Source of the DNA: an uncultured Anaerolineae bacterium
GTDB taxonomy: Bacteria > Chloroflexota > Anaerolineae > JAFGEY01
Assembly: GCA_964449465.1 (NCBI GenBank)
Contig: CAYVBK010000012.1
Coordinates: 26,552 to 90,551, forward strand
Direction: 5' to 3'
Length of the DNA stretch: 64,000 nt
Shown piece by piece: positions 1 to 64,000 of the stretch. A model generated the notes under the pieces. That model ran no database searches, had not been told where the DNA came from, and was given only the letters and a program-made list of their open reading frames with translations. The position numbers were made by a program, and so were the translations under genes. Every line of letters begins with the position of its first letter. Position 1 is the first letter of the stretch.

Positions 1-2
1 AG

Positions 3-1364
3 CAGATATTCAGCGACGGCGGCTGGCATCGCTGGAATGACGGCTTGATCGATCAGGTCTTGCGCACGCAAAAAGAAGCCTGTCGGTCTATGCCGGAGGA
101 AAGTATTCTGGTGATGCCCCTCATCCAAGACGAGCGATCCATCGGCATAATCTGCCTGGCAGGTCCCGCCGACTCACCTTTTGATGCCAATCAGGTCGAA
201 TTTGTGCGCGGCCTGGCCGATCAAACCGTGATGGCGATGGAAAACGCCCGACTGCTCAACGCCATAGTCGAAGAACAGCGCAAAAACAGCATGATCCTCA
301 GCAGCATGGCCGATGGTGTCTATACCGTTTCCAATACCCTGCGCATCACCAGTTGGAACGAAGCCGCCGAACGCATCACAGGTTGGCATCGCTTTGAGGT
401 CATCGGTCGGCTGTGCCACGAAATCATTCCGCCGTATCCAGAACCAACCGGGTGTCGTAGCCAGGCCAGCCTGCTCCAACAAGCCATGCAGACCGACCAA
501 ACGGTGACGGTCAATCAGGGCGATTTGACCATTGCTCATCGCGACGGACATCCGATTATGGTCTCATGCAGCATTGCCCCGCTCAAAGACCATGCCGACC
601 ACATGATAGGCGGCGTGGTGGTGTTCAGAGATGTATCGGCCGAGCGCGACTTGCAACGCGCCAAAAGCGAACTGATCGCCATGATTTCACACCAACTGCG
701 CACCCCGCTGGCACACATTCAACTGTCGGCCGATCTGCTGCAAACGTTCGATCTCGACGCCGACATGCGCCGGGTCACTACATCGGCCATCCAGGCCCAG
801 GCTAATGCCCTCTCAACCGAAGTAGAGCGGATCATTGTGGTAGCCGAACTGGCCGCCCGACGCGTGAGCATCTCCAAACAGCCCTTGATGCTCGATATGA
901 TCATCGAACAGGCCATCTCGTCGGTCCAGGCCACCCGCCCGGAACGGCAGTGGATCAAACAGATTCCACCTTCACTGCCAGTGGTCTATGCCGACCTGGA
1001 CAAGACATTGACCGTACTGCACAATCTGCTGGACAATGCCGTCAAATTCTCGCCTCCTCACACCCCCATTCAAATTCAAGTGACGGCACAGCCGGAACAC
1101 GCCGTGATCTCGATCATAGACCAGGGAGTGGGCATCCCGCCAGAACATCAGAGCAAGCTGTTTGAGCCGTTTTACCGCATAGACAACTCGTCCACGCAAA
1201 CGGTTTACGGCATTGGGCTGGGCCTGTACATCGCCCGCCGTTACATCGAATTGCAAGGCGGTCGAATCTGGGTGCAAAGCCAACCTGGCCAGACCACCTG
1301 CTTTAGCCTGAGCCTGCCGTGGTGGTCGCATGAGCAAGACGATTGCCCATCGCCGCTCAACTGA
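3..1364 (+). CDS. GAF-PAS sensor histidine kinase (5'-truncated by window edge)
   Basis: Frame is open from base 3, upstream of the TTG at 45. GAF end (LADQTVMAMENARL), PAS (SMADGVYTV..SWNEAAERITG), H-box SHQLRTPL, N-box NLLDNAVKFS, G1 DQGVGI, G2 GIGLGL. Confidence 0.93.
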   Translation, partial: QIFSDGGWHRWNDGLIDQVLRTQKEACRSMPEESILVMPLIQDERSIGIICLAGPADSPFDANQVEFVRGLADQTVMAMENARLLNAIVEEQRKNSMILSSMADGVYTVSNTLRITSWNEAAERITGWHRFEVIGRLCHEIIPPYPEPTGCRSQASLLQQAMQTDQTVTVNQGDLTIAHRDGHPIMVSCSIAPLKDHADHMIGGVVVFRDVSAERDLQRAKSELIAMISHQLRTPLAHIQLSADLLQTFDLDADMRRVTTSAIQAQANALSTEVERIIVVAELAARRVSISKQPLMLDMIIEQAISSVQATRPERQWIKQIPPSLPVVYADLDKTLTVLHNLLDNAVKFSPPHTPIQIQVTAQPEHAVISIIDQGVGIPPEHQSKLFEPFYRIDNSSTQTVYGIGLGLYIARRYIELQGGRIWVQSQPGQTTCFSLSLPWWSHEQDDCPSPLN

Positions 1365-1395
1365 TCGCCCCGGCACGCCGTCAGACAAACCGGAT

Positions 1396-1436
1396 TCTAA
1401 TACAAATCTAATACTTTTCTAATGCCGGTCTAATGC
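1396..1436 (+). promoter_or_regulatory. Four phased direct repeats TCTAAT(A/G)C with exact 11-bp period; putative response-regulator binding array
   Basis: TCTAATAC at 1396 and 1407, TCTAATGC at 1418 and 1429. A candidate -10 TATGAT follows at 1445-1450. Confidence 0.7.
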
Positions 1437-1468
1437 AAAGCATGTATGATACAAATACATGCTTTTTT
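1437..1468 (+). terminator. Hairpin plus T-run; terminator of the kinase gene and/or operator
   Basis: AAAGCATGTAT (1437-1447) and ATACATGCTTT (1455-1465) form a perfect 11-bp inverted repeat that runs into a T tract. Confidence 0.6.
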
Positions 1469-1546
1469 GCTTTTGCCAGACGCCTTATCCCCTGGTTGAG
1501 CAGCCCCAAAAACCAAATCCTGATTTTATAAAGGAGAGAAGAATCT

Positions 1547-4450
1547 ATGGATCGTTCAGTCTTTCAAAACTATGTCCACCTGGTCGTAGAGCGACATGGC
1601 GCGCCTGCCCCGTCCGAGTTGCCGCGAGTCCAACGCGGGCCCGCTTTTGCCCAAAATGAATGGCGGCGCGAAAATGAAGCACTCACCCTGGCGCGCGGCC
1701 GTGTGGACGAAGAGCGGATTCTCGGTCACCTGAGTGTCATGTCGCAGATCGAGTTGATCTCTGGTTTGCCGCTGGGGGTGGCTCAACCACTCGACGAGGT
1801 CATCCAGATCGAGCCCAAACTGGTTCTACTCGGCGCTGGCGGCGCCGGCAAGACGGCTGCCCTGCGCGCCTTGCTCACGCATACCGCCGCCCAGGGCGAA
1901 TTGGTGGCGTGGATTTCGCTGCCCGATTTGATGGACAGTGTCGAATCGCTGCCCGAATACCTGTCCCAAGACGCCCAACGTCGGCTGTCTATCGAAATGC
2001 CCGCCGACGTATTTGCGCAAGCCCTGGTGAACGGCCACAGCCTGGTGTGCCTGGATGGGCTGGATGGTGTGGTCGGGCAGGCCGCGCGCTCCCAGGCGGT
2101 GCAACTCGTGCAAAAATGGGCCGAGCGATTCCCGCGCTGCCGCTTTGTGGTTGCGTGCCGCACTGATGGCGAGCAGCCCGACCTGGGTTCTCAGTTCGCC
2201 CGCTATTTTTTGACCGCGCCCCAGCATGCCGGCGACACCCTGCGCCAGGCCTGGAACGAATCGCTGGACAACTGGACGGCGGAACCCCGTCAGGCCAAAA
2301 ATTGCTACTATGCCTCCCGCCATCGCCTGTGGGCTATGCTGGCCCTGGCTATGTTGGAGCAAAACATCGCCGCCGCAACAACCGAGCAGGCCCAAGACTG
2401 GCTGGCCGCGGCCGCCGAGCGCGACAAGTCGCTCAAGCTCAACAAACGACAGGCGCATCACGAGGCCGAATTGCTCTTGAAAGAAAGCCCGGCACATCTC
2501 AAACTGCTGGCTCTGAGCAAAGACCTGATTTCATTCGAGCCGCGCCTGACTCGCGAGGTGCTGGCGGCCCAGGCCCTGGTGACGCGTGGCATCGAAAACG
2601 GCGTCGAAGCCATCTGGACGCGCCTCGCTTCACACCTGTGGGATGTCAACTGGCGCGAAACGCTGGCCCTGACCTTTCGATTCCTGGCCCAAGAGCAGCC
2701 GGCGCTGTGGAACGAACTGATCGCCCGCATCCTCACCCTGGCCGATCAAGACCCCCTCGAACTCAAACACCATCGCCATACCTTGCTGGCCGCCTCGCTG
2801 CTGGCCAGCAGCCCGGCATCGCCCGAATTGGAACAGACGCCCATCCTGGATCGGCTGATGGCCTGGTTGCACGACGCCACCGCTGCCGGACACCGGGATG
2901 CCTTGAACGTGCTGGCGCAGATGGAAGCGAATCCGGCGGCCTGGTCGGCCCTGTATGCACTGGCCCAAGAATCGGGGCTGAGTGTGGGCATCCAGGGCAG
3001 CGTGGCTTTGCTGCTCGGCCAACTGGGCATGTCATCTGCCAACGAGGCCGCCGATCTGCTGATCGGCTGGGCCGACAATGCCGACCTGCCCGATCTGGTG
3101 CGTCAATCGGCCGTCTACGGGCTGAGCCTGCTGGTTGGGCGCGGCGGCCCCGCCGATGTCATCGAACCCCGCCTGGTCGAATGGACACAGCACCCCGACC
3201 TGCGCCTGTATGTGCGCATCGATGCAGTCGAGGTGTTGGGGCGTGTGATCGCGCAGACACGCACTCCAGCCGCATTGGACGTTCTGATGGCTCTGGCGCA
3301 CGGGCAAAACGCCAAAGAAAAGAGCGTGCCGTTCTCCATCCAGGATGCCGCCGCCCGCGCCCTGCTGCAAGTTTGGGCCGCCACGCCAGATGAGGCGATG
3401 GATCAAGCCTTGTGGACGATGGCCCAAGACGAGCAGGTGCACGACAGCGTGCGCGTCTTGCTGGCCGAACCGCTGGGCCGCGCCGGTCACGCGGCCGAGA
3501 CGGCGCAAATCCTGTTGCGTCTGGGTCGCCAGGCCAGCACATTTGTGGGGCAGCAAGAATCTTTGCAGGCGTTGGCTCGGGTCGGTTATGCGGATCAGGA
3601 CATTTTGGACGGCCTCAAGGCAATGGCGCAAACCTCCGACCGCAGCATCAAGGATTTTGTGCGCCTGACCGCCGCTCATACACTGGGCCTGCTGGGCGAA
3701 CGCGACCTCTCGACCCAATATATCCTGCGTATATTGGCCGACAAGAGCATCTATCGCTCCACCCGCCTGGATGCCTTCAAGATCATCCATCAGATGGGAT
3801 GGACCGGCATCGCCGACCTGGATCAGGCCATGATCACGGTGCTGCGTGTATGGGCGCGCGAAGAAAACACCACCGAAGATGTGCGCGAGCAGGCGATGGA
3901 AATTTTGTCCTCGTTTGGGGTGGATCAAGAAGCCTTTGTGCAAGACCTGATCGCCAACCTGCAAAACAAGCGCGAATATACCCGTGTGCGTCGCGTGGCC
4001 GCCAAAGCATTGGGTGTTTTACCTGCCACATGGCAGCCGCAGGCCCGCGAAGCCCTGAACACCGAACTGTACGATCAGCAAGAAGGCAACGACAATCTGC
4101 GGGTGATGGTATCGCGCTCGCTGCTGCGTTTTGGCCCTGATGAAGTGGTCATCAAGTACCTTCAAGAAGCCACCGTCCAGTCGTACCTGGCCCTGGTACG
4201 CTATGAATCGTCACTCTACCTGGGCGAATACGGCCTGGTCGAGCCGGCCATTCCGGCCCTGATCGCCCTGATCCAGGACCCGCAAATCGTTGACACCATC
4301 CGTCAGGGTGCTCTGTATGCCCTAAGTCTGTGGGGCGGCGGTCGCCAGGAGGTAATTGACGCCGTCGCCGGAGTGTTCGATCAGCCTACCCTGGAGCCCA
4401 ACGTGCGTCACCAGGCCTATCAATGCCTCAAAACCGTTCTGTCTGCCTGA
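1547..4450 (+). CDS. NACHT-like (STAND) NTPase with long C-terminal HEAT-repeat region
   Basis: SD AAGGAG before the ATG. Walker A LVLLGAGGAGKT, Walker B region LVCLDGLDG, FVVACR strand, then many helical repeats (e.g. VRQSAVYGLSLL, VRIDAVEVLGRV, VRRVAAKALGVL). Confidence 0.78.
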   Translation: MDRSVFQNYVHLVVERHGAPAPSELPRVQRGPAFAQNEWRRENEALTLARGRVDEERILGHLSVMSQIELISGLPLGVAQPLDEVIQIEPKLVLLGAGGAGKTAALRALLTHTAAQGELVAWISLPDLMDSVESLPEYLSQDAQRRLSIEMPADVFAQALVNGHSLVCLDGLDGVVGQAARSQAVQLVQKWAERFPRCRFVVACRTDGEQPDLGSQFARYFLTAPQHAGDTLRQAWNESLDNWTAEPRQAKNCYYASRHRLWAMLALAMLEQNIAAATTEQAQDWLAAAAERDKSLKLNKRQAHHEAELLLKESPAHLKLLALSKDLISFEPRLTREVLAAQALVTRGIENGVEAIWTRLASHLWDVNWRETLALTFRFLAQEQPALWNELIARILTLADQDPLELKHHRHTLLAASLLASSPASPELEQTPILDRLMAWLHDATAAGHRDALNVLAQMEANPAAWSALYALAQESGLSVGIQGSVALLLGQLGMSSANEAADLLIGWADNADLPDLVRQSAVYGLSLLVGRGGPADVIEPRLVEWTQHPDLRLYVRIDAVEVLGRVIAQTRTPAALDVLMALAHGQNAKEKSVPFSIQDAAARALLQVWAATPDEAMDQALWTMAQDEQVHDSVRVLLAEPLGRAGHAAETAQILLRLGRQASTFVGQQESLQALARVGYADQDILDGLKAMAQTSDRSIKDFVRLTAAHTLGLLGERDLSTQYILRILADKSIYRSTRLDAFKIIHQMGWTGIADLDQAMITVLRVWAREENTTEDVREQAMEILSSFGVDQEAFVQDLIANLQNKREYTRVRRVAAKALGVLPATWQPQAREALNTELYDQQEGNDNLRVMVSRSLLRFGPDEVVIKYLQEATVQSYLALVRYESSLYLGEYGLVEPAIPALIALIQDPQIVDTIRQGALYALSLWGGGRQEVIDAVAGVFDQPTLEPNVRHQAYQCLKTVLSA

Positions 4451-4472
4451 TCGGTGCGATGAAAGCCGTGCG

Positions 4473-6641
4473 ATGGGCAACATCCTGATCGTGGTCGAGT
4501 CCCCGGCCAAAGCTAAAACCATCGCCGGTATGGGCGGTTGGCCGGTCGGTTCACCAGGTGAACCGACCGGTCGGCCGCGCCTGGTCGCCTCGATGGGCCA
4601 CGTGCGCGACCTGCCGCACAAGAGCATCGGCATAGACGTTCAAGACGGATTTCGCCCACACTATGTTACCGCGCCGGGCAAACAAAAGACCATCCACAAA
4701 CTTCAAGAGGCTGCTCAGGGCGTCCAGGCCGTCTACCTGGCCACCGATCCGGATCGCGAGGGCGAGGCCATCGCCTGGCACGTGCTGCAAGTGCTGCGCC
4801 AGGCCCTGCCCAAAGGAACGCCAGTTTATCGCATCACCTTTCACGAGATCACGGCGACGGCGGTCAGGCTGGCTTTTGAACACGCCGGCCCGTTGAACCT
4901 GGCTCTGGTCGAAGCGCAGCAAGCCCGACGCATCCTGGATCGGCTGGTGGGCTATTACATCAGCCCGTTGCTGTGGAAGCACGTGCGCGGCGGGCGCGGC
5001 CTGTCAGCGGGGCGGGTGCAGACGGTGGCCCTGCGCCTGGTGGTAGACCGTGAGCGCGAGATTCAGGCCTTTGTGCCGGTCGAGTATTGGAGCATCGAGG
5101 CCGAATTGCAGCAACAAATGCGCAGCCCCATCAACCCGCTGGGGCTGACAGAGCCGCTCAAGCCAACGCCATTTCGCGCTCAATTGTGGCGCATTGCCGA
5201 CGCGCAGGGACAGCTTCAAGAGCCAGACCTGAAAAACCGCGCCGACGCCGATGCGGTGGTGCAGGCTCTGGACCAGGCTATGTACTGGATTGACCGGGTG
5301 GAGCAGGAACGCAAACCGCGCTACCCCCCACCGCCATTCATCACCAGCACCTTGCAACAGGCGGCCTCTCAGGTTTGTGGCTTTCCACCCAAATTGACGA
5401 TGCAGATCGCTCAACAACTCTATGAGGGAGTTCCTTTGAACGGACAGAGCGGCGCCGTAGGGCTGATCACCTATATGCGCACCGACTCGCCCCATGTCGC
5501 CCCCGAAGCGCAGACCGCCGCCCGTGAGGCCATCCTCAAGTTTTGGGGCCAAGCCTATCTGCCGGCCGCGCCGCCCACCTACACCGCCCGCGTCAAATCG
5601 GCCCAAGAAGCGCACGAGGCCATCCGTCCCACCGACCCGCACCGCACCCCCAAACAGGTCAAACCCGACCTGGACGACAGGCAATACAAACTGTACGAGC
5701 TGATTTGGCGGCGATTCATTGCCAGCCAGATGAAACCGGCTCTGTACGACCTGACCACCGCCTATATCCCCACAGCACCGGCGGCGCCGCCTGCCCCCGA
5801 CGCCCGTTTACATCCCAACCGCCTGCCCTTTGTGTTTCGCGCCCAGGGGCGTGTGTGCGCCTTTGACGGTTTTCTAAAGGTATACAAAGAATTGGGTGAG
5901 GCCGGCGACGCAGCCGAAGCAGAAACCCGCCTGCCACCGCTCACGCCCGGCGAGTGGCTGGAATTGCTCCGATTGATTCCCGAACAGCATTGGACCCGCC
6001 CGCCGTCACGCTATACCGAGTCATCGCTGATCAAGGAACTGGAGCGACGCGGCATCGGGCGGCCTTCCACCTTTGCCAGCATGGTGGCAATCATCCAGGA
6101 GCGCGATTATGTGCGTCGCCAACTCAAATTCCTCGTCCCCACCGAACTGGGCATGGCCGTCTGCGACATGCTGGTGGCCGCCTTTGCCAACCTGTTCGAC
6201 TATGACTTTACGGCGCGCATGGAAGATCAACTGGACGAGATTGCCAACGGCCCTGTCCAGACGGCGCAGCAGCAACGGTTGGACATGCTGGCGCGGTTTT
6301 GGGCCGAATTATCGCCGGCGGTAGAGCGGGCGCAGGCCGATATGCCCCAGGTGCGCATCGAGCCGGACAAGCCGCAGCCCACCGGTCAGACCTGCCCCCA
6401 ATGTGGCAGCGAACTGGTTCGGCGCAGAGGCAAACACGGCTATTTTGTCGGCTGCACCAGCTATCCTCAATGCAAGTATATCCAGAAAAAGACAGAGAAA
6501 TCGGCGCAGCCTTCCGGTCGCGCCTGCCCGCTGTGCAGCGGCGAGTTGGTGCTACGGCGCAGCAAACGAGGGCCATTTCTGGGATGCAGCCACTATCCCA
6601 CTTGCAAACACACCGAGCCGCTCGATCAAAAACCTGCCTGA
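4473..6641 (+). CDS. topA: DNA topoisomerase I (type IA)
   Basis: True start is ATG 4473 (MGNILIVVESPAKAKT). Toprim ATDPDREGE, LSAGRVQ, catalytic GLITYMRTDS, AQEAHEAIRPT, GIGRPST and two C-terminal C4 zinc ribbons. Confidence 0.97.
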   Translation: MGNILIVVESPAKAKTIAGMGGWPVGSPGEPTGRPRLVASMGHVRDLPHKSIGIDVQDGFRPHYVTAPGKQKTIHKLQEAAQGVQAVYLATDPDREGEAIAWHVLQVLRQALPKGTPVYRITFHEITATAVRLAFEHAGPLNLALVEAQQARRILDRLVGYYISPLLWKHVRGGRGLSAGRVQTVALRLVVDREREIQAFVPVEYWSIEAELQQQMRSPINPLGLTEPLKPTPFRAQLWRIADAQGQLQEPDLKNRADADAVVQALDQAMYWIDRVEQERKPRYPPPPFITSTLQQAASQVCGFPPKLTMQIAQQLYEGVPLNGQSGAVGLITYMRTDSPHVAPEAQTAAREAILKFWGQAYLPAAPPTYTARVKSAQEAHEAIRPTDPHRTPKQVKPDLDDRQYKLYELIWRRFIASQMKPALYDLTTAYIPTAPAAPPAPDARLHPNRLPFVFRAQGRVCAFDGFLKVYKELGEAGDAAEAETRLPPLTPGEWLELLRLIPEQHWTRPPSRYTESSLIKELERRGIGRPSTFASMVAIIQERDYVRRQLKFLVPTELGMAVCDMLVAAFANLFDYDFTARMEDQLDEIANGPVQTAQQQRLDMLARFWAELSPAVERAQADMPQVRIEPDKPQPTGQTCPQCGSELVRRRGKHGYFVGCTSYPQCKYIQKKTEKSAQPSGRACPLCSGELVLRRSKRGPFLGCSHYPTCKHTEPLDQKPA
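4534..4578 (+). repeat. 45-nt palindromic element in frame inside topA
   Basis: CCGGTCGGTTCACC-A-GGTGAACCGACCGG (4542-4570) is a perfect 14-bp inverted repeat. It extends to 22 bp with three G-U pairs. Confidence 0.9.
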
Positions 6642-8881
6642 TCCGGCGACGATGACAACAGCCGCATGCCGTTCAACGTCACCAACACCGAAGCTCCCGT
6701 ATCGGCCAGCACAGCCATCCACAAGGTGGCCCAGCCGCCCAACGCCAGCAGCACAAAAACTGCTTTGACAGCCAGACTAAAAGCGATGTTTTGTTGAATC
6801 ACCTGCCGGGCGCGGCGACTGGTGCGCACAGCATCGGCCAGGTGATTCAGATCGTCTTGCATCAAAACCACGTCGGCGGTCTCCATCGCCTGGGCTGTGC
6901 CGGCACCGCCCATAGCGATGCCCACCTGCGCCGCCGCCAGAGCCGGCGCGTCATTCACCCCATCGCCGATCATGGCCACCTCGCCCCGTTCGCGCTGCAA
7001 AGCCTGCACGGCAGACAGCTTGTCACCGGGCAGCAGGCCGGCGCGCACCTCGTCTATCGCGCCAATCTGATCGGCCACGCGCTGCGCCGCCGCTGCATGA
7101 TCGCCGGTCAGCATAACCACATGAGCACCCGGCACGGCCTGCTTGAGATGGCGCAAGGCCGCCGCGCTGGAGGAGCGCGGCGCATCGGCCAGGCCCACAA
7201 AGCCGACCAGGTGATTGTCTTTGCCGACCATGATCACCGTATAGCCGTCATCTTGGGCCGCCCACGCCTGCTGATGAAAGACGGCGCACTCGGCCTGCCG
7301 CTGATGAAACAGGGCATGGCTGCCGACAGTGATGGTGTGATCGCCCAACACCCCTTCGACCCCCTGCCCCGCCAAGGCCTGCACATCGACGGCGGCCGGG
7401 TATCGGTGCAGCACATTGCGATGAGTGGCCTGCGCCAAAATAGCCTGCGCCAGCGGATGCTCGGAGCGTCGCTCGACGGCGGCGGCCAACGCCAGCATCT
7501 CGTCGCAAGAGGCACAATCCATGGGTATATCGGGCTGATGCAGAGCCGGACACTCTAGCGAGCGGGTGATCTGCACTGTCGGCCGACCGCGCGTGAGCGT
7601 GCCGGTCTTGTCCAGGGCAAAGGTCTTGATTCGCGCCAGCGTGTCCAAAAACGCCCCGCCCTTGATCAACACCCCACGCCGGGCCAGGGCAGTCATGGCG
7701 CTGACCATCGTCACCGGCGTGCTGATCACCAGAGCGCAGGGGCAACTGATCAGCAGCAGCGACAGAGCGCGATAGATCCAGCCGCGCTCACCACCCACAT
7801 CGAACCAGGGCGCACCCCACAGCAGCGGCGGAAGGCAGGCCACCAGAATCGCCGTCAAGACGGCCGCCGGCGTATACCAACGCGCAAAGCGGTCTATGAA
7901 CCGTTCGACAGGAGCGCGCTGTGCCTGCGCCTGCTCGACCAGACGCACAATGCGACCGATGATCGAATCTCCGGCCGGGCGGGTAGCCTGCACCTGAATG
8001 GCTGCCTGGCCGTTGATCGTGCCGCCAAACACCTCATCGCCGACAGTGCGCGACACCGGCATACTTTCGCCCGTCACCGGGGCCTGGTTGATCAGCGACA
8101 CGCCGGCCACGATGCGCCCGTCTACCGGAATGTTTTCGCCGGGGCGCACCAACACCGTTTCCCCCACCTGCACCTGCTCCACATCCACAACCTGCTCGTG
8201 CGGCGGACAAAAAGGACAGGGCCCGCCGGTATAACCATCTCGCCCCAAATGCCCGGCGCAATCCATGCACGGACGCAGCACCGTCGCTCGGTTGGGGCGC
8301 CAAGATAGCAGACTGCGCAGCGAATCGCGCGCCCGCTCGCCGGTATATCGCTCAATGGCCTGAGCGACGGCAAATAGCAGCATCGAACTAGCCGCTTCGC
8401 CGGCTTCGCCGATCCACACCGCTCCCAATGCGGCCAGGGTCATCAGCAACTCGATGGTCACCTGCCGCCCTTTGATCAGAGAACGCGCCCCGCGCCAGGC
8501 CACCGGATAGCCGGCCAGGATCATGGCCCCAATCTGCGCGCCCGGAACAGCCCAGAACGGAACAGACGGCAGAACCGTCAGGATCAGGCTGAGACCGAAC
8601 AAGGCCGCACCGCACCGGGCCAGCGCGACAGCCGGCTCAACTCGCCGCGAACGCACCATCAGGCCGGCATCATCCCGGTCGCTCTGAGCCACCTGATAGC
8701 CCAAATCGCGCACACGCTGTATCACCAACTGCTCATCGGCCGCGCCGACCGCTTCCAGCACGGCGGTGGTAAAATTGACCTGGACGCGCTCGATGCCCGG
8801 CAATTGGGCCACGCTGCGCTCGATGGTCAGAGCGCAGTTGGCGCAGTCCATCCCTTGAATTTTCAAATGAACGGTTTTCAT
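6626..8881 (-). CDS. zntA: Heavy-metal-translocating P1B-type ATPase, Zn/Cd/Pb (P1B-2) type
   Basis: N-terminal GMDCANC, TGES, SCPC, DKTGTLT, SEHPLA, GDGVND, plus Lys in TM7 and LADTG in TM8. Confidence 0.92.
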   Translation of the reverse strand: MKTVHLKIQGMDCANCALTIERSVAQLPGIERVQVNFTTAVLEAVGAADEQLVIQRVRDLGYQVAQSDRDDAGLMVRSRRVEPAVALARCGAALFGLSLILTVLPSVPFWAVPGAQIGAMILAGYPVAWRGARSLIKGRQVTIELLMTLAALGAVWIGEAGEAASSMLLFAVAQAIERYTGERARDSLRSLLSWRPNRATVLRPCMDCAGHLGRDGYTGGPCPFCPPHEQVVDVEQVQVGETVLVRPGENIPVDGRIVAGVSLINQAPVTGESMPVSRTVGDEVFGGTINGQAAIQVQATRPAGDSIIGRIVRLVEQAQAQRAPVERFIDRFARWYTPAAVLTAILVACLPPLLWGAPWFDVGGERGWIYRALSLLLISCPCALVISTPVTMVSAMTALARRGVLIKGGAFLDTLARIKTFALDKTGTLTRGRPTVQITRSLECPALHQPDIPMDCASCDEMLALAAAVERRSEHPLAQAILAQATHRNVLHRYPAAVDVQALAGQGVEGVLGDHTITVGSHALFHQRQAECAVFHQQAWAAQDDGYTVIMVGKDNHLVGFVGLADAPRSSSAAALRHLKQAVPGAHVVMLTGDHAAAAQRVADQIGAIDEVRAGLLPGDKLSAVQALQRERGEVAMIGDGVNDAPALAAAQVGIAMGGAGTAQAMETADVVLMQDDLNHLADAVRTSRRARQVIQQNIAFSLAVKAVFVLLALGGWATLWMAVLADTGASVLVTLNGMRLLSSSPDQAGF

Positions 8882-8949
8882 TGGTTTTCCTCAATCCACT
8901 GGATGCCTGCTACCCGATCACACGCAGGCACTGGCTGATATTGGACACC

Positions 8950-8981
8950 ATGATACACCTTCAAGTGGGGTTCAAAGTCAA
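8950..8981 (-). promoter_or_regulatory. MerR-family-type promoter and operator of the P1B ATPase
   Basis: Minus strand TTGACT-N20-TATCAT with an imperfect dyad ACCTTCAA-N6-TTCAAAGT (8957-8978, 6/8 symmetric) across the long spacer. Confidence 0.72.
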
Positions 8982-9205
8982 GTGCCGGTTTTCCAGACTT
9001 GCCCGGAATTGACTTGTCAGGTAAAATGACATAGCTCGAAAAGCAGTTTTTATACGCGATGCTCGCACATCACCCGGCATGAAAACGTTGGGTGAGGAGT
9101 TTGGCACGCCCTCGTGCCAAATTTGCATTATTCTACGATAACGACGTTCTCTCAAGATATTGAGCAGGTCGTACTTGGCCTGATACCCTTCTGAAAGCAA
9201 TTTCA

Positions 9206-10570
9206 ATGTCTAATTTACCCAATATTCTCTTGATTTACACCGATCAACACCGTTTTGACTGCCTCGGCGTGAACGGCCATCCGCTCTTACAAACGCCGCA
9301 CCTGGATCGCCTGGCCGCTGAGGGCGTCAATATGACGCACGCCTTTTGCCCCATCCCGGTGTGCATTCCGGCGCGCAACAGCCTGTTTCACGGGCAATGG
9401 TCCACCAGCCATCTGGCTATCGCCAACTGGGATACCGAAGCCCCACGCCCGGCTCGCGAAGGGCTGCCTTCCTGGAGCCAATCGCTGCGACAGGCCGACT
9501 ACTGGCTGGGCTATGTGGGCAAATGGCACGTCCACCCTCGCCTGACTCCGCCCGATTACGGATTTCACCGCTATGTACCGGCGCGCGAATACGCCTCCTG
9601 GCGGGCCGCCTGCGAGCTTCCCCCTGTGCCATCCACCGACTGGCGCGGCGGCGCCGATGCCGCCATTCAACCGCATCAGTCGGCGTTGGGCTGGGGCGCC
9701 GAGCAGACAATCCAGATGCTCCGCGAACGCGCCGCCCCCGACCAGCCTTTTATGATCGGCTGGTTTACCGACGAGCCACACCTGCCCAACCGCCCGCCCG
9801 AACCATACGCATCTATGTACCCGCCGGCCGACATTCCACCCTGGCCCGGCTGGGGTGACGATCTGATCGGCAAACCCTACATCCAGGCACAACAGCGACG
9901 CTCCTGGCAGGTGGAGGGCTGGACATGGGAGCAGTGGGCGGCGGTCGTCGGCCGCTACCTGGGAGTGATCAGCCTGTTGGACGCCCAGATCGGGCGGGTG
10001 CTGGATGCGCTGGACGAATTGGGGCTGGCCGAGAATACGCTGGTGATCTATACCGCCGATCACGGGGACATGTGCGGCAGCCACGGCATGGTAGACAAGC
10101 ATTTTGTGATGTACGACGACATTGTGCGTGTGCCCTTGATCTTGCGCTGGCCGGCGCGGCTGCCGGCCGGACAACAATGGGACACATGGGTCAGCAATGG
10201 CCTGGACCTGGCCGTCACCCTGTGTAGGGCCGCCGACGCGCCGGTGCCGGATACATTTTGCGGCCGCGACCTGCTGGGCGGCGACACGGGCAGATCTGAC
10301 ATATTGACCATGTATCACGGCAACCAATTCGGCCTGTACAGCCAGCGCATGGTGCGCGACCGGCAGTTCAAATACGTCTGGAACGCCACCGCCGAAGACG
10401 AACTGTACGATCTGACCGGCGATCCGGGCGAACTGCACAACCTGGCCGGTCAACCCGGTTTGGCAGATGAACTGGCACGACTGCACCACCGCCTGCTGGC
10501 CTGGATGCAAGAAATCGGCGATCCCCTGCTCAACGGCTGGGTGCGCGCCCAACTGGAGCGAGGACTCTAA
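9206..10570 (+). CDS. Formylglycine-dependent sulfatase (cytoplasmic)
   Basis: PNILLIYTDQHR, CIPAR (CxPxR), GKWH, YTADHGDM and DELYDL..DPGELHNL; no signal peptide. Confidence 0.93.
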   Translation: MSNLPNILLIYTDQHRFDCLGVNGHPLLQTPHLDRLAAEGVNMTHAFCPIPVCIPARNSLFHGQWSTSHLAIANWDTEAPRPAREGLPSWSQSLRQADYWLGYVGKWHVHPRLTPPDYGFHRYVPAREYASWRAACELPPVPSTDWRGGADAAIQPHQSALGWGAEQTIQMLRERAAPDQPFMIGWFTDEPHLPNRPPEPYASMYPPADIPPWPGWGDDLIGKPYIQAQQRRSWQVEGWTWEQWAAVVGRYLGVISLLDAQIGRVLDALDELGLAENTLVIYTADHGDMCGSHGMVDKHFVMYDDIVRVPLILRWPARLPAGQQWDTWVSNGLDLAVTLCRAADAPVPDTFCGRDLLGGDTGRSDILTMYHGNQFGLYSQRMVRDRQFKYVWNATAEDELYDLTGDPGELHNLAGQPGLADELARLHHRLLAWMQEIGDPLLNGWVRAQLERGL

Positions 10571-10640
10571 AAACAAGAGCAACCTGGGGGCGCGTTGCGT
10601 GTTTTGATGGATGCAAAAATATTCTCAGCAAGGAGGTCAA

Positions 10641-11282
10641 ATGATTATCGTCTTGGTTTTGATGGTTGCGGTGATTTCATACCTGATCGGCTCGACGCCG
10701 ATTGGCGTATTGGCAGCGCGGTGGATCGGGGGCGTAGATGTGCGGGCGGTGGGCAGCGGGCGCACCGGCACCACCAATGTCTATCGAGCGGCCGGGCGGT
10801 GGGGCGCCGTGCTGACCACGTTTGGCGACGTATTCAAGGGCATCTTGCCGGTGTGGATCGCCCGTCTGCTCACGGCGCGGTTGATGCCCCAATCGGCGTT
10901 GGTGATGGCACCGTGGATGGAAGCCATCGCCGGCATTGCCGCCATCACCGGTCACAACTGGTCGGTCTTTCTCAAATTCAAGGGCGGCGCCGGCACCATC
11001 ACCACGATGGGCATCCTGGCGGCTATGAACCTGCCGGCTACGGTTATCTTGATCGTCATGTCCGTGATTGCCCTGCTGATCTCGCACATGGCCTCGGTGG
11101 CCTCACTGACCATTGCCTTTACCATGGGGCTGATGCTGTGTGTGTTTTCCGCTCTAGGGCTCTCGCCGTGGGGATATGTGGTGTTTGGCTTTGTGGGTGG
11201 AGCTATGACCACCTATGCCTTGCGCCCCAACATTGTGCGCATCCTCAAAAAGCAAGAGCGGCAGTTGACCACATCGTATTGA
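10641..11282 (+). CDS. plsY: Glycerol-3-phosphate acyltransferase PlsY
   Basis: SD AGGAGG before ATG 10641. SYLIGSTP, GSGRTGTTNVYR, DVFKG, GHNWS, FKGGAG and H-x-x-N equivalent LRPNI; multiple TM segments. Confidence 0.9.
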   Translation: MIIVLVLMVAVISYLIGSTPIGVLAARWIGGVDVRAVGSGRTGTTNVYRAAGRWGAVLTTFGDVFKGILPVWIARLLTARLMPQSALVMAPWMEAIAGIAAITGHNWSVFLKFKGGAGTITTMGILAAMNLPATVILIVMSVIALLISHMASVASLTIAFTMGLMLCVFSALGLSPWGYVVFGFVGGAMTTYALRPNIVRILKKQERQLTTSY

Positions 11283-11295
11283 CCTTTGTCCTGAT

Positions 11296-11321
11296 GGGGC
11301 AAGGGAAAGCCCTGCCCCTAC
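11296..11321 (-). repeat. GTAG-type REP-like hairpin
   Basis: Minus strand GTAG-GGGCAGGGCTTTCCCTTGCCCC, an imperfect palindrome just after the plsY stop. Confidence 0.55.
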
Positions 11322-11443
11322 CTTTTCATCCATTGCCATACGCGTTGGTTGAGTTTATCGAAACCAACGTTTTGCACAAGCCTGGAGATCAAAAAACGGC
11401 TCAATGGCGCCATTGAGCCGTTTTTTATTGATCCATACCGTTT

Positions 11444-12157
11444 TTATTCTCCCAAATAGGCCTTTTTCACATCGGGGTTTTGCAACACCTCTTGCGCCGG
11501 GCCATCCAGCACAATGCGCCCGGTCTCTAGCACAAAAGCCCATTGAGCAATCGAAAGTGCCATCGCCGCGTTCTGCTCAACCAGCAAAATGCTGACACCC
11601 TGTCGGTTGATTGCCGCAATCATGTCAAAAATTTCTTCGACCAGGATGGGGGCCAGCCCCATAGACGGCTCATCTAGCAGCAGCAGCTTGGGTTTCGCCA
11701 TCAAACCACGCCCCATCGCCAGCATTTGCTGCTCGCCGCCCGACAGAGTGCCTCCAAGCTGGCTCTGGCGTTCTTTGAGGCGCGGAAAGCTGGCAAAGAC
11801 CTGCTCCATCGAACGAGCAATTTCGGCCTTGTCGGTGCGTGTATAGGCGCCCATCTCTAAATTTTCACGCACGGTCAGATTGGCGAAAATCTTGCGGCCT
11901 TCTGGCACATGGATCATCCCTCGCCTGACAATCCAGTCGGCCGGCTGACCGACAATGTTTTGCCCCTGATACAGAATCTCGCCGGCGGCGGCATGCAGCA
12001 GGCCCGAAATCGTCTTGAGGGTAGTGCTTTTGCCCGCGCCGTTGGCCCCGATCAGGGTGACAATTTCGCCCTCTTGCACCCGAAACGAAATGCCTTGCAG
12101 CGCGCGAATGGCGCCATAGTTGACCGACAAATTGCGTACTTTGAGGATATTTTCCAT
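11444..12157 (-). CDS. livF: Branched-chain amino acid ABC transporter ATP-binding protein
   Basis: GANGAGKST, LSGGEQQMLA and LLLDEPSMGLAP. Confidence 0.93.
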   Translation of the reverse strand: MENILKVRNLSVNYGAIRALQGISFRVQEGEIVTLIGANGAGKSTTLKTISGLLHAAAGEILYQGQNIVGQPADWIVRRGMIHVPEGRKIFANLTVRENLEMGAYTRTDKAEIARSMEQVFASFPRLKERQSQLGGTLSGGEQQMLAMGRGLMAKPKLLLLDEPSMGLAPILVEEIFDMIAAINRQGVSILLVEQNAAMALSIAQWAFVLETGRIVLDGPAQEVLQNPDVKKAYLGE

Positions 12158-12946
12158 CTATGCCTCCGCCCTTGCACCGACCACCTTGCCGCGTCCCAGA
12201 TAGGCTTCGATCACCTGACTGTTGGTTTGAATTTCGCGCGGCGTGCCACGAGCGATCACCTCGCCAAAGTCCATCACCGTAATCTGCTCACAAATGCCCA
12301 TCACCACGCGCATCTGATGCTCGATCAACAAAATCGTCAACTTGAAACGGTCGCGGATAAAGTGGATCAGATCCATCAACTCGATGGTCTCCTGGGGGTT
12401 CATGCCAGCAGCCGGCTCGTCAAGCAGTAGCAATTTCGGCTCGGTGGCCAGGGCACGGGCAATTTCCAGCCGACGCTGCTGACCGTAGGGCAGGCTGGAA
12501 GCAATCTCGTCTTGCAAGTCTTCCAGGTGAAAGACGGCCAAAAAATCCTGCGCTTCTTCGGTCAACTCGCGCTCGCGCCGCTCAAAACGGTCGGTGCGCA
12601 GGATGGCATCCATCATGGTATAGGCGGCATGCGGGTGATAGGCAATGCGCACATTGTCCAAGACGGTTAGACGAGGAAAGATGCGAATGTTTTGAAAGGT
12701 GCGGCCAATGCCGGCCTGGGTGATCTGATGCGGTTCCAGGCCGACAATTGAATGATCCATGAATTGAATCTGCCCCGACGTGATCGGAAAAAGGCCGGTG
12801 ACCAGGTTGAACACCGTCGTTTTACCGGCGCCGTTCGGCCCGATCAACCCATACAAAGCCCCTTGCGGCACCTCGATGCTGAAATCGTGCACCGCGCACA
12901 GACCGCCAAAGAATTTGGTCAGAGCATCAATTTTCAACACGGTCAT
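12158..12946 (-). CDS. livG: Branched-chain amino acid ABC transporter ATP-binding protein
   Basis: Start ATG 12946 (MTVLKID). GPNGAGKTT, LPYGQQRRLEIARAL and LLLDEPAAG. Confidence 0.93.
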   Translation of the reverse strand: MTVLKIDALTKFFGGLCAVHDFSIEVPQGALYGLIGPNGAGKTTVFNLVTGLFPITSGQIQFMDHSIVGLEPHQITQAGIGRTFQNIRIFPRLTVLDNVRIAYHPHAAYTMMDAILRTDRFERRERELTEEAQDFLAVFHLEDLQDEIASSLPYGQQRRLEIARALATEPKLLLLDEPAAGMNPQETIELMDLIHFIRDRFKLTILLIEHQMRVVMGICEQITVMDFGEVIARGTPREIQTNSQVIEAYLGRGKVVGARAEA

Positions 12947-14141
12947 CTTGCTTTCTCCTCGGCCAGATTTTGGACTTGAGAAAACCCAATTCGCCGCCGC
13001 CAAACAAACCCTGCGGACGCAGCAACATCACCAACAGCAAAATCAAGGGATAAATGACGTATCGCCACAGTTCCATACCCGAAGGCAGCAAACGCAACCC
13101 CTCCAGGCTGATGGCCCAGGCAAAAGCGGCCACCACTGTGCCGGTGATACTGCCCATTCCGCCAAAGACCAAGATGATCAGCGGATCGAAAGATTTGATA
13201 AAGTTGAACAAAGAAGGATGCAAAGTGGAGTAAAGATGGGAAAACAGCGCGCCGGCCAACCCGGCAAAAAAGCTGCCCACCACAAAAGCCAGCGTCTTGT
13301 AACGGGTCGTGTCAATCCCCATGGCCCGAGCGGCGATCTCGTCTTCGCGCACCGAAACGATGGCCCGCCCGCTGCTCGATTGCAGCAAATTGCGCATCAC
13401 CACCACCGTGGCCGCCAAAAAGAACAGCGACCAGAACCAAGTGGTGAGCTGCGGCGTGCCGACCATACCACGTGCCCCTTTCATTTCGGGGAAAACACTG
13501 TCGGCATTATCGGCCAGCACCTTGACCACGATGGTAAAACCCAGGGTGGCAATGCCAAAATAGTCGCCGCCCATTTTCAGCACCGGCAGACCAAACAAAT
13601 AGCTGATCGCCGCCGACAGCGTGGCGCCAAAAAAGACGGCCGCCAGAAAAGCCACCTGCCCGGCCAGAAAGGGCGGCAGGTGATTGATCAGACCGCAGGT
13701 GTCTCGCAAAAACACCCAGGGGCTGGCCTGCCCGGTGACAATCCAATGTCCGATCCAGCCCAACACGCCGACGCCCAACACGATCAGTGCAGTGCGCTGC
13801 ACCCAGCCCTTGCCCTTGATGGCCAATCCCAAAACGATCAACACCGCCATACTCAGCACCACCGCCAGCCCCGACATGTCATCGCGCGCCCAACGGTAGG
13901 TTACGTCGGCCGAAGCATACGCTCCGATGGCGTAAAAACCCCACTGCCCCAGAGAAAACTGACCGTTAAATCCATAAATCAGGTTCAGGCCGAGCGAAAT
14001 AATCGCCATAATGCACGCTCGCTGCAAAATGGTGGCCCAATAGGTGGTGATGATTTCCAGGCTGATCAAGAGCTGCATCACCGCAAACACCACCACCAGA
14101 CCGACGATCCACGGCCATTGTCCGAAAAATCGCTTGAACAT
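12927..14141 (-). CDS. livM: Branched-chain amino acid ABC transporter permease
   Basis: GLNLIYGFNGQFSLGQ, GDYFGIATLGF, REDEIAA and GGMGSITG. Confidence 0.9.
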   Translation of the reverse strand: MFKRFFGQWPWIVGLVVVFAVMQLLISLEIITTYWATILQRACIMAIISLGLNLIYGFNGQFSLGQWGFYAIGAYASADVTYRWARDDMSGLAVVLSMAVLIVLGLAIKGKGWVQRTALIVLGVGVLGWIGHWIVTGQASPWVFLRDTCGLINHLPPFLAGQVAFLAAVFFGATLSAAISYLFGLPVLKMGGDYFGIATLGFTIVVKVLADNADSVFPEMKGARGMVGTPQLTTWFWSLFFLAATVVVMRNLLQSSSGRAIVSVREDEIAARAMGIDTTRYKTLAFVVGSFFAGLAGALFSHLYSTLHPSLFNFIKSFDPLIILVFGGMGSITGTVVAAFAWAISLEGLRLLPSGMELWRYVIYPLILLLVMLLRPQGLFGGGELGFLKSKIWPRRKQDDRVEN

Positions 14142-14150
14142 AACCCGCTC

Positions 14151-15650
14151 CTATGCTTTTTCCCCGCCAGCCTCGCCAAAAATGCCGGTAGGCCGAATGA
14201 TCAGGACGAGGATCAGGATGGTAAAGGCAATGGCGTCGCGCATGGGGGTCGAAATAAAGGCCGCGCTCAACTCTTCGGCCTGCCCCATGATCAATGCGCC
14301 GAGAAATGCGCCGGGAATACTGCCAATGCCGCCCAGCACCGCCGACACAAAGGCACGCAAGCCTGGCATAATGCCCATAAACACGATCAATTGCGGATAG
14401 GCCACTGCATACAGCACGCTGGCCGCCCCGGCCAGCGAGGCCCCCAGCGCAAAGGTAAACGATATCACCTGATCCACATTGATGCCCATCAAGCGAGCGG
14501 TCTGCTTGTCCCAGGCCGATGCGCGCATCGCCTTGCCGATTTTGGTTTGGTTGACGATATATTGCAGCGTCACCAACAAAAAGACCGAGGCGGTCATGAC
14601 CAAAACCTGGATGTTGGTGATGCCAATGCCGGCCAAAGTCAGGCCCATATACAGGCTGCCCACGCCGCCGGCCAGCAGACCAAAACGAACGCCCAGTCGC
14701 AAAAATACGTTCTGAGCTAGCGGATGGACTGGTCCATTCTGATTCTTGCGGGTCAGATACCAGATCAAAGCCTGCCCGGCGACGCCCAATACCAACAAGA
14801 TCAGATACACAACCAACAGCGGAATGTTGAGATTGGCATTGTTCCAGCGCACCAGGTCAAACGGGCGATTATAGGTGACATAATCGGGGCCAAAGCCAAA
14901 GTCGAGCGCGGAAAAGTATTCCAGGAAAAAAGAAACACCGACGGCCGTGATCAGGGCGGCGATACGCGGGGCATTGCGCAGCGGCTTGTAAGCCACTCGC
15001 TCCACGACAATAGCCAGAAATGAGCTAGCCGCCATCGAGATCAGAATGATCAGCAACACGCCGATAGCCAGCGTCCACCCTGGCGCCGACGATGCGCCGG
15101 TCAACCGAACATAGAGGGCGCCGGGCCATTGATGCATCTTGAACGAGGAAATGGTGTAAAAGCTGACAAACGCGCCGATCATGAAAAAATCGCCGTGCGC
15201 AAAGTTGATCAGGCGCACCACCCCATACACCATAGTGTAACCCAAAGCGATCAGGGCATAGATAAAACCCTTTTGCAGACCGCCGACCATAATCTCGGTA
15301 AACAGGCTGGGGTTGAGAAAAAATTCGCCGACCAGTTTGACCAGAACGCCCGTTGCCAAAGCCCACGTCCATCCTTTGGCAGCCGTCTCTTGAGGCGTGC
15401 GGCGACGAATCAAGCCGCCCACCCCCCAAACAATCCAGGCCGCTGCCGCATACACAACGGCAGACCTCAGAGTCAAAACGATGGTCAGAGGCAGGCCTTG
15501 CAAGCCGGTTTTCAAATCGCCTTCAGAGATGGCCTGCAACACTACATCTCGCTGCTGGGCAAACATGGGTATGCCCCAATAGAGGCCCAGTACACCCACG
15601 CCGAATAATATAAACCACCATCCAATTGTCTTGATTTTCGATTCATTCAT
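14151..15650 (-). CDS. livH: Branched-chain amino acid ABC transporter permease, extended (~499 aa)
   Basis: YALIALGYTMVYG..LINFAHG, GKAMRA, VLGGIGSIPGA and RPTGIFG. Likely start ATG 15650; extra hydrophobic segments at the N terminus and internally. Confidence 0.88.
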   Translation of the reverse strand: MNESKIKTIGWWFILFGVGVLGLYWGIPMFAQQRDVVLQAISEGDLKTGLQGLPLTIVLTLRSAVVYAAAAWIVWGVGGLIRRRTPQETAAKGWTWALATGVLVKLVGEFFLNPSLFTEIMVGGLQKGFIYALIALGYTMVYGVVRLINFAHGDFFMIGAFVSFYTISSFKMHQWPGALYVRLTGASSAPGWTLAIGVLLIILISMAASSFLAIVVERVAYKPLRNAPRIAALITAVGVSFFLEYFSALDFGFGPDYVTYNRPFDLVRWNNANLNIPLLVVYLILLVLGVAGQALIWYLTRKNQNGPVHPLAQNVFLRLGVRFGLLAGGVGSLYMGLTLAGIGITNIQVLVMTASVFLLVTLQYIVNQTKIGKAMRASAWDKQTARLMGINVDQVISFTFALGASLAGAASVLYAVAYPQLIVFMGIMPGLRAFVSAVLGGIGSIPGAFLGALIMGQAEELSAAFISTPMRDAIAFTILILVLIIRPTGIFGEAGGEKA

Positions 15651-15763
15651 CGCCAACTCACCCACCTGCTTTTTGACCAATCGGGCTATCTGGGTTGCGC
15701 TACAAAACAAGGAGAGGGGAACTGCGCTGTTCGCCCTCTCCTCTCTTGAGTCATACCCCCAAA

Positions 15764-16915
15764 TTACTTGGTCGGTGCAAAGAACTTGAGGAACGGCTTT
15801 TGCCCACCCTTGATCTGGATGATAGCCGCCGTCTTGACCGGGTCATGATTCTTGTCGAACGTGATCTTGCCCGATACACCTTCGACTTCGATGGCCGCCA
15901 TCACATCGCGCACTTTGGTGGTGTCGGTGGTGTTGGCCTTTTGGATGGCCGAGAACAGGATGGTGGCGGCGTCATAGGCCAACACGGCCAGGGCATCCGG
16001 CTCTTTGCCATATGTGGCTTTGTACTTTTCCAAAAAGTTCTTGACGATAGGGCGTGGATCCGAAGCGGCATAGTGGTTGGAGAAATAGCCGCCGTCCACC
16101 GCCGTCACATCCAGATCGGCAGAATCCCAGCCATCTCCGCCCAGCAAGACAGCGGTGATGCCTTTTTCTTTGGCTTGCTTGCCGATCAGGCTGACCTTGT
16201 TGTAATAGTCGGGCAGGAACATCACATCGGGCTTGGCATCGGCCACTTTGGAGAGGATGGCCGAAAAGTCAGTGTCGGTATCGGTATACGCTTCATAAAC
16301 CAACACCTTGCCACCTTTTTTCTCAAAGGCATCCTTAAAGTACCCGGCCAGACCCATCACATAGTCGTTGCCCTTGTCATACATCACGGCAGCGGTCTTG
16401 GCGCCCAGGTCGCTCATGGCAAAAGAGGCCATCACATCGCCCTGGAACGGATCCAAAAAGCAGGCGCGAAAAGTAAACGGCTTGACGGCGCCGGTCTTGT
16501 CATCCACCGTCACTTTGGGGTTGGTCGAAGTGGGGCTGATTTGGAGCACTTTTTTGGTGGCTACAATTTCAGAAATAGGAATGGATGCGCTAGAGCACAC
16601 TTCGCCAATGATGAATTTGACTTTGTCTTGATCGATCACCTTATTGGCAGCATCGGTGGCCGCGGCCGGGTCACACTGCGAGTCGCCAACAACCCACTCG
16701 ATGGGCTTGCCCAGCAAACCGCCCTTTTCGTTCCACTCTTTGATGGCCAGTTCGGCGCCTTCTTTGGACGACTGCCCAAAGGTCGGTACCGGCCCGGTCA
16801 TCGGAAAGACCAACGCCACTTTGACCGCTTCTTTGGAGCCGGTCTGGCAGCCCACCGAACCCAACACGGTGGCCAATACGATCAGCAACGACACGACTTT
16901 GAACACGTTTTTCAT
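15764..16915 (-). CDS. livK: Branched-chain amino acid ABC substrate-binding lipoprotein
   Basis: SD AAGGAGG before ATG 16915. Lipobox-like GSVGC, PMTG, DSQCDP, SPTSTNP, FRACFLDPFQG and YDA. Confidence 0.9.
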   Translation of the reverse strand: MKNVFKVVSLLIVLATVLGSVGCQTGSKEAVKVALVFPMTGPVPTFGQSSKEGAELAIKEWNEKGGLLGKPIEWVVGDSQCDPAAATDAANKVIDQDKVKFIIGEVCSSASIPISEIVATKKVLQISPTSTNPKVTVDDKTGAVKPFTFRACFLDPFQGDVMASFAMSDLGAKTAAVMYDKGNDYVMGLAGYFKDAFEKKGGKVLVYEAYTDTDTDFSAILSKVADAKPDVMFLPDYYNKVSLIGKQAKEKGITAVLLGGDGWDSADLDVTAVDGGYFSNHYAASDPRPIVKNFLEKYKATYGKEPDALAVLAYDAATILFSAIQKANTTDTTKVRDVMAAIEVEGVSGKITFDKNHDPVKTAAIIQIKGGQKPFLKFFAPTK

Positions 16916-17051
16916 CGAATGAACCTCCTCCTTGGAAAACCTGATTAAAAACGAGTCTGACAACGCCTGGGAGCCTACCCCATTACCAACCAAAGGTGAT
17001 CTCACCCCTTTCGTCGAGATTGGTCAGGTTATCCTTCTCCTCGTTGAAAAG

Positions 17052-17405
17052 TTATTCTTCAAACACCAACTGCACTTCGGGCCGATCAATGTAGGTCAAA
17101 ATAAGCCAGGATGCCGCCACCGAAAGAACATAGGTGATCAAGATAGGCCAGTTCAATGCCTGTGCCGAATAGACATTGGCCCAAAAAGTGATCAGTCGCA
17201 CAATGATGTTGAATCCCTGCGTAAAAATGAGCAATTTGCGGCTCCAGGGTTTGTGATGAACTAGCGACCATCCCAATCCGGCGCACATCAGCACAAACAG
17301 GGCAATCAAAATGGCACTGGAGGCCGACAGCGGCCAGGGAAACAGGATAAAGGGCAAAATCTGAGACCAAGCGATCCAGGTAATGATCTGTGTCTGCTTT
17401 TCCAT
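17052..17405 (-). CDS. Small integral membrane protein of unknown function
   Basis: 117 aa with about four hydrophobic segments; lies between the consensus promoter and livK. Confidence 0.65.
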   Translation of the reverse strand: MEKQTQIITWIAWSQILPFILFPWPLSASSAILIALFVLMCAGLGWSLVHHKPWSRKLLIFTQGFNIIVRLITFWANVYSAQALNWPILITYVLSVAASWLILTYIDRPEVQLVFEE

Positions 17406-17509
17406 ATCGCCAAACTTTCACATCAGGCAAAGAACATTCCGGCGTTGGAATGTCTGGGGTTGAAAAACCGGGGTTTTGTTCAGACGATTGAACGCGTATT
17501 GACTTGCAA

Positions 17510-17563
17510 CATGGTGATTTACGGTTGGATAGAGATTATATCACCATGATCTGGTTGTGTCAA
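17510..17563 (-). promoter_or_regulatory. Consensus sigma70 promoter with overlapping inverted repeat (candidate operator)
   Basis: Minus strand TTGACA (17563-17558)-N17-TATAAT (17540-17535). CATGGTGAT (17510-17518) and ATCACCATG (17540-17548) form a 9-bp inverted repeat 21 nt apart. Confidence 0.75.
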
Positions 17564-18228
17564 AAAGACACATTGAGCGGCAGCGGCATCTGTCGCGGCA
17601 GATGCCGCGCCCACGGCGCGTGCAGGGTTTCCAACACGCGCTGCGAAACCTGTGAGAGATGCTGCTCATTATGCGCAAAATCCAGGTCATCGGTTGGGAC
17701 GGTTAGCACGGCGCAAAGATTGAAATGAGCGATCCAATCCTCATAAAAGCGATTCAGCCGCTCCAAATAGGCCATAGAAATCTCTTGTTCATAATCGCGA
17801 CCGCGGCTGTGAATGCGTTCCATCAATGTAGGCACCGAAGCCTGCAAATAGATCACCAGGTCGGGCGGCGGCAGAATGTCAATCACTGTCTCGTACAACT
17901 GGCGATAGCTGGCATAATCGCGTTCGTTCATATAGCCCTGCTCGTGCAGGTTACGAGCAAAAATTTCGGCATCTTCATAGACGGTGCGATCCTGGATCAC
18001 GGTGCCGGGGCGTTTTAGAATTTGGTGATGATGGCTCAGCCGTCGCGACAAAAAGAAAATCTGCGAGTGAAAGGCCCAGGCGCGCATGTCTTGATAGAAA
18101 TCGGCCAGGTATGGGTTTTCGCCCACCGGCTCGTAAAACGGCTCCCAGAGATAATACTCGCACAATTGTCTGGCCAGCGTAGACTTGCCCACGCCGATAT
18201 TTCCGGCAATAGCGATAAATTTTTTCAT
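17560..18228 (-). CDS. Deoxynucleoside kinase (dAK/dGK/dCK family)
   Basis: IAIAGNIGVGKST, YEPV..NPYL..FY, QIFFL, DRTVYED, PDLVIYL and RIHSRGR. Confidence 0.93.
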   Translation of the reverse strand: MKKFIAIAGNIGVGKSTLARQLCEYYLWEPFYEPVGENPYLADFYQDMRAWAFHSQIFFLSRRLSHHHQILKRPGTVIQDRTVYEDAEIFARNLHEQGYMNERDYASYRQLYETVIDILPPPDLVIYLQASVPTLMERIHSRGRDYEQEISMAYLERLNRFYEDWIAHFNLCAVLTVPTDDLDFAHNEQHLSQVSQRVLETLHAPWARHLPRQMPLPLNVSF

Positions 18229-18243
18229 GGCCGGAACCGCATC

Positions 18244-18480
18244 TCAATCCAGGTCTACATCAGCCGAAGCCGGATGCAGGTATTTGATCGCCCCCTTGCT
18301 GATCCACACCTCGGGGCCTTTGGCCGGCCGGATAAAGATCTCGTATGTGTCCACGCCGGTCAGCACGCCTTTGAGCACTTTGCCATCCAAAAACGTCACC
18401 TTGACCCACTTGTTTTCCAACGCCGCCATGTAAACCGCCTGGCTTTGTCCCCAATTTTTCTTGGCCTTGTCGTTGTTCAT
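18244..18480 (-). CDS. Hfq/Sm-like (LSm) small protein, 78 aa
   Basis: SD GAAAGGA before ATG 18480. SQAVYMAAL / VTFLDGKVLKGVLTGVDTYEIFI / VWISKGAIKYLHP aligns by eye with the Hfq helix, Sm1 and Sm2 motifs. Confidence 0.72.
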   Translation of the reverse strand: MNNDKAKKNWGQSQAVYMAALENKWVKVTFLDGKVLKGVLTGVDTYEIFIRPAKGPEVWISKGAIKYLHPASADVDLD

Positions 18481-18567
18481 GCTGCTTCCTTTCAAAAGAT
18501 AATGGCTTTTCACAGGCCTATTGTACTCGAAACTCGGCTCAGGGCAAAACGGCAAAAGGCAGTCACG

Positions 18568-18674
18568 CTTGCAGTAACACCTTGCTGAAACCGAAATGTA
18601 ACCATTGCCCGTCCAACGTCTTTCAACGCGTAATAGAACTTGCAGTAACACCTTGCTGAAACCGAAATGTAACC
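18568..18674. repeat. Two identical 36-bp direct repeats separated by a 35-bp unique spacer
   Basis: CTTGCAGTAACACCTTGCTGAAACCGAAATGTAACC at 18568-18603 and 18639-18674; flanking bases differ on both sides. Confidence 0.95.
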
Positions 18675-18690
18675 GACGGCGAAAAGCAGG

Positions 18691-18720
18691 TTGACAAATT
18701 GGCCTGATGTAGGGTATACT
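18691..18720 (+). promoter_or_regulatory. sigma70-type promoter
   Basis: TTGACA (18691-18696)-N18-TATACT (18715-18720). Confidence 0.75.
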
Positions 18721-18793
18721 AGAATCAGAAATGCAACCTGCCAAATGGAGGCCAGTGTGAGCTTGGAACCTTGTCGTATATTGACGATATTTC

Positions 18794-18830
18794 AAACACC
18801 AGGTGTGTCTGTGTGAGCCTGGTGTTTTTT
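18794..18830 (+). terminator. Intrinsic terminator between the promoter and the SWIM gene
   Basis: AAACACCAGG / CCTGGTGTTT 10-bp stem followed by a T-run, about 50 nt before ATG 18878. Confidence 0.75.
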
Positions 18831-18877
18831 GTTTGGTCGCCGCCGGATGACCGGCTTGTCTTGGAAGGGAGAGTAGA

Positions 18878-19168
18878 ATGGACTCAGGGATGATCGGTAA
18901 AATTCTCAAGGCCAGGCAGTATGCAGAAGAGCGAGATCGAGTCATGTTCGACCGATTTTCTGTCACTTTTCGTGGCGAGAATAACGATCACAAGGTAGAG
19001 TATCAAAACGGAAAATGGGCCTGCACCTGCGACTTTTTCTCTTCGCATCAGTTGTGCAGTCACACCATGGCTCTGGAGCGCATCCTGGATCGTATGATCC
19101 ACCCCATTGATGAAACCGTCGCCGAGACGGACCCAACCACCTCAATGCCAGAGGTGGCACTGGCCTGA
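18878..19168 (+). CDS. Small SWIM-type zinc-finger protein
   Basis: SD GGGAGAG. WACTCDFF...LCSHTMAL matches CxC-n-CxH. Confidence 0.8.
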   Translation: MDSGMIGKILKARQYAEERDRVMFDRFSVTFRGENNDHKVEYQNGKWACTCDFFSSHQLCSHTMALERILDRMIHPIDETVAETDPTTSMPEVALA

Positions 19169-19211
19169 CACAGACCCAACTCACCGGGCCAGATAAATCC
19201 ATACATTGCAG

Positions 19212-19248
19212 AACCCCTCCCACCAAATCAGTCGGCGGGAGGGGTTTT
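19212..19248. terminator. Terminator between convergent genes
   Basis: AACCCCTCCC (19212-19221) / GGGAGGGGTT (19237-19246) stem followed by TT-G-TT. Confidence 0.7.
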
Positions 19249-19249
19249 G

Positions 19250-19903
19250 TTACAGCGTCATAATCAAGGTTTGGCCCGAATACAGCTCTTTGAATCGCTC
19301 TGCATCGTTAACAGTGCCAACCACACCGGCGCCATAGTGCATCGGCACAGCCAGGCGCGGCCGAATAGCCTGGGCAGCCTGAGCGGCCTCCTCGGCGGTC
19401 ATAACATAGGTGCCGCTGACCGGCAGCAGGGCCATGTCGCAGTGAATCTGCGCCATTTCGGGGATGTGATCGGTGTCGCCGGCAAAGTAAATGCTCTCGC
19501 CGTTTAGCGTGACCACATAACCGTTGTGCAAGGCATCTTGAGGGTGAAACGGCACGCCGGGACTGCGGAATTTGGTCAGATTGTAGGCCGGCACGGCCTG
19601 AACGGTCACATCGCCAAGAGTCAGCGTTTCGCCGGGGCGCATGACCCGCACATCGCCGCACGGCGAACCGCCCAATTTGGGCGCGGCGGTCTGATTGCAC
19701 ACGATCACCGTATGCGGGCCGCTGATTTGTTTGACATCGCCCGGCGAACAATGATCGCCGTGTTCGTGGCTGACCAAAACAATGTCGGCTGCGGGCATGC
19801 CCGGCGGCAGCTTCCAGGGATCAAAATAGATCACCGGCGGCCCGTCCAACCGAAAACTGTCATGCCCCAACCAGTGCAGTTTATCCACCAGATTGATCTT
19901 CAT
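19250..19903 (-). CDS. Metallo-beta-lactamase-fold hydrolase
   Basis: WLGHDSF, IYFDPW, SHEHGDH, IYFAGDT and AVPMHYG. Confidence 0.9.
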   Translation of the reverse strand: MKINLVDKLHWLGHDSFRLDGPPVIYFDPWKLPPGMPAADIVLVSHEHGDHCSPGDVKQISGPHTVIVCNQTAAPKLGGSPCGDVRVMRPGETLTLGDVTVQAVPAYNLTKFRSPGVPFHPQDALHNGYVVTLNGESIYFAGDTDHIPEMAQIHCDMALLPVSGTYVMTAEEAAQAAQAIRPRLAVPMHYGAGVVGTVNDAERFKELYSGQTLIMTL

Positions 19904-20390
19904 GCTCTGAACTCCTTTCTAAACCTGTATCATTGCGGCTGCGCACCAGCACATGCCAGTCACCAACCTGCACCACCTCACCGCGCTGATTCAACAATTC
20001 CAGATTCAATATCACCCTTCCCCCGCCAATGTGCGGTATAGGCCGGACTTCGTTCACTGTCAATCTGACATGCACCGTATCGCCAATATAGATAGGTTTG
20101 CTAAATTTGCAGGTCAATTCGCGAAAAGCGATCATCGAACCTTGCAACATCCCCATCTGCATGGCCAGGCCAGAAGCGATGGCCAGCCCCAGCAGCCCGT
20201 GAGCGACGCGCTGTCCAAAAGACCCCTGCGCGGCCACCACCGCATCGGTGTGCAAAGCGTGAAAATCGCCCGACAGCCCGGCAAACAGCACCACATCGGC
20301 CTCGGTGATGGTGCGCGCGGCGGTGTGTATCTCGAGCCCTGCCTGGAAATCTTGCAGGTACATGCTGTGATCGATTATGTGGTGTGTCAT
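19881..20390 (-). CDS. MaoC-like (hotdog-fold) dehydratase
   Basis: RTITEADVVLFAGLSGDFHALH, VAHGLL and FSKPIYIGDT. Confidence 0.9.
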   Translation of the reverse strand: MTHHIIDHSMYLQDFQAGLEIHTAARTITEADVVLFAGLSGDFHALHTDAVVAAQGSFGQRVAHGLLGLAIASGLAMQMGMLQGSMIAFRELTCKFSKPIYIGDTVHVRLTVNEVRPIPHIGGGRVILNLELLNQRGEVVQVGDWHVLVRSRNDTGLERSSEHEDQSGG

Positions 20391-20408
20391 CGGCTTTTCC
20401 TCTTTTCT

Positions 20409-21152
20409 CTACCGCATCCCCAAACCGCCATCCACAGAGATGACCTGCCCGGTGATAAAAGCGGCCTCGTCGGAGGCTAGAAACGCCGCCAAAGCCGCCA
20501 CTTCATCCGGGCGACCAAACCGCCCCAATGGAGTAAGGGTCAAAGCCTGCTGCTTCCACTCGGCGGCCAGGTTCGCAGTCATGTCGGTCTCGATAAAACC
20601 GGGGGCAACGGCGTTGACGGTGATGCCGCGCCCGCCCACTTCGCGCGCCAGCGAGCGGGTCAGGCCGATCAGCCCGGCTTTGGCAGCGGCATAATTGGCC
20701 TGCCCCACATTGCCCATCAGCCCGGCCACCGACGAAACATTGATGATCCGCCCCCAGCGACGGCGGATCATGCCACGCAGTACAGCCCGCGCGGCATAGA
20801 ACGCCCCATTGAGGTTGGTTTGCAGCACGGTATCCCAATCCTGGTCGGACATGCGTGCCATCAGACCATCGCGGGTGACGCCAGCATTGTTGATCAGCAC
20901 ATCCAGGGCGCCCCATTCCCGTTCGATCTGCGCCACCATCTGATTGACCACCTCGGCCGAGCGCACATCGGCCTGAATGACCATAGCCTGCCCGCCTTGT
21001 GCCTGAATTTCGGCGGCCACCGACCGGGCCGCCTCATCGCGGACGGTGTAATTGATGGCCACAGCCAGACCTTGAGCGGCCAGGCGGACGGCGATGGCTC
21101 GCCCGATGCCGCGCGACCCGCCGGTGACCAAAGCGACACGGTTGTTGTTCAT
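20409..21152 (-). CDS. fabG: 3-oxoacyl-ACP reductase (SDR)
   Basis: SD AGGAGG before ATG 21152. VTGGSRGIG, NNAGVTRD, YAAAK and VNAVAPGFIETDM. Confidence 0.9.
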   Translation of the reverse strand: MNNNRVALVTGGSRGIGRAIAVRLAAQGLAVAINYTVRDEAARSVAAEIQAQGGQAMVIQADVRSAEVVNQMVAQIEREWGALDVLINNAGVTRDGLMARMSDQDWDTVLQTNLNGAFYAARAVLRGMIRRRWGRIINVSSVAGLMGNVGQANYAAAKAGLIGLTRSLAREVGGRGITVNAVAPGFIETDMTANLAAEWKQQALTLTPLGRFGRPDEVAALAAFLASDEAAFITGQVISVDGGLGMR

Positions 21153-21165
21153 TCCTTCCTCCTGT

Positions 21166-23979
21166 TCAATGCGCCGCGAATTCGACCTGCAAGGTGACCA
21201 CCTCGCGACCGCCGACCGCCATCTCGATATGTCCATCGGCGGCGACGAAAAGCCGTTCCAGGTTGCGCTCGGCCAGATTGCAACGCGCCGCGCCGACGGG
21301 CGATTGCCAGAATCGCACCATCGCCCGGCAGGGACGGGTGTCGGTATTCCAAAATCGGACGATCAGCCCGTTTCCTTGCTCGGCTTCCTTGATCGCACTG
21401 ATCATCAGGTTGGCCGGCTCGAGGCGCACAAAACTGCTCGCAGCCGGCAGCGACCCACCGTGCGCCGATGCACAGACAGCGCGCAGCGGGGCGTTCCAGG
21501 CCTGCGCCTGCTCCATCGCCGGCTGCCGGTCGGCAGCAAAGGGAATCAACGCATAATGACAGGTGTGCACGCCGATACACTGCGCTTCGGGCGTGGGCAG
21601 ACCGGGGCCAGCGTGGCCGTGTCGGCTGGACATGTCGTCGCGAGACAACCAGCCCACCGAACGCAGCAGGGTCAGGGCGATCTCGCTGCCTTGAGCCGTC
21701 CGCAAGGCTTCCACCTCGGGCAGGCCGCGGTTGGCTACAAGCAATCCGCGGCGACCATCGCCCACCGCCGACCAGGCACGCTGAGGATAAGTCGGAACGG
21801 GTTGCTCAACCCAATCGGCTGTGTCGGTGGGCAAATCAAGTGAGCGAGAAACGATGTCAAAGTGATTTTCTGTATCAAAAGAATCCACCTGCACCGGCAC
21901 AGGGAAATGAGCGCGCAGGCGGTGATCGGCGGCAGTGTTCTCGACGGTGGTTTCAATGTCCACCCGACGCACGCCCGGCGACAGCGAGACGCGGCTGGTG
22001 ATGGGCAGTTCGACCCACTCGTCGCTGCGCTGCATATGCGTCTCGTCGAGGCTTTGCGGCAAGCGATAGGTCAGCGATATTTCGAGCATCTGGCGGGCCG
22101 GGCTGCTTTCAATCAGGCAGATCAGCGGCTTGTCGGCGGCGGCCTGCACAGGCATATCTCCGTCTACCGGGCAGAAATTGTACTCGTCGCCGCGGTCGCC
22201 CACATCCACAAAACGATTCAAACCATCGTAAACAACACCGGTCTCTTTGTCGGTCAAGGTCAATGTGCCATCGTCGGCCACGCGCAGGCCCAAGAACTCG
22301 TTTTCGATGAACGGTTCAACCGGCACGGGCTGTTCCAACCAGGCCGGCACAGATTTGAGCCAAAAGGTGCGGTATCCACACCCCGGCACATCGGGGGCCA
22401 CAAAACTGCAACGAGCGCGTTCGCCATGATGGACGACAATGTGCGTCTGCTGGATATGCCCCTGTGCCAGCAAGGCCTGAATCTCGGCCTGGCCACGCTG
22501 AACCACATCGGGACGCGGCGGCAGCCCGCGCCCCAACTCGATCTCGATGTGCAGCCATTCACCGTCTACATGGAGGCGAACATGTTGGATGCCCGCACCC
22601 TCGATCTCGTAGGGAATTTCGCCGACCATCAAGGCCAGTTGGGTTGCCGGCACATTCATCTCGACCAGCACATCGCGTTCTGGCTCGCCGAGTTGCGGCA
22701 CGACAATCCGCCCATCCTCGGCCACCAGCACCAGACCAGCCTCGCTGCCGCCGAACGGCACCATCACCTGCGCCCGATCGGTGCGCGGGCGAGCTGTAGG
22801 ATTAAAGACGATAATAGACGGCGATTGATCGTCACTGGTGGTGTCCACCAGCGCAGCCAGCCCATCCAGGCACTGCTCCGTCATCTGCTCGCCAATTTGC
22901 TCCACCCAATCGAAACGCACGGCCATTTCCTTGTGCACCTGGTCAATGCTGCACCCGCAAATCGAGTCGTGGGGATGGTTTTGCAGCAGATACCGCCAGG
23001 CCTGGCGCACCAGCGCCCCTTGCCGGCGCAGGGCCATCGGCGTGTCGAGGATTTCAACCAGGGCGGCCAACGGCTCGGCCCAGGCGGTGAGCAACGTTTC
23101 GCAGGCGGCATTGCGCTGCTTGATCCACATGCGCGTAGACAGCACGCCGGGCAAAAGGGGAGCGGCGGCGCACTGCCGCAGTTCGCCCGAAACGGTCTCC
23201 AACGACGGCGCAGCCGCACGCACATCGGCGATAAACTGCGGCAAAGTACCGTGCCGAATGTCCACATCGGGCAAGGCGGTGCGGGCGGCTTCAAGCAGAC
23301 GCGGCAGTTCGGGCATCGGCTCCAGGTGATCCGAGCCGTTCATCGCCAGCAAGTGCGGTGTGGTGGCAGTGGGGGCCAGCTCGGCGACGATCTGGCGGGT
23401 GCGCCGGATGAACGCTTCCGGATCGGGGGGCATTTGGGCGGCATTGCCATAGCCATTGTGCTGATGAATCACCAGCACCTCCGAGCCGTCGGGAGAGCGC
23501 CACAGCCACTCGTTGGCCACCCCGCCGATGCCGCGCCAAAACACGGCCACATCTATGTCAAACCCGCGCAAAATCTGGGGCAATTGGCTGATGTGACCGA
23601 ACGGGTCGGGAATGTTGCCCACGTCCATGCGCCGCCCAAAACGAGCACAGGTCTGCGCCCCGATCAGCAAATTGCGGATGGTAGATTCGGGCGAAACCAA
23701 AAATTCATCGGGCAAAATGTGCCAGGGGCCGATCTGGACGCGCCCTTGCTGGACATACTGACGGATCGCCGCCTCTTTTTCGGGGCGAATAGCCAGATAA
23801 TCGTCCAGAACGATGGTCTGGCCGTCGAGCATAAAATACTTGAAATCGGGGTCGGTGTCGAGGATGCGCAGCAGTTTGTCCATCATCTGCACCAGGCGGA
23901 TGCGAAACCGCTCAAACGGCTCATACCACTCGCGATCCCAGTGTGTGTGCGAAACAAAGGTCAGAGTATGTTTGAACAT
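21166..23979 (-). CDS. Glycoside hydrolase family 38 (alpha-mannosidase / MngB-like)
   Basis: Start ATG 23979. SHTHWDREWY, LDGQT, GPWHILPDEFL, PDPFGH and HPHDSICGCS. Confidence 0.93.
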   Translation of the reverse strand: MFKHTLTFVSHTHWDREWYEPFERFRIRLVQMMDKLLRILDTDPDFKYFMLDGQTIVLDDYLAIRPEKEAAIRQYVQQGRVQIGPWHILPDEFLVSPESTIRNLLIGAQTCARFGRRMDVGNIPDPFGHISQLPQILRGFDIDVAVFWRGIGGVANEWLWRSPDGSEVLVIHQHNGYGNAAQMPPDPEAFIRRTRQIVAELAPTATTPHLLAMNGSDHLEPMPELPRLLEAARTALPDVDIRHGTLPQFIADVRAAAPSLETVSGELRQCAAAPLLPGVLSTRMWIKQRNAACETLLTAWAEPLAALVEILDTPMALRRQGALVRQAWRYLLQNHPHDSICGCSIDQVHKEMAVRFDWVEQIGEQMTEQCLDGLAALVDTTSDDQSPSIIVFNPTARPRTDRAQVMVPFGGSEAGLVLVAEDGRIVVPQLGEPERDVLVEMNVPATQLALMVGEIPYEIEGAGIQHVRLHVDGEWLHIEIELGRGLPPRPDVVQRGQAEIQALLAQGHIQQTHIVVHHGERARCSFVAPDVPGCGYRTFWLKSVPAWLEQPVPVEPFIENEFLGLRVADDGTLTLTDKETGVVYDGLNRFVDVGDRGDEYNFCPVDGDMPVQAAADKPLICLIESSPARQMLEISLTYRLPQSLDETHMQRSDEWVELPITSRVSLSPGVRRVDIETTVENTAADHRLRAHFPVPVQVDSFDTENHFDIVSRSLDLPTDTADWVEQPVPTYPQRAWSAVGDGRRGLLVANRGLPEVEALRTAQGSEIALTLLRSVGWLSRDDMSSRHGHAGPGLPTPEAQCIGVHTCHYALIPFAADRQPAMEQAQAWNAPLRAVCASAHGGSLPAASSFVRLEPANLMISAIKEAEQGNGLIVRFWNTDTRPCRAMVRFWQSPVGAARCNLAERNLERLFVAADGHIEMAVGGREVVTLQVEFAAH

Positions 23980-24013
23980 AAAAAATCCTTTCCCATCAAC
24001 AGCCAACCTGGAG

Positions 24014-24775
24014 TCAACCCAATTCCAGGCAGGCATCGGCGGCCAACCAAAAGAGATTGCGACGAATGTCGGTGCGGCTCTGCCAGGAGCGATTGTCCCA
24101 CTCGTCGCCGCTGAGATCATCGCCACCATACAACACCTGGCCGAACAGCACCCCGCGATGCTGCGCCACCGCCATCATACTGGCCGCCTCCATCTCGACT
24201 ACCAGGCAGCCTTCTTGTCGCCGCCGCTCGACCTTGTGCCGCGTCTCGCGATAGGGCGCGTCGATGGTCCAGGTTTTGCCCACACGAAACGGGATGTGCT
24301 GTCGCTCCATCGTCCGCACCAGGGCTGCCACACCCTGCTCTTGGGCAACAATTTCGCGAGACGGCGGCACATAGTGATACGAGACGCCCTCATCGCGCAC
24401 GGCCGCCGATACCACGATCAGGTGGCCGACGGCAATGCCCGGTTCCAGCACGCCACAGCCGCCGCAGGCGATGAATTGGCGGCAACCCAGGGCGATCGTT
24501 TCTTCCAGCAGGCCGGCGGCCATCGGCGCGCCCACGCCGGGTTGAAAAAAGGCCAGCCGCTGCCCGCAATACTCAATCTCGTATAGGGGATGGGGACCAT
24601 CTTCCCAGTGATGCTCGAACAGTATGCGAGCATTGCGCTCGCTCACCACCTGCTCCAGCACCTCATGAAAAAAACAAATCACACAGCGAGTCGGCACATC
24701 GCCGGGCTGCACCAATCGAGACGGCTCGATCACGGCCTCTGGGGCAGGGTCAAATTCCAGAATGGGGTAGGTCAT
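24014..24775 (-). CDS. Nucleoside phosphorylase (PNP/UDP family)
   Basis: SD GAAAGGA before ATG 24775. GVGAP, CGGCGVL, RDEGVSYHY, WTIDAPYRET and VEMEAA. Confidence 0.85.
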   Translation of the reverse strand: MTYPILEFDPAPEAVIEPSRLVQPGDVPTRCVICFFHEVLEQVVSERNARILFEHHWEDGPHPLYEIEYCGQRLAFFQPGVGAPMAAGLLEETIALGCRQFIACGGCGVLEPGIAVGHLIVVSAAVRDEGVSYHYVPPSREIVAQEQGVAALVRTMERQHIPFRVGKTWTIDAPYRETRHKVERRRQEGCLVVEMEAASMMAVAQHRGVLFGQVLYGGDDLSGDEWDNRSWQSRTDIRRNLFWLAADACLELG

Positions 24776-24809
24776 TGGATTTCCTTTCAAGGATGGGGTA
24801 GGTCATTGG
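24762..24809. repeat. 17-bp direct repeat (31-bp period) duplicating the gene start
   Basis: ATGGGGTAGGTCATTGG at 24762-24778 and 24793-24809. Confidence 0.85.
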
Positions 24810-24857
24810 GCTTTCAAGCCGCACGCCCACGCGCGGCGGAAACTCTAGGGCAGGCAG

Positions 24858-25718
24858 CTAGAAAACGACCACCTGCGCCACGCCGATGAGCATGATCAGC
24901 GCGCCGACGGCGGCATTTACGGTAGGCACTTCACCGAGCAGCCACCAACTCAACAAGATGCCGCCAGTCACTTCTTGCGTGGCAATCAGGTTGACTAAAG
25001 TAGGGTGGACGCGGCGCAGGGCAGCGTTGTAAAGGGTATGGCCGAGGCCCAACGGAAAAACGCCCAAAATCAAAATAGATAATAAAGGCAGTCCGGGATG
25101 CACAGGAATCTTGAACGTCAAAACGGCCAGCGGCAACAGCCACAACCCGGCCAAGCCATACACACCGGCGGCATAGGTCAGCAACGGCCAGCGCGCCCGC
25201 TGCGCCCGTCCGGTGGCCGAATAGAGGCCAAAGGTGATCGCCGAGCCGACAGCCAGCAGATCGCCCCAGAGCATGCGCCAGGTCCAGGCCGGCTCAAACC
25301 CCGACAGCACCACCATACCCAGCAAGGTGATGATCACACCGATCCACTTGGTACGCGGCAGTGGTTCGCGGTTGAGCAGGCGGTTGAACAACGAGACCCA
25401 GATCGGTGAGGTATAGACCAGCGCCAGCGAATGTGCCACCGTGGTGTAACTCAATGAAGCGATATAGAACACAAAGTGCAGCGCCGTGATCAATCCCCAC
25501 AGGGCAAATCGCCCCCAATCGGCCCGCTCGATGCGCGGCCGCTGCCCCTGAATCAGAGCGATCAGCAACACGGTGGCCGACCCGACCAGCATACGCAGTC
25601 CGGTGACGACAAACGGCGACAGGTCGGCGGCCCAACGGATGAACACCGGCGTGGTAGAAAAAGCCAGCACGGCCAGCGAGACATACAGTAAACCGGTTCG
25701 TTGGGCGTCAAATTTCAT
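24858..25718 (-). CDS. DMT/EamA-family transporter
   Basis: About 10 TM segments in two EamA-like halves (YTSPIW, GDLLAVGSA, GHTLYNAAL). Confidence 0.88.
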   Translation of the reverse strand: MKFDAQRTGLLYVSLAVLAFSTTPVFIRWAADLSPFVVTGLRMLVGSATVLLIALIQGQRPRIERADWGRFALWGLITALHFVFYIASLSYTTVAHSLALVYTSPIWVSLFNRLLNREPLPRTKWIGVIITLLGMVVLSGFEPAWTWRMLWGDLLAVGSAITFGLYSATGRAQRARWPLLTYAAGVYGLAGLWLLPLAVLTFKIPVHPGLPLLSILILGVFPLGLGHTLYNAALRRVHPTLVNLIATQEVTGGILLSWWLLGEVPTVNAAVGALIMLIGVAQVVVF

Positions 25719-25732
25719 CGTCGAATTTCTAG

Positions 25733-25808
25733 CGGTCTGTCGGAAAGACTATTCGTTGCCTCACTTGAGGATGTCGGAACCCCGAACTTTTCGGGGACAC
25801 CCAGCCTG
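25733..25808. mobile_element. MITE-like element, family A, short copy (76 bp)
   Basis: Flanked by CTAG on both sides (25729-25732, 25809-25812). Ends CGGTCTGTC...CCCAGCCTG; the interior aligns with the first part of 60387-60517. Confidence 0.65.
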
Positions 25809-28181
25809 CTAGCCTGAAAACGAGGCATGCTCGGTGCGGGCAATGATCTCGTCTTGCAGGGCCGGGCCAAGATTGCAAAAATAATCACTGTACCCGGCCA
25901 CACGCACGATCAGATCACGGTACTGGTCGGGATGCTGCTGCGCCCGACGCAAAGTGGCTGCGTCTACCACGTTGAACTGGATGTGGTGGCCGCCCAACCC
26001 GAAATAGGTGCGGACCAGCGACACCAGGCCATTCAGCCCGGCGTCGTCTTGGAGCAGAGATGGCGCAAATTTTTGGTTGAGCAAGGTGCCGCCGGTGCGA
26101 TGGTGGTCCATCCTCGCCGCTGAGCGAATCACGGCGGTGGGGCCGCGCCGGTCGGCCCCCTGCACCGGCGAAATGCCCTCCGAAACCGGCCGGCCGGCAT
26201 GGCGACCATCGGGGGTGGCCCCCAGCACGGCGCCAAAATAGACGTGACAGGTGGTGGGCAGCAGGTCAATGTGATAATGTCCGCCGCGCATGTTGGGCCG
26301 CCCGTCAATCGCCGCAAAATAGGCCTCGAACACCTGCCGCATCACCTCATCGGCGGCGTCATCGTCATTGCCATAACGGGGCGTCCTGTTGAGCAGCTTG
26401 AGGCGCAGCGGCTCGTATCCGGCAAAGTCGGCCTCCAGCGCGGCCAGCAATTCCCCCATCGAGAGCGTCCGCTGCTCGAACACGTGCGTTTTCAGTGCAC
26501 TCAAGGCATCGGTGATGGTGCCCAACCCCACCCCTTGAATGTACGAGGTGTTGTAGCGCGCCCCGCCATCGTGATAATCCCGCCCCTTGTCAATGCAATC
26601 CGAGATCAGCAACGACAGAAAAGGCACCGGCATGTGCTGCGCATAGAGCCGCTCGATCGCGTCGTTGCCCTGCATCTTGATGTCAATGAAAAACTGGAGC
26701 TGTTTGCGATACGCTTCAAACAACTCGTCAAAAGTCTGCCAGGTAGTCGGGTCGCCGGTCGGCAGGCCGATCATCTGACCGCTACGCGGGTTGCGGCCGT
26801 TGTGCAGGGTGATTTCCAGCACTTGGGGCAGATTGAAATAACCGGTCAGGTTGTAATTTTCCTTGCCAAACGCGCCCACCTCCACGCACCCGCTGGTGCC
26901 GCCGGCGCGGGCATCGGCCAGCGATTTGCCCTGCCGCAATAACTCGGATACGGTGGCCTCGGTATTAAAGACCGAAGGCTGTCCAAAACCGGTGCGGATG
27001 ATCTCGGCAGCACGGCGCACAAATGCGTCAGGATTTTGGCGACTGACTTGGATGGAGGAGCTGGGCTGAAGCAGGCGCATCTCTTGAATCACATCGAGCA
27101 GCAAAAACGTCACCTCGTTGACGCCATCCGAACCATCAAGGCGCAGGCCGCCGGTGTTGATCTGGCAAAAATCGGTGTACGTGCCGCTCTCGGCGGCGGT
27201 CACGCCCACTTTGGGCGGGGCCGGCTGATTGTTAAACTTGATCCAAAAGCACTGCAACAGTTCTTCAGCCTGGGCGCGGGTCAGCGTGCCGTCGGTCAGC
27301 CCTTGACGGTAAAACGGCTCCAGATGTTGATCCAGCCGGCCGGGGTTGAACGAGTCCCAGGGATTCAATTCGCAGGTCACACCGAGATGGACAAACCAAT
27401 AATACTGCAAAGCCTCCCCAAAATCGCGCGGCGGGTGGGCAGGCACCCATTCGCACACCCGGGCGATGCGCTCCAACTCGGCGCGTCGCACCCCCTCGCC
27501 CGCCACGGCAGCCAGTTCGCGAGCCTTGTCGGCATGTCGCTGTGCCAGATGAATCAGGGCGGCGGCGCAGCAGCGCATGGCCCAAAGTTGCTCTCGACGG
27601 GCCTCGGCGTGCGGATCGTCCCGGTCTGACAGGCCGGCCAGCGCAGCGTCAATCTGCGCCTGAAAATCCAGCATGCCCCAACGATAAATTTTGTCGTCCA
27701 GCACAGTGTGGCCAGGCGAGCGCTGCTCCATAAACTCGGTAAACAGGCCGGCCCGGTACGCCGCCAACCATTCGGGGGTCATGCACTCGAAAATGGCCTC
27801 ACGCATTGTCTGACCATGCCAGAATGGAATGATCTCGGTTTCATAGAGGCGGCGCGTTTCGGGGCTAACCACAAAGGGGATTTTTTCTCTGGAATCCAGC
27901 ACATCCAGGTCTTGCAGGGTATGACAGCACAGTTCGGGATAAGTGGGCGCAGCCTGCGGCGCAGGGCCTTTTTCACCGACGATCAACTCACCGTCGCCGA
28001 TCCAGATGGCCTTGTGCGCCATCAAATACTCAAAGACCAGGGCGCGGCGGCGCGGCGCCGACATGGGTTGTGTATTTTGGCGATAAAATGCGGTAATCAA
28101 GATCGCCCGCTCGGGCGACAGAGTCGGCACGGCAGTCAGGCTTTGCTGTCGCAGTCGAACAACCCGCTCGGTCATCGGCAT
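25809..28181 (-). CDS. hypD: Glycyl radical enzyme, trans-4-hydroxy-L-proline dehydratase (HypD)-like
   Basis: PTYPELCCHT, EQRSPGHTV, ELNPWDSF, KFNNQPAPPKVG, ESGTYTDF, GTSGCVE, LTGY, LPTTCH and glycyl loop VRVAGYS. SD GGAG before ATG 28181. Confidence 0.85.
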   Translation of the reverse strand: MPMTERVVRLRQQSLTAVPTLSPERAILITAFYRQNTQPMSAPRRRALVFEYLMAHKAIWIGDGELIVGEKGPAPQAAPTYPELCCHTLQDLDVLDSREKIPFVVSPETRRLYETEIIPFWHGQTMREAIFECMTPEWLAAYRAGLFTEFMEQRSPGHTVLDDKIYRWGMLDFQAQIDAALAGLSDRDDPHAEARREQLWAMRCCAAALIHLAQRHADKARELAAVAGEGVRRAELERIARVCEWVPAHPPRDFGEALQYYWFVHLGVTCELNPWDSFNPGRLDQHLEPFYRQGLTDGTLTRAQAEELLQCFWIKFNNQPAPPKVGVTAAESGTYTDFCQINTGGLRLDGSDGVNEVTFLLLDVIQEMRLLQPSSSIQVSRQNPDAFVRRAAEIIRTGFGQPSVFNTEATVSELLRQGKSLADARAGGTSGCVEVGAFGKENYNLTGYFNLPQVLEITLHNGRNPRSGQMIGLPTGDPTTWQTFDELFEAYRKQLQFFIDIKMQGNDAIERLYAQHMPVPFLSLLISDCIDKGRDYHDGGARYNTSYIQGVGLGTITDALSALKTHVFEQRTLSMGELLAALEADFAGYEPLRLKLLNRTPRYGNDDDAADEVMRQVFEAYFAAIDGRPNMRGGHYHIDLLPTTCHVYFGAVLGATPDGRHAGRPVSEGISPVQGADRRGPTAVIRSAARMDHHRTGGTLLNQKFAPSLLQDDAGLNGLVSLVRTYFGLGGHHIQFNVVDAATLRRAQQHPDQYRDLIVRVAGYSDYFCNLGPALQDEIIARTEHASFSG

Positions 28182-28364
28182 GTTCACATCTCCATAGAAC
28201 GCATCATCCAGAGAGCCTCAACACGTTAGGGGTTCCTCGCCCTTGTACTCTCTGCCGGTTGATAGTATAAACTAAAGCCGATGAATCCGCAACTATGGCG
28301 CGAGGCAGTAAAACGAGGTATAATAGTGTCTTGATTCCTACATCTCACCTGGAGGAGCAACCCC

Positions 28365-29033
28365 TTGTCTACTCAATCCCTCAACCAGATTGCCGAAATT
28401 CACAAACGGTTGCTGGCGGCATACGGCGAGCCACAATGGAGGTCGCCGTTGGATCCGGTCAGCGAGCTGGTTTCGACCATTTTGTCGCAAAACACCAACG
28501 ATGCTAACCGCGACCGTGCCTTTGCCCGCCTGCGAGCGACGTTCTCCACCTGGGAGGCAGTGCGTGACGCCGACCCCGACACCCTCCAGGAGGCCATTCA
28601 GGTGGCTGGGCTGGCCAACCACAAAGGCCCGGCCATCCAACGCGCCCTCAAACACATCGGCGAGCAGCGCGGCGAATTGTCGTTGGACTGGCTGCGCTCG
28701 CTGCCGGTCCAAGAGGCCAAAGCCTGGCTGATGGGAATCAAGGGAGTGGGACCCAAGACGGCGGCCATTGTGCTGCTCTTTTCGTTGGATATGCCGGCTT
28801 TTCCGGTGGATACGCACATCCATCGCGTCAGCGGGCGGCTGGGGCTGATTTCGCCGCAAACGAGCCGCGAGCAGGCGCACGAGGTGCTGGAATCGCTAAT
28901 CCCGCCCGAGTGGTATTATCCCCTGCACCTCAACCTGATCCGGCATGGCCGCGAGGTGTGCCACCCCCGCCGCCCGGCTTGCGCCGCGTGTGTGTTGAAC
29001 GATCTGTGCGACGCTTGCCCAAGCCAGCATTAA
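28365..29033 (+). CDS. nth: Endonuclease III (HhH-GPD, 4Fe-4S)
   Basis: SD GGAGGAG before the TTG. ILSQNT, GVGPKTA, FPVDTHIHRV and C-x6-C-x2-C-x5-C. Confidence 0.92.
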   Translation: MSTQSLNQIAEIHKRLLAAYGEPQWRSPLDPVSELVSTILSQNTNDANRDRAFARLRATFSTWEAVRDADPDTLQEAIQVAGLANHKGPAIQRALKHIGEQRGELSLDWLRSLPVQEAKAWLMGIKGVGPKTAAIVLLFSLDMPAFPVDTHIHRVSGRLGLISPQTSREQAHEVLESLIPPEWYYPLHLNLIRHGREVCHPRRPACAACVLNDLCDACPSQH

Positions 29034-29044
29034 TTTCGACAGGC

Positions 29045-29053
<9 letters not shown>
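29031..29053. repeat. REP-like element of the GTTG(G/A)TTTCGACAGGCTCAA(C/T)CAAC family, copy 1
   Basis: TAATTTCGACAGGCTCAATCAAC overlaps both the nth and carB stop codons. Confidence 0.7.
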
Positions 29054-32299
<3,246 letters not shown>

Positions 32300-32321
32300 A
32301 AAGATACTCCGTACTCTGTTT

Positions 32322-33071
32322 TTATCCCTGTCTGATAGACAGAAAATGCTCTGTGATCAAAAATCTGGTCAATCCGACCGCCTCGGCCAGCCGGATTGAC
32401 GGCAGGTTATCCTCACGCACTTGATAACGCGGGACAAGGCCGCGTTTGAGCAGCTCATGCACGGCGGCCTCAACCACGCAGCGGGCCAGTCCCCGCCGGC
32501 GATGGCCTTCGACTGTGTGCACGCCGGCAATCTCCCACACATCGCCATAATTGGGAAAACAAAAGCAGGTCGAAAGCGGATCGTCTTGCGCATAGATCGT
32601 TGCAGCAAACGCGCCGCGGGCAAAATAATCTGCCACCTCTTGCTCCGAATAGCCGTTGGCAGCATAGAGAGGCAAACAGCGGGCATCAAGATGCCCGGTC
32701 ATGCGAACATTGGCAGCCGGTGACAGGTCGGAAATCCGCTCTGTCGAACAGATGCCTGTATAGGAGATGTACGCTGTTTTACGTTGCAATTCAAATTCTA
32801 AAGATAGGACCGACCGGGTCGGCGCGTCAATCAATTTGAATACCAGGTCGCAGTCGGTGGGGATGTACACCAACAGCGCCCGTGCCGCCGTCTCGTCCGT
32901 CGCCACAGGCAACACCACATAGCGGGTCAAAGGATACATTTTCCGGTCAAATGACGAAATTAGGGTTGGCAGCAAGAGAAGCACGCCCTTTGATGAGCCC
33001 CTGGAAAAATACTGGCCCTGGATCGCATCGGGATAAGCGGCCAACATTTTCAAATGAACGATGTGACGCAA
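32322..33071 (-). CDS. GNAT-family acetyltransferase (C-terminal GNAT domain); start uncertain
   Basis: [19 protein letters not shown] (motif A) and [18 protein letters not shown]. Confidence 0.75.
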
Positions 33072-33147
33072 AATATCGCGCTTGAAAAAGGATAGAATAT
33101 AGGTAACCGTTCAGGTACAAAATAGCCGATTTCCAAACTTTGCAACC

Positions 33148-33274
33148 ACAACTTGTAGTGTATCAGTGTGAAAAACACAGCTTCGGTGCGGCAAAAAACT
33201 GTGGCCCTTTAAGCACACAAATACTACAAGTTGTAGCTTATGCACAAGAAACACAACGGGTAGTAGTACTACCC
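33148..33274. promoter_or_regulatory. Cluster of palindromes, NrdR-box-like
   Basis: ACAACTTGTAGT (33148-33159) and ACTACAAGTTGT (33223-33234) are a perfect inverted repeat. GGGTAGTA-G-TACTACCC lies at 33258-33274. Confidence 0.5.
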
Positions 33275-33470
33275 CCCTGAACGGTTACGAATATAGTTGG
33301 TCTCGTTTGGTCTGGCGGCAGAATGTCTTGTCATCGAAGGAGAGGTCTCATACGAATGTGTCTGTCTTTGACAACGGCAAAATGTCCGGCCCAATCTGCT
33401 CGACTGGATAGAGCAGCAACGGCTAGAGTCCCATTGCCTCCTCGCAGAATTTTCAGGCGTGCCAGGCATT

Positions 33471-33896
33471 TCAATGCTCACGTAGGATGTCGGCCGGGCG
33501 AGCCGTTTGGATCAATGGCGGCAATCGATCCAACTGTTGGCGATCCAGCGTGACCAACGTCGTATTGTATTGTTGAGCTACCGCCGCGTAGACAGCATCC
33601 ACGCCGCGCAATCGCGCCATGGCTGCCAGGCTGGCCGCCCGCATCGCTACCGACTCATCCAGGGAAACGATCACCTGGTTGGACAAACCACGCAATGCCG
33701 TCGCCCAGTTAACTGCCCGCTCTGCATCGCCCAGGACAGCAGAGACAGCCGCAGCCACTTCAACCAGCAACAAAGAAGGAGAAAACACAAGCCATTGTTC
33801 CCGCCGCACCAGGGACAGAAAAGCCTGGCTGTCTGCCGAATCAGGCTCGGCCGGGTTCAACGCGCTCACATGAACACTGGCATCAATAGTGTACAT
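33471..33896 (-). CDS. PIN-domain toxin (VapC-like)
   Basis: YTIDASV, LLVEVAA, LRGVDAVYAAVA and LVTLD; 141 aa, 9 nt downstream of the antitoxin. Confidence 0.88.
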   Translation of the reverse strand: MYTIDASVHVSALNPAEPDSADSQAFLSLVRREQWLVFSPSLLLVEVAAAVSAVLGDAERAVNWATALRGLSNQVIVSLDESVAMRAASLAAMARLRGVDAVYAAVAQQYNTTLVTLDRQQLDRLPPLIQTARPADILREH

Positions 33897-33905
33897 ACAC
33901 GCCTC

Positions 33906-34184
33906 TTAGCGACGAACCATGTCCAACACATCCTGCGTGGATAGATCAACAGGCCAATCTGCCCGCAGGTCTTTGGCCAATCGCTCGTATTGTTCCCACG
34001 AATCGGAAATCGCTCGCTTGCTGGCCAACACCATCTCCTCTTCTGCTCGCTCAACGTTGAGTGGCAGCAACACGGCTACCGGCCGCCCCTGGTAGGTGAT
34101 CACATACTCGGCTCGTTCTTCGCGCACCCGGCGAATCACTTCGCTGGCCTGTTCTCGCAACTCGCGCACTCCGATCAAAGCCAT
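33906..34184 (-). CDS. Phd/YefM-family antitoxin
   Basis: IGVRELREQASEVIRRV...YVITYQGRPVAVLLP; SD AAGGAGG. Confidence 0.9.
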   Translation of the reverse strand: MALIGVRELREQASEVIRRVREERAEYVITYQGRPVAVLLPLNVERAEEEMVLASKRAISDSWEQYERLAKDLRADWPVDLSTQDVLDMVRR

Positions 34185-34203
34185 TTTTGCGCCTCCTTAC
34201 TCA

Positions 34204-34254
34204 AATGTAGCATCAATTGATACTACATTGTATCACACCCTCATTCCAGGTCAA
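34204..34254 (-). promoter_or_regulatory. TA promoter with palindromic autorepression operator
   Basis: Minus strand TTGACC-N16-TACAAT with TG at the extended -10 position. AATGTAG-C-ATCAATTGAT-A-CTACATT (34204-34229) is a 26-bp palindrome with one mismatched pair. Confidence 0.75.
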
Positions 34255-35372
34255 ACACGGCGCATCAGTTCGACAAACTCACCGAACAGCGGGTTGGCGT
34301 CGTGCGGGCCGGGCGCGGCCTCTGGATGATATTGGACGCTGAATGCCGGTAAAGAACGATGCCACATGCCCTCCAGCGTGCCATCATACAGGTTGAAATG
34401 CGTGGCCTCGACCTCGCCGCACAGTGAGTCGGCGTCAATGATAAAGTTGTGGTTTTGGGCGGTGATGGCGATCTGCCCCGTTCTTACTTGCTTGACCGGG
34501 TGATTGCTGCCGTGATGGCCGAATTTCAGTTTGCGCTTTTTTCCGCCCAGAGCCAGCCCCAACACCTGATGCCCCAGACAGATGCCGAAAATTGGCACGC
34601 GGCCCAGCAGGATGCGCACCATCTCGATGGTGTACGGCACGTTTTCGGGGTCACCGGGGCCGTTGGAGAGAAACACTCCGTCTGGGTGGAGGGCCAGCAC
34701 CTCTTGGGCGGTGATGTGCGCCGGCGCCACCGTCACCCGGCAGCCCACACCGACCAACTGCCGCAAAATGTTGCGCTTGATGCCGCAGTCCAAAGCCACC
34801 ACGTGCAAATTGCCAGGCGCAGATTGCAGGCGATCCTGGTCAATTTGCCACCCGGCATCCAGCGGTTCGACCCACTCATAAGGCTGCCGGCACGTTACCT
34901 CGGCCACCAGGTCCACATCTGAGGTGGTAGGGGCAGCCTGGGCCTTGCGGCGCAGCGAAGCGGGGTCGAGGTCTATCGTTGAAACGACACCGCGCAATGC
35001 CCCAAACTGCCGCAGATGGCGGGTAAGAGCGCGGGTATCCACCTCGGTGAGAGCCATCACCTCATGTTCGTGCAAATAGCGGGTCAGAGTCTGATGGGCG
35101 CGCCAGTTGCTCTCACGCAGGCTCACCTCACGCACGATCAGGGCGCGCAGGTGCGGCCGCGCCGATTCGCCATCCTCGTCATTGATGCCAATGTTGCCAA
35201 TATGCGGACAGGTCATGGTCACCATCTGGCCGCGATATGAAGGATCGGTGAGAATTTCTTGATAGCCGGTCATGCCAGTGTTGAACACCACCTCACCCAC
35301 CTGCTCGCCGGGCGCGCCAAACGAACGACCGCGAAACATCATCCCATCCTCAAGAACCAGCAAAGCATCCAT
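34251..35372 (-). CDS. carA: Carbamoyl-phosphate synthase small subunit
   Basis: GEVVFNTGMTGYQEILTDPSY, LSNGPGDP, GICLGHQ and VQYHPEA. Confidence 0.97.
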   Translation of the reverse strand: MDALLVLEDGMMFRGRSFGAPGEQVGEVVFNTGMTGYQEILTDPSYRGQMVTMTCPHIGNIGINDEDGESARPHLRALIVREVSLRESNWRAHQTLTRYLHEHEVMALTEVDTRALTRHLRQFGALRGVVSTIDLDPASLRRKAQAAPTTSDVDLVAEVTCRQPYEWVEPLDAGWQIDQDRLQSAPGNLHVVALDCGIKRNILRQLVGVGCRVTVAPAHITAQEVLALHPDGVFLSNGPGDPENVPYTIEMVRILLGRVPIFGICLGHQVLGLALGGKKRKLKFGHHGSNHPVKQVRTGQIAITAQNHNFIIDADSLCGEVEATHFNLYDGTLEGMWHRSLPAFSVQYHPEAAPGPHDANPLFGEFVELMRRV

Positions 35373-35397
35373 CCCTTTACCCCCTATCCCTTATTCC

Positions 35398-35862
35398 TTA
35401 CCCTAGCTTTAATACCACCGCCGTCTCGTCGCAGTTGGGAAACTTGGCACAGTCCATACACTCGCCCCACACTTTGCGCGGCATGGTTTCCTTTTCCACC
35501 ACCACAAAACCGAGCCGTTCGAAAAAGGGCTGCTGATAGGTCAAGGCAAACACCTGCGGCAATCCGAGTTGGATCGCTTCCTGGATCAGCGCTTCAACAA
35601 TATGCCGCCCCACGCCGTTGCCTTGAAATTGCTCAGCCACGGCCAGCGAGCGAATTTCGCCCAGATCGGCCCACAGAACATGCAGGGCCCCGCAGCCGGC
35701 AAACTGACCTTCTTTTTCGGCCACCCAAAAATCGCGAATGTTTTGGTACAAATGACTGCGCGCTTTGGCCAGCATCAGGCCCCGCCCGGCAAATTGATTG
35801 ATCAATGTGTGCATTTTTTCAACGTCGCTCAATGTGGCACGATGAACCAGCAAATCCGACAT
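35398..35862 (-). CDS. argA: Short GNAT N-acetyltransferase, probable N-acetylglutamate synthase (short ArgA type)
   Basis: EIRSLAV..FQGNGVG, VFALTY and MPRKVWGECMDC; position within the arg run; SD AGGAGG. Confidence 0.72.
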   Translation of the reverse strand: MSDLLVHRATLSDVEKMHTLINQFAGRGLMLAKARSHLYQNIRDFWVAEKEGQFAGCGALHVLWADLGEIRSLAVAEQFQGNGVGRHIVEALIQEAIQLGLPQVFALTYQQPFFERLGFVVVEKETMPRKVWGECMDCAKFPNCDETAVVLKLG

Positions 35863-35889
35863 ACAACCTCCTGAAATATCAAACCGCTT

Positions 35890-37071
35890 TCAAAAAATCC
35901 GATCCAACAACTGCACCGCCTGCTCGATCTCGGCTTGTTCGACAACATAGGGCGGCAAGAGGCGCACCACATGCTCGCCAGCCGCGCCGAGCAGAATGCC
36001 GTGTTGATAGCCGGCCGCGAGAATGTCTTTGGTCAGCAGGGTTGTCTCGACGCCCCACATCAACCCGCGCCCGCGAATAGCCGTGATCGAGGCATGTCGC
36101 CCGGCCAGCTCGCTGAGCAGCTCGCCCAAATAGCCGCCCTTTTCGCGCACCCCGGTCAGACATTCGGGCGTGTTGATGATGCTCAAGGCGGCGTGGGCAG
36201 CGGCGCAGATCAGCGGGTTGGCAGCAAATGTGCTGCCATGATCGCCCGGCTCGATCAGCGCGGCCACCCTGTCGGCGGCCAGCGCCGCGCCGATGGGCAG
36301 ACTGCCGCCCAGCGGCTTGGCCGCGGCCACCAGATCGGGGCGGATGCCGCTGGCCTCGAATGCCCACAATGTGCCGGTGCGCCCCATCCCGCACTGAATT
36401 TCATCGCAAATCAACAGAGCCTCGTTTTCATCGCAGACGGCGCGCAGCCCTTGCAAAAACTCGTCGGTGGCCGGATAAATGCCACCCTCGCCTTGCACCG
36501 CCTCGACAATTACGCCGCACGGCTGCACCCGCTCGATCAAGGATCTGGCCGCCCGGAGGTCGTTGAACGGGGCAAAATAAACGCCCGGCATCAGCGGCGC
36601 AAATGGCTCCTGATAACGCGGCTTGGCCGTGAGAGCCAGAGCGCCCATCGTCCGCCCGTGAAACGAGTGTTCAAAGGCCACAAAAGCCGTCTTGCCGCCA
36701 TGCGCCTTGCCCCACTTGCGGGCAAATTTGATGCAGGCTTCGACCGCCTCGGTGCCCGAATTGGTCCAAAAAACGCGGTCGGCGCCGGGCGTGCTTTCCA
36801 CCAAATCGCGCGCCAGCAAGGTTTGCGGCTCGGAATGATACAGGTTGGAAATGTGCATCAACTTGCCGGCCTGCTCGCGAATGGCCTGCACCACCGCCGG
36901 GTGGCAATGTCCCAGCGCGTTGACGGCAATGCCACCCAAAAAGTCCAGATAGGCCTTGCCTTCAGTGTCGTACACCCACACACCCTGGCCGTGATCCAGC
37001 ACAAAAGGCGGGCGGGCATAAGAATGAACCAGGTATTTTTGCTCCAGAGCCATGATCTCTTGGGTATTCAT
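35890..37071 (-). CDS. argD: Acetylornithine aminotransferase
   Basis: Start ATG 37071 after SD GAAAGG. YLDFLGGIAVNALGH, NSGTEA, FHGRT, DEIQCGMGRTG, AKPLGG and HGSTF. Confidence 0.94.
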   Translation of the reverse strand: MNTQEIMALEQKYLVHSYARPPFVLDHGQGVWVYDTEGKAYLDFLGGIAVNALGHCHPAVVQAIREQAGKLMHISNLYHSEPQTLLARDLVESTPGADRVFWTNSGTEAVEACIKFARKWGKAHGGKTAFVAFEHSFHGRTMGALALTAKPRYQEPFAPLMPGVYFAPFNDLRAARSLIERVQPCGVIVEAVQGEGGIYPATDEFLQGLRAVCDENEALLICDEIQCGMGRTGTLWAFEASGIRPDLVAAAKPLGGSLPIGAALAADRVAALIEPGDHGSTFAANPLICAAAHAALSIINTPECLTGVREKGGYLGELLSELAGRHASITAIRGRGLMWGVETTLLTKDILAAGYQHGILLGAAGEHVVRLLPPYVVEQAEIEQAVQLLDRIF

Positions 37072-37102
37072 CTGTGCGATCCTTTCTTCAAAATGAAAAT
37101 AT

Positions 37103-37264
37103 GAGTCCACTGAAAAAACCACCAAGAACACCAAGTACACGAAGAAAGTCAAGACTTGAATTAATTATTTCAATGTTGTATTTGAACAATTTCAAGCTCA
37201 ACCTGAATTTTCTTTGTGACCTTTGTGTTCTTTGTGGTTAAATCCACCTTTTTTCAGGAGAGTC
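37103..37264. mobile_element. MITE-like element related to family B
   Basis: Imperfect TIRs GAGTCCACTGAAAAAA / TTTTTTCAGGAGAGTC, inner IR ACCACCAAGAACACCAAG / CTTTGTGTTCTTTGTGGT, and AAATAT directly flanking both ends (37097-37102, 37265-37270). Confidence 0.6.
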
Positions 37265-37280
37265 AAATATGAGCCGTCCA

Positions 37281-38069
37281 TTATACCTCAGACATGACAA
37301 AGCACGTGCCTTGCCCCTCCATCAGCCCTGGCAGGTTGGCGATCCGCACCTGCCGCACGCCCTGCGCCAGCGCGTCCAGGGCGGCGCGCACTTTGGGAAT
37401 CATGCCGCCGCTGATCTCGCCGGCAGCGATCAAGGCCTCTACATCTGAGGGCGTCAGCAGCGGCAGGCAGGCTCGCTCGGCGCCGGCCAGCACGCCCGGC
37501 ACATTGCTGACAAAAACCAGTTCGGCGGCGTTCAGAGAAGCGGCCAGGGCCGCCGCGGCGTGATCGGCATTGACATTGTAGGTATGTCCATCGAAACCGA
37601 GCGAAATCGGCGATATGACAGGGACAAGGCCATCTTGCAGCAGGGCCGTTACCACCGCTGCACGAGTCTCAACGATTTCGCCGACCCAGCCCCAGTCCTT
37701 GCCGGGGTGCTCCAACCGCCGCACACGAATCAACCCATCGTCTACGCCACTGAGGCCCACCGCGCGCAGCCCCGCCGAAACCAGCCGCGCCGTCAGCCGC
37801 TTGTTGGTCAGCCCCGACAAGACCATCTCGGCCACGTCCAGCGAAGCATCGTCGGTGACACGCAGGCCATCCACAAAACGTGCCGCCAGCCCCAGCCGGC
37901 TTTGCAATTGAGCGATGGTCTTGCCACCACCATGCACCAGCACCACAGACCTATTTTTTGTCAATTCATGCAGCACCGCGATCAAACCGGTCACAAAATC
38001 ATCCGCTGCTGCAGGAGCAATCTGCTCCAGTTCACTGCCGCCAATTTTCAAAACCAGTCGTTCCATCAT
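37281..38069 (-). CDS. argB: Acetylglutamate kinase
   Basis: VLKIGGS, VHGGG, VDGLRVTD, NVNADHAA and GGMIPKV. Confidence 0.95.
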   Translation of the reverse strand: MMERLVLKIGGSELEQIAPAAADDFVTGLIAVLHELTKNRSVVLVHGGGKTIAQLQSRLGLAARFVDGLRVTDDASLDVAEMVLSGLTNKRLTARLVSAGLRAVGLSGVDDGLIRVRRLEHPGKDWGWVGEIVETRAAVVTALLQDGLVPVISPISLGFDGHTYNVNADHAAAALAASLNAAELVFVSNVPGVLAGAERACLPLLTPSDVEALIAAGEISGGMIPKVRAALDALAQGVRQVRIANLPGLMEGQGTCFVMSEV

Positions 38070-38091
38070 TTCTCCAAATCAAGACTTGAAG

Positions 38092-38120
38092 GCGTTGGTT
38101 TCGACAGGCTCAACCAACGC
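38092..38120. repeat. REP-like element, copy 2
   Basis: GCGTTGGTT-TCGACAGGCTC-AACCAACGC, a perfect 9-bp stem. Confidence 0.8.
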
Positions 38121-38178
38121 TTTGACATTAAAACAAAAAGCGGAAAGTGATATATTGCACCGCCAACCACCCAACCAC

Positions 38179-39192
38179 CTAATTCTCCAACCCCATCTTT
38201 TCATCCAGCCCAAACATCACATTCATATTTTGCACCATCTGCCCCGACGCGCCTTTGACCAGATTGTCCAGCGCAGAGGCAATGATAAACTCGTTCGCGC
38301 CGGCCTGGGCAAAGGACACAGCAAAGCAGTTGGTGCAGGTGACAAAAGCCAGCGAAGCCAGTTTGCCGGGTGACAAGACGTGAATAAACGGCTCGCCGGC
38401 ATAGGTTTTGGCATAAAATTCCACCAGCCGCTCCACCGACCATCCGCCATCCAGAGTGATGTAAATGGTGGACAGGATGCCGCGGTTGACCGGCAAAAGG
38501 TGCGGCGAAAAAGTCACCCGCAGGTCGGTATCGCCCCAGGCCTTGACCTCTTGCTCGATCTCGGCCAGGTGGCGGTGCGCCCGCCCGATGCTGTAGGGCT
38601 TGAAATCCTCATTGACCTCGACAAAGAGCGAACCCACTTTGGGGACGCGGCCGGCTCCCGACACGCCCGATTTGGCGTCAATGATGATGCGCGGGTCCTG
38701 CAAATGGCCCCGACTGACCAACGGATAGAGGGCCAGCAAAGCGCAGGTAGGATAGCAGCCAGGGCAGGCTACCAGGTTGGCGGCGGCGATCTGGGGGCGA
38801 TACACTTCGGTCAACCCATAGACCGCCTGAGAAATCAGCTCTGGAGCGTGGTGTATCGTCTTGTACCATTGCTCATAGGCGCGTACATCGCGCAGCCGGA
38901 AATCGGCCGAGAGGTCAATGCAGCGCACACCGGCCTGATAGGCCCGCTGCACCCACTCGACCGACTCGCCGTGCGGCAGGCAGAAAAAGGCCACATCAAT
39001 CTGATCCAGCGGGGCCTGCTCGGCGGCAATCAGCGGGACGTCATAGGGACAAGGGTATAGGTCGCTGATGCGCTGCCCGGCGTTGCTCTGCGAAGTAGCA
39101 AAGACCAACTCAACCTGAGGATGTTTTTGAAAAACTTTGATCAATTCATAACCAGTATAACCGGTGGCGCCCAAAATACCTGCCCGAATCAT
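38179..39192 (-). CDS. argC: N-acetyl-gamma-glutamyl-phosphate reductase
   Basis: GILGATGYTG, CLPHG, DLSADFRL, CPGCYPT, SGVSGAG and DNLVKGASG. Confidence 0.96.
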   Translation of the reverse strand: MIRAGILGATGYTGYELIKVFQKHPQVELVFATSQSNAGQRISDLYPCPYDVPLIAAEQAPLDQIDVAFFCLPHGESVEWVQRAYQAGVRCIDLSADFRLRDVRAYEQWYKTIHHAPELISQAVYGLTEVYRPQIAAANLVACPGCYPTCALLALYPLVSRGHLQDPRIIIDAKSGVSGAGRVPKVGSLFVEVNEDFKPYSIGRAHRHLAEIEQEVKAWGDTDLRVTFSPHLLPVNRGILSTIYITLDGGWSVERLVEFYAKTYAGEPFIHVLSPGKLASLAFVTCTNCFAVSFAQAGANEFIIASALDNLVKGASGQMVQNMNVMFGLDEKMGLEN

Positions 39193-39221
39193 CTCTACTC
39201 CAATCTACATATCGAGCCGTT

Positions 39222-39246
39222 GTTGATTTCGACAGGCTCAATCAAC
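39222..39246. repeat. REP-like element, copy 3
   Basis: GTTGATT-TCGACAGGCTC-AATCAAC. Confidence 0.8.
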
Positions 39247-39285
39247 GCCGGCGAAACCGGCGAGCGGCCATTCTTGATATGGCGC

Positions 39286-39320
39286 AAAAAAAGGCGGCCC
39301 TCCAGTTTGGGGGGCCGCCT
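39286..39320 (-). terminator. Intrinsic terminator (attenuator) upstream of argC
   Basis: Minus strand AGGCGGCCC-CCCAAACTGGA-GGGCCGCCT followed by a T-run (7 T including the stem base). Confidence 0.85.
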
Positions 39321-39361
39321 GAGCGATCCACAGTGATGCACGACGCGACGATCCAACCTGG

Positions 39362-39418
39362 CTAGATCAAGTGGAAACCCAATCGTCGTCGCAATGTATT
39401 CAAAAAAAGGTCTCTCAT
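39362..39418 (-). CDS. Putative arg leader peptide MRDLFLNTLRRRLGFHLI (18 aa)
   Basis: ATG AGA GAC CTT TTT TTG AAT ACA TTG CGA CGA CGA TTG GGT TTC CAC TTG ATC TAG. GGAG lies 8 nt upstream; the terminator starts 41 nt after the stop. Confidence 0.72.
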   Translation of the reverse strand: MRDLFLNTLRRRLGFHLI

Positions 39419-39422
39419 CTTC

Positions 39423-40262
39423 TCAACTCCCAGTCGGCCTACAGGCGACCGACGGCCATAGTGTATCACGAAACCCGCGCCCTGTCAAAAGCTCTTGTAC
39501 CTTGAGCCGCACATCACCGGCCCGCACCAACGCTTCGCCGACCAGTATGGCATCCACACCCATGTTGCGCAAAAAATCCACATCGGCGCGGGTATGAATG
39601 CCGCTCTCGGCCACCACCACCACGCCATCGGGGATCAGTGGGCGCAGGTGGGCGGTGGTTTCAATATCCACCGTAAATGTCTCCAGATTGCGATTGTTGA
39701 TGCCAATAATGCGCGGACCGAGACGCAGGGCGCGCTCCAACTCGGCCCGGCTATGCACCTCGATCAGCGCCGACATGCCCAATCTGTCGGTCAGCGCGTA
39801 CAGCGCGGCTAGTCGCTCATCATTCAGAATGGCGACAATGAGCAGCACGGCATCGCTGCCGGCGGCGCGGGCCTCGTAGACCTGATAGGCATCCAATACA
39901 AAATCTTTGCGCAGCAATGGCGCGTTGACAGCCTGCCGCACCGCGCGCAGGTCGGCCAGCGAGCCTCCAAAAAATCGCTCATCGGTCAGCACGCTGATTG
40001 CCGCCGTGCCGCAGGCCTCATAGGTCTGGGCCAGGTTTGTGGGATCGAGGTTAGGGCAGAGCGGCCCCTTGCTGGGCGACCGGCGTTTGATCTCGGCGAT
40101 CAGGGCCACCTGGTCAGGACGGCGCAATGCCGCCGCAAACGAACGCGGCGGCATTGCGGCCGCTGCCTCGGCCTGCACCTGCGCCGGCAACCGCACCGCC
40201 TGGCATCGTTCTACCTCGATCCACTTCCAGGCCACGATTTCATCCAGGATGTTGGAGGTCAT
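39423..40262 (-). CDS. trpC: Indole-3-glycerol phosphate synthase
   Basis: Start ATG 40262. LIAEIKRRSPSKG, SVLTDERFFGGS, LLRKDF, GINNRNL and VAESGI. Confidence 0.96.
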   Translation of the reverse strand: MTSNILDEIVAWKWIEVERCQAVRLPAQVQAEAAAAMPPRSFAAALRRPDQVALIAEIKRRSPSKGPLCPNLDPTNLAQTYEACGTAAISVLTDERFFGGSLADLRAVRQAVNAPLLRKDFVLDAYQVYEARAAGSDAVLLIVAILNDERLAALYALTDRLGMSALIEVHSRAELERALRLGPRIIGINNRNLETFTVDIETTAHLRPLIPDGVVVVAESGIHTRADVDFLRNMGVDAILVGEALVRAGDVRLKVQELLTGRGFRDTLWPSVACRPTGS

Positions 40263-41289
40263 TCCGGTCTCCTTGTTTCGCCAACACAAACCCCACGCGA
40301 TGCTTGATCTGGCGCATTTTCGGCTCGGTCACTGCCTGGGCCTGCTCGGCCCCCAGAGCCAGCATCCGGTCGAGGGCGGCCGGGTCGGTCATCAACTCGA
40401 CATACCGCTCACGGAGGGGGCGCAAGGCTTCGATCACCACTTCGGCCAGTTCGCTCTTGAGTGCGCCATAGCCTCGCCCGGCAAAATGCGTCTCGATCTG
40501 CGGGCGGCTCTGGCCGGTCAGCAGTTCATAGATTTCCAACAGATTGTTGACCCCCGCTTTTTCCGGCGCGTTGCTAAAGACAATCTCGCGGCCGGTATCG
40601 GTGACGGCGTGTTTCAGCACGGCGCGGATGGTGTCGGGATCGTCGGTCAGACGCACGGCGTGGTCGCGAAGGTGCGCCTTGCTCTTGCTCATTTTCTGTG
40701 TCGGGTCGTTGAGGGCGCGGATGCGCGCGCCCACCTGCGGCAGCACTGCTTGGGGGATGACAAAGGTATCGCCATAAAGAGCGTTGAACCGTCCGGCAAT
40801 GTCGCGCGCCAGCTCGACATGCTGCTTTTGGTCCTCGCCCACCGGCACCTCATCGGCGTCATAGAGCAAAATATCGGCGGCTTGCAGCACCGGATAATCC
40901 AGCAGACCGGCACCCACGCTCTCTTGCATCTGCGCTTTGACCTTGTATTGGGTCATCCGCTCCAGCCAGCCCACCGGCGTGACGCAGTTGAGGATCCAGC
41001 AACACTCGGCATGCGCCGGCACATGGCTCTGGATGAAAATGACACAGCGGCGCGGGTCGAGGCCGCTGGCCAGGTAACAAGCAGCCAGTTCGCGAGTTTT
41101 CTGGCGCAAAGCCTCTGGCTCTTGCGGCACGGTGATAGCGTGCATATCTACGATGCAAAAATAGTTCTCTTTGTCGTTTTGCTCGGCCACCCAGCGACGG
41201 ATGGCGCCCAAATAGTTGCCGATGTGCAGCATACCCGATGGCTGAATGCCTGAAAAGACGCGCGGCCGGGCATGTTGAGACTGAACCAT
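40240..41289 (-). CDS. trpS: Tryptophanyl-tRNA synthetase
   Basis: Start ATG 41289 after SD AAGGAG. FSGIQPSG, HIGN, YPVLQAADIL, VPVGEDQKQH and KMSKS. Confidence 0.97.
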   Translation of the reverse strand: MVQSQHARPRVFSGIQPSGMLHIGNYLGAIRRWVAEQNDKENYFCIVDMHAITVPQEPEALRQKTRELAACYLASGLDPRRCVIFIQSHVPAHAECCWILNCVTPVGWLERMTQYKVKAQMQESVGAGLLDYPVLQAADILLYDADEVPVGEDQKQHVELARDIAGRFNALYGDTFVIPQAVLPQVGARIRALNDPTQKMSKSKAHLRDHAVRLTDDPDTIRAVLKHAVTDTGREIVFSNAPEKAGVNNLLEIYELLTGQSRPQIETHFAGRGYGALKSELAEVVIEALRPLRERYVELMTDPAALDRMLALGAEQAQAVTEPKMRQIKHRVGFVLAKQGDRNDLQHPG

Positions 41290-41347
41290 ATTTTTCTCCT
41301 TGAAAAAGCTCCGCACGCCCACGAGCAGAGCAACACGGCTCTTGAAG

Positions 41348-41390
41348 GTCCTTTGTGGTAAAAATAGACTTTTTCAGCGGCCTCCTGGCG
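41348..41390. mobile_element. Right-end remnant of MITE family B
   Basis: 39 bp (41348-41386) identical to 60614-60652. Confidence 0.8.
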
Positions 41391-41438
41391 CGTGGGCGCG
41401 TCAGACTCCTCACCCTGCATTGGGTTGCCTCAATCACC

Positions 41439-42479
41439 TCAGGCAGCCATTTTTTGGGTCAATTCGATCAACCCTTCCAGTTTGCTCAGAGCCGCCCCGC
41501 TGTCAATGCTATGCGCGGCCTTGCCGATGCCAGGCAGCAGACCGTCGGCGGCGCCGCCTACCAGCAAGGCCGCAGCGGCATTGAGCAGCACCGTGTCGCG
41601 ACGCGGCCCCCGGTCGCGACACGATAAAATATCGCGGGTGATTTGGGCATTCTCCCGCGGGTCGCCGCCGCGCAGGTCAGACAGGTCGGCCAGCGGCAGG
41701 CCACAATTGCGCGGATCGATGGTTTTGGTCGCCACATGCCCGTTTTCGCCGGCCACGCCAAAATAGCTGACCTGATTGGTGCCGGCGGTGCAAAGCTCGT
41801 CCAGGCCGCCGGCGCCATGCACCACATAGGCCGAGCGGGCACCCAATTCTTGCAGCACCCGGGCCAGCGGCTCGGTGAGGGCCGCATCATAGACGCCTAG
41901 CAATTGGGCCGGCGTGTTGGCGGGGTTGGTCAGCGGGCCGAGGATGTTGAAAATGGTGCGCACACCCAACTCGCGGCGCGGGCCGATGGCGTGCTTCATA
42001 GCCGGGTGCAGTTTGGGAGCAAACAAAAAGCCGATGCCCACCTCGTCAATGCACTGTGCCGCCTGCTCTGGGGTCAGGTCAATGTGGACGCCCAGAGCGG
42101 TCAGCACGTCGGCGCTGCCGCAGCGACTGCTGACGCTGCGGTTGCCGTGCTTGGCCACACCCAACCCGGCCCCGGCGACCACAAAGGCGGTGGTGGTGGA
42201 AATGTTGAATGTGCCGGCACCGTCGCCGCCGGTGCCGCAGGTATCAATCAGGTCGGCGCGGCGCGGTCTGACAGACACCGCCATACGGCGCATGGCCCGG
42301 GCGCAGCCGGTGATCTCGTCTACCGTTTCGCCCTTGAGCCGCAGCGCAATCAACAGCCCGGCAATCTGCGCCGGCGTGGCCGCGCCGCTCATCACCTGGT
42401 CCATCACCCCCTCGGCCTGCCCCGCCGACATGGATTGGCCGTTGATTAGTTGTTGAATCGCTTGTTGAATCATTGTCAT
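41439..42479 (-). CDS. trpD: Anthranilate phosphoribosyltransferase
   Basis: DTCGTGGDG, NISTT, KHGNRSVSSRCGSAD and RTIFNILGPLTNP. Confidence 0.97.
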   Translation of the reverse strand: MTMIQQAIQQLINGQSMSAGQAEGVMDQVMSGAATPAQIAGLLIALRLKGETVDEITGCARAMRRMAVSVRPRRADLIDTCGTGGDGAGTFNISTTTAFVVAGAGLGVAKHGNRSVSSRCGSADVLTALGVHIDLTPEQAAQCIDEVGIGFLFAPKLHPAMKHAIGPRRELGVRTIFNILGPLTNPANTPAQLLGVYDAALTEPLARVLQELGARSAYVVHGAGGLDELCTAGTNQVSYFGVAGENGHVATKTIDPRNCGLPLADLSDLRGGDPRENAQITRDILSCRDRGPRRDTVLLNAAAALLVGGAADGLLPGIGKAAHSIDSGAALSKLEGLIELTQKMAA

Positions 42480-42544
42480 TCTCCGGTAAAGGATAAAAGG
42501 AATAAGGGAAATAGAAATAAGGAAACAAGGGATATGGAATATGG

Positions 42545-43111
42545 TTATTGTTTAAGAGTTAAAAAGTTTTGCAAAATGTCTTTGCCGTATTCGGTCAGGA
42601 TGCTTTCCGGGTGAAATTGGACGCCGACCAGGGGAGCGGTTTTGTGCTTGAGGGCCATCACCTCGCCTTCAGAGGTAAAGGCCGTGACCTGGAGGCAGTC
42701 GGGCAGCGGCTCGTGGACGAGCAGGCTGTGATAGCGGGTGGCTTGAAAGGGACTGGGCAGTCCTTCAAAGAGGCCGCTGCCATAGTGATAGATGGGGCTG
42801 GTTTTGCCGTGCATCAGGCGGGGGGCGCGGTCTACCCGCCCGCCAAAGGCCGCGCCGATGCACTGATGCCCCAGGCAGACGCCCAAAATAGGAGTGTCGC
42901 GGTAAAACTCGCGGATCACCTCCAACGAAACCCCGCCATCTTGCGGCGCACCGGGTCCAGGCGAGATGACAATGTGATCCGGTGCGAGCCGGCGGATTTC
43001 ATCGGCGGTAATCTGATCGTTGCGGCGCACGGTCAATTCTGCGCCCAGTTCGCCCAGATATTGAACGAGATTATAGGTAAAAGAATCGTAATTATCAATC
43101 ACCAAAATCAT
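42545..43111 (-). CDS. trpG: Anthranilate synthase component II (class I GATase)
   Basis: [23 protein letters not shown] and GVQFHPES. Confidence 0.96.
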
Positions 43112-43159
43112 TTGATCCTCCTCAAATCAACATCTGATAGGGATAGGGTTCGCCCTGTC

Positions 43160-43184
43160 GGGCGAGCGCAAGGCTCGCCCCTAC
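43160..43184 (-). repeat. GTAG-type REP-like hairpin overlapping the trpE stop
   Basis: Minus strand GTAG-GGGCGAGC-CTTGC-GCTCGCCC, a perfect 8-bp stem. Confidence 0.7.
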
Positions 43185-44695
43185 TGGCCTGCTTCGGCCA
43201 TATCAATCGCCACACTCAGCGCCCGCGCTTTGTACAGCGACTCTTCCCATTCGCGCGCCGGATCACTGTCGGCGACAATGCCCGCCCCGGCCTGCAAAAA
43301 AGCTGTCTGCCCACGCATAATGATGGTGCGGATGGCGATGCAGGTATCGGCATTGCCGTTGAACCCCCAATAGCCCACGGCCCCGGCATAGACGCCCCGC
43401 CGCAGCTTTTCCAATTCTTCAATGATCTCCATCGCCCGCACTTTGGGCGCCCCGCTGACCGTGCCGGCCGGAAAGGTAGCGCGAATCAGATCGCCGGCAT
43501 CCATCCCGCTGCGCAGTGTTCCGCTCACCCGACTGACCAGGTGAATGACGTGCGAGTAGCGTTCGACCGACAGCAGGGTTTGCGGCTGCACGCTGCCATA
43601 CTCGCAAACTCGCCCCAGGTCATTGCGCCCGAGGTCTACCAGCATGACATGCTCGGCGCGCTCTTTGGGGTCGGCTAGCAGTTCGGCCTCCAGAGCGCGG
43701 TCCTCGGCCTCGTTGTGGCCGCGCCGCCGCGTGCCGGCGATGGGGCAAACGGTGGCTATGCGACCGTGCAAGCGGCAGTGCATTTCGGGCGAAGAGCCGA
43801 TCAGATAAAAGGGCGCAGCATCCGACGACCCGGCCAGGTCGAAAAAGAACATATAGGGCGATGGATTGAGGCGACGCAAGGCACGATAGATGGCAAACGG
43901 CTCGGCCGCAGTGGAGCGAGCCAGTCGCTGTGACAGCACCACCTGAAAAATGTCGCCGGCGGCAATATATTCCTGGGCCTGACACACCTGTGCTTCCAAG
44001 TCGGAGCGGGCCACGCTGGAAACCAGCTCACCGTTCGATGCGCCCGATGGGGCCGGCTGATCGGGCAGCGGGGCGTGCAGGCGCGCCTCTAACGCATCCA
44101 GGCGAGCGACGGCCTGATTGTACACCGTATCGAGGTCGGCGGTCGGCCTGGCCAGAGTGTTGATCAGGAGCAGTAGCCGGTTGGCTGCGTGGTCAAAGGC
44201 CACCAGCGCATCGGCGATCAACATGTGCATATCGGGCAGTCCCAGCAAATCGGCCGAGTCCTCGGGCAGCCGCTCCCAAAAACGCACCATATCATAACCC
44301 AAATAACCCACTGCGCCGCCCAAAAAGTAGGGCAGCCCTGGCGCAACCTGCTCTGGCGGCGCGGGCGGGGCATAGCGCGACATTTCGGCCTGAAGGACGT
44401 GCAGCGGGTCCTGGCCTGCGGCCAATGTCTGCGTATGAGGCTGGTCGCCATTGTAGATGGTCACAGAGCGGCCGCGCGCCACAACCTGCGTTTGCGGGTC
44501 GGCGCCGATGAACGAATAGCGGCCCACCTGCTCGCCACGCTCGACGCTTTCCAGCAAAAAGCTGGCCCCGCGCCCGCGCAGTTTGAGGTAAACCGACACC
44601 GGCGTCTCCAAATCGGCGGGCAGGATGCGGTATACCGGCACCGACGCACCGACCTCGGCCAGACGATGAAACTGTTCTCGTGTCAAAAAATTCAT
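43181..44695 (-). CDS. trpE: Anthranilate synthase component I
   Basis: FLLESVE, GRYSF, NPSPYMF, PIAGTRRRG, KERAEHVMLVDLGRND and GAPKVRAM. Confidence 0.97.
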   Translation of the reverse strand: MNFLTREQFHRLAEVGASVPVYRILPADLETPVSVYLKLRGRGASFLLESVERGEQVGRYSFIGADPQTQVVARGRSVTIYNGDQPHTQTLAAGQDPLHVLQAEMSRYAPPAPPEQVAPGLPYFLGGAVGYLGYDMVRFWERLPEDSADLLGLPDMHMLIADALVAFDHAANRLLLLINTLARPTADLDTVYNQAVARLDALEARLHAPLPDQPAPSGASNGELVSSVARSDLEAQVCQAQEYIAAGDIFQVVLSQRLARSTAAEPFAIYRALRRLNPSPYMFFFDLAGSSDAAPFYLIGSSPEMHCRLHGRIATVCPIAGTRRRGHNEAEDRALEAELLADPKERAEHVMLVDLGRNDLGRVCEYGSVQPQTLLSVERYSHVIHLVSRVSGTLRSGMDAGDLIRATFPAGTVSGAPKVRAMEIIEELEKLRRGVYAGAVGYWGFNGNADTCIAIRTIIMRGQTAFLQAGAGIVADSDPAREWEESLYKARALSVAIDMAEAGQ

Positions 44696-44774
44696 CTTGC
44701 ACTCCTATATCACTGCAATGTCCGGCAGTGCCAGACTCTCCAACGATTTAACCAAAACCCAACAAACCCAACAC

Positions 44775-45176
44775 GCCAAACAAAAAACGCCTCTCATCCG
44801 CAACATTCATCGTTGTCAAACAACGATAAACATCGAGGACGAGAGGCGTTCAATCGCTTCCCGTGGTACCACCTCGTTTGGGTCGGCCAGGCCGGGTCGA
44901 AACAAAAAAGCGCACGCCATCTCTTGATAGCCGTGCGCGCGCCCAACATGCCAGCCCCACTCTGCGAATACGCTCCGTCGCCGGATCATCCCGGTGCAGG
45001 TTGATACTCTGTGCCTTGATAACGGTGGCTCTTCCGGCCTGCCCTACTGCTTTCGGGCAGGCAGCTCCCCGGCCCATTCACTTTTGTCGTTGGCGAGCAG
45101 GCTCTCACCACCAGGCCTGCCTCTCTGACGCGCGTTCAAAAGTTACTCTTCCGGTTCTGCGCTGTTGGTTGATGGA
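44775..45176 (-). promoter_or_regulatory. T-box riboswitch with Trp (UGG) specifier
   Basis: GAAGAGTAA, CAGAGAG and GGTGAGAGCC stem I motifs; specifier GAA-TGG (45076-45074); CCGTTA; T-box AAACGAGGTGGTACCACGG (44879-44861); terminator AACGCCTCTC / GAGAGGCGTT-TTTT. Confidence 0.93.
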
Positions 45177-45189
45177 TAGAATGGACGGC

Positions 45190-45217
45190 ATTATACTCTA
45201 AAAGTGGAGGATGTCAA
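45190..45217 (-). promoter_or_regulatory. sigma70 promoter of the trp T-box leader
   Basis: TTGACA (45217-45212)-N16-TATAAT (45195-45190). Confidence 0.8.
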
Positions 45218-45218
45218 A

Positions 45219-46103
45219 TCAGCCAGCCTGCCAGGTCACAATGTACTCGGTCAGATCGTCAGGACGGGCGACGGACGGCTCGTGAATCGCCCATTGCCCG
45301 CGCAGGCCATTCTCCTGGGCGGTCAGCGCAAAATGACACATGGCAATGCCCATATCCACCCGCTGAATGTCGTCTATCTGAACCAGCCCCAGGGCCGGCT
45401 TGCGATAGCCGGGGCTGCGTTGCAGGTAGAAATGCCATTGGCCATGATGCTCGTCGCGCCCGCTCTCATGCACGATGCGCCAGGGCTGCTTGTTGGACGC
45501 CGACGGCCCCAGCCGCACCATTTCCAGCGACAGGGCGTACAGGCCGGCCGGTTCGGGCAGCAGCGGTTGACCAAACTGTCCATTGAAAAAGAGCTGTTCC
45601 CAGCCCAGCCGATGATCCGAGCCGGCCTGGCGGCGAAGAAACCGGTCTACCATGCGCGTTTTGTTGGCGGCATAACCCACCGCGCACACGGCAGACATCA
45701 TCTCATCGGGACGCAAAGCCATGCGGCGGGCAAAACTGCTGCGGGTAAATGTGCCACCCAGCCAGCACGTGCCAAGCCCCAGGTCAGTAGCATACAGCAC
45801 AATCTGCTCCATCAAATATCCAAAATCTTCCAGGTTACGCTGGCCCGCGCCCAATGCGCCGATGATAAAGCCAGTTGCACCTTGAATGAACCCATAGGTG
45901 CCCAGCCCTCTGAGCGATTGCCGACCTTGGGCATCGGCAGCAATCAGCATAAACCGCGCCCGGCTGCCCAATGGCCCACGTTCCAGTTCGCTCAGGCATT
46001 GGTTCAGTTCTCTCTGTTTGTCGGGTTCAATGGGTTGAGCGGTATAGCTCCGGCACGAAGAACGCCGGCGGATCAACTCAATCACCGATGAGATAAATTG
46101 CAT
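45219..46103 (-). CDS. Nitroreductase-family protein (two-domain type)
   Basis: Start ATG 46103. IRRRSSCRSY, GLGTCWLGGTF, VRLGPSASNKQPWR and DMGIAMCHF. Confidence 0.88.
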   Translation of the reverse strand: MQFISSVIELIRRRSSCRSYTAQPIEPDKQRELNQCLSELERGPLGSRARFMLIAADAQGRQSLRGLGTYGFIQGATGFIIGALGAGQRNLEDFGYLMEQIVLYATDLGLGTCWLGGTFTRSSFARRMALRPDEMMSAVCAVGYAANKTRMVDRFLRRQAGSDHRLGWEQLFFNGQFGQPLLPEPAGLYALSLEMVRLGPSASNKQPWRIVHESGRDEHHGQWHFYLQRSPGYRKPALGLVQIDDIQRVDMGIAMCHFALTAQENGLRGQWAIHEPSVARPDDLTEYIVTWQAG

Positions 46104-46264
46104 AAGAACCTCCCCACTTTTTGTACCTGGCGCAATGGGCCAACTCCACGCGGTTTCGATACAACTTTTGACTTGACTTGGATTATAAAGGTAATATCGA
46201 GGCCGGTCAACTCTTGGAATATGGTGTCGGCAAATGGACAATTTTTCAGTGGCCCGCCGATGGC

Positions 46265-47887
46265 TCACATCCCCCACACCGTGATGGGCACCCCGCGATG
46301 CTGCTCCTGGCGGCAGAACAGCCTGTCTTCCCACGTTTTGCCCGGCCGCCGATCAAAGATCACCAGATGTCCCTCGTCGGCCCCGCAGCGATCCATATAC
46401 TGCCAGGTTTGCTCCAACCCTTGCGCAATGGTCTCCTCGACCGACTTGTAGACCAGTTTGAGTTTCAGAACGATGCGTTGTGTTCGGCCAGACGCCAGCG
46501 ATTGGCCGAACGCCGGCCACACCACCAGCAGGTCGGTGCGCATACGCCCCAGACCGTACTCGCGATCCACCCGCCCCCCGCCGTTGACCACCCGCTGCAA
46601 AAAGGCTTGCAACAAAAGCTGTGGCCCGGCCTCTTGATAGTCGAACCGCTCCACCCAATGCTCTGAATGTTCGCGAAAGAACTGCTGAAAGGCTTCCATC
46701 AGTTTGGGCATGTCCAGCCGGCCGTCGGCACGGATGTACCAGATGGGTTGGAACATACTGCCCAGATTCAGTTGGGTCACATAGGTCAGTTCGCGCGGAA
46801 TGACCTCCTGATAGATGGGATTGGCAATCTCTAGCGTGCCACCCGTCTGCTGAATCAATCCCAGGTCTATGACATATTGGATGTTGTCCTGACTCACCTG
46901 ACCGCTCATATCTTGACCGCGCAACATCGGCTCAATCACCCGCCGCACACGCTCTTCTTTGAGCTTGTCAACCAACTGGTCCAGATGCGTCTCGCGACGT
47001 TCGATCAGCCGCTCTTTGGCCGCAATGATCATCTCGGCAGTGATCGTCGCCGAATGGTTGATGCGATTCCAGCCATCGCGCTCACCGGGCATGCGAAAGC
47101 AAACCTCGTAGGCCAGCGCATTGACCAGCCATGGCTGCCCGCGAGTCAGTTCCCAGGCCAACGACAGCGCATCCGCCTCAAAGTGCTGCCCGGTCTCCCC
47201 GGTATGCTGAAGGTACAACCGGCGCGTCTCGGCCTCGGAAAAATTGCCCAGGCGCAAAGACTCGGCCTTGATGTTGAACGCGCTGCCGCCGGTGATGATG
47301 GTCTTGTCTTGCGCTGAATGGATGCGATAGTCGCGCACATCGCGCACCCCGCACAACACCACGCTCTGCGGAAAAAGAGCCGGTCGCCTGGTATAACCTG
47401 CGCGCAGTTGGCGCAACACGGCAATCAAGGTGTCGCCTATCAGCGAGTCAATCTCGTCCAGCAAAATCACCAATGGAAGCGCGAACTGCTCGGCCCACAG
47501 CGTCAGCACATACCCCAAAGCAGCGCCCCCCGCTTCATCCAGCGCGCGCTGCCAGATACTCTGCGGGTACAGATCGTCCAGGTAGATCCGTGCTGCTGAG
47601 ATCAGTTCGCCCAAAATAGCTTGCATGGCCTGCTCGACATTTTCTCTGGCATATTGCCCCACTTTCACATTGACATACAGGCAACGATAGCGCCCATCCT
47701 GGTTCAAATGCGCCATCAGGGCCAGCAGACAACTGGTCTTGCCGGTCTGGCGAGGAGCGTGCAAGACAAAGTATTTCTTTTGTTCGATCAGCCTCAGAAT
47801 TTGATCCAAATCAAAGCGCAGCAGCGGCGGCAGACAGTAATGATCCTGACAGTTGACCGGCCCAGCAGTGTTGAAAAAACGCGCCAT
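46265..47887 (-). CDS. AAA-like P-loop ATPase with C-terminal PD-(D/E)xK-like domain
   Basis: Start ATG 47887 (MARFFNTAGP). LHAPRQTGKTS, VILLDEIDSL, TRGQPWLVN, then REYGLGRMRTDLL..IVLKLK..GLEQTWQY. Confidence 0.82.
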   Translation of the reverse strand: MARFFNTAGPVNCQDHYCLPPLLRFDLDQILRLIEQKKYFVLHAPRQTGKTSCLLALMAHLNQDGRYRCLYVNVKVGQYARENVEQAMQAILGELISAARIYLDDLYPQSIWQRALDEAGGAALGYVLTLWAEQFALPLVILLDEIDSLIGDTLIAVLRQLRAGYTRRPALFPQSVVLCGVRDVRDYRIHSAQDKTIITGGSAFNIKAESLRLGNFSEAETRRLYLQHTGETGQHFEADALSLAWELTRGQPWLVNALAYEVCFRMPGERDGWNRINHSATITAEMIIAAKERLIERRETHLDQLVDKLKEERVRRVIEPMLRGQDMSGQVSQDNIQYVIDLGLIQQTGGTLEIANPIYQEVIPRELTYVTQLNLGSMFQPIWYIRADGRLDMPKLMEAFQQFFREHSEHWVERFDYQEAGPQLLLQAFLQRVVNGGGRVDREYGLGRMRTDLLVVWPAFGQSLASGRTQRIVLKLKLVYKSVEETIAQGLEQTWQYMDRCGADEGHLVIFDRRPGKTWEDRLFCRQEQHRGVPITVWGM

Positions 47888-47984
47888 GCTCATTCCTCTT
47901 GGTGGCAACCCAATCCGCACTGCACCCATTATACAGTCAAGTGGGGCAAAACCCAAGCCGTTGGAGAAAAAAGGAGGGGTGTTT

Positions 47985-48008
47985 GTTGGTTTCGACAGGC
48001 CCGACCAA
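47985..48008. repeat. REP-like element, degenerate copy 4
   Basis: GTTGGTTTCGACAGGCCCGACCAA. Confidence 0.6.
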
Positions 48009-48128
48009 AAGCCGTGGGCAAACCGGCCAGGTTTTTCCCCAGAGAGATGTGTGGTACAATAGCCCTTTGGATTGTCGCAATAACCCGATCAGAGGTCGGT
48101 AAAGATGAAAATGAAAAGTGAGGATACA

Positions 48129-49367
48129 ATGCGCTCTAGATCGTTCACGCTGATCTGTTGTCTGATGATCGGTCTGATGTCGGGTGCAGGATGCGTTAGC
48201 CGCACGCCTACACCCGAACCCATCACCATCTCGTTTGTCTGCGCCGAACAGCAAGAGGCCTTTTTTCAGCCTTTGGTCGAGACATTTCGCCAGACACATC
48301 GCCACATTCAGATCGAGTTTGTGCGCCCGGAACGCTTTGGACCGGCCCGCGCCGATGTACTGTCGGTATCGCCGTTTATGCGCCGCTTTGCACAGGGGCA
48401 ACTAGACACCATAGACCTGTCGTCCTTTATCGCCCAGGATACGTCGTTCGACCTGGCCGATTTGTACCCCCAGGCGTTGGACATGTTCAGCCAGACCTGG
48501 ATCACTCAGGAGAACAGAGTCGAGATTTGGGCTGCACCATTGATGATGGATGCGATGGTGATGTATTACAACAAGGACCTGTTCGACCGTTATGGGGTGG
48601 CCTATCCGAAGCCCGACTGGACATGGGACGATTTTTTGCGCATCGGGCAAGCTCTGTATGATCCAGATGCGGGCGTCTTTGGCTATGTGCCTGATGTGAG
48701 CCTGGACGATCCGCTCAATTTTGTCTATCAGAACGACGGCGGCGTGTTTGATGACCCGCTCAACCCCACCCGCACGACATTTAACGACGAGCGCACCGTC
48801 GAGGCGCTGGACTGGTATGCCCGCTTGATGTACGAGTACAAGGCCGCGGCCTCGCCGCGCCAGGCGCGCCAGGCCTGGGGCATCGGCGGGTATACGCTGT
48901 TTGGGTTGGAGAAAAAGCGGCTGGGGATGTGGACCGGCATGCTCTCGGAGCGGGGACGGTGGTTTGAGCGCGAGAACTGGGATTTCAAATGGGGTATGGT
49001 ACCGCTGCCTCGCGGCGTCCGCTCGGCCACTACCGGCTATGTGCAGGGCTATGCCATCTCGGCGCAGGCGGCCAACCCCGAAGCCTGCTGGCAGTGGATC
49101 TCGTTTCTGTCGCGCCAGCCGTTTTACGGCGGCATTCCGGCGCGCCGTTCGCTGATCGCTTCAACAGCCTATCAAGACCAGGTCGGCCAGGATGTCGCCA
49201 TTGTCGCCCGCATGTCGGCCGAAAGCCTGATCATGTTTTCACCTGGATTGTTTAACCTTTACGATGCGCTGCGATTTTATGATCAGGCCGTCGAGTCCAT
49301 CGTCGAAGGCAGCGCCACCGCCCAAGAAGCGTTAAATCGAGCGCAGATGCAATCACGATTCCAGTAG
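48129..49367 (+). CDS. Carbohydrate-type ABC solute-binding lipoprotein (orphan)
   Basis: Signal peptide with lipobox GAGC. YYNKDLFD..GV.YP..DWTWDDF, WGMVPLP and CWQWISFL; no permease or ATPase adjacent. Confidence 0.87.
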   Translation: MRSRSFTLICCLMIGLMSGAGCVSRTPTPEPITISFVCAEQQEAFFQPLVETFRQTHRHIQIEFVRPERFGPARADVLSVSPFMRRFAQGQLDTIDLSSFIAQDTSFDLADLYPQALDMFSQTWITQENRVEIWAAPLMMDAMVMYYNKDLFDRYGVAYPKPDWTWDDFLRIGQALYDPDAGVFGYVPDVSLDDPLNFVYQNDGGVFDDPLNPTRTTFNDERTVEALDWYARLMYEYKAAASPRQARQAWGIGGYTLFGLEKKRLGMWTGMLSERGRWFERENWDFKWGMVPLPRGVRSATTGYVQGYAISAQAANPEACWQWISFLSRQPFYGGIPARRSLIASTAYQDQVGQDVAIVARMSAESLIMFSPGLFNLYDALRFYDQAVESIVEGSATAQEALNRAQMQSRFQ

Positions 49368-49385
49368 CCCGGCCGCGCTGAGCGG

Positions 49386-52300
49386 TCAGCCAGAAGCCTG
49401 GCGTTGCGCCAACGGCAGCAAGATGGTGCATATGCTGCCCTGCCCCACCTCGCTCTGAATGCTGATCTGGCCGTGATGTGCCTCGACGATGGTATAGCTG
49501 ATATACAACCCCAAGCCAGAGCCGTTCTCTTTGGTGGTGAAAAACGGCTCAAAGATGCGCGATAGGGTTTCGGGAGGCATGCCCACCCCCGAATCTTGAA
49601 AGGTAATGCGCACGGCCGGCAGCCATGTCGGGTCATCGCGCCCACGCATCTGGTCCATCGCCGTGGCAATGCGCAAAACGCCGCCATCGGGCATGGCATC
49701 GGCGGCGTTCAGGGCCAGGTTCAAAAAGACTTGCTTGAACTGGTCGGCGTTCAATTCCACTTCGGGCAGACCCAGATCCCAATCGCGTTCCAGAGTGATC
49801 TCGCGCTCTTGAAGCTGCTTGTCAATCAAATCTAGCACACTGCCCAATACGGCGTGCAGGTCTGTGGCGCGCACCCCCTGACGCGTCGGTCGGTAAAACT
49901 CGCGGGTGCGGCGCACGATGGCCGACATGCGCTCGACTTCTTCTTCCAAAATATCCAGATAATGATACAGCTTTTCATGACGCAGCCGACCGGCCAACTC
50001 TTCGCGGGTCAAGGTCAGGCAACCGCGCATGGCTTGCAGCGGATTGTTGATCTCGTGCGCAATCGAGGCCACTAACCGCCCCAAAGCCACCATCTTTTCG
50101 GTTTGAATGAGTTGAGCCTGCGTCTCTTCGCGTTCGCGCAAAGACTGCTTGAGTTCACGATAAAGGCGGGCATTTTCCAGAGCAATGGTCAATGTAGAGG
50201 CCAGAGTTTGCAGCATGTTCAGGTCTTTGGATTGATAGACTCCTACCTCGCTGCTAACGACCTCGATCACGCCAACCTGTCGTTCTGGCGTAGATAGTGG
50301 CACAGCCATCAAGGCGCGAGTTTGAAAAGAAATCTGCCGGTCTATGCGGGCCGAAAAACGTGCATCGGTCGAGGCATCGGCTGCCAAAACCGGCTCGCCG
50401 TGCGCCGCAACCCAACCGGCAATGCCCTCACCCAGCTCTAAACTGAGCGAGCCGTCGGCGGGCAGCGATTCGTTCAATGACCGCACAAAGTACAGCGCGC
50501 CGGTATGTGGATCGGGCTGCAAGAGCGACACATCATCGGCATGAAACAGTTCTTTGATCTGGAGCAAGGCATCCTGGACCACCCGGGCGTAATCCAGTTC
50601 CGAAGTCAAGGCCCGGCCAATTCGATACAGAGTCGCCAGTTCTTCGGTATAGGCATACAGCGCGGCGTAAAGTCGCGTGTTGACAATGACGGCAGCGACG
50701 GTAAAAGACACCGCTTCGAGCATGCGCCGATCCTCAAAAGTAAACCCTCCACGCCGCTTGTTGATCGCCTGAATGACTCCTACCACTTGGTCATGATGAA
50801 TCAACGGCGCGCCGATCAGCGACTCGATCCCCAGATGCATTTTTTCTCGTAAATCAAAGGAAAAACGCGCATCTTGATAGTCTATTTCATTCAAAACCAG
50901 AATCTGCCGCTGAGACATGACCCGGTTCGCCACATCGTCGGATGATAGAGCAGTTTGCTCAAATGACACATCGGATTCGTGGAGCAGCGATTGAGAGACG
51001 ACCAGCTTTTGACTTTCGGGGTTGTAAAGCAGCAAAAAGCCGCCTTGGGCATCCAAAGCCTGGCAGGTCAATTCCAATATCTGATGCAGCACCGTCTTGG
51101 AATCGAGCGAAGAAACGGCGGCCGTACCGATGGCGTTAAGCATTGCCAACCGCTCTGAACGCTCCTGACTGGCGCGGTACAGGCGAGCATTTTGAACAGC
51201 CTGGCTGACCCGGCCGGCAATGGCCTGGGCCAACGAGCGTTCGGGGTCGGCAAAAGGCAGGCTGTTGTGCTGCCGCCAAATCAACATCACGGCCGCCAGC
51301 TCGGTTTCGCTCCACATAGGCGCCAACAGCCCCGCCGCCCCCCACGATTGCACAAAGCGCGGACACTCTCCCCACTCACACATCTCATCGCTCGACAGCC
51401 AGATCGTTTGATGGCGGTTTGCCGAGCGGGTGACCAGTTGCAGATCGTCCATATCCTGCGGCGAGACGGCCAGATCGAGCCAGCCCTGGCTGGTGGTCAA
51501 CGTCGGCGTCAGGCCAGATTCCTGGCGCGCATACAGCAAGATCAACATGCCCAACGAAGGTTTGAGCGCATCGGTCATGTGTCGTAAAGCGATCTCGGCG
51601 ACCTGTTCTGGCACCAATGTGGTCGCCAGTTCGCGGTCCAACTCGTTGAGGATGCGCAACTGGTTCACCTGCCGGGCAGCCTGGTAGAGCTGAGCATTGC
51701 GCAGGGCCATCCCCACCTGTTGACCAATGGTATCCAGCAGTTTACGGTCGGCATCAGACAGAGACTCGGCGCGCGGCCAAGCCAGGTCCATCATCCCCAA
51801 CACGTGGCCGGCCGCGCGCAAGGGAATGCACACATAATCGTTCACCCGCACCTGATCGGCCAGCGACGGCGGCAGGCGCAGGCATTGAACGCCCGATTGT
51901 GACGAGGCCATCTCGATGCCCAATGCCAGAACGACCTGCTCTTGCACAAACGACAGCGGCACGCCGCGCCAGGCCACCATGCGGGGCAGGTCGGAAGGGG
52001 CATCGCCGGGCAGCAACACCCAACCGGCATTCGACTGCAAAACCGACAGCGTGACATCCAACGCAGTGGTCAACAAATCCTGGGGATCGAGCAGAGTGGC
52101 TGCCGCCGCCGTGATCGCATACAGCGCAGCCTGCTCATCGGCATAGCGGCGCAACGACTCGCCGGCGCGCTTGCGTTCGATGGCATATTGAATGGCGCGG
52201 GCCAGCAAATGCCCATCGAACTGATGCTTGATCAAATAATCTTGAGCGCCGGCGCGCATAATGCGGGCGGCCAGCGATTGATCGTCCAGACCGGTCAGCA

Positions 52301-52565
52301 TAATGATCGGCCACTGTGGGGCGCGGGCATAGACCCGTTCAAACGTCTCCTGACCACGGCTGTCGGGCAAAAACAGGTCCAGCAAGATCACATCTACCGG
52401 GTGCGCCGCCAGAAAAGCCAGACCATCGGCCAGCATCTTGACATGGGTGATGGCAAAATGCGGCGACAGAGCATCCTGGACCTCGACCTCACTCAACATC
52501 TCGATCAACAGGTCGGCGTCGGCCGGGTTGTCTTCGATCAACAAAATGCGCAAAGTTTCACGCAC
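49386..52565 (-). CDS. REC-4xGAF histidine kinase
   Basis: ILLIEDN..ILLDLFLPD receiver, four GAF-like units ending in NA(Q/R)LY or NTRLY, H-box IAHEINNPL, NLALNA, DSGVGM, PFFTTK and GSGLGL. Confidence 0.92.
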   Translation of the reverse strand: MRETLRILLIEDNPADADLLIEMLSEVEVQDALSPHFAITHVKMLADGLAFLAAHPVDVILLDLFLPDSRGQETFERVYARAPQWPIIMLTGLDDQSLAARIMRAGAQDYLIKHQFDGHLLARAIQYAIERKRAGESLRRYADEQAALYAITAAAATLLDPQDLLTTALDVTLSVLQSNAGWVLLPGDAPSDLPRMVAWRGVPLSFVQEQVVLALGIEMASSQSGVQCLRLPPSLADQVRVNDYVCIPLRAAGHVLGMMDLAWPRAESLSDADRKLLDTIGQQVGMALRNAQLYQAARQVNQLRILNELDRELATTLVPEQVAEIALRHMTDALKPSLGMLILLYARQESGLTPTLTTSQGWLDLAVSPQDMDDLQLVTRSANRHQTIWLSSDEMCEWGECPRFVQSWGAAGLLAPMWSETELAAVMLIWRQHNSLPFADPERSLAQAIAGRVSQAVQNARLYRASQERSERLAMLNAIGTAAVSSLDSKTVLHQILELTCQALDAQGGFLLLYNPESQKLVVSQSLLHESDVSFEQTALSSDDVANRVMSQRQILVLNEIDYQDARFSFDLREKMHLGIESLIGAPLIHHDQVVGVIQAINKRRGGFTFEDRRMLEAVSFTVAAVIVNTRLYAALYAYTEELATLYRIGRALTSELDYARVVQDALLQIKELFHADDVSLLQPDPHTGALYFVRSLNESLPADGSLSLELGEGIAGWVAAHGEPVLAADASTDARFSARIDRQISFQTRALMAVPLSTPERQVGVIEVVSSEVGVYQSKDLNMLQTLASTLTIALENARLYRELKQSLREREETQAQLIQTEKMVALGRLVASIAHEINNPLQAMRGCLTLTREELAGRLRHEKLYHYLDILEEEVERMSAIVRRTREFYRPTRQGVRATDLHAVLGSVLDLIDKQLQEREITLERDWDLGLPEVELNADQFKQVFLNLALNAADAMPDGGVLRIATAMDQMRGRDDPTWLPAVRITFQDSGVGMPPETLSRIFEPFFTTKENGSGLGLYISYTIVEAHHGQISIQSEVGQGSICTILLPLAQRQASG

Positions 52566-52573
52566 GAACTATT

Positions 52574-53023
52574 TTACTCCCAATTGAGCGGCAATGTGGC
52601 CACATCCAGCCAAAACGCCCACACCCCGGCCATCACCTCAAAAAACGAACTGGCGTCGGTGGGCTTGACCACATAACAGTTGGCTTGATGAGCATAGGAC
52701 TCGCCAATATCACACGCGTCGTCTGAGGTGGTGAGCATAATCACCGGAATGTGACACAGGTGAGAGTCGATCTTGATCTCGGCAAGAATCTGGATGCCGT
52801 CCTTTTTGGGCAGCTTGAGATCAAGCAAAATCAGAGCAGGACGGGGTACCTGATGATAAGGCCATTGACAACGCAAAAAAGACAGCGCATCTTCACCGCT
52901 GGAAACGACATGCAGGCGCACCTGCTGTTCTCGTTGATGCAGCGTCTCGCGCACCAGGTCAATGTTGCCCGGCTCATTTTCAACCAGCAACACATCCACA
53001 GGAAAAGATGTCCTATCGCTCAC
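52574..53023 (-). CDS. Single-domain response regulator (Rcp1-like)
   Basis: GTG start overlapping the upstream TGA (GTGA). LILLDLKLPKKDG, IPVIMLTTS and ANCYVVKP. Confidence 0.9.
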   Translation of the reverse strand: MSDRTSFPVDVLLVENEPGNIDLVRETLHQREQQVRLHVVSSGEDALSFLRCQWPYHQVPRPALILLDLKLPKKDGIQILAEIKIDSHLCHIPVIMLTTSDDACDIGESYAHQANCYVVKPTDASSFFEVMAGVWAFWLDVATLPLNWE

Positions 53024-54870
53024 TGATCTGGTCCTTTCAACGGCAGCGTCCAATAAAAAGTGGCGCCATGCCCCGGCTGCGAGACGGCCCAAATGCACCC
53101 GCCATGTCGTTCAATGATCTTTTTGCAAATGGGCAGGCCAATGCCAACTCCGGCATAGGCATCCGGCGGGTTGAGTCGCCGGAAAATCTCGAAAATCTGG
53201 GTGGCGAATTCAGGGTCAAAGCCAATGCCATTGTCGCGCACCCCAAAAAGCCAGTTTTGCTCCTGGCAAGAAACCGAAATGTGAATTTGTGGCGTTTGAG
53301 TGCAAAATTTGATGGCATTGCCGATCAGGTTTTGGAACACCTGCCCCAACTGAATCTTGTCGGCCATCACCACCGGCAGCGGATCGTGGGTGATGACTGC
53401 GCCGCTCTTTTGAATGGCAACCTGGAGGTCGTTTAGCACCAGGTCCAGCACAGCCTGACACTCGGTCGGCTCCAGGTCGTGGCCGCGCGTGCCAACCCGT
53501 GCGTAATCGAGCATGGCCCGGATCATGTTTTGCATGCGCTGCGCCCCGTCTACGGCATAGCCGATGTATTTATCGGCCTGGGCATCGAGCTGCCCCTTGT
53601 AGCGTTTTTCCAGTAAGGCCAGGTAACTGCTGACCATGCGCAGCGGCTCTTGCAGATCGTGCGAGACCACCGATGCAAATTGATCCAGTTCGGCGTTGGA
53701 ACGCTCCAATTCTTGAGCATAGTGCTTCATCAACTCTTCGGCCTGCTTGCGGGCGGTAATGTCTTCTTTGACGGCCACATAATGTGTGATGCGGCCATTG
53801 GCGTCGCGCACCGGTGAGATGGTGGCATTTTCCCAATACAATTCGCCGTTCTTTTTCTTGTTGAGCAACTCGCCCCGCCACACACCGCCCCCGCCGATCA
53901 CCTGCCACATCTCTTCATAAACCTGGTGAGACATCTGACCGGACTTGAGAATGCGGGGGTTTTGGCCGATGGCCTCCTGAGCCGTATAGCCGGTGATGTG
54001 CGTAAAAGCCGGGTTGACAAACTCGATGACGCCGTCCAGGTTGGTGATCACGATGGTGTTATCGCTCTGCTCCACCGCCCGCATCAGTTTGCGCAGCGAT
54101 TCATCGGCCAGGCGGTTTTGGGTCACATCGCGCGCCGCGCCATAGATGCGCGTCACCCGACCATCGGGCGAGTTGATCACCGGCTGAGCGTCCACATGTA
54201 GCCAGCGCACACTGCCATCACGAATCACCACACGCGTTTCGCCAGAAAAGGATTGACCTGCCAGGACACATCCGAGGTCTCGCAAGGACATTGCCATATC
54301 ATCAGGATGCACCAGACCGACCCAACCGCGCTCGCCGGCCTCGGCCGCTGTCACACCGGTGAGCCGCGTAAACGAGTCGGTGATCCACTCGTTGACCAGG
54401 CGACCATCCGGCTCGACACGAAAAGAGTAGGCAAAATCCGAAATCAATTCGGAAATGAGGCGGTAGCGGGTCTCGCTCTCGCGCAGCCTGCGCTCCTGGT
54501 CATGGACATACAGGGCGGTCTCTATGGTCACATACAAATCGCGTGTGCTAAACGGCTTGAGGATATAGCCAAACGGGGTTGTCTGTTTGGCCTGTTGCAC
54601 CACCGCCTCGCTGTCATAGGCCGTCACATAAATGATCGGCACATCCAACAAGGCCCGAATTTGCGCCGCCGCCTGGATGCCATCCACCTGATCTTCCAGG
54701 TTAATGTCCATCAGCACCACATCGGGGTGCAAATCCTGCACCGCCTGAATCGCCTCGGCAGCATTGTGCGCCACGGTCGGCACGGCATAGCCCAACGATT
54801 GCAGCTTGTGTCGGATATTTTCGGCAATCAAGATTTGGTCTTCAACTACCAGAATGTTTTTACCAGCCAT
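53020..54870 (-). CDS. REC-PAS-PAS histidine kinase (Cph1-like kinase core)
   Basis: LVVEDQ..VLMDINL receiver, two PAS domains (the second with GQNPRILKSG), SHDLQEPLR, NLIGNAIKF, DNGIG and GVGIGL. Confidence 0.93.
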   Translation of the reverse strand: MAGKNILVVEDQILIAENIRHKLQSLGYAVPTVAHNAAEAIQAVQDLHPDVVLMDINLEDQVDGIQAAAQIRALLDVPIIYVTAYDSEAVVQQAKQTTPFGYILKPFSTRDLYVTIETALYVHDQERRLRESETRYRLISELISDFAYSFRVEPDGRLVNEWITDSFTRLTGVTAAEAGERGWVGLVHPDDMAMSLRDLGCVLAGQSFSGETRVVIRDGSVRWLHVDAQPVINSPDGRVTRIYGAARDVTQNRLADESLRKLMRAVEQSDNTIVITNLDGVIEFVNPAFTHITGYTAQEAIGQNPRILKSGQMSHQVYEEMWQVIGGGGVWRGELLNKKKNGELYWENATISPVRDANGRITHYVAVKEDITARKQAEELMKHYAQELERSNAELDQFASVVSHDLQEPLRMVSSYLALLEKRYKGQLDAQADKYIGYAVDGAQRMQNMIRAMLDYARVGTRGHDLEPTECQAVLDLVLNDLQVAIQKSGAVITHDPLPVVMADKIQLGQVFQNLIGNAIKFCTQTPQIHISVSCQEQNWLFGVRDNGIGFDPEFATQIFEIFRRLNPPDAYAGVGIGLPICKKIIERHGGCIWAVSQPGHGATFYWTLPLKGPDQ

Positions 54871-54883
54871 GCAATCACCTTTA

Positions 54884-57652
54884 TCAACAAGTCAGATTGA
54901 TCTCGATCCCTTGGCCGACCGCCGGTCGAGCCGGCAAATAAACCTCAAATGTGGTGCCCTGACCCGGCTTGCTCTGCACATCAATCCAGCCCTGATGATT
55001 CTGCACAATGCCCAGCACCGTCACCAACCCCAGCCCGGTGCCTTTGCCTGCCCCTTTGGTGGTGAAAAAAGGCTCAAAGAGCCGATTCTGCGTTTGCTCA
55101 TCCATTCCGATGCCGGTATCTTGCATGACCAGGCAGACAAAGCGGCCGGGGCGCGAATGACTGTTGCGCCGCTCCGTCGGTTCAACCACCACATTTTGCA
55201 CATGGATGAACAAATGCCCTCCATTCGGCATGGCATCGCGAGCATTGACGGTTATGTTCATCAACACCTGCTCCAACTGCCCCACATCGGCTTCAACCGG
55301 CCACAGACAGGGTGCAATGTTCAAATCCAAGGCAATATGTTTGCCGATCAGCCGTTGCAACATGCCGCCCATATCTTGCACCACCTGGCCGAGATTCACC
55401 CATCGCTTTTCAACGGGCCGACGGCGACTGATGGTCAACAACTGCCGGGTCAATACGGCAGCCAGTTCGGCGGCCTGCCGCACCTCGTCCAATTTCTGAT
55501 ACAAATCTTGACCTGGCTCAAGGTCTAGCAGGGCCATATCCACATTGCCACGAATGATGGTGAGCAGATTGCCAAAATCGTGGGCAATGCCTCCGGCAAA
55601 CTGGCCGATGACTTCCATCTTTTGCGCCTGCAACAACTGCGCCTCGATGCGCTCGCGCTCGATCTCGTGAGCCATGTGCCGCGCCAAAATCTCTAGCAGG
55701 TGAACCTGGTGTTCCGAAAACTGACGGACACGGCGATCCATGACATGAAGCACCCCGATCACATTTTCCCGGCTGTCGAGCAACGGAACACCCAGATAGG
55801 TAAATAGGGGGGTTTGAATAAAAAACTCGTCTTGAGGAAACAAGTCATGCAGTGGCTGATGATAATAGCAAATGTTTTTCTGTTGAAAAACCTGCTCACA
55901 TGGCGAACCGGCCAACGACATCCGGCCACCATGCGAGACCTGCCCATCTGCCACCATTGAAATGATGTCAATCCACCCGCCCGATAATTTTTCCACCGTC
56001 GCATGCGATACCTGAAGCACCTGAGACAATTGCATCACCAGTTGATCGCAACGCTCCACCAGCGAGCCGCGTCCGGTGATCACCAACTCGTAAACGGACT
56101 GCATAGCCACCTGCTGATCAGCCAATTGCTCTTGAGCGCGACGTCGCTGAATGATGCCGGCCAGCACATTGGCAACCGCCTCCAAAAAGGCCTGCTCACG
56201 CGCATCATAAGAATGTCCATCGCGCAAATAGAGGGCAATCACGCCCAACACGGTGTCGTTCGAGACAATTGGCACACAATAATGACCGTGCGGCTCCATT
56301 CCGTTATAAACCATCTCGTGGCGCTCGTTGATCTGGCTGGAAAATTGCGTGGTCTGACTCTGCGCCGCCCGCCCGCACAAACAATATCCAAAAGGCACCC
56401 GGGCGCAGATCACTTCAAGGCGCGGATCAAATTGCTCGGCCACGCGCAGAGCCAACGTTGAGGTATCATCCTCGACCAGAAAAATGCCACCGCGCGACTG
56501 AAAGGCCAGCCATGGCACCGAAATGATCTGCTTGAAAATTTGCTCCAACTGCGCCTGCAAGGGGATATTTTGCATCGAAATGGAGAGCAGTTTGTTCAAT
56601 ACGGTCTGAGTTTGATAATTGCGCTGCGCCTCTTGCTCGGCCCGTTGCCGCTCAATCACCTCGCGTTCCAGCTCCAAACGAGCCGCCTCGGCAGCCTGAG
56701 CGCGCACCTGGGCAGCCTGCTCGCGCAGCAGCGATTCCTGGGCGCGTTCGCGCTGCACGGCCAGGGCAAACAACGAAGCGAATCGCTGCGCCAGTTTCAA
56801 ATCGCGGTCGGTATAATCGCGCGGCGGGTTAGCCAGGGCCACCAGACCCACCAGTTCATCGCCCAACATGGCCGGCGCGGCCAAAAAGCGTTCGATTGGC
56901 ACATGTCCTTCTGGCACACCCGACGAACGGGAATCGTCTTGAGGACAATTGGTAAGCACCGACTGACAATTCTTGAGCGCCCACCCCCACAAACCGCTAA
57001 ACTTGTTAAACACGGTACTTTTATCGGACACCCGACAGGCCGACCACACACCGCGCGAAAGGGTATCGCTGACCAGGTATCCGGTTTGAGGGTCCATATA
57101 GCCCACAAAGCCAAACCGACTGCCGGTCAACTGCTGCGCCCGCTCCAACACCATGTCGGAAATTTGGCCTATAGACACAGGCGAGATCAGCGATTGGGAC
57201 AATTCGACCATCGCCGCGTTGACCGCCGATTCCCAACGCAGATCCATCTCGATGCGCTTGCGCTCGATGGCATAATAGATCGTCCGCGCCAACAGATTCC
57301 AGTCCATCTGCCCCTTGACCAGATAATCTTGAGCGCCGCTGCGCACCGCCTGCATCGCCAGTTGTGTGTCACTCATACCACTCAACACAATAATCGGCAC
57401 AAAAGAGGCACGCTGATGCACCCGCTCAAATGTGTCCAGTCCGCGGCTGTCGGGCAGCAGCAGGTCGAGCAGCACAATGTCGGCAGCGTCGCCATCCAAC
57501 CGGGCCAACCCCTCGGCCAGACAATTGGCCCAATGCACCTCAAAGGACAGGGTGATGGCGCCAGACGCCGCCGCTTCATCCAAAACAATACGCATCAAAT
57601 CGGCATCACCCGGATTGTCTTCGATCAGCAAGACACGACAAATCTCACCCAT
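54884..57652 (-). CDS. REC-3xGAF histidine kinase
   Basis: Start ATG 57652 (MGEICRVLLIEDN) overlaps the GATase stop by 8 nt. IAHDFGNLL, NITVNARDAM, DTGIGM, PFFTTK and GTGLGL. Confidence 0.9.
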   Translation of the reverse strand: MGEICRVLLIEDNPGDADLMRIVLDEAAASGAITLSFEVHWANCLAEGLARLDGDAADIVLLDLLLPDSRGLDTFERVHQRASFVPIIVLSGMSDTQLAMQAVRSGAQDYLVKGQMDWNLLARTIYYAIERKRIEMDLRWESAVNAAMVELSQSLISPVSIGQISDMVLERAQQLTGSRFGFVGYMDPQTGYLVSDTLSRGVWSACRVSDKSTVFNKFSGLWGWALKNCQSVLTNCPQDDSRSSGVPEGHVPIERFLAAPAMLGDELVGLVALANPPRDYTDRDLKLAQRFASLFALAVQRERAQESLLREQAAQVRAQAAEAARLELEREVIERQRAEQEAQRNYQTQTVLNKLLSISMQNIPLQAQLEQIFKQIISVPWLAFQSRGGIFLVEDDTSTLALRVAEQFDPRLEVICARVPFGYCLCGRAAQSQTTQFSSQINERHEMVYNGMEPHGHYCVPIVSNDTVLGVIALYLRDGHSYDAREQAFLEAVANVLAGIIQRRRAQEQLADQQVAMQSVYELVITGRGSLVERCDQLVMQLSQVLQVSHATVEKLSGGWIDIISMVADGQVSHGGRMSLAGSPCEQVFQQKNICYYHQPLHDLFPQDEFFIQTPLFTYLGVPLLDSRENVIGVLHVMDRRVRQFSEHQVHLLEILARHMAHEIERERIEAQLLQAQKMEVIGQFAGGIAHDFGNLLTIIRGNVDMALLDLEPGQDLYQKLDEVRQAAELAAVLTRQLLTISRRRPVEKRWVNLGQVVQDMGGMLQRLIGKHIALDLNIAPCLWPVEADVGQLEQVLMNITVNARDAMPNGGHLFIHVQNVVVEPTERRNSHSRPGRFVCLVMQDTGIGMDEQTQNRLFEPFFTTKGAGKGTGLGLVTVLGIVQNHQGWIDVQSKPGQGTTFEVYLPARPAVGQGIEINLTC

Positions 57653-58433
57653 GCAGACCTCCCCCTTGATCCAGACAGGGCAGCGAATCAACGGGCTGCA
57701 CGCCACGAGCGGCCAACTGCTGCGCGTCAAAAAAATGAATCTGGCGCGAAGGCAGCGCCTCGGTGGTGACAGAACGCCCAAATGCCTGACGTAGAAACAA
57801 ATAGCGTGACGAAAACCACAACGTTTGCCAGTCGGCCGAATAATGCACACACAAAGGCATATCTTTTTTGATCACCAGCAGGCCATAAGGCCGGCGCAAG
57901 TCTACCGACAGGGTGGTAAACCGCCCTTCTAACAGGGTTATGCGTTGCTGGGCCTGCTCCAGATAATCGCCGTTGCACTGCGCCGGCGAAATCGTATCCA
58001 GCATGCCAAAAATGATCTCGCTATCCACCTGCCCATAGCGAGGCAGAGCCAGCCGTGCAAAGAGATCGTCGTCGTTGTGAATATAGCCATTGTGGATGCC
58101 CAGCACATGTCCGCTGAGCAAGGGGTGATTGTTGAGATTATCGAGAGGACTGCCCTTGGTGGGCAGACGAGCATGCCCCAGCATGCACACCGTTTCGCCG
58201 CCCACTTGCGCCATCACATCCTGGTACGCTGCGGTTTCTATCAGCTCGGCAGCAGGGCCGGGCTGTTTAAGCAAGGTATAGCGACCATCCTGTTGAATGA
58301 CGGCCACGCCGGCGGCATCTCGGCCGCGTTCTTGATTCGAGATCAGGTTACGGGTAAACACCTGCCGAATTTCTTGCCAGACCTCGGCAGGCCGTTCGCC
58401 GGGCGAGAGCAACGCCGCAGCAATTCCACACAT
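57645..58433 (-). CDS. Class II (Ntn) glutamine amidotransferase domain protein
   Basis: Start ATG 58433 gives MCGI (N-terminal Cys nucleophile). ERGRDAAG, GHARLPT, NNHP, HNG.I.N and VDSE; no synthase domain. Confidence 0.9.
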   Translation of the reverse strand: MCGIAAALLSPGERPAEVWQEIRQVFTRNLISNQERGRDAAGVAVIQQDGRYTLLKQPGPAAELIETAAYQDVMAQVGGETVCMLGHARLPTKGSPLDNLNNHPLLSGHVLGIHNGYIHNDDDLFARLALPRYGQVDSEIIFGMLDTISPAQCNGDYLEQAQQRITLLEGRFTTLSVDLRRPYGLLVIKKDMPLCVHYSADWQTLWFSSRYLFLRQAFGRSVTTEALPSRQIHFFDAQQLAARGVQPVDSLPCLDQGGGLHG

Positions 58434-58447
58434 TCCAGACACTCCAC

Positions 58448-59737
58448 CTAACTTTTGAGAACCGGGCTGCCCAATATGGCATCCCAACGCACCCCACGCA
58501 GCCGGTCCAGCTTGAGCAGGCGGCGATCCAACTCTTGTGGGGTCAAAAACAATTCTCGCGCCACCGTCCACTGCCACGCCTCAAACGATGGACAACCAGT
58601 CAACTCGGCCAGCTCGATGCAGCGCATCAACCGCCGGTCGGTCTGATCGAGTTGGCCCGATTCGGTTTCGGCCCGTTCGGTCAGCAAGGCATCAATTTCG
58701 GGCCAGCTGCGCCCGCTAACACGCAGCAGCGAGAGCGGCGTCTCGGCCAACAGACTCAACACTTCAAAAGACGGGTTGCGCTCAAACCGATCCAGGATCG
58801 GCTTGAGCAGCTCAAGCAATTCGTGGCAGCCCACGCGCAGTTCTTCGATCACATCGGCCGTCACCCGGCTGGTATCGCTGGTGGCCAACGACCCGTCGTT
58901 GTTGCTGAGCATATCCAACAGTTCGATCTTGCGCCGCCACGCCCCAATGCGCCCCACGTGAATCACCCCATACTGGCTCATCTCTACCGCTTTGAGGGCC
59001 ATCGCCAGGAACAAAAAGGTCTTGGCTGTGATCGAGACCGGCGACAGGTCGGCGTCGCAAAAGCGAAATTCCAGGTGAAAATCGCTGACCGCGCCCTGCT
59101 CATCAAAATGGACGTTCTCCAGATTGAGGAAATTTTGATGTTCCGGCACGATCTTGCTATCATGCAAATACTGTTGAATCTGGCGCATTGTCATCGAGCC
59201 GGGACTGAGCTTGACCATCTCCAAATGGCTGTTGTGATTGCGCCGCCGGCACAGGCCGCTCAGCGAATCGCCGGCACTGGTCAAAAAGCGCAATTCGGGC
59301 GCATAGCGGCGGGTCAGGTTCCACACATTGGCCAAAATGATCTCTGGCACAGCCTGACTCAGCCCCACCGTCAGCAAGTGATAGTGCAAGCCGCAGGTTG
59401 GACGGGCGCGAATGCCCTCCGGCAACCGGGCAAACAACTCGCGATACTGTTGCAGCAGCGCGCTGTAATAGGGCTGCCGCCCAATCACCTGCACCTCGAT
59501 GCCGCAATGTTCACTGATCACATTGAGCACGCCATACCGCCCCAAATTGCTCAAATCCTGCGATGGTTCGAGCGTTTGGAGCAGTTCCGCCATAATGTCG
59601 GGTTTGTACGCCCCTTTGGGCAGCGCAAACTCGATCTCGGTACCCACTTTGATCGTGCGATAAAACAGGTCTTTCCAATAAAGGGCCTGTTCTGGGCTCA
59701 AGGCATCGTCTCGGCGAAAAATGATCGGCTCTTTCAT
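58448..59737 (-). CDS. Putative amidoligase (COOH-NH2 ligase, glutamine synthetase / glutamate-cysteine ligase fold)
   Basis: VGTEIEF (GxExE), GIE, TCGLHYH (CGxHxH) and HLEFR appear in the expected order. Confidence 0.75.
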   Translation of the reverse strand: MKEPIIFRRDDALSPEQALYWKDLFYRTIKVGTEIEFALPKGAYKPDIMAELLQTLEPSQDLSNLGRYGVLNVISEHCGIEVQVIGRQPYYSALLQQYRELFARLPEGIRARPTCGLHYHLLTVGLSQAVPEIILANVWNLTRRYAPELRFLTSAGDSLSGLCRRRNHNSHLEMVKLSPGSMTMRQIQQYLHDSKIVPEHQNFLNLENVHFDEQGAVSDFHLEFRFCDADLSPVSITAKTFLFLAMALKAVEMSQYGVIHVGRIGAWRRKIELLDMLSNNDGSLATSDTSRVTADVIEELRVGCHELLELLKPILDRFERNPSFEVLSLLAETPLSLLRVSGRSWPEIDALLTERAETESGQLDQTDRRLMRCIELAELTGCPSFEAWQWTVARELFLTPQELDRRLLKLDRLRGVRWDAILGSPVLKS

Positions 59738-59764
59738 TTGACCATCTTGTTTCTATGGGCCTGC

Positions 59765-59831
59765 CCTTGCAAAGGCCGGAGGTCAACTTGGGTCAGGCCC
59801 CATCACAGGTATATTGGAGGCCTTTGCAAGG
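59765..59831. other. 13-bp perfect inverted repeat with 41-nt loop
   Basis: CCTTGCAAAGGCC (59765-59777) / GGCCTTTGCAAGG (59819-59831). Confidence 0.8.
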
Positions 59832-59847
59832 ATAGGACAACTCGAAA

Positions 59848-60318
59848 TCAGACCAACTCAAACGTAATGATGGACCCTTTGCCCTCGACCCAGCGCTGCA
59901 CCGTGCTGCGTACCTTTTCGCCCATCCGCCCAAAAACAGCATTGGCCACAGCCATGTACGGGCAGATAAAGGGATAGTTGACTCCGGCGGCTTCCAATTT
60001 GTCGCTGAACGTTCGGTTGATGCAACCGTGCACCTTCATGGTCAGCACATCGCCATCTTCAGAGACGGTCACTTCTTGGGCAAAGCCAAACTCGTCCACA
60101 AACAGCCGCCCCACCTCTTGCAGCACGGCCAGAGGCGTCTCGCCGGCAATTTCCAGGCCCATTTCTTTTTCCAGCATCGGCAGAATCTCGTCGCCGATTT
60201 CATAGCTGAGGCCACGCGCCCCGTCGCCCAACAGGTCCCACACGCCGGCGGCCAATCCCAGCAGCGCCAGATTGCTCAGGCGGAGCATATTTTGTTTTTT
60301 CTGTTCTTCAGTCGCCAT
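59848..60318 (-). CDS. V4R/HNOB-fold-like small ligand-binding protein
   Basis: 156 aa. YEIGDEI, VGRLFVDEFGF, KVHGC, FICPY and a terminal ITFEL strand. Confidence 0.55.
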   Translation of the reverse strand: MATEEQKKQNMLRLSNLALLGLAAGVWDLLGDGARGLSYEIGDEILPMLEKEMGLEIAGETPLAVLQEVGRLFVDEFGFAQEVTVSEDGDVLTMKVHGCINRTFSDKLEAAGVNYPFICPYMAVANAVFGRMGEKVRSTVQRWVEGKGSIITFELV

Positions 60319-60386
60319 CGGTTTCTCCTTTTTTCATTCTAAATCTTGGGTGTTCTTGAGCTCAAGCTCTTTAACGGACTTGTTAG

Positions 60387-60517
60387 CAGTCTGTCGTAGA
60401 GGCTACTCGTTGCCCCACTTGGATGTCGGGAGCCCGAACTTGTGCGGGTCCCCCATTCTGTGCGCTCAAACTGTCAGGTTGAGGACTCGCCGCCGCTCAG
60501 GCATCTCTGACAGCCTG
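60387..60517. mobile_element. MITE-like element, family A, long copy (131 bp)
   Basis: TIRs CAGTCTGTC / GACAGCCTG, flanked by TTAG and CCAG; homologous to 25733-25808. Confidence 0.7.
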
Positions 60518-60521
60518 CCAG

Positions 60522-60650
60522 GAGCGTACTGAAAAATCCTCTCACCACCAAGGCACAAAGGACACAAAGCATTTCTAAAAACGCCAGGTATTGCAAACCT
60601 TTGTGTTCCTGGTGTCCTTTGTGGTAAAAATAGACTTTTTCAGCGGCCTC
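60522..60650. mobile_element. MITE-like element, family B (129 bp)
   Basis: TIRs GAGCGTACTGAAAAA / TTTTTCAGCGGCCTC, inner IR ACCACCAAGGCACAAAGGACACAAAG / CTTTGTGTTCCTGGTGTCCTTTGTGGT, flanked by CCAG and CTAG. Confidence 0.72.
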
Positions 60651-61487
60651 CTAGGTCATCGTCTCGGCCACATCGTTGGCAATGTCGCGCATTTCCAGCA
60701 GGGCCATACCCAGGTTGACGCTGGGTTCGGTCAGACCCAGCACCATCGCCTGTGGCCCGGCCCCGCTGACAATGACCCATCCGTCTTTGCCTTGCAGAAT
60801 TGCCACTTTGAAATCGCCGCACTTGAGGTTGCCCAGGGCGCGCTTGCTCAAGCCGACCAGGGCCGCTCCTTCGGCGCCCACGCGGGTGGCGTCGTGTCCA
60901 CCCATCGGCAGGTTCGATGACAGTACCAGGCCGTCGGTGCCGACGATGACTGCCCCGTGAATGTCGGCCGATTCGCGCAACAACGATTCCAGGTGTTCGG
61001 TTAGCACTTCACTTCGTCTCTTGGCCATTTTTTTGCCCTCCTTTGGCATCGTTTCTGTAGAGATGGATGTCTCTTGTACCTCGATTGATTCCGCCGTATC
61101 GCCATCACCGACCCCGTCATTCTCGATCACAGGTTGCTCGTCGGTTAGCTCTACCTCATCCCAGACTGGACAGGCCGCCTCGCGTTCGTCAATCAGCCGC
61201 ATCCCCTCCAAAACCAGGTTCGACCAGGGCGTGCTGACCGTATGCGCCGGGGCTGGCACATCCATTTCCAGCTCAAACTGCCCCTCTTCCCAGGTCAACA
61301 ATTCATACAACGCCCCCTCGCCCTGCTGTCCATCCAACTCAATGTGGACAATCTGACCTTGCTCGAAAAAGATGCTGGCCTCTCGATCTCGGTCCCATAT
61401 TCGCAGTTTGCTCTGCTTGTACTCGTTGCAGTTGACCGAAATCAGGGTGGTGAGAGGAATGTCTTGCAAATGTCCTCGAACTGCCAC
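60651..61487 (-). CDS. DUF4388 (PatA-N-like) domain fused to a roadblock/LC7 domain
   Basis: GHLQDIPLTTLI..IFFEQGQIVH..ALYELLTWEEGQF..LEGMRLIDE, then an acidic linker, then GAVIVGTDGLVLSS..ILQGKDG. Confidence 0.85.
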   Translation of the reverse strand: MAVRGHLQDIPLTTLISVNCNEYKQSKLRIWDRDREASIFFEQGQIVHIELDGQQGEGALYELLTWEEGQFELEMDVPAPAHTVSTPWSNLVLEGMRLIDEREAACPVWDEVELTDEQPVIENDGVGDGDTAESIEVQETSISTETMPKEGKKMAKRRSEVLTEHLESLLRESADIHGAVIVGTDGLVLSSNLPMGGHDATRVGAEGAALVGLSKRALGNLKCGDFKVAILQGKDGWVIVSGAGPQAMVLGLTEPSVNLGMALLEMRDIANDVAETMT

Positions 61488-61499
61488 CTGAACCCCCTG

Positions 61500-61919
61500 T
61501 TATGCACGAGATGATACTTTGCGTCGCTTCCATGCCTGCTGAAGCAAAAGCAAAGCCTGAGAGATAATTCGCTCATAATCGCTCTGCGGATCCACCAGAG
61601 CGATCAGCACCAACTCTTGAGCGCCGATGCGGGCGCTCTGCGCCACCAGGCGGTGTTGATGTCCAAAGCGGATGCTGATTTCGTCTACCGGCGCCCATTT
61701 CATCTTTTTTTGCATCACCTGGGCCATATAGCGAAACCGCGTCACCAGGCCGCTCAGTTCGTCTTGATCCAGCGCCAGCCCCGGCGACACCGAGGCGATA
61801 TGCAAGCCCTCGCCGCTGGCCAAAAAGGCAGCCATAATCCCTTCTTGATAGCAAAATCGTTCCAACACCTGCCCCAACAGCGTCCAACGCGAAACTCGCT
61901 CCGATGTGGCTTGCTCCAT
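61500..61919 (-). CDS. Roadblock/LC7-like protein
   Basis: GIMAAFLASGEGLHIAS, DEISIR and LVLIAL; 139 aa. Confidence 0.72.
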   Translation of the reverse strand: MEQATSERVSRWTLLGQVLERFCYQEGIMAAFLASGEGLHIASVSPGLALDQDELSGLVTRFRYMAQVMQKKMKWAPVDEISIRFGHQHRLVAQSARIGAQELVLIALVDPQSDYERIISQALLLLQQAWKRRKVSSRA

Positions 61920-61930
61920 CGCTTTTTCCT

Positions 61931-62518
61931 CTACAATCCCTGCTGGATATTGGCGACCACACGCCCAATCACGGCCTTGAGCGTGTCAAACACACCCACC
62001 CCTTGCAGGGCTATTGTCTCAAAGCAGGGGATGGTCTCGTTAAGCTTGAGCCGCTGCTTGAACTCGCTGACCGGCACCACATTGGGCAGGTCGCGCTTGT
62101 TGAACTGGATGGCCAACGGCATGCGCGCCGGCGTATAGCCCAGTTCTTGCAGGTGCTTGAGCATATCGCTGAACGAAACCAGGTTGTCGCGCATGCGCTC
62201 CACCTGCGAATCGGCCACAAACACCACCCCATCGGCTCCTTGCAGCACCAGCTTGCGGGTGGCGGCGTAATAGGTCTGTCCTGGCACGGTGTACAGGTTA
62301 AAGCGCGGCTTGAGCCCTTTGACCTGCCCCAATTCAAGCTGCAAATAGTCAAAGTAGAGGGTACGGTCTTCGCGGGTTTTCAGCGACACCAGATCGCCGC
62401 GCAGGTCGGGGTTGGTGTGGCCGTGAATGTACTCCAGGTTGGTGGTTTTGCCGCTCAGGGCCGGGCCATAGTAGACGATTTTCAGTTGAATCTCTTTGAG
62501 CTTGCGGTTGATAAACAT
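61931..62518 (-). CDS. mglA: MglA-family small GTPase
   Basis: Start ATG 62518. KIVYYGPALSGKTTNL, DRTLYFD, LYTVPGQ, GADGVVFVADSQ, NKRDLP and GVGVFDTLK. Confidence 0.95.
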   Translation of the reverse strand: MFINRKLKEIQLKIVYYGPALSGKTTNLEYIHGHTNPDLRGDLVSLKTREDRTLYFDYLQLELGQVKGLKPRFNLYTVPGQTYYAATRKLVLQGADGVVFVADSQVERMRDNLVSFSDMLKHLQELGYTPARMPLAIQFNKRDLPNVVPVSEFKQRLKLNETIPCFETIALQGVGVFDTLKAVIGRVVANIQQGL

Positions 62519-62522
62519 AGGC

Positions 62523-63026
62523 TCATCTGACCTTTTTTTCTTTGGAATCAAAGGTTTGCGTCAAAAAGTCCAAAATATCATCGGTTTGGAGCATATCCTC
62601 ATTCCCACTCAGCCCGGCAGACTTGGGCTGCGAAATGATGTGCAGCAACTCTCCCACCACTTCTTTGGTAAAGAGCCGAATCATACCAATCGGTGTTTGC
62701 TCGTCAAACACCGTGATCAGCAGCATTTCTTCGCCCACATCCGAGAGATAGACATTGTTTTTGCTGCCCTCATGCAGCACCATGCGAAAACGCGCTTCTT
62801 CGCCCACCAGCCGGGCCAACTCTTTGGTGGCGGCCAGTTCGCCGGCGCCCAGCGCCGACAGCACGGCGGTGTTCATCTTGCCGGCGGCGCCGCGCTCGCT
62901 GATCAGCTGCCCGGTAATGTCGGCCAGCAGCACGCAGCGAGCCTCGGTTTCCCAATGCAGGCGTTCCAGACAGGCATCAATGGCTTCGATCTGTTGTTCG
63001 GATAGGTCAATGGGTTGAGGGAGCAT
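62523..63026 (-). CDS. mglB: MglB-family roadblock protein (GAP for MglA)
   Basis: VLLADITGQLIS, LSALGAGELAATKELARLVGE, HEG and PIGMIRL; immediately upstream of mglA. Confidence 0.9.
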   Translation of the reverse strand: MLPQPIDLSEQQIEAIDACLERLHWETEARCVLLADITGQLISERGAAGKMNTAVLSALGAGELAATKELARLVGEEARFRMVLHEGSKNNVYLSDVGEEMLLITVFDEQTPIGMIRLFTKEVVGELLHIISQPKSAGLSGNEDMLQTDDILDFLTQTFDSKEKKVR

Positions 63027-63052
63027 GACGATATTCCTTCCTACACTTGGAT

Positions 63053-64000
63053 TCAGGCATCTTGACTGGTGTGGATCAGGCCCTGCTGCAAAGCCTGCTC
63101 AAAAGACAACAGCGGCGTCGGCCCCGCAGGCTGAGCAGGCCCACTGCTCTCGGACGGCTCGGCAGTTTGAGTCGGCACGGCTGTCTTGGCCGTTGTCGGG
63201 GCTGGCACGGCGCGCGGCCCGGCAGTTTTGGGGGAGGTCGGCACGCTCAAAAGCTGATCAAACCCTGCCTCCAGTTCGGCCTGGACATGCTCGGCCGGAG
63301 CATGTCCCCACAGGCCAGCTGATTGGGTGACCGGCGCCGTTTTGGCAATCTCGACAGCGGCCTGCTTGGTATAAAACCACACCACGCCGGGTTTGCTTTC
63401 TGCGCCAAAGATGACGGCCAGCAGCAATTCGTTATTGATCTGATAAGAATAAATGTTGTAATCGGGGCCTTCGTGATAGCTGGATTTGAACACCGACCCG
63501 CTGCCCAACAGCCGGGCAACCTCGGCAGCGGCGATAAAGTTGGCCGCGACCAGCGCGCCCAGGCTGGTCAGGTCGAGGTCTTGGGTTGTGCCGACCGAAT
63601 CAATGGTATAACCGTCGGCGCTGAGCAACAACACACTGCGCGCCCCGGTGTTGGTGCGCAATGTTTGCAGTTGCGCCGAAGCGTCAAAATCATCCCAGAG
63701 TGCGGCCGGTTGGTCGGCATCTTGATGCGAGGTCAACGCCAGAGCATTGCTGACAATGGCGCGAATTTCGTCAATCTTGAAAGGCTTGTCAATGTACCCG
63801 CGAATGCCCAGATATTGCGTCCGGTCGCGCAGCCGGTCGGCGCCAAAGGCGGTCATCAAGACCACCTGTGTGTTGGGCGAAACGGAGCGAATGGCCGTAG
63901 CCAGGTCAATGCCGCTCATACCCGGCATACGATAATCGGTGATCACCAGATCATAGGGCTGCGGCGCATTCTGAATCATATCCAGAGCCTTTTTGCTGTC
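63053..64000 (-). CDS. Receiver domain fused to an MglB-like roadblock domain (5'-truncated by window edge)
   Basis: Frame is open to the window end. YDLVITDYRMPGMSG..LMTAFG..IDKPF, then VLLLSADG..LVAANFIAAAEVARLLG..HEG..PGVVW, then a Pro/Ala/Thr-rich tail. Confidence 0.88.
   Translation of the reverse strand, partial: DSKKALDMIQNAPQPYDLVITDYRMPGMSGIDLATAIRSVSPNTQVVLMTAFGADRLRDRTQYLGIRGYIDKPFKIDEIRAIVSNALALTSHQDADQPAALWDDFDASAQLQTLRTNTGARSVLLLSADGYTIDSVGTTQDLDLTSLGALVAANFIAAAEVARLLGSGSVFKSSYHEGPDYNIYSYQINNELLLAVIFGAESKPGVVWFYTKQAAVEIAKTAPVTQSAGLWGHAPAEHVQAELEAGFDQLLSVPTSPKTAGPRAVPAPTTAKTAVPTQTAEPSESSGPAQPAGPTPLLSFEQALQQGLIHTSQDA

Follow-up and report, generated by a model that had tools for sequence, protein, structure and literature searches.

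REP elements, the short hairpins that RAYT/Y1 transposases mobilise in bacterial genomes, are recognised by a conserved 5' GTAG-type tetranucleotide followed by an imperfect palindrome, and they are repeated and extragenic. Mutations that arise by template switching have been documented mostly in eukaryotes, in rRNA or in laboratory E. coli reporters rather than as insertions that keep the frame of an essential bacterial gene. That one template switch can make a perfect stem is well established, RNA hairpins are known to arise in this way (PMC8794818, PMC5453318), quasi-palindromes such as GCGG...CCGC are known sites of switching (PMC5941160, PMC8794818), and the resulting changes can alter coding sequence, with protein effects described in yeast (PMC8604942). 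Rickettsia palindromic elements (RPEs) measure ~150 bp and fall into about ten families with dozens of loci per genome (PMC10969869). The palindromes in the mitochondrial genomes of Nematomorpha reach 284 bp and are numerous per genome (PMC6649704).

Here we describe a palindrome within the topA gene of an uncultured Anaerolineae bacterium, in a stretch of 64,000 nucleotides (the window). The features of the locus are as follows.

4473-6641, plus strand: topA, encoding a type IA DNA topoisomerase I of 722 aa (from the translation, Pfam families PF01751, PF01131 and PF01396, alignment and an AlphaFold model).
4534-4578, plus strand: extended 45-nt hairpin (from RNA and DNA folds, with the pairing read from the sequence).
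4539-4568, plus strand: lineage-specific insertion of 30 nt (10 codons), W23 to T32 (WPVGSPGEPT) (from tblastn, MAFFT, a survey of loop lengths and the alignment with PDB 6ozw).
4542-4570, no strand assigned: perfect palindrome CCGGTCGGTTCACC-A-GGTGAACCGACCGG, 14+1+14 (29 nt), with its 1-nt centre inside CCAGG (read from the sequence and found by palindrome search).
4563-4574, no strand assigned: nested 12-nt perfect palindrome CCGACC/GGTCGG, overlapping the right arm (read from the sequence).

TopA carries the expected features of a type IA topoisomerase I. The Toprim acidic residues (E9 and the DxDxE motif) and the catalytic tyrosine are present, with E9, D92, D94, E96 and Y317 invariant in an alignment of 60 TopA sequences, and the precomputed Pfam domains are Toprim, Topoisom_bac and Zn_ribbon_Top1, with two C-terminal zinc-ribbon motifs. 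Among structures in the PDB, the protein matches 6pcm, 6ozw and 5d5h at E≈1e-37. In an AlphaFold2 model built on an MSA of 60 homologues (mean pLDDT 89.2, pTM 0.84), residues 21-30 have a mean pLDDT of ~55 and are modelled as coil between the helix at 11-19 and the strand at 36-39. The insert thus looks to occupy a flexible turn of the Toprim domain, between helix 1 and strand 2, in agreement with the surface loop that had originally been predicted. Judged from the sequence and the model, the catalytic residues of TopA look intact and the enzyme looks functional despite the insert.

The sequence at 4534-4578, GCGGTTGGCCGGTCGGTTCACC-A-GGTGAACCGACCGGTCGGCCGC, contains the 45-nt hairpin with a 14-bp perfect core at CCAGG that the original prediction had placed in frame in topA, and none of 100 shuffles produced a match to the palindrome at 4542-4570. 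In the reading frame of topA the palindrome encodes G22-W-P-V-G-S-P-G-E-P-T-G-R-P. The outer 8 positions of the hairpin comprise 5 Watson-Crick pairs and 3 G·T pairs, each of the latter G·U-compatible on the sense strand, and reach codons aligned with the ancestral residues G21/G22 and R34-R36. The sense RNA is predicted to fold into a continuous 21-bp helix of -47.6 kcal/mol (z = -6.0), with -35.1 kcal/mol for the antisense RNA and -24.8 for the sense DNA. The minus strand across the palindrome reads RPVGSPGEPTG (ORF 4322-4633); the reading of PVGSPGEPTG on the opposite strand, pointed out earlier, is thus correct, and it is a trivial consequence of the symmetry. An Rfam search with the hairpin returned only generic matches below threshold (Atu_L6 at 26 bits against 100; mir-341 at 25 against 90), and a terminator and promoter scan of 4250-4850 found no site.

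The palindrome is a genuine lineage-specific in-frame insertion into an intact conserved protein. Of the 40 related genomes in which we found TopA, 29 had the locus retrieved, and their N-terminal sequences were compared using tblastn and MAFFT; in both the protein and the DNA alignments, all 29 lack exactly 10 residues, or 30 nt, at the palindrome site, as in query AGMGG[WPVGSPGEPT]GRPRLV against AGILG-SGYRVL of a relative. The borders at 4539-4568 are set by these alignments and may slide by a few bases. Two of the 29, G001 and G002, belong to the same genus (68-71% identity); the other 27 likewise have no insertion. The spacing from KAKT to ASMGH is 22 residues in the query TopA and 12 in every relative, which upholds the difference of 22 against about 12 residues noted at the outset. 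Among the 120 best matches in a database of 5.8 billion proteins, the loop has its canonical length in 93 of 93 motif-matched homologues, with +10 in the query only; the rest of the 120 either lack part of the N-terminus or show this loop under a variant of the motif, and the named matches are annotated as Anaerolineae bacterium, which makes the organism Chloroflexota-like. The same clean 10-aa gap appears against PDB chain 6ozw. The insertion is therefore specific to one species-level lineage, whose closest sampled relatives are only ~70% identical.

We searched the host genome (5.3 Mb, 98% complete) for further copies of the topA palindrome. Over the whole 5.3 Mb, the 17-nt core at ≤1 mismatch matches only itself, no further blastn-short match to the element exceeds 13 nt, and in a Hamming scan the next best 29-mer is 7 mismatches away, which is chance level. 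A donor for either arm was found neither nearby nor elsewhere in the genome. In the genome contigs of 185,579 species (one genome per species) the 21-nt core has no match, the 19-nt core has 19 single matches scattered over unrelated phyla, at about chance level, and no repeat family of the element occurs in any of these genomes. Five metagenome contigs that match the 21-nt core were considered as family copies and rejected, the loci and genes being unrelated: four carry one and the same gene, whose product has GSPGEP-type repeats, and have C/G at the centre, and the fifth (L034) carries a different hairpin from another organism. Of the properties of RPEs and MITEs, the topA insert has the in-frame tolerance and lacks the copy number, the family members and the size of ~100-150 bp; of those of REP/RAYT systems, it lacks the GTAG head, and it is single-copy and intragenic. 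The original prediction had taken the insert for an RPE-like selfish element accommodated in a core enzyme. The accommodation in a core enzyme stands, whereas the RPE-like identity is not supported, given the single copy in a 98%-complete genome, the lack of a family and a size of 30 nt against ~150 bp. Of the two observations that the prediction had named as counting against it, one was made, the 45-mer being single-copy, and the other was not, the orthologues having the shorter loop.

A census of perfect palindromes in the same genome (arms ≥12, loop ≤6) returned 216, mostly A/T-flanked terminator-like hairpins and members of three multi-copy families with loops of 2-6 nt.

Multi-copy family 1: GTAG REP-like, GTAGAGACGCAA..TTGCGTCTCTAC, differing in sequence from the topA element.
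Multi-copy family 2: REP-like, ~15 loci, AGACCTGNCAGGTTT..AAACCTGNCAGGTCT.
Multi-copy family 3: AGCCCGACGCT..AGCGTCGGGCT.

The topA element lies outside all three. The genome also encodes three matches to Y1_Tnp (PF01797) above cut-off, on contigs C41, C43 and C10, which bear on its other repeats and not on topA. Long perfect palindromes in credible genes were compared with same-genus and same-family orthologues, and four of them lie in insertions.

C28:14478-14506: nadC-like gene, 14+1+14, +15 nt; relatives read AVERVRA-----HN and share the upstream arm, of which the new arm is the reverse complement.
C51:22146-22172: glycosyltransferase gene, 13+1+13, +12 nt; the gain, GCGAACCTCGCC, exactly matches the reverse complement of GGCGAGGTTCGC, which precedes it.
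C2:51493-51522: BcrAD-like ATPase gene, 14+2+14, +9 nt; the gain, ATTTCGGCC, matches the reverse complement of GGCCGAAAT.
C75:9049-9082: helicase-like gene, 15+4+15, +30 nt against a same-genus orthologue of 91% identity; member of the ~15-locus AGACCTGNCAGG family.

In the nadC-like, glycosyltransferase and BcrAD-like genes, the insertions are lineage-specific and in frame, and each gained stretch is the reverse complement of the ancestral sequence beside it; as read from the alignments, these three carry the signature of a template switch. At the nadC-like site, a short quasi-palindrome, GCGCAT-AAT-GTGC, is already present in one relative. The palindrome in the helicase-like gene is a real RPE/REP-like in-frame insertion, on another contig than topA, and here the idea of a translated repeat element does hold. 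Two routes thus bring palindromes into proteins in this genome, namely de novo inverted duplications made by template switching, and hairpins inserted from a repeat family. Three other candidates were set aside: the palindrome in a CbiQ-like gene (C19:51260, 13+1+13) involves no indel and is a chance product of QAQLLRL codons; the GTAG REP-like palindrome in an HsdM-like gene (C61:4679) is not a clean insertion, the only good orthologue being of similar length there; and the ORF covering the palindrome at C25:23073 looks non-coding. In a mirror-repeat control, in-ORF inverted repeats with arms ≥11 show no excess (22 against 23 mirror repeats) and those with arms ≥13 a modest one (about 7-8 against 1-3), and therefore we claim no unusual rate across the genome.

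On balance, and with little better than even confidence, we favour an origin of the topA palindrome as a de novo mutation by template switching, not as a mobile element. As a plausible mechanism, during replication or repair the growing strand would switch template at the short pre-existing inverted repeat GCGG...CCGC in the loop codons of topA and copy the opposite strand, leaving a perfect inverted repeat. Only in-frame products would survive, topA being essential, and 10 extra Gly/Pro/Ser-rich residues in a flexible Toprim turn would be tolerated and could become fixed. The stem continues coaxially into the GCGG...CCGC inverted repeat, whose codons align with ancestral residues, and the change is derived, lineage-specific and creates a perfect inverted repeat. 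The topA palindrome resembles the inverted-duplication cases in its orphan sequence and in its 1-nt centre, the centres of the three de novo cases being 1, 1 and 2 nt. The insert lengths (30, 15, 12 and 9 nt for topA, the nadC-like gene, the glycosyltransferase and the BcrAD-like ATPase) are all multiples of three, as expected of real mutations that have been filtered by selection.

Other observations speak against this route. One arm is ancestral in each of the three clean cases and neither is in topA: compared with relatives, both arms (30 nt) are missing, and only the outer GCGG/CCGC pairs and possibly GGTGAA, encoding G-E, match ancestral codons. Since one classical switch adds one arm and both arms are new, a single switch is insufficient for topA, and because neither arm is present in relatives, either two switches (of ~+15 nt each) or a short seed of other origin would probably be required. 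That the topA insert has the same origin as those in the three inverted-duplication genes, and in how many steps it formed, is inferred. G29-E30 possibly match the G-E of the G001 orthologue (GGILGGEYRVV), and this match and the nested CCGACC/GGTCGG, which may be a relic of an earlier step, would be compatible with two successive events of ~15 nt. A decomposition of the 45-mer as X-X'-X, by duplication plus inversion, was rejected; CCGGTCGG, the sole direct repeat, recurs with a period of 25 nt, which would shift the reading frame. Also against the de novo route are the net gain of +30 nt, equal to that of the REP-like element in the helicase-like gene, and the lack of an intermediate allele among sampled relatives, the closest being only ~70% identical.

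It is very improbable that the palindrome is an artefact of assembly or library preparation, such as a fold-back chimera, that is absent from the organism. The genome is a short-read MAG in 89 contigs with 7.9% contamination, which would leave room for such an error; however, the exact TopA protein is found on five contigs of a public collection, and the Logan assemblies of two runs, ERR4534291 and ERR4510095, built independently, match the window at 100% identity along 8.2 and 5.2 kb, respectively, with the palindrome included and unique flanks on both sides. The insert is therefore not an artefact of one assembly. It lies in the interior of a 122-kb contig, and an artefact would place the topA insert and the three other palindromic insertions all in frame with a chance of (1/3)^4. 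The palindrome might instead be the orphan copy of a ~30-nt REP- or RPE-like mobile element, mobilised in trans (e.g., by a Y1/RAYT-type transposase) and inserted in frame, whose kin have been lost or are unsampled. The newness of both arms, the +30 nt that a member of the AGACCTGNCAGGTTT..AAACCTGNCAGGTCT family adds to the helicase-like gene, and the co-occurrence of three palindromic repeat families with three Y1_Tnp matches in the genome all favour this origin, which we nevertheless regard as unlikely given the single copy, with the next best 29-mer at chance level, and the lack of family copies in the species genomes or metagenome contigs. The element also lacks a GTAG head, its 1-nt centre differs from the 2-6-nt loops of the genome's repeat families, and no target-site duplication fits the 30-nt gain, the only direct repeat having the 25-nt period given above.

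Whatever its origin, the hairpin could have been retained as a cis element, either as an mRNA stem ~60 nt into the topA ORF or as a DNA cruciform or operator that tunes topA, for example in a supercoiling-dependent manner. The palindrome is still perfect, where synonymous change would erode the symmetry, but a recent origin accounts for the perfect symmetry equally well. The three non-Watson-Crick positions are all G·U on the sense strand, which also gives the more stable RNA fold (-47.6 vs -35.1 kcal/mol), and the stem runs coaxially into ancestral codons; yet three of three G·U pairs have only p≈0.125 if transitions are random. The hairpin occurs in no orthologue, so that there is neither conservation nor covariation, its best Rfam score of 26 bits compares with gathering scores of 90-100, and no terminator-like or promoter-like site accompanies it, all of which makes a cis function improbable. 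Taken together, that the palindrome is something other than a neutral scar, whether the one copy so far sampled from a class of ~30-nt mobile palindromes not described before, inserting in frame like the 10 codons gained by the helicase-like gene, or a retained hairpin or cruciform coupling topA to supercoiling, seems to us a rather poor prospect. With template switching as the preferred origin, topA adds one more case to a mutational type already known and reveals no new kind of system, and a small chance of something more lies in the origin of its two arms and in the G·U pattern of the sense strand.

The locus provides a clean natural example of a probable replication error that gave an essential and highly conserved enzyme ten residues, and its gene a hairpin, and seemingly left the enzyme intact, and a useful worked example for template-switch mutagenesis and for the evolution of protein loops. 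Together, topA, the three inverted-duplication insertions and the one REP-like insertion place two separate routes from palindrome to protein in one Chloroflexota-type bacterium, and they caution that a translated palindrome is not automatically a selfish element.

Among described systems, template-switch mutations in the sense of the Ripley/Lovett quasi-palindrome model and the Löytynoja four-point model resemble the topA insert: a single event leaves a perfect inverted repeat beside existing sequence, bases can be gained, and the change is specific to a lineage. Three other genes of the host genome show the textbook pattern; the difference is that neither arm is ancestral in topA, where one classical event is not enough. 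RPEs resemble the topA insert as palindromic DNA translated in frame within conserved functional proteins and tolerated at their surface, whereas the topA element is 30 nt long and single-copy, and the insertion at C75:9049-9082 in the helicase-like gene is the closer RPE analogue. REP elements mobilised by RAYT/Y1 transposases are GC-rich hairpins of 20-40 nt, and the host genome has GTAG-led REP-like families together with Y1_Tnp homologues; in contrast, the topA palindrome is perfect, unrepeated and placed inside a gene, with a 1-nt centre and no GTAG head. In the mitochondrial genomes of Nematomorpha, perfect inverted repeats likewise lie in protein-coding sequence with both arms translated (PMC6649704), whereas topA presents one 29-nt case in a bacterial chromosome.

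Within the window, the stop region of topA shares a 16-nt overlap (6626-6641) with the 3' end of a convergent ORF for a heavy-metal P-type ATPase, and further downstream lies a palindrome that looks like a bidirectional intrinsic terminator:

Window 6626-8881, minus strand: heavy-metal P-type ATPase ORF with HMA, E1-E2_ATPase and Hydrolase domains
Window 11391-11426: perfect 18+18 palindrome, arms AAAAAACGGCTCAATGGC and GCCATTGAGCCGTTTTTT, flanked by A6 and T6

Across the source genome, many terminator-like palindromes on many contigs have a common arm core with a CCWGG site, AAACCAGGTTT / AAACCTGGTTT, and are bordered by A and T runs (for example C10:11768, C51:25494, C2:32408 and C19:17773). 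A third family, (CTCTTT)CAGCCCGACGCT-N3-AGCGTCGGGCTG(AAAGAG), occupies about 15 loci.

Palindromes inside three other genes of this genome coincide with in-frame insertions:

C28:14478-14506 (locus L039): perfect 14+1+14 palindrome in a nadC-like gene, at the site of a +15-nt insertion
C51:22146-22172 (locus L063): 13+1+13 palindrome in a glycosyltransferase gene, +12 nt
C2:51493-51522 (locus L071): 14+2+14 palindrome in a BcrAD-like ATPase gene, +9 nt

In the nadC-like gene, the upstream arm is conserved and the new arm is its reverse complement (ERVRAH|IVRPH), and in the glycosyltransferase and BcrAD-like ATPase genes, the inserted nucleotides are the exact reverse complement of the bases just before them.

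REP-like units (short multi-copy hairpin repeats) of the form GTAGAGACGCAA-N4-TTGCGTCTCTAC cluster at C61:4679-6962, some of them repeated in tandem every 29 nt (at 6192-6300, 6625-6680 and 6906-6962); one copy lies inside an HsdM-like methylase ORF and reads VETQHIASL in frame. Y1_Tnp (PF01797), the transposase domain of REP/RAYT systems, has three matches in the genome, on C41, C43 and C10.

On contig C75, a helicase-like gene carries two in-frame insertions:

C75:9049-9082 (locus L079, about 1870-1905): 34-nt REP-like palindrome AGACCTGACAGGTTTTCCGAAACCTGTCAGGTCT
C75, locus L079, about 1765-1785: 18-nt insertion (GRGDGIHR), placed upstream, about 160 nt from the REP-like one

The 18-nt insertion is likewise lineage-specific and holds a small 6-bp inverted repeat, GCGATG..CATCGC.

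Relative to a same-genus orthologue (91% identical), the AGACCTGACAGGTTTTCCGAAACCTGTCAGGTCT palindrome adds 30 nt in frame, encoding the peptide QDLTGFPKPVRS, and it belongs to a family of ~15 loci in which the central N covaries between the two arms. It is a genuine coding insertion, resembling Rickettsia palindromic elements (RPE) and REP sequences, in a Chloroflexota-type genome.

Follow-up and report, generated by a model that had tools for sequence, protein, structure and literature searches.

In Escherichia coli over-producing Cas1-Cas2, off-target integration is reported to give rise to 'neo-CRISPR' arrays (Nivala, Shipman & Church 2018, Nat Microbiol 3:310), and a preprint citing that work describes the evidence for natural cases as 'circumstantial… in two other species' (bioRxiv 10.1101/148544). 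In vitro, full-site integration by the Cas1-Cas2 integrase of Pyrococcus furiosus also takes place outside CRISPR, at sites similar to the repeat in their size, at their borders and at some internal bases, with one preferred site being only 43% identical to the repeat (PMC6698737); for S. thermophilus, ectopic acquisition is described as taking place within arrays (PMC7999890).

Here we describe a 36/35/36 unit, on the chromosome of an uncultured sludge/biogas bacterium, that is very probably what remains of a single, recent off-target (ectopic) event in which Cas1-Cas2 integrated a spacer. With the E. coli neo-CRISPR arrays the unit has in common a spacer-sized insert, a chromosomal site that is not an array, and a duplicated, repeat-like target of about repeat length, such that it has the look of a two-repeat, one-spacer array. 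Unlike those arrays, which arose where Cas1-Cas2 was over-produced, it appears to be a natural case, one of three apparent events in a single genome; both of its alleles are present in environmental populations and a candidate protospacer occurs in the same habitats. A further difference lies in the duplication, which here is 34-38 nt set against a native repeat of 37 nt.

The likeness to P. furiosus lies in the target, which here matches both terminal octamers of the native repeat at 7 of 8 positions each; that system was a plasmid assay with purified archaeal proteins and a 30-bp repeat, whereas ours is a chromosomal footprint known from sequence. What is described for S. thermophilus involves the internal repeats of a true array, whereas the present site is ordinary intergenic DNA, single-copy in sister strains and part of no array in the collections searched. 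With canonical and orphan arrays the unit shares the order repeat-spacer-repeat and a foreign-derived spacer of native length; its repeat does not recur, however, it has no cas neighbours and it has no recognisable leader. CreTA-type crRNA-like regulators sit inside cas operons and carry a pseudo-spacer that partly matches a nearby promoter. They too place repeat-like sequences around a spacer-like segment outside a normal array; in contrast to these, the present unit has no cas genes nearby, and nowhere in the genome is there a meaningful partial match to its insert.

An isolated repeat-insert-repeat unit

The unit occupies positions 18568-18674 of the window (the whole stretch of DNA analysed, 64,000 nucleotides), within the following features.

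17560-18228, deoxynucleoside kinase gene, in the same operon as the Sm-like gene
18244-18480, minus strand, Sm/Hfq-like gene, 78 aa (Pfam Hfq_1 20.5 bits, below the cut-off of 27)
18547-18520, minus strand, promoter-like site of the Sm-like gene
18568-18603, minus strand, duplicated target copy 1 ('pseudo-repeat'), an exact 36-mer with 2 copies in the genome
18604-18638, minus strand, inserted spacer, within a 37-nt foreign match with 0 mismatches; no other host copy; low GC
18639-18674, minus strand, duplicated target copy 2, identical to copy 1
18691-18720, plus strand, strong sigma-70-like promoter site (TTGACA / 18 nt / TATACT, 11/12)
18744-18716, minus strand, promoter-like site (9/12)
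18727-18836, plus strand, predicted terminated transcript or leader of about 105 nt, with a terminator hairpin
18878-19168, plus strand, SWIM zinc-finger gene, 96 aa (20.8 bits, above the cut-off of 19.6)

A perfect direct repeat of 36 nt, CTTGCAGTAACACCTTGCTGAAACCGAAATGTAACC, stands at 18568-18603 and again at 18639-18674, the two starts lying 71 nt apart with a unique 35-nt insert (18604-18638) between the copies. Its edges are sharp: the base preceding copy 1 is G and that preceding copy 2 is A, and the following bases are A and G, respectively. The original prediction, made from the letters of this DNA, had described two identical 36-mers with sharp boundaries around a unique 35-nt spacer, each repeat carrying GTAAC twice and CTTGC twice, and had placed the unit between a Sm-like gene and a divergent promoter with no cas genes about it; all of this is borne out, the genes in the neighbourhood being the Sm-like, deoxynucleoside kinase, SWIM and MBL-fold genes.

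When up to 3 mismatches are allowed, the 36-mer has just these 2 matches in the window (none of 100 shuffles gave any). Across the whole genome (5,313,378 bases in 89 contigs) it was counted twice on the forward strand and 0 times on the reverse. As RNA it is essentially unstructured (-4.8 kcal/mol, z -0.54), and the native repeat of the host is likewise unstructured. The insert, with a GC content of 46% against 58.5% for the genome, has no further copy in the host genome, where its partial self-matches are at best 14-20 nt long with E of at least 0.37.

An 11-nt 'echo' of the repeat, GAAATGCAACC, which had also been pointed out, is indeed present at 18728-18738. As a third, degenerate copy, on the other hand, it has been rejected, its similarity being no better than chance: the best ungapped match to the 36-mer in the flanks, 21/36 at 18703-18738 (which covers the echo), was equalled by 41 of 400 random 36-mers from the window and by 14 of 400 shuffles.

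The sigma-70-like site begins 16 nt to the right of the unit, and the 71 extra nucleotides push the two divergent promoters further apart. Over 17000-20500, on both strands, no Rfam 15 family was matched at its gathering score; the four matches returned had E of at least 0.24 and 15.8-22.5 bits, against gathering scores of 37.5-100. Among 40 relatives queried with 18230-18900, three gave a match (G001, G002 and G011), in each case to the Sm-like gene only. Two congeners keep the operon of Sm-like and deoxynucleoside kinase genes, with an intergenic region that is short and unrelated and with a different divergent neighbour; since the intergenic region is not conserved, relatives at the level of species offer no empty site for the unit.

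On the far side of the sigma-70-like site, the predicted transcript at 18727-18836 is closed by an intrinsic terminator (a GC-rich stem of 8-9 bp, followed by a U run), and could be either a small RNA or a leader that attenuates the small SWIM gene, itself widely conserved (present in 268 of 301 genomes of the class). A palindrome with a perfect stem and no loop, GCGGCATCTGTCG / CGGCAGATGCCGC, lies at 17583-17608, where the deoxynucleoside kinase gene approaches its 3' end; its sole Rfam echo is a meaningless miRNA match.

An insert-free allele in near-identical strains

Seventeen public runs, belonging to 7 studies of sludge, biogas-fermenter and biofilm metagenomes, contain part or all of the locus; no RNA run came up among them, the two labelled RNA-Seq being probably DNA. 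Seven of these runs, from 2 studies, hold 0.98 of the words of the locus and may be the source of the assembly. We compared, over 18100-19250, four runs (X8, X9, X13 and X14) that come from 4 other studies and of which none is flagged as a possible source. Each of the four has a contig in which 18566/7 is directly followed by 18638/9, so that exactly 71 nt are absent and a single 36-mer, with no insert, is left; these are Logan contigs, so that the evidence on the allele is at contig level, and an assembler working at k=31 could in principle bypass a loop made by a 36-nt repeat.

The insert-free contigs are about 99-99.5% identical to the window, with 0-5 other differences over up to 1,080 nt; record 8 of X8, for example, spans 18100-18566 and 18638-19250. 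The joint in X14 is ambiguous across 36 nt, as a single copy predicts. In X8, X9 and X13 the base at 18567 is A, not G, which we read as a strain SNP; with an A in front of the repeat the aligner shifts the joint one base to the left, and the A at 18638 is assigned to the insert because the foreign match (see below) includes it. No junction between repeat and insert was found on any contig of the four runs, and their word shares, at 0.47-0.76, lie below the 0.98 of the seven runs that hold the full unit. A comparison with related strains had been put forward in the original prediction as a way of checking the unit, and its outcome is thus one copy, without the insert, in four runs out of four.

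A foreign match to the insert

Record 7 of X14, a contig of 3,373 nt, matches the window at 18603-18639 only, at 37 of 37 nt, and has a depth of 13.8 against 3.5-4.2 for the contigs of the host; a 229-nt contig of X8 (record 11) has a match confined to the same 18603-18639, with 0 mismatches. Both run on into unrelated sequence on either side of the 37 nt and, because these flanks are unlike one another and unlike the native repeats, they are not another array. The 37-nt match on these separate contigs is best read as a candidate protospacer.

The foreign match extends one base into each copy of the 36-mer, and the boundaries are therefore ambiguous by 1 nt on either side: duplication and insert may be split as 36/35, 35/36 or 34/37, i.e. 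a duplication of 34-36 nt and an insert of 35-37 nt. Elsewhere, the insert had no match in phages and 0 in viral contigs, and its 25-nt core had 0 in metagenome contigs and in genome contigs. Among plasmids only 23-nt Ralstonia matches came up (E 0.3), which we rejected as chance candidates for the protospacer.

Native arrays and the likeness of the target to their repeat

Two arrays were found by a scan of the genome, on contigs C43 and C4.

C43:64-4084, array of 55 identical 37-nt repeats, with 54 spacers of 35-39 nt (mode 36)
C4:114112-117754, array of 20 repeats of a different 37-mer, with spacers of 37-42 nt, split by an IS1182-family element

The C4 array adjoins cas2, cas1, cas6, a CARF gene, csm5 to csm2 and cas10, making up a type III-A locus, and the cas1-cas2 pair at C4:118119-119346 (cas1 317.3 bits, cas2 96 bits) is the sole one in the assembly. 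No cas genes were found on the C43 contig, at the start of which an AT-rich sequence probably marks the leader. No Cas3 scored above the cut-off, and there was one weak Cas4-like match. The C43 repeat, at up to 3 mismatches, occurs in none of 300 other genomes of the class, and the native spacers have no conserved end bases.

Read on the minus strand, the target begins and ends GGTTACATTT...TTACTGCAAG, and the termini of the C43 repeat are GTTTCATT...ACTGAAAG. Their global alignment scores 7, a score that 0 of 500 shuffles reached, and the similarity sits at the ends, where GTTACATT faces GTTTCATT and where the last 8 nt of the minus-strand target, ACTGCAAG, are one mismatch from the native ACTGAAAG. 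Under the 35/36 split, the duplicated 35 nt start and stop exactly at these repeat-like motifs. A scan outside the array for both terminal octamers of the C43 repeat, each at 7/8 or better and within a total length of 33-41 nt, gave 11 matches among 10,626,756 positions; these amount to 9 distinct loci, and the two copies of the target are 2 of the 11.

Beyond the 36-mer itself, the flank of the unit shows no significant similarity to the visible 63 nt of the C43 leader (p 0.19). When the 36-mer was sought by a pattern in which its first 12 and its last 12 nt were fixed, 0 matches were found in 185,579 species genomes and 0 in JGI metagenome contigs. No array in these collections, therefore, has the 36-mer for its repeat; the earlier suggestion of an orphan mini-array finds there no array to which this repeat would belong.

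The insertion in the C4 array, about 2.2 kb long (L009:1-2200, equal to C4:114600-116800), interrupts it within a repeat; its IS1182 transposase is encoded at L009:175-1887, and the element has inverted ends, GCAACACTCTC. The C43 array terminates in a truncated repeat, after which comes an inverted repeat, GAGGGTTCGAC...GTCGAACCCTC (L007:4122-4245), that encloses three units resembling GGTTACG(A/C)T, and that could be either a small inserted element or a trailer structure.

Two further units in the same genome

A survey of exact direct repeats of at least 24 nt lying within 400 nt of one another gave 325 pairs with a spacer, 48 of them isolated. A repeat of 34-40 nt combined with a spacer of 33-41 nt is found in exactly 3 of the 48, namely the unit studied here and the two that follow.

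C50:1973-2079 (L010:1973-2079), 36/35/36 unit, in the intergenic stretch that separates a gamma-glutamyltranspeptidase gene from a convergent YibE/F-like one
C45:16578-16689 (L011:3579-3690), 38/36/38 unit, inside an IS21-family istA, beside istB

The repeats of the three units are mutually unrelated, and their inserts have a GC content of 44-46% (46% at C50) against the 58.5% of the genome; the contigs that carry them are typical of the genome, with GC of 0.585-0.608 and tetranucleotide correlations of 0.95-0.98. The targets at C50 and C45 have no significant similarity to either native repeat (p 0.06-0.73). Neither of these two inserts was found in viral contigs (0 matches) or matched in plasmids. 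A rescan for older units that tolerated mismatches gave no further convincing case, the mismatched pairs being judged by eye to be REP-like hairpins or coding tandem repeats.

The unit at C45 breaks the reading frame of istA. In the congener G002 there are two copies of the same IS, 92-96% identical, with one 38-mer and insert-free; the segments of G002 that match either side of the C45 unit overlap by exactly 38 nt, and hence contain a single 38-mer with the insert absent, and the pairwise alignment shows a clean gap of 74 nt. More distant IS21 relatives have the same continuity across the site. Judged from these alignments, the C45 unit is demonstrably an insertion with a target duplication. 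No second copy of this IS was found in its own genome. The istA gene at C45 seems to be broken upstream as well, with its HTH part in a separate ORF (L011:2306-2680).

For C50, no empty site was found in congeners, where only the neighbouring YibE/F gene has a match (G001 and G002). The first 15 nt of the C50 insert are identical to C45:16387-16401, inside the IS21 istA (genome-wide E 0.09), which may be chance or a hint of an IS21-like source.

A model for the origin of the unit

An insert of native length, a duplication of about repeat length, an insert-free allele, a foreign source, a repeat-like target, further events and an encoded integrase together make up the signature of Cas1-Cas2 integration, and we propose a model that proceeds as follows. 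The Cas1-Cas2 integrase would capture a 35-37-nt fragment of foreign DNA and, bypassing the leader end of the array, would attack a chromosomal intergenic site instead. Two staggered strand-transfer attacks, about 35-36 bp apart, would be made where the chromosome imitates the two termini of the native 37-nt repeat, and repair of the resulting gaps would then duplicate the target, to give the observed order of target, insert and target. As the two copies do not differ at all, and as insert-free strains are still roughly 99.5% identical at this locus, the event would be recent.

We infer Cas1-Cas2 to be the agent from these features of the sequence. The dimensions of the unit and the motifs of its target point, more specifically, to the integrase that feeds the C43-type array: the insert, at 35 (35-37) nt, falls in the range of the C43 spacers (35-39 nt), and the duplication, at 34-36 nt (36 at C50 and 38 at C45), is close to, though not equal to, the native 37-nt repeat. 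Against this stands the fact that the sole cas1-cas2 pair adjoins the C4 array, with its spacers of 37-42 nt, and that the array of best fit, on C43, is without cas genes on its contig. The integrase that feeds the C43-type array might be the Cas1-Cas2 linked to C4, or else one from a module that the assembly lacks.

The direction of change we likewise infer to be insertion, not deletion. That said, the single-copy allele could be the product of a secondary deletion, by recombination between the copies; the events would then have followed another order, but the insert would have come from the same source.

The original prediction cautioned that size alone does not make a CRISPR, and rightly so. 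The connection to CRISPR that it raised appears to be real, in the form of a stray product of integration, and did not hold in the form of an array. It also offered a plain local duplication as an explanation, which founders on the intervening 35 nt, since these are not local DNA and match a foreign contig. As for what it held would count against a CRISPR unit, relatives do have a single copy and the repeat is in no other array of the collections searched; these findings refute a conventional array, yet are exactly what ectopic integration predicts.

Alternative explanations

The unit might instead be a minimal orphan CRISPR locus, whereby the 36-mer and its neighbourhood would be a vestigial C43-related repeat and leader at which one spacer had been legitimately acquired. 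The termini of the 36-mer do resemble those of the C43 repeat, with ACTGCAAG only one position away from ACTGAAAG, and the minus-strand promoter-like site at 18744-18716 could transcribe the unit. We nevertheless hold this to be improbable, since the end-fixed pattern is absent from both collections searched, similarity to the leader is insignificant, cas1 and cas2 are on C4 only, and the supposed third copy is at chance level; moreover, the two other units stand on plainly non-CRISPR DNA, one of them within a transposase gene, which means that non-array integration occurs in this genome.

A Cas-independent insertion with duplication, either a templated insertion during break repair or the work of some unknown mobile element whose target-site duplication is long, would fit with duplication lengths (36, 36 and 38) that are not exactly the native 37. 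It would, however, have to match the dimensions of the host's own array in three independent events, with 35-36 nt inserted and 36-38 nt duplicated, and to produce in the case studied here an insert that is an exact 35-37-nt excerpt of foreign DNA at a target mimicking both ends of the repeat. To our knowledge there is no transposon family with target duplications of 36-38 bp and a payload of 35 nt, and we consider this explanation very unlikely.

Lying as it does between divergent promoter-like sites (18547-18520 on the minus strand and 18691-18720 on the plus strand), the unit could in principle be regulatory DNA: tandem operators or iterons serving both promoters, or a cassette for an RNA that the Sm-like protein binds; the original prediction had suggested tandem operators and such an RNA cassette. 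We give this hardly any credence. Near-identical strains from 4 other studies (all four runs examined) do without the second copy and the insert, which speaks against operators, as does a spacing of 71 nt that is not an integral number of helical turns; as for the cassette, no Rfam family matches, nothing links the unit to the Sm-like gene, and congeners keep that gene and its operon without the unit, next to a short and unrelated intergenic region.

Finally, that the spacer and second copy were wrongly joined in assembly is barely credible, for although we are dealing with a metagenome bin whose contamination is estimated at 7.9%, and although the seven runs with a word share of 0.98 may have supplied the assembly and hence not be independent, those runs come from 2 studies, the regular geometry is common to two other loci (one of them verified against a congener), and the contigs involved have a composition normal for the genome.

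Implications of a probable stray integration

Read as an ectopic Cas1-Cas2 integration, the unit is a natural instance of an already known process, of which natural cases with both alleles are rare. One uncultured genome would then hold three such footprints: the unit studied here, with both alleles and a candidate source; that at C45, with a 'before' and an 'after' in comparison with a sister species; and that at C50. Since the studied site mimics both ends of the native repeat, it may also say something of what the integrase reads, and we suggest that it offers a concrete, testable case for the origin of arrays and for the genomic cost of adaptation. Stray integrations, if that is what these units are, would be a measurable mutational cost of CRISPR adaptation, one of those described here splitting a transposase gene.

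It is a more daring thought, and one we regard as unlikely though worth stating, that the unit is a nascent working CRISPR locus caught in the wild. On the minus strand the unit has a 3' handle close to the native one (ACTGCAAG against ACTGAAAG) and a possible promoter, such that Cas6 and the type III-A Csm complex could, were this so, process it and direct it at the protospacer-carrying element found in the same habitats; selection could then have made the insert-bearing strain dominant in the reactors from which the assembly derives, and repeat-like chromosomal sites would be the seeds of new arrays in nature.

For collections of genomes, a simple geometric filter suggests itself, namely an isolated exact pair with the repeat and spacer dimensions of the native array. 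It comes with a warning for annotation: where a repeat-spacer-repeat stands alone, it should neither be typed as an array nor be thrown out as noise.

Short palindromic repeats elsewhere in the genome

Many contigs of this genome carry a REP-like family of short palindromic elements built on CCCGAACAAGTTCGGG (e.g. at C10:20233, C2:114549, C7:69178 and C39:47778), which on C5 form long tandem arrays (1-440 and 3639-4121). A gene for a REP-associated tyrosine transposase is located at L007:13584-14231.

Follow-up and report, generated by a model that had tools for sequence, protein, structure and literature searches.

Leader-peptide attenuation, one of the founding paradigms in gene regulation, is known for His, Trp, Leu, Thr, Phe, and Ile/Val and, more sporadically, for other amino acids (for example, Cys in mycobacteria). 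Textbooks use arginine synthesis as the example of control by ArgR, and ArgR/AhrC is the usual control of arg genes in bacteria. In the 64-kb stretch of DNA analyzed here (the window), we identified a candidate attenuator on the minus strand between trpC and argC. Like the enterobacterial his, leu, trp, thr, pheA, and ilv attenuators (hisL, leuL, trpL), it has a promoter-proximal short ORF with a Shine-Dalgarno (SD) sequence, tandem codons for the end product, a 1:2 helix overlapping these codons, and an intrinsic terminator before the first biosynthetic gene, with expression predicted to occur by read-through only. It differs from them in its amino acid (arginine) and lineage (Chloroflexota, with a further set in Alphaproteobacteria), shows no sequence similarity to them and no Rfam match, and, in the sequence type found in the window (type A), has a stop codon that is not adjacent to segment 2 and a predicted antiterminator that is a long, interrupted hairpin.

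Several other systems share part of this design. ArgR/AhrC with its ARG boxes, 18-bp palindromes that overlap the promoter, acts on the same pathway and on the same signal, arginine sufficiency, but by a protein-DNA mechanism at initiation. In the fungal AAP (arg-2/CPA1 uORF), a conserved nascent peptide acts in the exit tunnel, where high free arginine leads it to arrest the ribosome, and scanning is blocked; this is also an arginine-responsive uORF upstream of an arginine/carbamoyl-phosphate gene, whereas the peptide of the arg leader is not conserved beyond the Arg run and the stall is predicted when arginine is low. T-boxes are likewise tRNA-charging-dependent terminator/antiterminator switches in the 5' leaders of amino-acid genes, but their sensing of uncharged tRNA is direct, through RNA-RNA contacts, and needs no translation. 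Arg-specific T-boxes have been mentioned (PMC1262725), and Rfam searches of the site and the window revealed no T-box features in the arg leader. In the Salmonella speF leader, consecutive Arg codons in orf34 make ribosome progress dependent on arginine, which selects alternative mRNA folds (Ben-Zvi et al. 2019, PMC6386406). This translated uORF resembles the arg leader in its Arg codons and alternative folds; unlike the arg leader, it controls ornithine decarboxylase and not arginine synthesis, carries two Arg codons in a conserved peptide of 34 codons, and has Rho-dependent termination, RBS unmasking, and RNase G sensitivity as outputs, with no intrinsic terminator (PMC6386406). The rbfL leader peptide of Staphylococcus aureus senses arginine limitation through ribosome pausing at rare AGA and AGG codons (Kohl et al. 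2026, PMC13009471). It shares rare Arg codons in a short leader ORF with the arg leader, but its target is a biofilm regulator and its mode of action is occlusion of the downstream RBS, a translational effect that is repressive under Arg limitation and does not involve a terminator/antiterminator switch (PMC13009471). An arginine attenuator of the leader-peptide class was not found in Rfam or in the openly readable literature searched. A conserved Arg-codon attenuator before argC would add arginine to the repertoire, in a phylum whose regulation has hardly been studied by experiment.

Organization of the leader region

The initial annotation had described an SD-preceded 18-codon ORF with AGA and three CGA codons, five Leu codons in its peptide, a 7-bp pairing of the CGA run with a segment after the stop codon, and a 9-bp GC stem with a U-tract before argC. 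All of these were present in the window (Table 1). The AGA codon was located at 39415-39413, and CGACGAU (39388-39382) was exactly complementary to AUCGUCG (39352-39346). The terminator consisted of a 5' arm, AGGCGGCCC(C)CCA, at 39320-39308 and a 3' arm, UGG(A)GGGCCGCCU, at 39304-39292, with the U-run at 39292-39286 and 93 nt from the U-run to the argC ATG. Its folding energy was -23.8 kcal/mol (z = -5.07), and none of 200 shuffles was as stable; the z-score of the whole-leader fold was -2.0.

Table 1. Features of the arg leader and of the downstream operon in the window.
Feature	Position	Strand	Remarks
-35 hexamer TTGACA, leader/arg promoter	39483..39488	-	In the 3' tail of the trpC ORF, which is not conserved; hexamer invariant in 11/11 type A
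Extended -10 TGaTACACT	39460..39468	-	T21 G22 T24 A25 A27 C28 T29 invariant across type A
Window-specific 5'-UTR hairpin GUCGGUC-GCCUGUA-GGCCGAC	39433..39453	-	Alignment and folds
Shine-Dalgarno GGGAG	39427..39431	-	8 nt before leader ATG; AGGAG conserved there in all homologues
Leader ORF MRDLFLNTLRRRLGFHLI, 18 sense codons + TAG	39362..39418	-	ATG 39418-39416, stop 39364-39362
Candidate regulatory codons CGA CGA CGA (Arg10-12)	39383..39391	-	CGA CGA CG(A/G) in all 11 type A
Segment 1, GCGACGACGAU	39382..39392	-	5' strand of 1:2 (protector, possibly pause) helix
P1 hairpin GAUCUAGC-CAG-GUUGGAUC	39350..39368	-	Stop codon in 5' arm; folds
Segment 2, AUCGUCGCGUCGUGCAUC	39335..39352	-	Pairs with segment 1 or with segment 3 (predicted)
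Predicted antiterminator hairpin	39307..39356	-	UUGG:CCAA, GUCGC:GCGGC, GUG:CGC, AUC:GAU; -15.4 kcal/mol
Conserved 14-nt box UCAcUGUGGAUCGC	39336-39323	-	Inside predicted antiterminator hairpin; UCAAyGUGGAUCGC in type A
Intrinsic terminator, 9 + 3 bp stem, loop AAC, U7	39286..39320	-	Fold and conserved pairs
Putatively regulated operon	34251..39192	-	argC-argB-argD-ArgA-like GNAT-carA; NCBIfam matches above curated cut-offs
argC	38179-39192	-	ATG at 39192
argB	37281-38069	-	NCBIfam match
argD	35890-37152	-	NCBIfam match
ArgA-like GNAT, short N-acetyltransferase	35398-35862	-	NCBIfam match
carA	34251-35372	-	NCBIfam match

The promoter matched the consensus at 10 of 12 positions, with a 17-nt spacer and a TG-extended -10, and transcription was predicted to start at about 39453. 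It was the sole promoter-like site before argC, and the spacers between terminator and argC (21-249 nt) of the 11 type A loci contained no promoter-like site in any case; argC expression would therefore need read-through of the terminator. Within the arg operon, neither a strong terminator nor a promoter was present on the same strand. The unannotated uORF and terminator account for a 230-nt "intergenic" gap, and their recognition would predict regulation of the arg operon in MAGs.

The upstream neighbor is a trpEGD-trpS-trpC operon, with no terminator after trpC other than that of the leader. The trpC stop codon TGA (39425-39423) lies between the SD and the leader ATG, 4 nt before the latter. 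The trp operon is controlled by a T-box with a Trp (UGG) specifier at 44832-45168, the sole Rfam family in the window. Read-through from this operon and reinitiation after the trpC stop could complicate regulation in the window, and the leader terminator may well end trp transcripts in this genome as well, as an addition to its function before argC and not an alternative to it.

Searches with the Rfam amino-acid leader families (His_leader, Trp_leader, Leu_leader, Thr_leader, and others) and the T-box gave no match at the site, and a search of 38900-39800 with E up to 10 yielded no relevant match, only chance matches to the terminator hairpin. Leaders of types A-D from seven loci also had no Rfam match. 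The initial annotation had seen no ARG box, in agreement with our scan of the whole 64-kb window, in which TNTGAATWWWWATTCANW had no match with three or fewer mismatches (2.45 expected by chance); this consensus is that of E. coli, from which the operator may diverge.

CGA and AGA made up 5.8 and 1.8%, respectively, of the Arg codons in 15 window genes. Rare codons (CUA) are also used in E. coli leuL. In the window, whose GC content is 58%, an Arg-run mini-ORF occurred within 220 nt upstream of 6 of the 17 strong sites with a hairpin and a T-run. Because such mini-ORFs are common before hairpins by chance in GC-rich DNA, the single-sequence case was not convincing. Two things raise the leader above chance, the rarity of the Arg codons used and the conservation in relatives, and the latter is decisive.

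Conservation of the leader in front of argC

An Arg-run uORF and a terminator preceded argC at all 20 loci whose ArgC was at least 50% identical, whatever the upstream gene. The lack of any Arg-rich uORF in relatives had been named beforehand as speaking against the attenuator, and the opposite was found. Under a strict filter (an Arg-run uORF before a strong terminator), 15 of the 20 loci passed, and the five that failed still had the leader. The metagenome scan with the ArgC alignment gave mostly distant loci among the matches listed (best, 60% identical), and these were used as controls; among the matches listed, only 4 of 124 more distant ArgC loci passed the strict filter (Fisher p = 6e-13 against the close loci), and three of these four corresponded to the Arg/Lys-rich (basic) C-terminus encoded by an upstream rpsI gene. 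The enrichment before argC was limited to Arg runs, with no other amino acid enriched.

Type A comprised 11 homologues with ArgC 65-100% identical, which shared the promoter TTGACA-17-TAsACT, AGGAG, a stop codon 4-6 codons after the Arg run, segment 2, the box, and the terminator. Their upstream genes (trpC, uvrA-like, helicase, NUDIX, TMEM260, polyprenyl synthase, GerE, GYD, and ABC ATPase) all differed, some of them lying on the opposite strand, which indicated that the leader element belongs to argC. Homologous leader ORFs of 15-18 codons were found in L001, L145-L151, L156, and L157. The ATG was in frame with CGA CGA CG(A/G) in 10 of the 11 leaders; the exception, L152, had its start out of frame and lay on a frameshift-ridden long-read contig. 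The leader peptides differed everywhere except for the Arg run and the H-T-L codons, which form the RNA helix. Sensing of leucine was considered in view of the five Leu residues in the window peptide and was rejected, since Leu was not conserved in the homologous peptides.

RNA structures of the type A leader

The 1:2 helix was the RNAalifold consensus of the type A alignment, with 12 pairs, four of them showing compensatory changes, and 86-96% of cells paired; in the window, this helix and P1 together had a folding energy of -21.2 kcal/mol. The terminator had 12 conserved pairs, five of them compensatory. When the two structures were evaluated together, 91.6% of cells were paired as compared with 39-58% in slid registers, compensatory changes occurred in nine pairs against 4.4 +/- 1.3 in shuffles (1/500), and the covariation score was 0.326 against 0.218 in shuffles (0/500). 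A hairpin UCCArGCUGGA occupied the P1 position in relatives. A putative covariation of the terminator loop with the post-stop segment was rejected by a matched-versus-mismatched permutation (p = 0.26); both sides were simply conserved.

The initial annotation had offered only a weak 5-bp antiterminator, GUCGC:GCGGC. This pairing proved to be part of a longer predicted hairpin that sequesters GCGGC and CCAA in the 5' arm of the terminator and that had the same topology in single-sequence folds of all 11 type A homologues, with 83% of cells paired against 34-52% in slid registers. The caveat itself stood insofar as the hairpin had no statistical support of its own: there was no covariation in type A (268 of 500 shuffles were as good), its energy was no better than that of dinucleotide shuffles (z = +0.56 in the window and -1.3 to +0.6 in relatives), segment 2:3 duplexes were only marginally and not significantly better than those with shuffled partners (mean z = -0.49), and the outer helix failed the matched-versus-mismatched test (p = 0.26). 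Alignment-level folding with a "stalled ribosome" mask gave a consensus antiterminator of only 4 bp. The exact antiterminator of type A is a prediction, and the conserved box is possibly a site of polymerase pausing. The window type is in this respect a puzzle, in which the 1:2 helix and the terminator are well supported and the antiterminator and the 14-nt box are unexplained.

Leaders of unrelated sequence

Three further types, B, C, and D (two from Chloroflexota and one alphaproteobacterial), had RNA sequences unrelated to one another and to type A, with the Arg run in frame. Their Arg codons were AGG, CGA, CGC, and CGU in type B, CGU and CGC in type C (FPRRxRRRR), and CGC and CGU in type D. 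The retention of Arg identity through synonymous codons (CGA, CGG, CGU, CGC, and AGG) points to selection on translation and not on RNA alone. All three types displayed textbook, mutually exclusive 1:2/2:3/3:4 pairings; in type B, segment 1 was CCGGAC, segment 2 was GGUCUGG, and segment 3 was CCAGAC in the terminator arm, and the stop codon abutted segment 2.

Proposed mechanism and alternative explanations

We consider it very likely that argC-argB-argD-argA(like)-carA is controlled by the leader acting as a classical ribosome-mediated transcription attenuator, with charged tRNA-Arg as its signal. The initial annotation had proposed this reading, which now gains support from the conservation of the uORF, the synonymous Arg codons, and the covariation of the 1:2 helix and terminator. 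Transcription would start at the conserved sigma-70-type promoter in the trpC tail, and a ribosome would initiate on the 18-codon leader, whose translation, like the stalling on its Arg codons, is predicted from sequence. When Arg-tRNA is plentiful, the ribosome would pass the three rare CGA codons, reach the stop codon, and leave; segment 1, made up of the Arg codons and the preceding bases, would then pair with segment 2, unless the ribosome covered the entry of segment 2 while at the stop codon. In either case, segment 3 would remain free, the terminator would form, and RNA polymerase would halt before argC. When Arg-tRNA is scarce, a ribosome stalled on CGA-CGA-CGA would mask segment 1, and segment 2 would pair with the box and the terminator 5' arm to form the antiterminator, allowing read-through into argC. 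The type A stop codon precedes the core of segment 2 by 12-15 nt; because a ribosome at this position would not fully mask segment 2, the replete state would depend on fast re-formation of the 1:2 helix. In the stalled state, formation of the P1 hairpin is possible and would abolish the outer antiterminator helix.

The leader could instead be an RNA switch read by a factor other than the ribosome, such as a ligand riboswitch or a protein bound to the box UCAAyGUGGAUCGC or the CGACGACGA repeat, with the ORF incidental or auxiliary. The CGACGACGA run and the box of type A indeed show nucleotide-level conservation, synonymous changes being almost absent, and the invariance of CGA could come from RNA pairing and not from decoding speed; in addition, the box has no proven pairing partner, and the hairpin antiterminator is statistically weak. 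We regard this explanation as improbable, however, since 10 of the 11 type A leaders retain both the SD and an in-frame ATG, the three unrelated types keep an in-frame Arg run with different Arg codons, no Rfam family matches, and the sequence outside the helices is too short and variable to offer much space for a ligand pocket. We assign a similarly low likelihood to a translated leader that reports general translation capacity or rare-codon decoding (tRNA-Arg(ICG) level or inosine modification, poly-basic slowing, or growth rate) and not arginine supply. CGA is rare in the window, the window leader begins with the rare AGA, CGA is decoded by an intrinsically slow I:A wobble, and runs of basic residues slow elongation. 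The element nevertheless occurs specifically before arginine-biosynthesis operons in at least two phyla, other types use the common CGC and CGU codons, and Arg runs alone are enriched before argC; moreover, such a reading overlaps with the sensing of tRNA-Arg and does not exclude it.

The close spacing between the trpC stop codon and the leader ATG, the lack of another terminator after trpC, and the frequency of chance Arg-run mini-ORFs before hairpins in the window would all be expected if the terminator merely ended the trpEGD-trpS-trpC operon and the mini-ORF had arisen by chance in GC-rich DNA. The comparative sequence data for practical purposes refute such a coincidence, to which we give hardly any weight: the promoter-leader-terminator unit precedes argC also where the upstream gene is unrelated or divergent, CGA CGA CG(A/G) is invariant and nearly always in frame with the ATG, the Arg-codon helix covaries, and close loci differ sharply from distant ones. 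We regard the arg leader as a real and probably undescribed member of the classical attenuator class.

We further favor, with somewhat more than even confidence, the view that undescribed Arg-codon attenuators of at least four unrelated types govern arginine biosynthesis in a wide range of Chloroflexota, comprising MAGs labelled Anaerolineae, Ardenticatenaceae, and Caldilineae, and have a separate origin in Pseudolabrys-like Alphaproteobacteria. If this is true, ribosome stalling serves to sense arginine as well as His, Trp, Leu, Thr, Phe, and Ile/Val, and the four unrelated types in two phyla would show that the attenuator design arises repeatedly. Because the promoter, SD, and terminator are E. 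coli-like, the element should be easy to test heterologously, and it could serve as a sensor of arginine or of tRNA-Arg charging.

Two further sites in the window were considered and rejected. A hairpin with a T-run at 32400-32368, before carB, was a candidate attenuator but lies inside the C-terminus of a GNAT gene, and a second CGACGACGA at 58066-58074 was located in a coding region, where it is read N-D-D-D. The 5'-UTR hairpin of the window leader corresponded to an insertion of about 17 nt in the type A alignment, and relatives were without it. Its GGUCGCCUG could alternatively form a 9-bp helix with CAGGCGGCC, which belongs to the 5' arm of the terminator.

The leader between trpC and argC

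The leader lies on the minus strand (table). The anatomy proposed for it in the initial annotation was confirmed base for base in the trpC–argC gap, including the complementarity of CGACGAU in the Arg codons to AUCGUCG beyond the stop codon and the terminator before argC. This terminator (-23.8 kcal/mol, z = -5.07) was far more stable than shuffled sequences and was the strongest T-run hairpin on the minus strand of the window. The near-consensus arg promoter sits within the final 20-odd codons of the trpC ORF, in a stretch not covered by TrpC family models. Arg-run mini-ORFs lay upstream of 6 of the 17 hairpin-plus-T-run sites in the window (58% GC). On the window sequence alone the leader exceeded chance only weakly, and the better-than-chance case came from comparison with relatives and from the rarity of all four leader Arg codons (CGA 5.8% and AGA 1.8% of Arg codons in 15 window genes).

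Features of the trp–arg region (window numbering)
Feature	Position	Strand	Remark
T-box leader	44832-45168	-	First in minus-strand gene order, before trpE; RF00230, 98.9 bits
trpE, trpG, trpD, trpS, trpC	trpC 39423-40289	-	Downstream of T-box; trpC TGA 39425-39423, 4 nt before leader ATG
trpC extension	39423-39500	-	~18 codons beyond TrpC family models
Gap trpC–argC		-	~230 nt; site of leader
arg promoter	39488-39460	-	TTGACA, 17-nt spacer, TG-extended TACACT
5'-UTR insertion	39433-39453	-	~17 nt
SD GGGAG	39431-39427	-	Precedes leader ATG
Leader ATG	39418	-	Start of 18-codon ORF
Leader peptide		-	MRDLFLNTLRRRLGFHLI; stop TAG 39364-39362
Leader Arg codons	39391-39383	-	CGA CGA CGA; AGA is codon 2
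AUCGUCG	39352-39346	-	Complementary to CGACGAU
Conserved box	39323-39336	-	UCAAyGUGGAUCGC
Terminator	39320-39292	-	U-run 39292-39286; argC 93 nt further
argC	38179-39192	-	Then argB, argD, short ArgA-like N-acetyltransferase, carA
Phd-family antitoxin	33906-34184	-	After carA
PIN-domain toxin	33471-33896	-	
GNAT acetyltransferase	32322-33071	-	Then carB

Type A leaders in relatives

A scan of the genome collection gave two Chloroflexota relatives, one an Anaerolineae MAG with 83% identity in ArgC and the other an Ardenticatenaceae MAG with 56%; the remaining loci came from look-ups of ArgC homologues and a metagenome scan, among the matches listed. An Arg-rich upstream ORF followed by a terminator was conserved before argC, and 11 sequences, including the window, made up type A. 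All 11 had a TTGACA-17-TA(C/G)ACT promoter, an ORF of 15–18 codons in which invariant CGA CGA CG(A/G) precedes the stop by 4–6 codons, a small hairpin at the stop codon, a segment 2 rich in G and U, the box UCAAyGUGGAUCGC, and a GC-rich terminator with a U-run. AGGAG was recorded for every type A sequence, the window SD being noted as GGGAG. Ten of the 11 leader ATGs share the reading frame of the Arg codons. In the exception, L152 (ENA contig_53427), the ATG was out of frame with CGA CGA CGA, argB and argD were each split in two, and the neighbouring genes on this long-read contig were visibly frameshifted; the frame break is more likely an artefact of indels in the long-read assembly than a biological feature.

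The peptides were otherwise dissimilar (e.g. MTANFTHIIRRRETGC, MIAWFLYTIRRRRTHG, MMTVFAHVLRRREASH, MTPSAHTLLRRRLAAG, MINREFTLRRRLPAP). Because the upstream gene differed in nearly every locus and was sometimes divergent, the leader unit travels with argC. No promoter-like site was found between terminator and argC at any of the 11 loci, where some spacers were just 21–28 nt, and the operon can therefore be expressed only through terminator read-through.

Individual loci varied around this plan. At L149 (3549-5315) argS lies inside the attenuated operon (argC-argS-argB), and at L146 (1-1379) two genes upstream, so that arginyl-tRNA synthetase may be co-regulated with the pathway. L145 carries an insertion of four tandem ~33-nt units (GAAAAGCGCAGCCGACGCAUCCCGAUGCAUCGG; ~2270-2440) between terminator and argC, which extends the spacer to 249 nt. 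Extra GC-rich hairpins separate the post-stop hairpin from segment 2 in L156, and segment 2 from the terminator in L157; as the other elements are undisturbed, spacing there is tolerant.

Pairing in the type A leader

RNAalifold analysis of the 11 leaders gave two elements, a 12-bp helix containing the Arg codons (1:2) and a 12-bp terminator. The 1:2 helix joined CACACAuuGCGACG (His/Thr/Leu and first Arg codons) with post-stop CGUCGu..UGUGUG. Across the two elements together, 91.6% of cells were paired versus 39–58% with slid partners, compensatory changes occurred in 9 pairs versus 4.4 ± 1.3 in shuffles (1/500), and the covariation score was above all 500 shuffles. The window 1:2 region with its inner hairpin folded at -21.2 kcal/mol.

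Antiterminator (2:3) folds were computed on the stretch of RNA between stop codon and terminator loop, as it exists before the 3' arm is made. All 11 sequences gave a single long, interrupted predicted hairpin (-15.4 kcal/mol in the window), which extends the 5-bp antiterminator of the initial annotation. It would pair segment 2 with the box and lower 5' arm (window GUCGC:GCGGC, GUG:CGC, AUC:GAU), giving the conserved box a role, while the post-stop segment would pair with the loop and the upper arm (UUGG:CCAA). Complementarity was kept in 83% of cells versus 34–52% for slid registers. There was no covariation in type A (268 of 500 shuffles were as good), its energies were no better than those of dinucleotide shuffles (z -1.3 to +0.6), and segment 2:3 duplexes had only a marginal advantage over shuffled ones (mean z = -0.49). 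Covariation of the terminator loop with the post-stop segment was rejected (permutation p = 0.26). The stop codon, 12–15 nt ahead of the segment 2 core, and the small stop hairpin, able to form with a ribosome on the Arg codons, are geometric difficulties. The antiterminator is the weak link of the type A design.

The box, seen between segment 2 and the terminator in the window, L001, L145–L151 and L156, was conserved above what the predicted pairing accounts for, and may be a pause site or protein contact.

Leaders of types B–D

More distant ArgC loci had other leaders of the same logic and unrelated sequence: type B (L065, L066, L153–L155; MIEFDAFQLRRSPRRYPDQRSG; AGG, CGA, CGC, CGU), type C (L002, L067–L069, L076; MSNTNQIFPRRLRRRRQTPGLVFCVV; CGU, CGC) and type D (eight soil-metagenome loci among the matches listed, L079, L086, L090, L091, L094, L095, L097 and L105; MMTIAHRLRRRRAFAATADRV; CGC, CGU). 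Arg was kept while its codons changed between types, which points to selection acting on decoding as well as on RNA sequence. Unlike type A, these types showed clean four-segment designs. In type B, CCGGAC after the Arg run (segment 1), GGUCUGG (segment 2) and CCAGAC in the terminator arm (segment 3) were found, with the stop codon abutting segment 2 (UCU GGA UAG); masking the Arg codons freed GUCUGGA:UCCAGAC, and masking the stop abolished that pairing. In type D, segment 1 consists of the Arg codons (CGCCGCCGCCGY).

A conserved hairpin (GUGCCGCCGG...CCGCGGCAC) whose U-run is poor comes after the type D leader, which lies ~110–230 nt upstream of argC; at L090, the sole type D locus checked, the closest named ArgC relatives were from Pseudolabrys, an alphaproteobacterium. 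In type B (L065, L153, L154, L155) the Arg codons AGG AGG AGC C place an SD-like AGGAGG within the ORF, a possible additional source of SD-like pausing or of internal initiation.

A strict filter required at least three Arg in four codons within an ORF of 8–40 codons, which had to end upstream of a T-run hairpin with a folding energy of -14 kcal/mol or lower, at most 300 nt from argC. Of the 20 loci whose ArgC showed 50% identity or more, 15 passed, and five carried the leader and missed the filter on spacing or distance; of the 124 remaining, more distant loci among the matches listed, 4 passed (Fisher p = 6e-13). Three of these four control passes were the basic C-terminal end of an rpsI gene lying upstream. 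No other amino acid was enriched in the same filter.

Proposed mechanism

Classical attenuation of the arg operon was the best-supported reading of the window leader, and the attenuator interpretation in the initial annotation gained strong comparative evidence. With ample Arg-tRNA, the ribosome would clear the leader, and either 1:2 would form or a stop-bound ribosome would block entry to segment 2, so that the terminator forms. With scarce Arg-tRNA, it would stall on CGA-CGA-CGA, masking segment 1, and segment 2 would capture the terminator 5' arm, allowing transcription into argC-argB-argD-argA-carA. Speculatively, the box, ~10–12 nt beyond the 1:2 helix, might be a hairpin-dependent pause site synchronising ribosome and polymerase. 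Five of the six testable features of the attenuator class were found; the antiterminator of the window's type is predicted. On sequence evidence, the leader is very probably a member of the classical attenuator class, new in its amino acid and lineages, and recurs in at least four sequence types.

No family in Rfam 15 matched any of types A–D. Searches of open full-text literature gave no leader-peptide transcription attenuator of arginine biosynthesis; an earlier mention in subscription-only comparative-genomics papers is possible. A 2005 survey of Actinobacteria placed arginine among the pathways without RNA elements there, with arginine T-boxes elsewhere (PMC1262725), and arg was absent from the text of a 2010 terminator survey (PMC2965389). 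Arg codons also serve as sensors in Salmonella speF orf34, but via RNase G, Rho and RBS unmasking (PMC6386406), and in S. aureus rbfL, but via RBS occlusion (PMC13009471).

Overlap with the trp operon and neighbouring genes

The aligned specifier position of the T-box leader upstream of trpE was GAA-UGG-G, a Trp codon, and trpE-trpG-trpD-trpS-trpC therefore appears to be T-box-controlled, adjoining the putatively leader-peptide-controlled arg operon. The trpC tail crosses the arg promoter and 5' UTR. Since no separate terminator was found after trpC, the arg attenuator terminator probably ends transcripts of the trp operon in this genome too, and the closeness of the trpC stop to the leader ATG means that reinitiation on trp read-through transcripts could translate the leader. 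The 5'-UTR insertion, absent from all relatives, forms a hairpin (GUCGGUC...GGCCGAC), and its GGUCGCCUG has 9 bp of complementarity to CAGGCGGCC in the 5' arm of the terminator. This match may be coincidental, or it may represent a second antiterminator that works independently of the ribosome. Three genes intervene between carA and carB (32322-34184), so that a toxin–antitoxin pair is lodged within the arginine/carbamoyl-phosphate gene cluster.
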